Positions 1 to 20,353 of a stretch of 20,353 nt of DNA are shown here, in pieces. The position numbers and the translations under genes are program-made. The notes under the pieces were generated by a model that made no database searches, was not told the DNA's origin, and saw only the letters and a list, made by a program, of their open reading frames with translations. The first letter of the stretch is position 1. The number at the start of each line of letters is the position of its first letter. Source of the DNA: a bacterium (GTDB lineage: Bacteria; SZUA-182; DTGQ01); assembly GCA_040752695.1 (NCBI GenBank), contig JBFMGO010000109.1, positions 1-20,353 of the forward strand. Direction: 5' to 3'.

Positions 1-1
1 C

Positions 2-1735
2 ATCTGGTTAGGAACGTCGATGGCAACTCCTCATGTCACCGGGCTGGCTGCCCTTCTCAAGGCGCAGGACCAGACCAGAGACTGGAAGGCTATAAGAAAC
101 CTCATCCTGTCAACAGGCGATGCATCGAGTTCCCTTCATGATACCGTTACCGGAAAGAGAATCAACGCTGAAAGAGCCTTGACTGCTCCTTCCGATGCAC
201 GGCTTTTTGCTGTGCTGAATCCGGCTGATTCAGGCATGACCGGCAAATTATATGCACTCTATAGCCCTATTGACATCGAAGTGCACGACATTTCAGTCGC
301 TGATCCGGCTGGTCCTGTAACCTGCACCATCAACAACACCGTAATAAACCTTTTGGACGACGGCATATTCCCTGACAAAGTCGCCGGAGATGGTGTTTTC
401 ACGGCCCGTTGGACACCGCCAAGAGTGGGTGAATTTTCACTGGTTGTGCAAAGCGGCTTCGACGGACAGAACACTGCGGTTAATGTCAGTGTCTGGCCAA
501 TGCCCCCGCGCTATACGATCAGTGAGATTCCCCATAGTTTCAACGACATCTCAACTACCGGTTGGAGGTTGTATATGGAGGATGAGGACATACGGTTTAT
601 ACCTTTCCCTGCCACTGTCTATGGATGGCCCTCCTCTGGTCTTTATGTGAACGACAACGGTAATGTAAGCGTCGATACCTGGCCAGACTGGGAAAACTGG
701 CCGCTTCCGACGAACCCGCTCATCGGCTATGGTAACGTGATAGCCCCCTTCTGGGATGATCTCGATCCACCGTCAGGAGATGATGTTTACGTTGAAATTC
801 AAGGTCCTTTGGGGAACCAAACGCTCACTATTCAATGGAATGATGTTCCTCATTGGAATCTATGGCCAAGCACCAATGGGATTACTTTTCAGGCGATATT
901 CCATGAGAACAATCCCGACATCGAATTCAGGTACCAAGATGTAGAGTTTGGCGACTTAAGCTATGACTCTGCCCGGTCTGCGACTGTAGGTATCCAGGGT
1001 TTTGTCGGGAGCGAACTCAATGCCACCCAGTTCAGTTACAATACTCCTTCTCTTAAGAATAACTACTCATTGCAGCTTACCGCATCAGAATTGGCTTATC
1101 CTTTGCTCAGCGTGGAGCCTGATTACCTTTATTTCGGGTATGTACTGAAAACGAAAAGCAATGATCAGCCGGTATACGTGTATAATAAAGGAAATATTCC
1201 TTTAACCCTTACCTCCCTCGCGATCAACGGCAGTAGTGAATATACCCTGGTCACTAAATTGCCTTACGGTGGTCTGCAAATTCCTGCTGGCGAGTATAGA
1301 AAGGTTATCGTAAGATACAGACCCGTTAACGATGGAGTGGACTATGCCAGCCTGATGGTGAGGAGCACCGCTGGAATATGCGCTCTGTCTGTCTATGGCG
1401 CGGGCATGAGCGCAGCCGATATCGATCTTTCAGGTGGCATGATTAACTTTGGAGAGGTCACTGTCGGCGATTCCTATGAACAAGAAGTAACGATCCGAAA
1501 TAATGGGAATGCCGGCCTCAGGATAGACAATATCGATGTCCAACCCCCATTCTCTATCCCAGGAGCGCTTCCTCCTTATATTGTAGCTCCGGGTTCATCC
1601 ATAACCCTCACACTGAGCTTCTCCCCTGAGTCTGAAGGCTCCTTCTCCTATCCCATGGCTATTTTCTCCAACGATCCGGATGAACCGGCGGTTGTTGTGC
1701 CACTGGCAGGAAGCGGTTCCACCTTATGGCCGTAA
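2..1735 (+). CDS. S8 (subtilisin-like) serine peptidase, 5'-truncated, with C-terminal accessory domains (choice-of-anchor X-like, NIDO-like, two ASH/choice-of-anchor D Ig-like domains)
   Basis: The frame is open from base 2 and reads IWLGTSMATPHVTGLAALL, the subtilase catalytic-Ser motif, so the ATG at 20 is internal. It is followed by LLDDGIFPDKVAGDGVFTA, a NIDO-like IAPFWDDL...FQAIF segment, and two FGxV...N.GN..L.I repeats ending SNDPDEP. Confidence 0.88.
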   Translation: MWLGTSMATPHVTGLAALLKAQDQTRDWKAIRNLILSTGDASSSLHDTVTGKRINAERALTAPSDARLFAVLNPADSGMTGKLYALYSPIDIEVHDISVADPAGPVTCTINNTVINLLDDGIFPDKVAGDGVFTARWTPPRVGEFSLVVQSGFDGQNTAVNVSVWPMPPRYTISEIPHSFNDISTTGWRLYMEDEDIRFIPFPATVYGWPSSGLYVNDNGNVSVDTWPDWENWPLPTNPLIGYGNVIAPFWDDLDPPSGDDVYVEIQGPLGNQTLTIQWNDVPHWNLWPSTNGITFQAIFHENNPDIEFRYQDVEFGDLSYDSARSATVGIQGFVGSELNATQFSYNTPSLKNNYSLQLTASELAYPLLSVEPDYLYFGYVLKTKSNDQPVYVYNKGNIPLTLTSLAINGSSEYTLVTKLPYGGLQIPAGEYRKVIVRYRPVNDGVDYASLMVRSTAGICALSVYGAGMSAADIDLSGGMINFGEVTVGDSYEQEVTIRNNGNAGLRIDNIDVQPPFSIPGALPPYIVAPGSSITLTLSFSPESEGSFSYPMAIFSNDPDEPAVVVPLAGSGSTLWP

Positions 1736-1815
1736 TCTTCAATTTCCGATTAGAGGCTCATAAGAGGTAGCTTTTTTGGCATTTTGCCTTGGAACGGCTA
1801 CCTCCAAAACTTACC

Positions 1816-1851
1816 GAGAGGCACCCGTACATTTTGCGGGTGCCTTTCTTT
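1816..1851 (+). terminator. Rho-independent terminator after the S8 gene
   Basis: Stem AGGCACCCGTA (1819-1829), loop CATTT, stem TGCGGGTGCCT (1835-1845, one G-U pair), followed by TTCTTT. Confidence 0.75.
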
Positions 1852-2039
1852 ATAATAGAGAGCAGCAGCATGAAGTCCCAATGGAGAGTATGAAAAAAAT
1901 TGCAGCAGGATATGGCATTATTTTTCATACTGCATTTATAACGTGTAAAATATCATGATATATTAATTATTTTAATTTAATTAATAATATATTTATTAAA
2001 TTAATTTTAAATATATTAAATAAAATAATTATTTAAATA

Positions 2040-2055
2040 TGGTATGTTTTTTGCA
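2040..2055 (+). promoter_or_regulatory. Sigma-54 (-24/-12) promoter of the C25 peptidase gene
   Basis: TGGTATGTTTTTTGCA has GG-N10-GC spacing and a TTGC -12 box. It follows a very AT-rich tract (about 1955-2040) and lies about 60 nt before ATG 2113. Confidence 0.7.
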
Positions 2056-2112
2056 TTATTTAAAAACCAAGATAGTCTTATTACCACATCAGCAACTGGA
2101 GAAAGTATTCTT

Positions 2113-5100
2113 ATGAAGAATATCAAGAGAATAATAGCCTATTCAGGATTGTCTCTTCTCATCTGGTTTTTTGTTCTTCTTAACGCCATCTTTTTTTCCG
2201 CACCAGCCAGGGCAGAAACAGGTAAGGTCGTTGATGCGGGGCCATGGGGATTGACCTTAGAGTATACCGCTTTAGATCTTCAAGTCAGGGAAAAAAAAGA
2301 AGGCGATACGGTGTACCAGGTCTTGACCGTGGCCGGTGCAGGAGCAACTCAGGATGCGGGAAAACCGCAGTTGCCAGCTCAAGGCTTCTTGATGGCTGTG
2401 CCTCCACAGGCTGAAGTAAAACTGGAAGTTCTGGAGCAGGAGGTGGAAGTTTTGGACGATACACTCATATATCCCGCTCCCAAAAGGATCATTGTGACCG
2501 AAGGTGCACAAACTTTCGTAAGGGAAGATTTTGTCCTTGATCCAAGCTGTTATGGTCGAGCCTGTGATGCCCGGAACCGGAACGTTCAAGCCAGTGAAGT
2601 TCAAGATCGCTGGATACCGCAGGAGGCTTTTAGTATCGATCTTGATGGCTGTCTCAGGTACCAGAGAGTAGCTCGTCTTTCCATCTACCCAGTTCAGTAT
2701 AACCCGGCTTTACGAAAAGCACGTTTTTACCGGAAGGCCAGACTCGGGATCCTTTTCGAGGAAGCCCCGCAAATTAGCATCCGGGAGCGTGACGCTTCTC
2801 CTGAGGATAAAGAAGGCTGGGAATCGATCCTTTGGAGATACAGAAAAGACTGTGAGCATATGCTGGAGCAGGCCCTGATTAACTACTCTTCGATCGAGGA
2901 TTACCCCCGGATCTTCATCCCTCAAGGCTTTTTCGATGCGCCAAAAATAAGGGAAGAAAAAGAAAGGGAAGGAAAAAGAAGAGAAAAATCATTCGCTTAT
3001 CGCCTGAAACCCCTGAAAGTTTCTCTTGAGCATGAAGGGATTTACCGCATTTTGGGATCAGATTTACAGACCGCTGGCTGGGACCTCCGTCTTTTGGTTC
3101 CCCAAAAATTAAAAATGTACCATCAGGGCAGGCAGATCCCGATCAGTATTTCCGGAGCGAAAGATGGGCTGCTTCAGCCGTCTGATCGGATAACTTTTTG
3201 GGGGGAAGCCATTGATTCTCGTTTTACCAGGACAAATATTTACTGGCTGTATCAGGAGGAGGAAGAAGGGGAAACTTTGCGAATCAGGGAGCAGGATGAA
3301 TCTTTTGTCCTTCCGGCAGCAGGGGGGGCGGATTATTTTATCGATCACCTGCACCTGGAGAAAAATCCGATCTACTGGCAGACCCTCCCCGGCCCGATCC
3401 AAAAAGACCGCTGGTTCTGGGAGAGATTGACTGCACCGGCAACGGTTGATATGTCCTTCTCCCTGTACCGGATTTCTGCTCTTTGGGATACCGCTGTCTT
3501 GAGGCTTTTCTTCCAGGGGAAAACCGATGTCCCTGCCACCAAACCGGATCATCATGTGATCATTTCCCTGAACGGGACGGTAATTGATGATTGTTCCTGG
3601 GATGGGCAGACGGAATATCTTCACCAGATGACCATATCCACTGCACTTTTGCGGGAGGGGAACAATGTGATTACCCTGAAAGCTCCCGACGATACCGGAG
3701 CCGCGGTCGACGCTTCTTATGTGAATTGGATCGAAGTGGATTATCCAAGATCGTTTATTGCTCAGGGTAATCAGTTGTTGTTTTCGGTTCAGGATGAAGG
3801 AAGGTATAAATTTAACATCGGAGGGTTCTCAAGAGGAGAAATCTTAGGTTTCAATATCACTGATCCTGAGAATATTCTGAAATTAAAGAACATTTCGGTT
3901 GAAACAGAAAGGGATTCCACTTTCAGGACTGCCTTTACCGTAGCGGTAAAGAGCGGTGAGCGGTACGCCGTTTTGAGTCCCGATGCCGAGAGGGTTCCAA
4001 TATCGATTGAACCGAGAGGTTCTTTTGTGCCTGACCAGGAGGAGAGTGCCCTGCGCTCGGCTGAGAATGGAGCGGATTACCTCATCATCACCCATCCTGA
4101 TCTTTTGAACAGCATCATCCCTTTGGCTGATTACCGGAAATCGCAAGGGCTGAGGGTAACGGTAGTGGATGTTCGGGATATCTACGATGAATTCTCCTTT
4201 GGAATCTTTGATCCAGAGGCCATTCGGGATTTTTTACGGTACTGTTTTCTGAACTGGACGCCTCCGGCACCGCTGTATGTACTTTTCGTGGGGGATGCGA
4301 ACATGGATTATCTGGATAACTATGAGACCAAAAGAATCAATCAGGTCCCCACGTCCATATACTATACGACCGATGTTGGCGAAACTCCCAACGATAACTG
4401 GTTTGTGTGTGTCAATGGAGAAGATATTCTGCCGGATATGTTTTTAGGGAGAATATCGGTCAGGACGGCGGCGGAAGTTCGGGCTGTGGTGGAAAAGATT
4501 ATTTCCTATGAGCGTCAGGAGAATCAGTCCTGGCATCAAAGAGCGCTTTTTGTTGCAGATAAAGCAGATCCCACTTTTAAAAGCATCGATGAGAGTCTTA
4601 TACAGGGGTTTTTACCTTCAAACTTCGAGGTGCAAAAAGTTTATGCAGCCGACTATGCCAAGGCTGAATCAGTGGCCGATCAAATAAAGGAAAAAATCTC
4701 CAATGGGTGCCTGATTACTATCTACTGCGGCCATGGTAATATCGATAAATGGGGATCGACCTATTTTAAATTGAGTGATATTCCACAGTTAGAGAATATC
4801 GACCGTCCGACCTTTGTCGTTCCCTTGACCTGCCTGAATGGTTTTTTCCCGCATCCCAAGCAAGACTGCTGCCTGGCCGAAGAGTTTTTGCGCGCCGAAA
4901 AAAAAGGTGCTCTTGCCTGCTGGGCTCCAGTCAACGTGAGCTATCCGCCGGATCAAAAATGGATGTCCGGGGAATTATTCGATCTTATCTTTAAGCAGGG
5001 AAACAATATCCTGGGTTCCTGCACTGCGGCTGCCCGGATAAATACCTATATCCAGCATAAAATTTCAGGTGAGGCCGCTCAAGACTATCTGCTTTTTGGT

Positions 5101-5706
5101 GACCCAGCCACCAGACTACAGGGAGAATATGGGCCGAAGATGAATGACCTGGTTACCTTGCGGCAGGGGAGTAATCTGCTTGGCTTGCCGGGGCGCGTTG
5201 CTTCCTCTGCCTGGAAGGCTGAAGACCTGTTGGAATATGCAGCCAGGCAGGGGATTTGGGTGCGGAAAATTTCGGGGTATGATCCTGACCTTGGGATATG
5301 GCAGACCGGAGTCTGGCAGAATGGATCTTTGAATGGAGACAATTTTGAGATTCTTCCCGGCAGGGGCTACCTTTTGTATGTTGACAAAAGTGATGATCAA
5401 TCACTCTCATTCCCCAGCACCGATTCTTACCCACGGTATACCTTACATGCAGGATGCAATCTGGTGAATTTTCCCGCTCCTCTTGGTGATTATACCTCAT
5501 ACGACCTGCTCAGGGAATTGGGCGAGGGGTATATGCTCGACCTTTTGAGGTATGAGGAGAGAAGCGGGAAATGGCAAAGAACGTATCCTTTTTTTGGCCA
5601 GCCCAGCGGTGAGGATTACCCAATAGAACAAAACAAGGGATATTTTATCTGGATGGCCAGAATCAGAAAATCCTGGAGGCCATACGTGTGGAACGGGAAC
5701 CCGTAG
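2113..5706 (+). CDS. C25 family (gingipain/PorU-like) cysteine peptidase with signal peptide, C25 propeptide and a duplicated C-terminal repeat domain
   Basis: Signal-like N-terminus MKNIKRII...APARA. Propeptide motifs GKPQLP and YPVQYNP. C25 core motifs ADYLIITH, DIYDEFSFG, YVLFVGDA and DMFLGRI. Catalytic His (YCGHG) and Cys (LTCLNGFF), and LFGDPA. Start moved from 2044 to 2113 because 2044 lies inside the sigma-54 motif and 2113 has GGAG upstream. Confidence 0.88.
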   Translation: MKNIKRIIAYSGLSLLIWFFVLLNAIFFSAPARAETGKVVDAGPWGLTLEYTALDLQVREKKEGDTVYQVLTVAGAGATQDAGKPQLPAQGFLMAVPPQAEVKLEVLEQEVEVLDDTLIYPAPKRIIVTEGAQTFVREDFVLDPSCYGRACDARNRNVQASEVQDRWIPQEAFSIDLDGCLRYQRVARLSIYPVQYNPALRKARFYRKARLGILFEEAPQISIRERDASPEDKEGWESILWRYRKDCEHMLEQALINYSSIEDYPRIFIPQGFFDAPKIREEKEREGKRREKSFAYRLKPLKVSLEHEGIYRILGSDLQTAGWDLRLLVPQKLKMYHQGRQIPISISGAKDGLLQPSDRITFWGEAIDSRFTRTNIYWLYQEEEEGETLRIREQDESFVLPAAGGADYFIDHLHLEKNPIYWQTLPGPIQKDRWFWERLTAPATVDMSFSLYRISALWDTAVLRLFFQGKTDVPATKPDHHVIISLNGTVIDDCSWDGQTEYLHQMTISTALLREGNNVITLKAPDDTGAAVDASYVNWIEVDYPRSFIAQGNQLLFSVQDEGRYKFNIGGFSRGEILGFNITDPENILKLKNISVETERDSTFRTAFTVAVKSGERYAVLSPDAERVPISIEPRGSFVPDQEESALRSAENGADYLIITHPDLLNSIIPLADYRKSQGLRVTVVDVRDIYDEFSFGIFDPEAIRDFLRYCFLNWTPPAPLYVLFVGDANMDYLDNYETKRINQVPTSIYYTTDVGETPNDNWFVCVNGEDILPDMFLGRISVRTAAEVRAVVEKIISYERQENQSWHQRALFVADKADPTFKSIDESLIQGFLPSNFEVQKVYAADYAKAESVADQIKEKISNGCLITIYCGHGNIDKWGSTYFKLSDIPQLENIDRPTFVVPLTCLNGFFPHPKQDCCLAEEFLRAEKKGALACWAPVNVSYPPDQKWMSGELFDLIFKQGNNILGSCTAAARINTYIQHKISGEAAQDYLLFGDPATRLQGEYGPKMNDLVTLRQGSNLLGLPGRVASSAWKAEDLLEYAARQGIWVRKISGYDPDLGIWQTGVWQNGSLNGDNFEILPGRGYLLYVDKSDDQSLSFPSTDSYPRYTLHAGCNLVNFPAPLGDYTSYDLLRELGEGYMLDLLRYEERSGKWQRTYPFFGQPSGEDYPIEQNKGYFIWMARIRKSWRPYVWNGNP

Positions 5707-5833
5707 AGTTCCTTCATTTTAACATGTCGATGATTCCTGAAATGGCACCTGACTCCTGACCCGCGCATGTATCATACACAAGTGTATATCTGTATATTTG
5801 CTGTCTTGCTCGTCAAAGCGGGAGCAGGGTAAT

Positions 5834-5870
5834 TATGAAATTTATTTCACACTGTATGAAACATATTTCA
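5834..5870. promoter_or_regulatory. Tandem palindromic sites, putative upstream activator sequences for a sigma-54 enhancer-binding protein
   Basis: TATGAAATTTATTTCA (5834-5849) and TATGAAACATATTTCA (5855-5870). Both fit TGAAA-N4-TTTCA, are 21 bp apart, and lie about 200 bp upstream of the -24 box at 6061. Confidence 0.55.
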
Positions 5871-6058
5871 TGTTAATTAATTTTCTATTTATTAGATAGT
5901 TCAATTTTAAGTTAATAATTAATTATTAACCATTAATAGAAGTTATACCATTCTCTTGGCCATAAGATATAACTATTAACATGAATCTCTTAAGATACAG
6001 ATTATTAGGGATACTTTAAAAAAGTTAAAGATCAGTTATATAGTATTATTCAGTTTAG

Positions 6059-6075
6059 TTGGTATGTTACTTGCT
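6059..6075 (+). promoter_or_regulatory. Sigma-54 (-24/-12) promoter of the RiPP precursor/operon
   Basis: TTGGTATGTTACTTGCT has GG-N10-GC spacing and shares TGGTATGTT..TTGC with the site at 2040. It is preceded by an AT-rich tract. Confidence 0.75.
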
Positions 6076-6156
6076 TAAATATAAAGCATAAGCTCACTAT
6101 TTTTTTCTTTTAACAACTAAAGGAACAGCAAGTATCCACAAAGGAGGATCAAACGA

Positions 6157-6315
6157 ATGAAGGAAGAAAAAGGACGTCTCAATAACTTGAATCAATCCCT
6201 GCCCGTATATGAACCGCCAACTATGATCACCTACTCAGAAGAGGAGTTGCTTGAAGAGATGGAGACAATGTCGGTTCAGGCTTGCACGAGTTTTACTTCA
6301 GCTATAAGCTGTTAA
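6157..6315 (+). CDS. Putative RiPP precursor peptide, 52 aa: MKEEKGRLNNLNQSLPVYEPPTMITYSEEELLEEMETMSVQACTSFTSAISC
   Basis: Translated by hand; shorter than any ORF in the track. Strong RBS AAGGAGG at 6141-6147. YEPPTM resembles the YxxPxL RRE-binding leader motif, followed by an acidic segment and a Cys/Ser/Thr-rich C-terminus. It is the first gene upstream of an RRE-rSAM/SPASM gene. Confidence 0.85.
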   Translation: MKEEKGRLNNLNQSLPVYEPPTMITYSEEELLEEMETMSVQACTSFTSAISC

Positions 6316-6519
6316 CGGATATTACAAATAGAAATCTCTGTGTATTACCGTTGTCAGCAGCCACTATGAGGGGCTTGAAGTACGCGAGCGTCTATCCCGA
6401 CAAAGAATTCTCCGTTCATAATCTCTCATTCCCCTTGGGAAAAGAAAGACAGAGGTATTTTGGGGTAGACTCTCAGTCTTGTGAGTCGCTCAATTGTTTT
6501 TTGTATGTAAGGCCCAAAA

Positions 6520-6598
6520 GCCATTTCGAGGAGCACAAGCGAAGGTAAATCTTGGAAGCTTCCCGCGATCCAAGATTCCTCGCTTTTCTCGGAATGAC
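6520..6598. repeat. Palindromic intergenic element (GTCATTCCGAG...AGATTCCTCGC...CTCGGAATGAC type)
   Basis: GCCATTTCGAG (6520-6530) pairs imperfectly with CTCGGAATGAC (6588-6598). AAGCGAAGGTAAATCTTGGA pairs with TCCAAGATTCCTCGCTT. Confidence 0.6.
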
Positions 6599-6759
6599 CA
6601 CCGGATTCCTTTGCTCATTAAGACATCATTCAGTCTGGTGTGGAAAGGCTGTCGGGGAAAATGCTTTTCATCCCGGCAGTTTTATTGCTCTTTTGGATTA
6701 CCACTGTTGTGGGGCTCTTAAGGAAAAATGTTTGAGCTAAAGATGAAGGTCAGTGATAA

Positions 6760-8229
6760 GTGACTAATTTTAAACCGAAAACTAGAGCTACATGCGTCGC
6801 AGCCGATGATCGGCATCGTTATATACTCTTGCATGCTGACAAACCTGTCTGGATGGTAATCAACGAAGTTGGACATAAAACATTCACTCTTTGTGACAGT
6901 CACAACAGTGTGGGACAGATTGCTCAACGGGTAAGTCAGACCTATGGTATGCCCCTTGATCTGGTACTTTCAGATGTCAAATTTTTTATCAGCCGGCTTG
7001 TACGTGAGGGCTTCATTCTTCCGCCCTGTCCACAGCAGTCATCACCAAAGCCTGTCGAGGGAGCGTTGCAGCCTTTTGAGGAAAACCGGCAACCTGTCGA
7101 GGAACCCCTGACAGTAAGAAAAGTGGAACTGAACATTACCGAAAACTGCAACTTACGATGCCGTCACTGCGCAGTTACCAGCGGGACAAAGAAGGAAGAC
7201 CGGCTCACTCTCGATCAGATCTTCAAAATCGTAGATGAAGCTCAGGTCTTAAAGGTGGAGTCTTTAACCATAAGCGGGGGTGAACCTCTCCTTCGGGAAG
7301 ACTCTTTTTCTATCCTTGCTTATGCTGCCCGGAGGATAACTACTACTTTGGCCACCAATGGGACTTTAATCGATGATAAGGCAGCCTCTGTTTTGTCTGA
7401 TCTGGATCTGAAAATACAGATCAGCCTCGATGGTCCCAATGAGGACATTCATGATTTCATGCGGGGTGAGAATGCCTTTCTGAAAACCATGCGGGCACTT
7501 GACCTCATGGGCAGGCTGGATGTTGGAAAAAAAGTTACCTTTTGTGCAGTAGTCAGCAAAAACAATCTCGGCCATATCCCTGCTCTGCTCAGGTTAGCTT
7601 CAGAAAAGGGAGTATCAGAAATAAGGTTTATTCCTTTACAGAATATGGGTATGGCCAGATCGCGTTGGCATGAACTCGCCCCATCCATGCAGGATTATGT
7701 TGAATTCTATAGCTATATGTACCAAAAAGCGTCAGCCGAGTTTCCGCACCTGCGCATAAGTCCGGGTTTTCAGGGATTTGTACTCCGTCATCCACCAGGT
7801 CAGGATTCCTGGTGCCAGATTGGGCGCATATTGACGATCGATGTTCGGGGCGATATTTACCCCTGCTCACTGTTCATGGAACCGGCATTCAGGCTCGGTA
7901 ACATCCGCAAGACAAGCCTGCAAAAGGCCATTGATTCACCAGCCATGAAAAGGATACGGGAAATATGCCTTTTGCGCAAAAGCTCAATCCCTGAATGCCA
8001 GCGGTGTCCATGGAGAAACTTCTGTCAGGGTGGGTGCCCCGGCAGCGTATATCAGGCAAAAGGCACTTTGCAGGCGGTTGATGATTTATGCCAGTTCAGG
8101 AAGCAATTTTATGCACAAGCCATTTTCACCCAGTCAGACAGAAAATCACGTCCACTGTCAAATACAGCAGGTGAAAGAGATGGAAGACACAAAGGAGATG
8201 GTGAAGACAGGGGAGATGTAGGTGGTTGA
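6760..8229 (+). CDS. Radical SAM/SPASM peptide maturase with N-terminal PqqD-like RRE
   Basis: CNLRCRHC (CxxxCxxC), SGGEPLL, TNGTL and ISLDG core motifs. SPASM cysteines CQIG...GDIYPC and CQRCPWRNFCQGGC...DLC. The N-terminal INEVG...LCD...DVKFFISRLVREGFI segment is PqqD-like. GTG start, directly after an in-frame TAA. Confidence 0.92.
   Translation: MTNFKPKTRATCVAADDRHRYILLHADKPVWMVINEVGHKTFTLCDSHNSVGQIAQRVSQTYGMPLDLVLSDVKFFISRLVREGFILPPCPQQSSPKPVEGALQPFEENRQPVEEPLTVRKVELNITENCNLRCRHCAVTSGTKKEDRLTLDQIFKIVDEAQVLKVESLTISGGEPLLREDSFSILAYAARRITTTLATNGTLIDDKAASVLSDLDLKIQISLDGPNEDIHDFMRGENAFLKTMRALDLMGRLDVGKKVTFCAVVSKNNLGHIPALLRLASEKGVSEIRFIPLQNMGMARSRWHELAPSMQDYVEFYSYMYQKASAEFPHLRISPGFQGFVLRHPPGQDSWCQIGRILTIDVRGDIYPCSLFMEPAFRLGNIRKTSLQKAIDSPAMKRIREICLLRKSSIPECQRCPWRNFCQGGCPGSVYQAKGTLQAVDDLCQFRKQFYAQAIFTQSDRKSRPLSNTAGERDGRHKGDGEDRGDVGG
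7051..7113 (+). repeat. Three imperfect 21-nt repeats (PVEGALQ/PFEENRQ/PVEEPLT) in the RRE-rSAM linker
   Basis: cctgtcgaggga at 7051, ccttttgaggaa at 7072 and cctgtcgaggaa at 7093. Confidence 0.6.
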
Positions 8230-9469
8230 TTTTGTTGATTTAAAATCCATAATGGCCAGCGCTGATGTTCACTGTACTTTTCAGTTTCTCGATTCTTCTT
8301 TTACTATCTGCACCAATCAGCTCGAATCTTTAGTCTACTTTCGTAAGATGTATGCTGACTTTTCTTCGCGAACCGACTTGGTACATGATGGACGGGGAGC
8401 CTACTATGTAATCAATGAGCCGGCGCTTTTGGCAAAGCCCTTTATCTATGCAGATGAAAGAATCTACTCCTGCCCGGCAATGGATATGCTGCCCGTATAT
8501 GCCTATTCGGTTATTACCAATTCCATCATCACCAGGATACAATCACATCTCATTTTCCATGCTGCGGCTGTGTCCTGGCAAGATCAGGGAATCGTTATCC
8601 TGGGTGACTCCTGTCAGGGTAAAAGCACCCTGACCCTGGAACTGATCAGGCGGGGATTTGCATTTCTGACCGATGATATGACCTGCCTTTGCCGGAAGGA
8701 TGGCCGGATCTACCCTTTCTCCAAAGCGCTTGGTTTGCGTCAGAGTGCGGTCGGTTTATTCAAAGGATTCAGCGAAAGCACGTTTGACCCTTCATGTGCA
8801 ATTCCCGGCAAGGGAAAACTATTCATGCACCTTACGGATATTCCTGAAGCTAAAGTCAGTAGCCCGTGTCTGCCACGATTCCTGATCTGTTTATCTCCAT
8901 GGCGGGGAGAAGAGTCTGGATATGAATCATCATATGCCCCTCCCTATGAAGCTCAAGGGAAATGGAGGAAAGACCGGGGCTCCCTTCAAGAGGATAAAAA
9001 AATTCTCTACCTGGGTGTAGACCGATGTGAAGATGGATTGATTGAGGGGCTTGGAGCTCTTCCTGGCGTGGAAAAGTGTGAAGTGCGAAAAGGGAGTCTA
9101 TTTCCTGTGATTGAGCTTTGTTGCAGGCGGGGAACGTTCCTGTTGCCGGAGATTGAAAATCTTTGCTCTCGGTATAAGGTCGCACTTATCCATATAGCGA
9201 AAAACGACAGGGGAAGTATCGATTATTTATGTGATCCGCACCTTGAGAGAATTCCAAAACCATTGGCACTGAGAAGGCTTCTTGGGGGCTTTCGAGGTGG
9301 ATGGACGGCATCGGTGCTCAAGGAGACCGATCGCGGTATTGCCCCTTTGGTATTCGAATTGGGTAAGATACTGCAAGGGATGGAATGCTATCGTATGGTT
9401 CCGGGGGAACTGGGGAAAATGGCTGATTTGCTCTGTGACCTGGCTGCCGGAAAAAGTGGCAGAGCATGA
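8222..9469 (+). CDS. HprK-related P-loop kinase (peptide Ser/Thr kinase-like)
   Basis: FHAAAV...ILGDSCQGKSTLT...FLTDD matches the HprK C-terminal domain pattern (His, Walker A, DD). It overlaps the rSAM stop codon by 8 nt. Confidence 0.8.
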   Translation: MVDFVDLKSIMASADVHCTFQFLDSSFTICTNQLESLVYFRKMYADFSSRTDLVHDGRGAYYVINEPALLAKPFIYADERIYSCPAMDMLPVYAYSVITNSIITRIQSHLIFHAAAVSWQDQGIVILGDSCQGKSTLTLELIRRGFAFLTDDMTCLCRKDGRIYPFSKALGLRQSAVGLFKGFSESTFDPSCAIPGKGKLFMHLTDIPEAKVSSPCLPRFLICLSPWRGEESGYESSYAPPYEAQGKWRKDRGSLQEDKKILYLGVDRCEDGLIEGLGALPGVEKCEVRKGSLFPVIELCCRRGTFLLPEIENLCSRYKVALIHIAKNDRGSIDYLCDPHLERIPKPLALRRLLGGFRGGWTASVLKETDRGIAPLVFELGKILQGMECYRMVPGELGKMADLLCDLAAGKSGRA

Positions 9470-9547
9470 GTACCACAGATCCGGCTGAGAGTATTTGGAA
9501 AGAATACTTAATAAGGATAATGATCATTATGGAAAAAGGATAAGGTT

Positions 9548-9850
9548 ATGAACGGGCAGAACGAAAAAGGTGACGAAATAAGCAAGAAAGCTCCCTGCCG
9601 GAAGGATTCTCTTATGCTCAGAGATCTTGATGAAGAGACCATCTTGTACGACCCTGATACCAGGCAAATTCACATCCTTAATAAGACTGCTTTTTTGGTC
9701 TGGCAACTCTGTGACGGCATGCATTCCATCGCAGATATGACGGCAGCCATTACCAGGACATGCTCTCTGACTCAAGGGGAAATAGACAGGATCGAGCATG
9801 ATGTCAGGTCCATAGTAAGTGATTTTGAAGCCCAGGGCATGGTGAAGTAA
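9548..9850 (+). CDS. Stand-alone PqqD family protein (RiPP recognition element)
   Basis: 100 aa; RDLDEETILYD...HILNKTAFLVWQLCDG..SIAD...DVRSIVSDFEAQGMV is the PqqD pattern. Confidence 0.88.
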   Translation: MNGQNEKGDEISKKAPCRKDSLMLRDLDEETILYDPDTRQIHILNKTAFLVWQLCDGMHSIADMTAAITRTCSLTQGEIDRIEHDVRSIVSDFEAQGMVK

Positions 9851-9983
9851 AAAATTCGGTTGAATGACGCGGCGTGAAGATCATAATGGGGGGGAGACTG
9901 CGCATATGGCAATTTTAAGATACGAGGAATACAGGATGCAAAGTAGAATGAATGAATTCAATCTGATAAAGGAGGAATAGGCA

Positions 9984-11588
9984 ATGAAAAGGCTTTCAGG
10001 AGAACCTTTGAGTTTGGTTCTTGGACTAACGACACTGGTCGTAGTGTTGACTGTATATATTCCACAGGCAATTTCCGGAACGATACTGGTACCCGGTGAT
10101 TATGCTACTATCCAGGATGCTGTGCATGCCGCTGTCAACGGTGATGAAATTGTGGTATCTCCGGGAATTTATTATGAGAATATTTCCATCCCTTCAAAAG
10201 ATATTACTATAAGAAGCACCAACCCGGACGATATCGATGTAGTACGAAATACCATAATCGATGGGAACAGAGCCCACAGTGTCGTTACTTTTACAGGAAA
10301 TAGTGCATGTCCCGCACTGAGGGGGTTTACCGTGAGAAATGGCCAAAGTATCTCCGGCGGTGGAATCGATTGTCATGCATTGGCATCACCGACAATTGCC
10401 GATTGCATTATTACGGGAAATGAATCTACCGGCGTTAACGGCATAGATGGCGGCGGCGGAATTTACTGCTACTATAAATGTAACCCGAATATCGAAAGAT
10501 GTATTATCAGCAATAATACGGCCAATAATAATGGCGGAGGCATTTATTGCACCGCTTCTTGTTCGCCGAAGATCATAAGATGCACTATCTCCGGAAATAC
10601 TGCTCTGGGCAACGTATATGGTGGTGGTGGAATCTATTGTGGATATTTTTGCACCTCATCAATCGTCAATTGTATTATTACGGAAAACTATACCTTGGCC
10701 TACGGTGGTGGAATCTATACCAAGACCGACTCTGCAGCCGCGAAGACTGAAATCGTCAATTGTACGGTTACCTTGAATTCAGCCGATGGAGGAGGAAAAA
10801 ATAACGGTGGCGGCCTCTTTTGCGCCTACAAGGGGACAACCGCCACCAATTGCATTTTCATTGATAACAGCAAGGGAGAAATCGGATACAGCGGTAACTA
10901 TACCGTTGCCCCCACAGTCACCTATTCTGCTGTCAAGGGAGGGTATTTTAGCGCTGACAACAGTAATATCGACCTTGTAGACCCCTTATTCATAGCCCCT
11001 GGTCCAGGGGGGGATTATCGCCTGAGGGCCGGCTCTCCCTGTATCGATAAAGGTACCAATGTTGATGCACCCAGGTACGATCTCAATGGCGAAATAAGAC
11101 CCCGGGATGGAGATGCTGATGGCCTGCCGGTCACTGACATGGGTGCGTATGAATACATCCCGTTCACCTTGATTGAGATGGATCAATTTTCAGCAGCAGC
11201 TTCGGGCGATCACATTACCATCACCTTTAGCACGCTGAGTGAAATCGACACCGCAGGCTTTTATATCTGGCGTACTCAGGCAGGCTGTGAAGAATATACC
11301 AGACTCAATCCTGTCATCATAGAGTCGATCGGCGGACCCGCTTTACATGCGGAGTACTCTTATGACGATGATACAGCCTCTCCCTCGGTTATGTATTATT
11401 ATCAACTGGAAGAGGTGGATAATAGAGGCTTGAGCACTTTCTTTGGTCCCATTAAGCCGGTCAGCCTCCAGGCAGATGCACCCCGTGTGGATTATCTGTG
11501 GGGATACGGGCAATTAAAAGACCTGCAATCCATGTTATGGGGCATTCAATATCCTGCTCATAACCTTTTTTCATATTATCTGTTTTGA
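9984..11588 (+). CDS. Secreted right-handed parallel beta-helix protein with choice-of-anchor Q-like segment and C-terminal Ig/FN3-like domain
   Basis: RBS AAGGAGG and signal peptide. VPGDYATIQDAV start motif, repeated GGGIYC...P.I..C.I..N units, DPLF...DYRLRAGSPCIDKG...DMGAYE, then FTLIEMDQFSA...FSTLSEIDTAGFYIWR...YYYQLEEVD. Confidence 0.85.
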   Translation: MKRLSGEPLSLVLGLTTLVVVLTVYIPQAISGTILVPGDYATIQDAVHAAVNGDEIVVSPGIYYENISIPSKDITIRSTNPDDIDVVRNTIIDGNRAHSVVTFTGNSACPALRGFTVRNGQSISGGGIDCHALASPTIADCIITGNESTGVNGIDGGGGIYCYYKCNPNIERCIISNNTANNNGGGIYCTASCSPKIIRCTISGNTALGNVYGGGGIYCGYFCTSSIVNCIITENYTLAYGGGIYTKTDSAAAKTEIVNCTVTLNSADGGGKNNGGGLFCAYKGTTATNCIFIDNSKGEIGYSGNYTVAPTVTYSAVKGGYFSADNSNIDLVDPLFIAPGPGGDYRLRAGSPCIDKGTNVDAPRYDLNGEIRPRDGDADGLPVTDMGAYEYIPFTLIEMDQFSAAASGDHITITFSTLSEIDTAGFYIWRTQAGCEEYTRLNPVIIESIGGPALHAEYSYDDDTASPSVMYYYQLEEVDNRGLSTFFGPIKPVSLQADAPRVDYLWGYGQLKDLQSMLWGIQYPAHNLFSYYLF

Positions 11589-11732
11589 TATACGATATCT
11601 GTCAACGGCCTTGTCCAGAATAGCCCTCTTCATGGAAAACGGATTGAAAAATTGTTCACACGATCATTCCGAAAGATAAGTCGACCGTATAATCAGTTCT
11701 ATTTATGTATGCAGCTTGACAGGCGACTGAAA

Positions 11733-11830
11733 TCCCCTTACCCCTTCCTATTCCTCCCCTTTGGGGAAAGTGGCCGGGTGAGCCCCCCTTAACCCTCTCT
11801 CCCCCCTTGGGGAGAGGGTGGGGTGAGGGT
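11733..11830. repeat. REP-like GC-rich palindromic repeats (two degenerate units)
   Basis: TTCCTCCCCTTTGGGGAAAGTGGCCGGGTGAG (11751-11782) and CTCTCTCCCCCCTTGGGGAGAGGGTGGGGTGAGGG (11795-11829), of the CCCTCTCCC..GGGAGAGGG..GGGTGAGGG hairpin type. Confidence 0.6.
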
Positions 11831-11949
11831 GTAGGATACTTTGATGGCCTGTTTGCCTGCCGGGTACTCTTTAGGGCAGACAAACAAGGGGATGCATTTT
11901 ACCTGTCAGGATGTAAGATCAGATTCAAAGAGCAGATTCGAAACCTGGT

Positions 11950-12519
11950 ATGAGTACAGAAAAGGTAATTCAGATCATGGAGGCCGGGCTCCTGTCGGCT
12001 AAAAAGGTGTGTCTTTCCATCAGTGGCTATAGCATGTATCCCCTGCTTCAGCCTGGGTCTAAGATCATGATATCCACTAATCTCTATCCTGACCGAATCC
12101 TCATCGGCGATATTGTGATTATTACCAGCCGAAACTATACCGGCATTGTGGCTCATCGAGTGATATGCATTCGCAGAAGGAAGGGAAAGCCGGTCCTGTT
12201 TATTACCAAGGGGGATGCGAACAGAAGCTTTGACAGAGCGATAGGCCCTGATCAGATATTGGGGAAAATCGTGACTATCTCAAAGGAGAATAAGTCCATA
12301 CATCTGTCCCGGTCCTACTGGCGAGCGGCAGGCGTTTTGATTGCCGTAAGTTCCGGTATCTGTGGCCTTGTGCATCAATGCATTGATACTTGTCTTTGCA
12401 TTGATCGCTGCAATTTTTCATGCGGTCTGGCAAGAACAAAAATCAGCCTGTGGGCTCACAGACTCACCAGCCATGCTCACCGCATTTTTTTACGGGCGAT
12501 TATCCTGCCCCTGCAATAG
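11950..12519 (+). CDS. S26/S24 family signal-peptidase-like protein (SipW/Sec11-type Ser-His), putative leader peptidase
   Basis: SGYSMYPLLQPG (catalytic Ser), GDIVI, VAHRVI (His) and FITKGDAN...D. No N-terminal membrane anchor precedes the Ser. Confidence 0.82.
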   Translation: MSTEKVIQIMEAGLLSAKKVCLSISGYSMYPLLQPGSKIMISTNLYPDRILIGDIVIITSRNYTGIVAHRVICIRRRKGKPVLFITKGDANRSFDRAIGPDQILGKIVTISKENKSIHLSRSYWRAAGVLIAVSSGICGLVHQCIDTCLCIDRCNFSCGLARTKISLWAHRLTSHAHRIFLRAIILPLQ

Positions 12520-12680
12520 TCCAAAAGCCTGAAATAGCGTCTATAGAGCCTGTAACACAGCGGTAAGAACTCACCTTCTGTTTTATACTCCAGTAATTTA
12601 CCTGATAGAGCCGATCTTTAAGGAGATGTCAACAAAGAGCCGGCATTCTCCTCATTGCTCGAAGAAATCATAAGAACAAG

Positions 12681-12699
12681 TATAACAATGTGTTATAAT
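12681..12699 (+). promoter_or_regulatory. Extended -10 promoter (TGnTATAAT) overlapped by an inverted repeat, upstream of rseC-rnfCD
   Basis: TGTTATAAT at 12691-12699. Perfect inverted repeat TATAACA-atg-TGTTATA at 12681-12697. Confidence 0.45.
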
Positions 12700-12721
12700 A
12701 TACAATACAAAGAGTTATCTT

Positions 12722-13129
12722 ATGAATGAAAATGGAGTAATCGTGGCCGTTTTTGGTTCTACGGCTCATGTTGAGATGGTTCGCAGTCCTGCATGCAGGA
12801 CATGCGGCCTGTGCACCTCATCGCTCGATGAAAAAAAAATGGTCGTCGAGGTTAAAACCGTACCCGGAGCCAAAGTGGGCGACCAGGTAGTGATAGAGAT
12901 TAAACCAGGCACGGTAATCAGCTCTGCAATCATACTGTATCTGATACCATTGGCGGGTTTGTTTTTTGGTGCAGTTTTGGGTGAGGCTTTTTTTCACCGG
13001 GAAGAAATGTCACTCCTGCTCGGCCTGGCTGGACTTGCCGGATCACTCGCCCTGGTTGTTGTGATTGACCGGAAGCTCAAGAAGAGCCAAAGATTTCAGC
13101 CGCGAATTGTGGAGGTCATGAAATCATGA
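12722..13129 (+). CDS. rseC: RseC/MucC family membrane protein
   Basis: MNENGVIV...RSPACRTCGLC...GAKVGDQVVIEI...AIILYLIPL with two hydrophobic helices. ATGA overlap with rnfC. Confidence 0.85.
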   Translation: MNENGVIVAVFGSTAHVEMVRSPACRTCGLCTSSLDEKKMVVEVKTVPGAKVGDQVVIEIKPGTVISSAIILYLIPLAGLFFGAVLGEAFFHREEMSLLLGLAGLAGSLALVVVIDRKLKKSQRFQPRIVEVMKS

Positions 13130-14481
13130 AAGTTTATACTTTTCGAAAAGGGGGGGTCCATGCCGAACCTGCGAAGGCACTGACTGCCAGCCTTCCTATC
13201 CGGCAGGCACCCTTGCCCCGTCGGGTCATCCTGCCCCTGGCCATGCACACAGGAGCGCCTGCTGTGCCAGTGGTTGAGCCAAAAGATCAGGTGAAAACCG
13301 GCCAGTTGATTGCCGAGGCCAGAGCGCAGTTCTCGGCCCCGGTCCATGCTTCCATCACCGGCAGGGTTGTGGCTCTTGAAAACCACATCCATCCCCTGGG
13401 AGGAGAACTCCCGGCCATTATCCTGGAAAGCGGCGGTGAGGACCATGATGAATGGGACCCTGCCATACGCCCTCATCTGGACTGGCGAACCCTCCCCTCC
13501 CACACCCTGCGGCAGATGATCAGGGATGCCGGTATTGTAGGTCTGGGAGGGGCGGCTTTTCCCACCCATATCAAGCTTACTCCCCCTGAGGGAAAGGGCG
13601 TAGAGATCCTTATAATAAACGGGGTGGAATGTGAGCCCTATCTGACTGCAGATCATCGTCTGATGCTGGAGCGGTCAAAACAGATCCTCCAGGGAGTGAG
13701 CATTCTTCAAAAAATTCTCGGGGTGAGTAAAACCTTTGTGGCCATTGAGGATAATAAGCCTGATGCCATTGACAGGATGGTTCTGGCATCGAAAGAGGCT
13801 GAAGATATCGGCCAGATGGCACCGGAAGTGGTCGCAGTAAGGACGAAGTATCCTCAGGGGTCGGAAAAACAACTGATTGAGGCTATTACCAAAAGGCAGG
13901 TGCCCATTGGCGGTTTGCCCCTCGATGTGGGAGTGGTAATTCAGAACGTGGGGACTGCGGCAGCGGTTGCAGAGGCAGTAATCAGGGGTGTTCCCCTGAT
14001 TCAGCGAGTGGTGACGGTAACGGGCCGCAATATCAGGCAGCCGGGAAATTTCCAGGTGAGAATCGGCACTCCGGTTGCTGATCTTATTGCCCTGGCTGGC
14101 GGATATTGGGGCAGGGCAAGGAAAATCATCATGGGTGGCCCCATGATGGGCGTGGCGGTCTTTACTGACCAGGTGCCGGTGATAAAGGGAACATCAGGCA
14201 TTTTAGTCCCACACGAGAAGGAGATCCGCGCTGAGCAGCCACGGCCCTGCATCCGCTGCGGCAAGTGCCTCAAGGTCTGTCCCATGCGACTTTTGCCGGG
14301 AAGGTTTATCGATTTCATCGAAGGCAAAGAGCTTGATGAAGCTCAAAAGAAACATATTTTCAATTGCATGGAGTGCGGGGCCTGTACCTATGTCTGTCCG
14401 GCACACCGGCCAATCGTGCAATGGGTCAAATTCGGTAAGGCGCAGATTCGGCGAAAGAAAACGCAACGAGTGCAAAAATAA
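13126..14481 (+). CDS. rnfC: Rnf electron transport complex subunit C
   Basis: FRKGGVH, HTGAPA, AGIVGLGGAAFPTHIKL, NGVECEPYLTAD, KYPQGSEKQL and MGGPMMG. Two 4Fe-4S motifs, CIRCGKCLKVCP and CMECGACTYVCP. Confidence 0.95.
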   Translation: MKVYTFRKGGVHAEPAKALTASLPIRQAPLPRRVILPLAMHTGAPAVPVVEPKDQVKTGQLIAEARAQFSAPVHASITGRVVALENHIHPLGGELPAIILESGGEDHDEWDPAIRPHLDWRTLPSHTLRQMIRDAGIVGLGGAAFPTHIKLTPPEGKGVEILIINGVECEPYLTADHRLMLERSKQILQGVSILQKILGVSKTFVAIEDNKPDAIDRMVLASKEAEDIGQMAPEVVAVRTKYPQGSEKQLIEAITKRQVPIGGLPLDVGVVIQNVGTAAAVAEAVIRGVPLIQRVVTVTGRNIRQPGNFQVRIGTPVADLIALAGGYWGRARKIIMGGPMMGVAVFTDQVPVIKGTSGILVPHEKEIRAEQPRPCIRCGKCLKVCPMRLLPGRFIDFIEGKELDEAQKKHIFNCMECGACTYVCPAHRPIVQWVKFGKAQIRRKKTQRVQK

Positions 14482-14555
14482 TTACAGCCAAAGTATAATA
14501 ATAAACCGGCTGATCAAACGAATGGTCATATGACCCGAAAGCCCCTTTTGGCATT

Positions 14556-15500
14556 ATGGCAAAAGATGAAGAAAATATCCTCGAGGTAAGTATCTCTCCT
14601 CATATTCATGCCGGAGTTGATACGGGAACCATAATGCGCGACGTTCTTCTGGCGTTGGCCGTGCCTGGTTGCGCTTCAATCTACTTCTTTGGCCTGTCTG
14701 CCTTTTGGCTGATTCTGGTCAGCAGTCTGACAGCTTTGGTTACGGAGTGGGTGTTTCAAAAGCTGACTCGGCGCAAGATCCGTATCCAGGATCTGAGCTG
14801 CCTGGTCACAGGAGTATTGTTGGCCTTTTGTGTACCACCCGGTTTGCCTCTTTGGACTATGGCTGTGGGCTCGATGTTCTCCATTTTGGTAGGCAAAGAG
14901 CTGTTCGGAGGGATCGGTTATAATGTGTTCAATCCAGCCCTGGTGGGACGGGCCATCCTGCTGGCCTCCTGGCCGGTGGGAATGACGAGTTGGAGGCAGC
15001 CTTTGCGAATGATCACCGGGCCAGTCGATGCCATCAGTTCAGCCACACCGCTGTCGAACGCCAAACTGTCGGGAATATTCACTCCCTTCAAGGACCTGCT
15101 GCTGGGGCAGGTCAGCGGCTCTTTGGGGGAGACTTCAGCCCTTTCTCTGCTCATAGGTGCAGTCTACCTGTTTTACCGCAGAGTGATCGACTGGCGGATA
15201 CCCGTAAGTTACTTGGCAGCCGTGAGTGCTCTGGCTTGGCTGCTGAGGCAGGACCCCGTCTTTCACCTGTTGAGTGGAGGGCTTTTCCTCGGAGCCTTCT
15301 TCATGGCTACAGACTATACGACTTCACCCATTACGCCTCGGGGAAAATTGATCTTTGGTGCAGGCTGTGGCCTTATCACCGTGCTCATCCGCCTCTATGG
15401 AGGGTTTCCGGAAGGGGTTTGCTATGCGATTCTTTTCATGAATTCCCTCACTCCTCTCATCGAGCAATTCACCGAGCCCCGTCCCTACGGGAAGGTGTAG
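14556..15500 (+). CDS. rnfD: Rnf electron transport complex subunit D
   Basis: SPHIH...IMRDVLLAL, KELFGGIGYNVFNPALVGRA, flavinylation-type SSATPL, GSLGETS, FFMATDYTTSP and PEGVCYAILFMN. Confidence 0.95.
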   Translation: MAKDEENILEVSISPHIHAGVDTGTIMRDVLLALAVPGCASIYFFGLSAFWLILVSSLTALVTEWVFQKLTRRKIRIQDLSCLVTGVLLAFCVPPGLPLWTMAVGSMFSILVGKELFGGIGYNVFNPALVGRAILLASWPVGMTSWRQPLRMITGPVDAISSATPLSNAKLSGIFTPFKDLLLGQVSGSLGETSALSLLIGAVYLFYRRVIDWRIPVSYLAAVSALAWLLRQDPVFHLLSGGLFLGAFFMATDYTTSPITPRGKLIFGAGCGLITVLIRLYGGFPEGVCYAILFMNSLTPLIEQFTEPRPYGKV

Positions 15501-15669
15501 GGAACTTGCCCGCGCTCCCACACAAGGAGGGTGGATGGCTGCCAGGCTGTTCGTCTAAGAGCCTTTCTTGGTTTGTCTGCGCTCTCAAGGGGGGTGCCTC
15601 CTTCGGGTCGCCCGGTACATCTCGCCTGGCATATCTTGTCTGGCACATCGTGAGCCGGTCTATTTTTCA

Positions 15670-15698
15670 TTGATCGAGCAGGCAATGTTTAGTACTAT
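15670..15698 (+). promoter_or_regulatory. Sigma-70-type promoter upstream of the glucan dikinase gene
   Basis: TTGATC (15670-15675), 17-nt spacer, TACTAT (15693-15698). Confidence 0.5.
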
Positions 15699-15767
15699 TA
15701 TCATAACCTGAGAAACCTGCTCAGGCAATGATGACTGCTACGCACACTCAATGAGGAGAACCTGGCC

Positions 15768-18700
15768 ATTACGAGCGTATATAAGCAAACCGAATCAGCA
15801 CCTGCGGATGATTCACCTCTCCTTTCAGGAGAGGAGAATCATATTCACTGGCAGCTTTGGCTCAAGGACAAAAACCTGATTGTAACGATAACCGCTCATC
15901 GCTCTGAAAGCCCCTGGCTTCACTGGGGCGTAGCTTACGAAAAATGGGCAGATTGGGTTGCTCCCCCTTCTGATATCTGGCCTTCGGGAACACGGGATAA
16001 AGGAGACGGTATGGCTGTGCAGACCCCCATGGCCCTGTCCGCGGCCATGTCCATGTCAGATGGCGTAAGCGGTAACGATAAGAGCGACAGCAATGAGAGC
16101 GGTGGTGAGGGAGGTAGCGATAGGAACGATAACCGCTTCTTGGTAACCATAACCATCCCCAAGGATCTGAATATAAGACAGATCTTCTTTGTGCTCTATT
16201 TTCCCCGGAGTAATCAATGGGATAATAATCATCAGCAAGATTATGCCATCCCCTTGCCCTCAGATCCAGAGCTTCTTCTCCCGCTCCTTGAGAGGGACGA
16301 TCTTAAGGTCCGGTCGCTGCTTGGCAGGATCCTTGCCAGAGAGAACCGAAAGTCGTGGGAGATGGGAATGCGCCTTGAATTCATCGGGCAGTTGCTGAGT
16401 GAAGGTGAGCCTTCCGAATCCGTGCTCAGCCTGCTGGAGATTTACCTGCACTATGCATCCCAGGGGCATCTTCCCTGGAGGCGGCACTATGACCGCCAGA
16501 CCTCTGTGCTGGCTCCCAAGATTGTGGGGCTTGCCCTGAAAATATCCGCGATGGTTTCCTCAACCCCTCGATTGTTGACTTTCTGGCTTCGAATGATGAA
16601 AAATTTGCCTTCTTCGAGCAGGAATTTACAGGACATCGGGTCAGCTATCCGGCTTAAAATTTTAGAGTGCAAGGACCACCAGAACCGGCTTATCTATGAT
16701 CAATTCGTGTCCGAATTTCACCAAAAGCTGCACAATGCCTCAGGTCCTGAAGACATGGCCATCAGCCGTGCCTACCTGGCCTTTTTGGACTCCGAAGGGG
16801 ATCTTGACAGCTTCCTCGGGAGTCTGTGGCAGGCAGGGCTGGCTAAAAAAGAAGAAGCGCCGGAAAAAGAAGGCGTTCAGCCGGAAAAAGGTGACGGGGA
16901 AGTGATCATCCCCCTTTTAGATCAGTACGGGGATTATCGCTCTATTCATCATCTGCCGACCTATGAGGCCAAAAAGGCCGAGGCCACCAGGAAAGTAATA
17001 CGAGAACTTTTGACCCTCCTTGAGAACTTTTACGGAGGGATGGAAATCGAGGAGGCAGCCGCCCTGGTTATGCCCGAGGCAAGTCCGGACATCCAGCAGC
17101 AGTTGCAGGGCCTTCTGGCCCAAAAGGAGGAGTTTGAAGAGGAGCTTGAAACCAATCCTTCCGCTTCTGCTTCTGCTCCTGCTTCCTCTGCCGCTTCTGT
17201 TTCTGCTTCTCCCTCCTCGACTGCCGCCCTCTCTCCTTCTTCAGCCCTTGCTATCATCGTGCGGCTGTCACGCCTTCGAAGTCAGCTCTCCGGGCAGGTC
17301 ACGTCATCATCGCCTCTGGCAGTGGAAAAGATCCGTGATTTTCTGCATCTTGACCTGGTCATGGAAGATTATGCCAAAGCACTGGCCAATGCACTGCTCA
17401 ATGATTTGCCTGGCCGGGAGGGTTATTGTGGAATTTCGCCTGAGCATCTCGAACTTTTACAGGCTCTTCTGGCTCATCTTTCTCCAATCTGCACTCCAGT
17501 CTGCCAGATGGAGGAACAGCAGATCGCGGTAGTTCGCAGGCACCTGATACAGTGGAGCAGGAAAGGTCATGATATCCAGTGGCAGGGCAGGGGAGGTCAC
17601 GGTATGGAACTTGATTGGTGCCTTCAGGGCAAGGCCATTCTCGATCGTCTTAACCGGATAATCCTGCAAAAGGTCGAAATCAGCATGGCCTTATACCAGC
17701 CCAAGGCTGAACTGCTCGGCCGCTGCCTTGGAGTCGAACCCCACGTATGGCAGATATTCACTGAGGAAACCTTGCGCAATGACTGGTTATTTCTTCTATC
17801 CCGGCTGGTGACCCGCGTCCAGAAAGCCCTTCGCCAGGCAGCCGGATGGAGTGCAACCGAAGTGCTTGTGCCCGGTCGGGTTCAGGGGATCGTAACCAGA
17901 GCCTACGATCTTTCATCCTTCACCTCCTCAACCTCTTCGACCTCCTCTCCCTCCTTATCAACAAACCCTTCAATTCCTCCTGGTGCCCCCAGGATTGTGC
18001 TCCTTGAGCATTTGCACGGCGATGAGGACATACCGCAGAACGTGGCTGGAATTATCAGCCGCACATCGAGGGACAGAATGAGTCACTTCGGGATCAGGGC
18101 CAGAGAGCAGGGAGTGGTCTGGATTTATCTTGGGGAGGAATCGGACTGCCGGGAGATTGAAAAGTATGAGGGACAGTGGATCAGGCTTTCGGCCAGGGAG
18201 GACCGTTTCGATTATACCCTGATCGAAAAGCCCACTTCTTGGGCCATGATCACCCCCGCCATCGGGGAAAGAGAAAGGAAAAAGATCTGTTTTCCCGGCG
18301 TGCGCCTGGCTGATTCACTCACCTTTGTGCTCCCTGACCGCTATGAGCTTTCAACCGTCGGCCCCAAGGCATGTCAGCTCCGGTTATTGCAGGAGCGGCT
18401 CGGCGGGCGGGTGCGGGTGCCGGATTCGATCAGCGTGCCCTTTGGCATTTTCAACCAGATTTTGGAGAAAAATCCCCGGATACATAAAGAATACCGGGAA
18501 ATAACCGCTGATCCGGCCAAAGAGCCGTCAGGTGAATTATCCGAACGCCTTCGTAAGGTGCGAAAGCTCATTGAATCGCTCGATATCGATGAAAGTTATA
18601 ATGCGGCTCTGAGAATGGCGGTACAGGAAAGGATCGGGCCTTGTTCCCCCCTGATCGTCCGGTCCAGCTCCAACGCCGAGGATCTGGAAGAGTACAGCGG

Positions 18701-19316
18701 TGCAGGGCTGTACGAGTCATACCCTGGTGTGCCTCTGAGCGAATTGCACCGGTTTCTGAAGAAGGTATGGGCTTCCCTGTGGTCGGAGCGGGCGGTATGG
18801 AACCGCATCAGGGCAGGATGTGACGTTTTTCCCGAGGACGTGCATATGGCCGTGCTGATACAGGAGTTGATTGTGGCTGATTATGCTTTTGTTGCCCATA
18901 CCCGCCATCCTCTGACCCTGAACCGGGAGCAGGTGTATATCGAAGCAGTACAGGGGCTGGGGGAATCTCTGGTCGGAGGGTCCGAAGGACAGGGATACCG
19001 GTTTGTTTATGACCGGATGTCAAGAGAAGTGAGTAGAGTGGGCTATGCCAGCAAGGGGTACTCCTGGCTGATTGGTGCCGACGGAATGCCCAGGAAGGCC
19101 ATAGCTGACTACTCCAGGGATTTTTTGGCTCTCGGGAGAGGGAAGAGAGAGACACAGACAGGGACAGAGACAGAGCCGGAGTGGCAGTCATTGATGCGCC
19201 GGATTGCTGAAATCGCAGTTACGATTGAAACCGCCTGGGAAAATCGACCTCAGGACATTGAAGGAGTTATCAAGGGCAAAGAGGTTTTTATTGTTCAGAC
19301 CAGGCCGCAGATGTAA
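15768..19316 (+). CDS. Alpha-glucan,water dikinase (GWD/PWD)-like protein: CBM45-like N-terminus, GWD central region, phospho-His domain, C-terminal PPDK-type nucleotide-binding domain; start codon uncertain
   Basis: EFHQKLHNASGPED resembles the GWD WHQKLHNNTSPDD motif. Also GDEDIP...MSHFGIRARE (catalytic His), VGPKA, VRSSSNAEDLEEYSGAGLYES, KVWASLWSERA, MAVLIQE..ADYAFVAHT, VQGLGESLV and PQDIEG...VQTRPQ. The frame is open from 15735 and encodes WLHWGV...W..PP..IWP.GT upstream of the called ATG 16011. Confidence 0.85.
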   Translation: MTSVYKQTESAPADDSPLLSGEENHIHWQLWLKDKNLIVTITAHRSESPWLHWGVAYEKWADWVAPPSDIWPSGTRDKGDGMAVQTPMALSAAMSMSDGVSGNDKSDSNESGGEGGSDRNDNRFLVTITIPKDLNIRQIFFVLYFPRSNQWDNNHQQDYAIPLPSDPELLLPLLERDDLKVRSLLGRILARENRKSWEMGMRLEFIGQLLSEGEPSESVLSLLEIYLHYASQGHLPWRRHYDRQTSVLAPKIVGLALKISAMVSSTPRLLTFWLRMMKNLPSSSRNLQDIGSAIRLKILECKDHQNRLIYDQFVSEFHQKLHNASGPEDMAISRAYLAFLDSEGDLDSFLGSLWQAGLAKKEEAPEKEGVQPEKGDGEVIIPLLDQYGDYRSIHHLPTYEAKKAEATRKVIRELLTLLENFYGGMEIEEAAALVMPEASPDIQQQLQGLLAQKEEFEEELETNPSASASAPASSAASVSASPSSTAALSPSSALAIIVRLSRLRSQLSGQVTSSSPLAVEKIRDFLHLDLVMEDYAKALANALLNDLPGREGYCGISPEHLELLQALLAHLSPICTPVCQMEEQQIAVVRRHLIQWSRKGHDIQWQGRGGHGMELDWCLQGKAILDRLNRIILQKVEISMALYQPKAELLGRCLGVEPHVWQIFTEETLRNDWLFLLSRLVTRVQKALRQAAGWSATEVLVPGRVQGIVTRAYDLSSFTSSTSSTSSPSLSTNPSIPPGAPRIVLLEHLHGDEDIPQNVAGIISRTSRDRMSHFGIRAREQGVVWIYLGEESDCREIEKYEGQWIRLSAREDRFDYTLIEKPTSWAMITPAIGERERKKICFPGVRLADSLTFVLPDRYELSTVGPKACQLRLLQERLGGRVRVPDSISVPFGIFNQILEKNPRIHKEYREITADPAKEPSGELSERLRKVRKLIESLDIDESYNAALRMAVQERIGPCSPLIVRSSSNAEDLEEYSGAGLYESYPGVPLSELHRFLKKVWASLWSERAVWNRIRAGCDVFPEDVHMAVLIQELIVADYAFVAHTRHPLTLNREQVYIEAVQGLGESLVGGSEGQGYRFVYDRMSREVSRVGYASKGYSWLIGADGMPRKAIADYSRDFLALGRGKRETQTGTETEPEWQSLMRRIAEIAVTIETAWENRPQDIEGVIKGKEVFIVQTRPQM
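17157..17246 (+). repeat. Low-complexity Ser/Ala (gcttct-like) in-frame repeat within the dikinase
   Basis: Encodes PSASASAPASSAASVSASPSSTAALSPSSA. Confidence 0.7.
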
Positions 19317-19404
19317 GTCGGCTGTACGCCGGGTATGCATTGGCTGTATGCCTGGTCCGCTAACCTACGAATCAATGGAAGAATTACCCAAGATATGGAG
19401 AATC

Positions 19405-20352
19405 ATGAACATGACTGATGAGTTTGTCCAGATTAAAGAAATTTATCCTCCCCTGGGATCTTCACGTAACCTTTACATGTTGGAGCCCTTTGGGGTAACG
19501 GTGCGGGTCATACCTCTCCTGGCCCCGCATTGGTTCCAAAACCTTGTGGTTGAAGTCTGGACCAATGCCATCGACAAGTTCAGCCCGGATGGAAACTGGC
19601 ATGGGGTTCCCATGCACATGAATTCCCCTTCGTCAGGAGACACCCCAGGCACTCCAGATACACCAGCCACTCCAGGTACACGAAGTACTCCAGGTACTTC
19701 AGGCACACCAGGTACTTCAGGTACCCCAGCCACTTTTGAGTATCACGCATCCTTTTTGGCAACAGATCAGGGCCGTTTTGAATATACTGTCCGGATCGGC
19801 GTTAAGGAGGGCAAAGAGCAGCATCCTTCCCGATGGCAGTGGGCCGGTGGGTATGGGCAAAATGGGTTTTTGACGGTCCTGCCTCCCTCACCGGTTATGA
19901 GGTGGACTCAGGGGCCGCAGGCCGAAGAGATTGCTCCCGGTGTATTTGTCGGCAATTTCATCGCTGCATCCAAGGCCCGTGATCTCGGTTTCCAGGCCGT
20001 ATTGAACATGGCTGAGGAATTGAATCTTGGCTTTCCTCCTGACAGCGGTGTGGAATACAAAAAGGTCGGCCTGTTTGATGGAGCACATAATCCGATCCCT
20101 CCGGAAAAAATTCTGGAGGCTGTTTCGTGCATCCGGCAGCAGGTCAAAAAAGGGCACAGGATATGTGTCAATTGCCGGGCAGGGATCGGCAGGTCCGGTT
20201 CAGTCGGGATTGCCTACCTCTACGCTTCCCATCCTGACTGGTCATATGACCAGGCGTTGCAGGCAGCCTGGAGTAAAAAACCGGATATCTATCCCCATAA
20301 GGATCTGAAAGAGACCCTGGAATCTCTTTTCCCCCGCACCGGAGACATCTGA
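19405..20352 (+). CDS. Dual-specificity phosphatase with N-terminal Trp-rich putative carbohydrate-binding domain (laforin/SEX4-like glucan phosphatase candidate)
   Basis: EIAPGVFVGN...AVLNMA...LFDG...VNCRAGIGRSG (CX5R). N-terminal beta-rich VEVWTN...NWHGVPM...FEYTVR...WQWAG. Start moved from 19204 (overlaps the dikinase) to ATG 19405, or 19411, after GGAG at 19397-19400. Confidence 0.85.
   Translation: MNMTDEFVQIKEIYPPLGSSRNLYMLEPFGVTVRVIPLLAPHWFQNLVVEVWTNAIDKFSPDGNWHGVPMHMNSPSSGDTPGTPDTPATPGTRSTPGTSGTPGTSGTPATFEYHASFLATDQGRFEYTVRIGVKEGKEQHPSRWQWAGGYGQNGFLTVLPPSPVMRWTQGPQAEEIAPGVFVGNFIAASKARDLGFQAVLNMAEELNLGFPPDSGVEYKKVGLFDGAHNPIPPEKILEAVSCIRQQVKKGHRICVNCRAGIGRSGSVGIAYLYASHPDWSYDQALQAAWSKKPDIYPHKDLKETLESLFPRTGDI
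19642..19734 (+). repeat. Ten imperfect 9-nt repeats encoding (T-P/S-G/A)n
   Basis: acc cca ggc act cca gat aca cca gcc act cca ggt ... encodes TPGTPDTPATPGTRSTPGTSGTPGTSGTPAT. Confidence 0.8.
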
Positions 20353-20353
20353 A

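What the first reader, a model, noticed from the sequence alone, without database searches (positions are those of the whole stretch)
6059..12519. Unannotated RiPP cluster: hidden 52-aa precursor, RRE-rSAM/SPASM, HprK-like kinase, PqqD and S26 peptidase
Seen: a short ORF missed by the track, with a strong RBS, a YxxP leader and a Cys/Ser/Thr-rich tail, followed by a maturase set. No lasso cyclase or ABC transporter is in the window. Known: RREs bind YxxP-type leaders, SPASM rSAM enzymes install thioether or C-C crosslinks, and HprK-like kinases phosphorylate Ser in paeninodin-type lasso peptides. Inference: the product is a crosslinked (ranthi/sactipeptide-like) and phosphorylated peptide. I cannot assign this enzyme combination to a characterised class, although it loosely recalls uncharacterised cassettes such as SynChlorMet.
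Basis: partly seen in the sequence, partly recalled or inferred. Interest (0 to 1): 0.88.

Follow-up and report, generated by a model that had tools for sequence, protein, structure and literature searches.

The report
Modified peptide coupled to sortase-like protease
A small conserved gene and four neighbouring maturation genes likely make a short phosphorylated, sulfur-cross-linked peptide, and because these genes travel with a secreted sortase-like protease that is predicted to grip the tail domain of neighbouring secreted proteins, the peptide likely helps anchor those proteins instead of acting as a free antibiotic.

Summary
Observation confirmed. The 52-aa ORF (6157-6315) is a real gene: conserved in relatives, 11 synonymous against 2 non-synonymous codon changes, and part of a family with 262 representatives. 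Leader YxxP...[VIA]-Q-A; likely core CTSFTSAISC. The kinase, S26 peptidase and RREs mirror the LPP pathway (Popov 2026), but LPP membership fails on leader motif, NTP transferase and transporter. The added RRE-rSAM forms its own clade, seen with Cys1 cores in 19 of 19 loci.

Precursor genes abut FN3-module genes (62 of 120, background 8 of 280). Three related genomes hold one enzyme operon and 16 of 16 scattered same-type precursors beside such genes. A complex prediction puts the module's first strand in the C25 active site (0.82, best control 0.00; mark reached by 116 of 157 solved and 2 of 215 mismatched pairs).

Against an anchor role: no conserved exporter, and most C25+FN3 genomes lack the peptide. 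This scan noted the family before on other DNA. All chemistry is inferred.

The parts
2044..5706 (+). Secreted C25 peptidase (propeptide + PorU/gingipain-like catalytic domain, His897/Cys930; probable start Met24 at 2113); ends in a ~185-aa domain shared with 15 other ORFs of this genome
   Evidence: PF01364 284.9 bits, PF08126 70.7; PorU model 240.6/420; nearest PDB sequence PorU 6za2, E 3e-15; dyad invariant in 23 aligned family members; tail family count
5834..5929 (+). AT-rich non-coding stretch conserved with a same-genus genome; candidate promoter or regulator site (inferred)
   Evidence: 72% over 97 nt to L016, E 2e-8; the sigma-70 scan of 5600-12800 is not clearly above chance, 18 against 13.0+/-4.0
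6140..6147 (+). Shine-Dalgarno AAAGGAGG of the precursor
   Evidence: sequence
6157..6315 (+). Precursor peptide, 52 aa: leader residues 1-42 with YxxPxM RRE-binding motif at 6208-6225
6283..6312 (+). Predicted core CTSFTSAISC after the V-Q-A site (unmodified monoisotopic mass 1018.41; -2H +1 phosphate 1096.36)
   Evidence: family register: small residue at -1, Ala/Val/Leu at -3; hydroxyl residue at +2/+3 in 40 of 45 distinct pattern-found cores; masses. The cut site is inferred
6760..8229 (+). RRE-fused radical SAM/SPASM enzyme; CxxxCxxC at 130-137; seven invariant SPASM cysteines (352, 369, 413, 416, 422, 426, 444)
   Evidence: own clade of 21 rows, SH-aLRT 97 (quick tree); top fold match CteB 5wgg
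8222..9469 (+). HprK-like kinase (His113, Walker A GDSCQGKS, Asp151-Asp152); start overlaps the rSAM stop
9548..9850 (+). Stand-alone RRE (PqqD family)
   Evidence: PF05402 41.3 bits
9984..11588 (+). Secreted right-handed beta-helix protein ending in an FN3-like module and a W/Y-rich tail; predicted C25 substrate
11157..11459 (+). FN3-like module (residues ~392-492), no Pfam or NCBIfam match; its N-terminal segment IPFT-LIE (392-398) is predicted to lie in the C25 active site
   Evidence: no family; family model pLDDT 90.6, FN3 fold Z 10.7, rmsd 2.0, 82 aligned; complex
11950..12519 (+). S26/SpI-like leader peptidase (Ser28, His69, Asp89); last gene of the conserved order
   Evidence: TIGR02228 above cut-off; residues match the spacing of LppS S29/H68/D93; synteny ends here in L016 and L017

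Best explanation
The operon likely turns the 52-residue precursor into a 10-residue, phosphorylated, cysteine-cross-linked peptide that would serve the neighbouring C25 protease, most likely as the amine-bearing acceptor onto which the protease is predicted to transfer secreted proteins after cutting off their FN3-like tail. Steps. (1) RREs bind YxxP: inferred from LPP and lasso structures. (2) The kinase phosphorylates Thr2 or Ser3: inferred from LppK and PsmK and from the conserved hydroxyl position; about 0.75. (3) The rSAM links Cys1 sulfur to a nearby carbon through an open site on its first auxiliary cluster: inferred; about 0.5. (4) S26 cuts after Val-Gln-Ala, freeing the Cys1 amine: inferred from LppS; about 0.7. 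(5) C25 cuts cargo at the P-T/[LA][IV] start of the FN3 module: predicted by a complex model; about 0.65. (6) The acyl-enzyme is resolved by the peptide amine, and the phosphate carries a sugar or lipid added by an NTP-transferase acting in cis or in trans: by analogy only; about 0.3. Shown directly: the genes, their catalytic motifs, their conservation and their co-occurrence.
For: Gene order C25-precursor-rSAM-kinase-RRE-FN3 protein-S26 is kept in two same-genus genomes. C25 lies in 14 of 17 loci holding the kinase and a clade rSAM (one search gave 14 of 19; L023 and L024 removed as outside the clade). 14 of 16 precursor-bearing genomes have C25 (159 of 401 overall) and 14 of 16 have the FN3 module (81 of 401 overall). 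Precursor genes abut same-strand FN3-module genes in 62 of 120 distinct cases with a visible neighbour, against 8 of 280 genes three or more positions away; 29 of 67 after clustering at 80%. Three genomes of one family each have one kinase and one clade rSAM in a C25 operon without a precursor, and all 16 of their precursors, core CTGFGGS(V/A/S)..C, lie beside FN3-module genes elsewhere. C25 (318-1030) with the FN3 module and tail scores 0.82, best of 3 controls 0.00; that mark was reached by 116 of 157 solved complexes and 2 of 215 mismatched pairs, only roughly valid with my alignments; runs agree in at least 76% of contacts, partner pLDDT at least 67; residues 392-398 touch His897 and Cys930. 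PorU cuts X/(GSA)(VLI) and transfers cargo to amines, including peptides (PMC4560394, passages). PsmN-type NTP transferases put hexose on the phosphoserine of a lasso peptide (PMC6993621, passages). 19 of 19 loci with a clade rSAM and a parsed precursor hold a Cys1 core.
Against: No exporter is conserved: no transporter family recurred in more than 2 loci among the unlabelled neighbours that I identified, so how a cytoplasmic peptide meets a secreted protease is unexplained. The peptide is not obligatory: 67 of 81 FN3-module genomes and 145 of 159 C25 genomes have no detected precursor, and 5 of 5 such genomes tested lack a family kinase (best E 2e-6). The PorU-type Arg 32 residues after the catalytic Cys is not kept. 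Predicted interface residues are no more conserved than background (0.49 against 0.54; 0.50 against 0.51). The core start C-T/S does not mimic the cargo P1'-P2' ([LA][IV]) as PorU acceptors do. No NTP transferase is in the window (8 of 26 kinase loci of 8 kb or more have one). Cores vary widely. G014 and G018 have precursors but no C25 or FN3 hit at the thresholds used. Nine Cys1 loci show no clade rSAM (some short contigs; some have a different rSAM). The loci include kin, and the FN3 profile was built from these loci. Peptide-C25 and peptide-FN3 binding were not tested.
Confidence: 0.4

Rival explanations
1. The modified peptide belongs to the C25/FN3 system but non-covalently: it would be an activator, inhibitor, metal-binding cofactor or signal made in step with cargo, not the acceptor.
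For: The same linkage data. Most C25+FN3 genomes lack the pathway, as expected of an accessory. Cores vary and do not mimic the cut site.
Against: A regulator would not obviously need one gene copy beside each of many cargo genes with a near-identical core (16 of 16). A free N-terminal amine and a phosphate handle are what an acceptor needs.
Confidence: 0.27
2. It is an ordinary LPP-like RiPP released as a free phosphorylated thioether peptide (antimicrobial, signal or biofilm factor); the protease and secreted proteins only share cell-surface islands.
For: The enzyme set mirrors LPP, which itself lies in capsule loci. A C25-free, LPP-like set (kinase, RRE, S26, NTP transferase) occurs in L023, L025, L091, L108 and L228. 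C25 is common, 159 of 401 genomes.
Against: No exporter or immunity gene in the window. C25 is often directly abutting or overlapping the kinase gene. Orphan precursors sit beside FN3 cargo, not beside the enzymes.
Confidence: 0.2
3. The pathway is as described, but the rSAM would oxidise Cys1 to formylglycine (anSME-like) or do other non-thioether chemistry. This rival concerns step 3 only and is compatible with the others.
For: Only Cys1 is invariant; a second Cys is absent in some rSAM-linked cores (CSPTPAGIQN, CSPFPP, CSPSPEA). The best PDB sequence hit is anSME, E 6e-23. The best NCBIfam score is mycofactocin MftC, 164.9/265. C-S-P-S-P cores resemble the sulfatase CxPxR motif (recalled).
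Against: The extra anSME cysteine after the first SPASM Cys is absent, and no eighth Cys is invariant in 19 sequences, which fits the CteB-like open site (PMC6231123, passages). The top fold match is CteB, though this is helped by the shared RRE.
Confidence: 0.2
4. The small ORF is a chance frame and the enzymes act on something else.
For: No Pfam or NCBIfam match.
Against: Synonymous bias, strong RBS, 262 family representatives, and a fixed position beside the enzymes.
Confidence: 0.02

Closest known systems
LPP (linear polyphosphorylated peptide) pathway of Bacillota, LppA/B/K/S/D/N (Popov et al. 2026, PMC13381572; abstract, introduction, four results sections and discussion read, supplements searched for five terms)
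   Same: Discrete RRE, YxxP leader, HprK-like kinase, SpI/S26 leader peptidase with Ser-His-Asp at the same spacing, hydroxyl residue at core position 2-3.
   Different: Leader about 7 residues longer from Tyr to the cut, without HQxIxFET; adds an RRE-rSAM/SPASM and Cys1 cores; no MsbA-like transporter; NTP transferase not in this locus; linked to C25 and FN3 cargo, not to capsule genes; outside Bacillota. The paper's main text has no 'radical SAM', 'SPASM', 'C25' or 'sortase'; Radical_SAM and Peptidase_C25 appear only as columns in its 834-column domain matrix (counts not read).
PorU, the C25 sortase of the type IX secretion system (PMC4560394, passages; PMC7468200, abstract and section titles)
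   Same: C25 catalytic domain with His-Cys dyad; cargo with a C-terminal beta-sandwich module; predicted cut after Thr before a small or aliphatic pair.
   Different: PorU model 240.6/420; PorU Arg not kept; no T9SS CTD or SprA found in this genome; the module is FN3-like and is followed by lineage-specific tails; PorU's acceptor is a Ser/Gly-bearing sugar of A-LPS, not a ribosomal peptide.
Ranthi-/sactipeptide synthases (CteB, StsB, PapB)
   Same: RRE-rSAM-SPASM with seven SPASM cysteines; Cys-containing core; CteB is the top fold match (TM 0.63).
   Different: All models far below cut-off (StsB 142.5/625, PapB 97.1/340); about 19% identity to CteB; a single invariant Cys at the core N-terminus; kinase and S26 partners.
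Paeninodin/pseudomycoidin phosphorylated lasso peptides (PMC6993621, passages)
   Same: HprK-like kinase with the DD motif, RRE, and in some relatives the NTP_transf_5 enzyme.
   Different: No macrolactam synthetase or B2 protease; the target hydroxyl would be near the core N-terminus, not the C-terminal Ser.
SynChlorMet and HPr-rel-A/B cassettes (NCBIfam models only)
   Same: PqqD-like, HprK-like and SPASM components.
   Different: All scores below cut-off; one rSAM, not two; a precursor is identified here.

Membership tests
LPP | Discrete RRE plus SpI-like peptidase plus HprK-like kinase | tested here: met
LPP | Leader consensus YxxPxVLxHQxIxFETxxS | tested here: not met
   Only YxxP is shared; family consensus is YEPPxxxTYxxEEILEExGPAQA
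LPP | NTP transferase in the cluster | tested here: not met
   Absent from the window; a 33% homologue lies on contig C176; present in 8 of 26 kinase loci
LPP | MsbA-like transporter in the cluster | tested here: not met
   None among the 14 window ORFs; none recurrent among neighbours
LPP | Polyphosphorylation of core Ser3 on a linear peptide | not testable with these tools
   Window core has Thr2 and Ser3; relatives have Ser2
Ranthi-/sactipeptide | RRE-rSAM/SPASM with a three-Cys first auxiliary cluster and a Cys-bearing core | tested here: met
   (by sequence; cluster ligation not observed)
Ranthi-/sactipeptide | Score above a curated thioether-synthase model | tested here: not met
   StsB 142.5/625, PapB 97.1/340; none of the best 25 of 95 families shown reaches its cut-off
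Ranthi-/sactipeptide | C-S thioether in the product | not testable with these tools
   needs MS/NMR
Lasso peptide (paeninodin type) | Macrolactam synthetase and B2 protease | tested here: not met
   no match among the 14 window ORFs
SynChlorMet | ScmC, ScmD, ScmE and ScmF above cut-off; two rSAMs | tested here: not met
   37.5/100, 117.6/400, 92.3/400; ScmC not among the kinase hits
PorU/T9SS attachment | C25 domain with His-Cys dyad | tested here: met
   His897, Cys930
PorU/T9SS attachment | PorU model cut-off and conserved Arg | tested here: not met
   240.6/420; Asn at the aligned position
PorU/T9SS attachment | T9SS CTD cargo and SprA translocon in the genome | tested here: not met
   not found in G000 (96.6% complete); found in 1 of 5 precursor genomes tested
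PorU/T9SS attachment | FN3 module has the T9SS CTD fold | tested here: inconclusive
   top matches are FN3 domains
PorU/T9SS attachment | Transpeptidation onto an amine acceptor | not testable with these tools
   the complex model supports substrate docking only

The most novel reading that the evidence does not exclude
A ribosomal peptide, cross-linked, phosphorylated and trimmed by an LPP-like pathway, is the acceptor of a T9SS-independent C25 sortase: secreted proteins lose their FN3 tail and are ligated to the peptide, which tethers them to the cell surface through its phosphate. This would be a RiPP used as a protein-anchoring tag, with precursor genes copied beside cargo genes to match supply.
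Probability: 0.3. Interest if true: 0.92.

Novelty: new variant of a known kind. Interest (0 to 1): 0.72.

Why it matters
If the link to C25 holds, it gives a biological role to a widespread, uncharacterised RRE/kinase/S26 peptide family; the role of LPPs and paeninodins is stated as unknown in PMC13381572. It would also name substrate, cut site and a candidate acceptor for C25 proteases in bacteria without type IX secretion. Even on the conservative reading it supplies a new rSAM clade with a defined 10-residue substrate, a testable S26 cut site and a kinase family that seems to switch between Ser/Thr (Cys1 cores) and Tyr (other cores). A C25 that cuts at an FN3 tag and accepts peptides would be a protein-ligation tool.

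Tried and rejected
Literature, 10 searches of the held library: 'SynChlorMet' gave 0 papers. No listed paper combines C25 or gingipain with rSAM/PqqD/RiPP terms in this sense. RRE-Finder (PMC7470986), the structure-based RRE paper (PMC12710340) and the rSAM compendium (PMC10288494) have no 'HPr' or 'kinase' in their main text (term searches only, supplements not searched). Subscription papers and bioRxiv supplements were not searchable. No RNA holder was listed for 5900-8300; this is no evidence on expression. Promoter, terminator and repeat scans were near chance. No second copy of this precursor in the own genome. The overlapping 88-aa TTG frame 6282-6548 was left out of the system; I did not test it separately. 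The stand-alone RRE is not specifically close to any solved RRE (TfuB1 E 0.18, 9x8z chain B E 0.51), and the precursor profile has no meaningful PDB or Pfam hit. No T9SS CTD was listed among the top 50 fold matches of the FN3 module. The Atlas look-alikes of the module (0.84-0.85, under 0.9, leads only) are domains preceding T9SS CTDs. I first read the module as a retained pre-signal domain; the complex model favours a cut at its start, so this stays open. My expectation that conserved motifs form the C25 interface was not borne out. The careful rSAM tree did not finish; the quick tree was used. The kinase tree has long-branch warnings and was not used for claims. The +1/+2 counts are partly circular, because the query carried C and S/T there; one search is the neutral count. 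Catalytic-site profiling for sacti versus ranthi could not be scored, because the reference residues are in figures.
Full report
Observation. The window is contig C109 of a 6.05-Mb genome, 96.6% complete. On the + strand lie a subtilase fragment, a C25 peptidase (2044-5706), the 52-aa ORF (6157-6315), an RRE-rSAM/SPASM (6760-8229), an HprK-like kinase (8222-9469), a stand-alone RRE (9548-9850), a secreted beta-helix protein (9984-11588) and an S26 peptidase (11950-12519), then unrelated rseC/rnf genes. Catalytic motifs are intact: rSAM CxxxCxxC and seven SPASM cysteines; kinase His113, Walker A and Asp151-Asp152; S26 Ser28/His69/Asp89.

The small ORF is a gene. It has a strong RBS. Homologues occur in 3 of the 12 other genomes of the order, beside the kinase or rSAM. 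Two same-genus genomes keep the order C25-precursor-rSAM-kinase-RRE-beta-helix-S26, with synteny ending after S26. Codon differences are mostly synonymous: 11 against 2 and 7 against 6 over 26 codons. A profile finds 262 representatives at E<=0.001; 145 of the 150 listed are short proteins, nearly all with the leader YxxPx[IV]xTYxxEEILEExGPAQA and variable tails. No Pfam family fits: each of the 4 weak matches is to 1 of 76 members.

Cut site and core (inferred). In 141 parsed hits the leader ends at a near-fixed distance from the Tyr (23 residues in 131), with Ala at -3 in 120 and Ala/Thr/Gly at -1 in 139. This is a signal-peptidase-type site (established knowledge) and matches how LppS uses its last three leader residues. 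In the window it is V-Q-A, giving CTSFTSAISC. Of these, 21 begin with Cys (17 with Ser/Thr at +2 or +3) and 24 do not (23 with Ser/Thr/Tyr at +2 or +3, 14 with Tyr at +2). A hydroxyl near the core start is thus the family constant and the likely kinase target, as Ser3 is in LPP.

The rSAM. It forms a clade of 21 rows with SH-aLRT 97 in a quick tree. Of loci with a parsed precursor and a kinase or rSAM, 19 have a Cys1 core with this rSAM, 9 a Cys1 core without it, 7 a non-Cys core without it, and 1 a non-Cys core with an rSAM that scored over my threshold but falls outside the clade (P 0.012 as run, kin not independent; one unparsed precursor locus dropped; L093 also has a second, non-Cys1 precursor). 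A second Cys is common but variably spaced and sometimes absent, so Cys1 is the likely substrate. The seven-Cys pattern without anSME's extra ligand fits the open first auxiliary site seen in CteB (PMC6231123), and CteB is the top fold match. However, anSME is the best PDB sequence match and MftC the best family score, so thioether formation is about even odds.

The beta-helix protein ends in a ~100-residue module with no Pfam or NCBIfam match. A family model (pLDDT 90.6) has an FN3 fold. It lies within 60 residues of the C-terminus in 85 of 94 proteins, 70 of 97 carriers have an N-terminal hydrophobic stretch against 1605 of 4370 ORFs in G000, and it is followed by lineage-specific tails. Precursor genes abut such genes in 62 of 120 cases against 8 of 280 background genes (29 of 67 clusters at 80% identity). 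In three genomes of one unrelated family a single RRE-rSAM-kinase-C25-S26 operon has no precursor in the region fetched, while all 16 precursors, with a core type like the window's, lie beside FN3-module genes elsewhere. Across one sample of 401 genomes, 16 carry the precursor, and 14 of these carry both C25 (159 of 401) and the module (81 of 401); the module profile is partly circular for those genomes, the Pfam C25 model is not. C25 lies in 14 of 17 loci with kinase and clade rSAM.

Complex prediction. Window C25 residues 318-1030 with the window module and tail scored 0.82 against a best control of 0.00. The mark was reached by 116 of 157 solved and 2 of 215 mismatched pairs; these counts hold only roughly for my alignments. 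Runs agreed in at least 76% of contacts, partner pLDDT at least 67. The segment I392-E398, which holds the family's P-T-[LA]-[IV] motif (Thr in 32 of 45), touches His897 and Cys930. This recalls PorU, which cuts X/(GSA)(VLI) and transfers cargo to amines (PMC4560394). The model supports substrate docking and does not show it; likeness to solved C25 structures may help the score, and the interface is not more conserved than background. The peptide itself was not modelled.

How it most likely works. RRE-bound precursor is phosphorylated, Cys1 is modified by the rSAM, and S26 frees the core. C25, outside the membrane, cuts FN3-tagged cargo. The simplest reason to place precursor copies beside cargo genes and the enzymes beside C25 is that the peptide is consumed with cargo, as the acceptor amine, its phosphate carrying a sugar or lipid as in pseudomycoidin. 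This last step is analogy. It is weakened by the lack of a conserved exporter, the missing PorU Arg, the absence of the NTP transferase from this locus (a homologue is on contig C176), and the many C25+FN3 genomes without the pathway (67 of 81; 5 of 5 tested lack the kinase). I put the full model at 0.4, a non-covalent role in the same system at 0.27, and a free natural product at 0.2.

Comparison with what is known. It works like LPP in peptide processing but is not a member (leader, transporter and NTP transferase tests not met). It works like PorU in the predicted cargo cut but is not T9SS. It is not a lasso or SynChlorMet cluster. Ten searches of the held library found no paper describing the combination. 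Earlier AI notes of this scan describe the same family on other genomes and an FN3/C25 sorting system. Verdict: a real, undescribed variant of RRE/kinase/S26 RiPP pathways with a well-supported genomic tie to a C25 sorting system; mechanism unproven; interest 0.72.

Noticed in passing
G000:C60:24897-33765: A second, distinct cassette in the same genome: NTP transferase, RRE, rSAM, a short ORF at 27760-27924 with RBS, YEPP and a tail ending ALACCKSNTC..., a 1209-aa secreted protein, an HprK-like kinase and an S26-like gene, next to nucleotide-sugar genes. The two pathways could cross-recognise YxxP leaders, the problem studied in the LPP paper.
   Followed up: partly
G000:C176:144-1397: Orphan NTP_transf_5-like gene, 33% identical to the NTP transferase of the related cluster L018; a candidate trans-acting partner.
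   Followed up: partly
window:5134-5703: The C25 ends in a ~185-aa domain without Pfam or NCBIfam match that also occurs in 15 other, mostly large, ORFs of this genome, usually at the C-terminus; a second candidate sorting module.
   Followed up: partly
L083-L204 (pattern-found precursors): Non-Cys cores mostly carry Tyr at +2 (LYG, VYG, GYV, IYG), suggesting an HprK-like kinase subgroup that would act on tyrosine.
   Followed up: partly
L048-L056 (Thiotrichaceae: Thiomargarita, Parabeggiatoa): Giant sulfur bacteria carry the kinase, RRE and often C25 with very short cores (CSPN, CSLQGGFD) and, in two loci, a different rSAM outside the window clade.
   Followed up: partly
L093, L109, L177, L199, L200: A second precursor with a WxxP leader lies next to the YxxP precursor in at least L093 and L109, echoing the Trp/Tyr RRE discrimination described for LPP and paeninodin.
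   Followed up: no
window:12722-15500: rseC-rnfC-rnfD with no further rnf genes after rnfD in this window; a 510-nt gap follows.
   Followed up: no
window:16011-20352: A glucan-water-dikinase-like gene (PPDK_N plus GWD phosphohistidine domain) followed by a dual-specificity phosphatase, resembling the glucan phosphorylation and dephosphorylation pair of starch metabolism (recalled), here in a bacterium.
   Followed up: no
window:2-1735: C-terminal part of a secreted subtilase with choice-of-anchor X and D domains, kept upstream of C25 in both same-genus genomes.
   Followed up: no
G000:C15:37407-40656 and C18:31600-34969: Two paralogous pairs of adjacent rSAM genes, one fused to a long N-terminal region; unrelated to this clade.
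   Followed up: no
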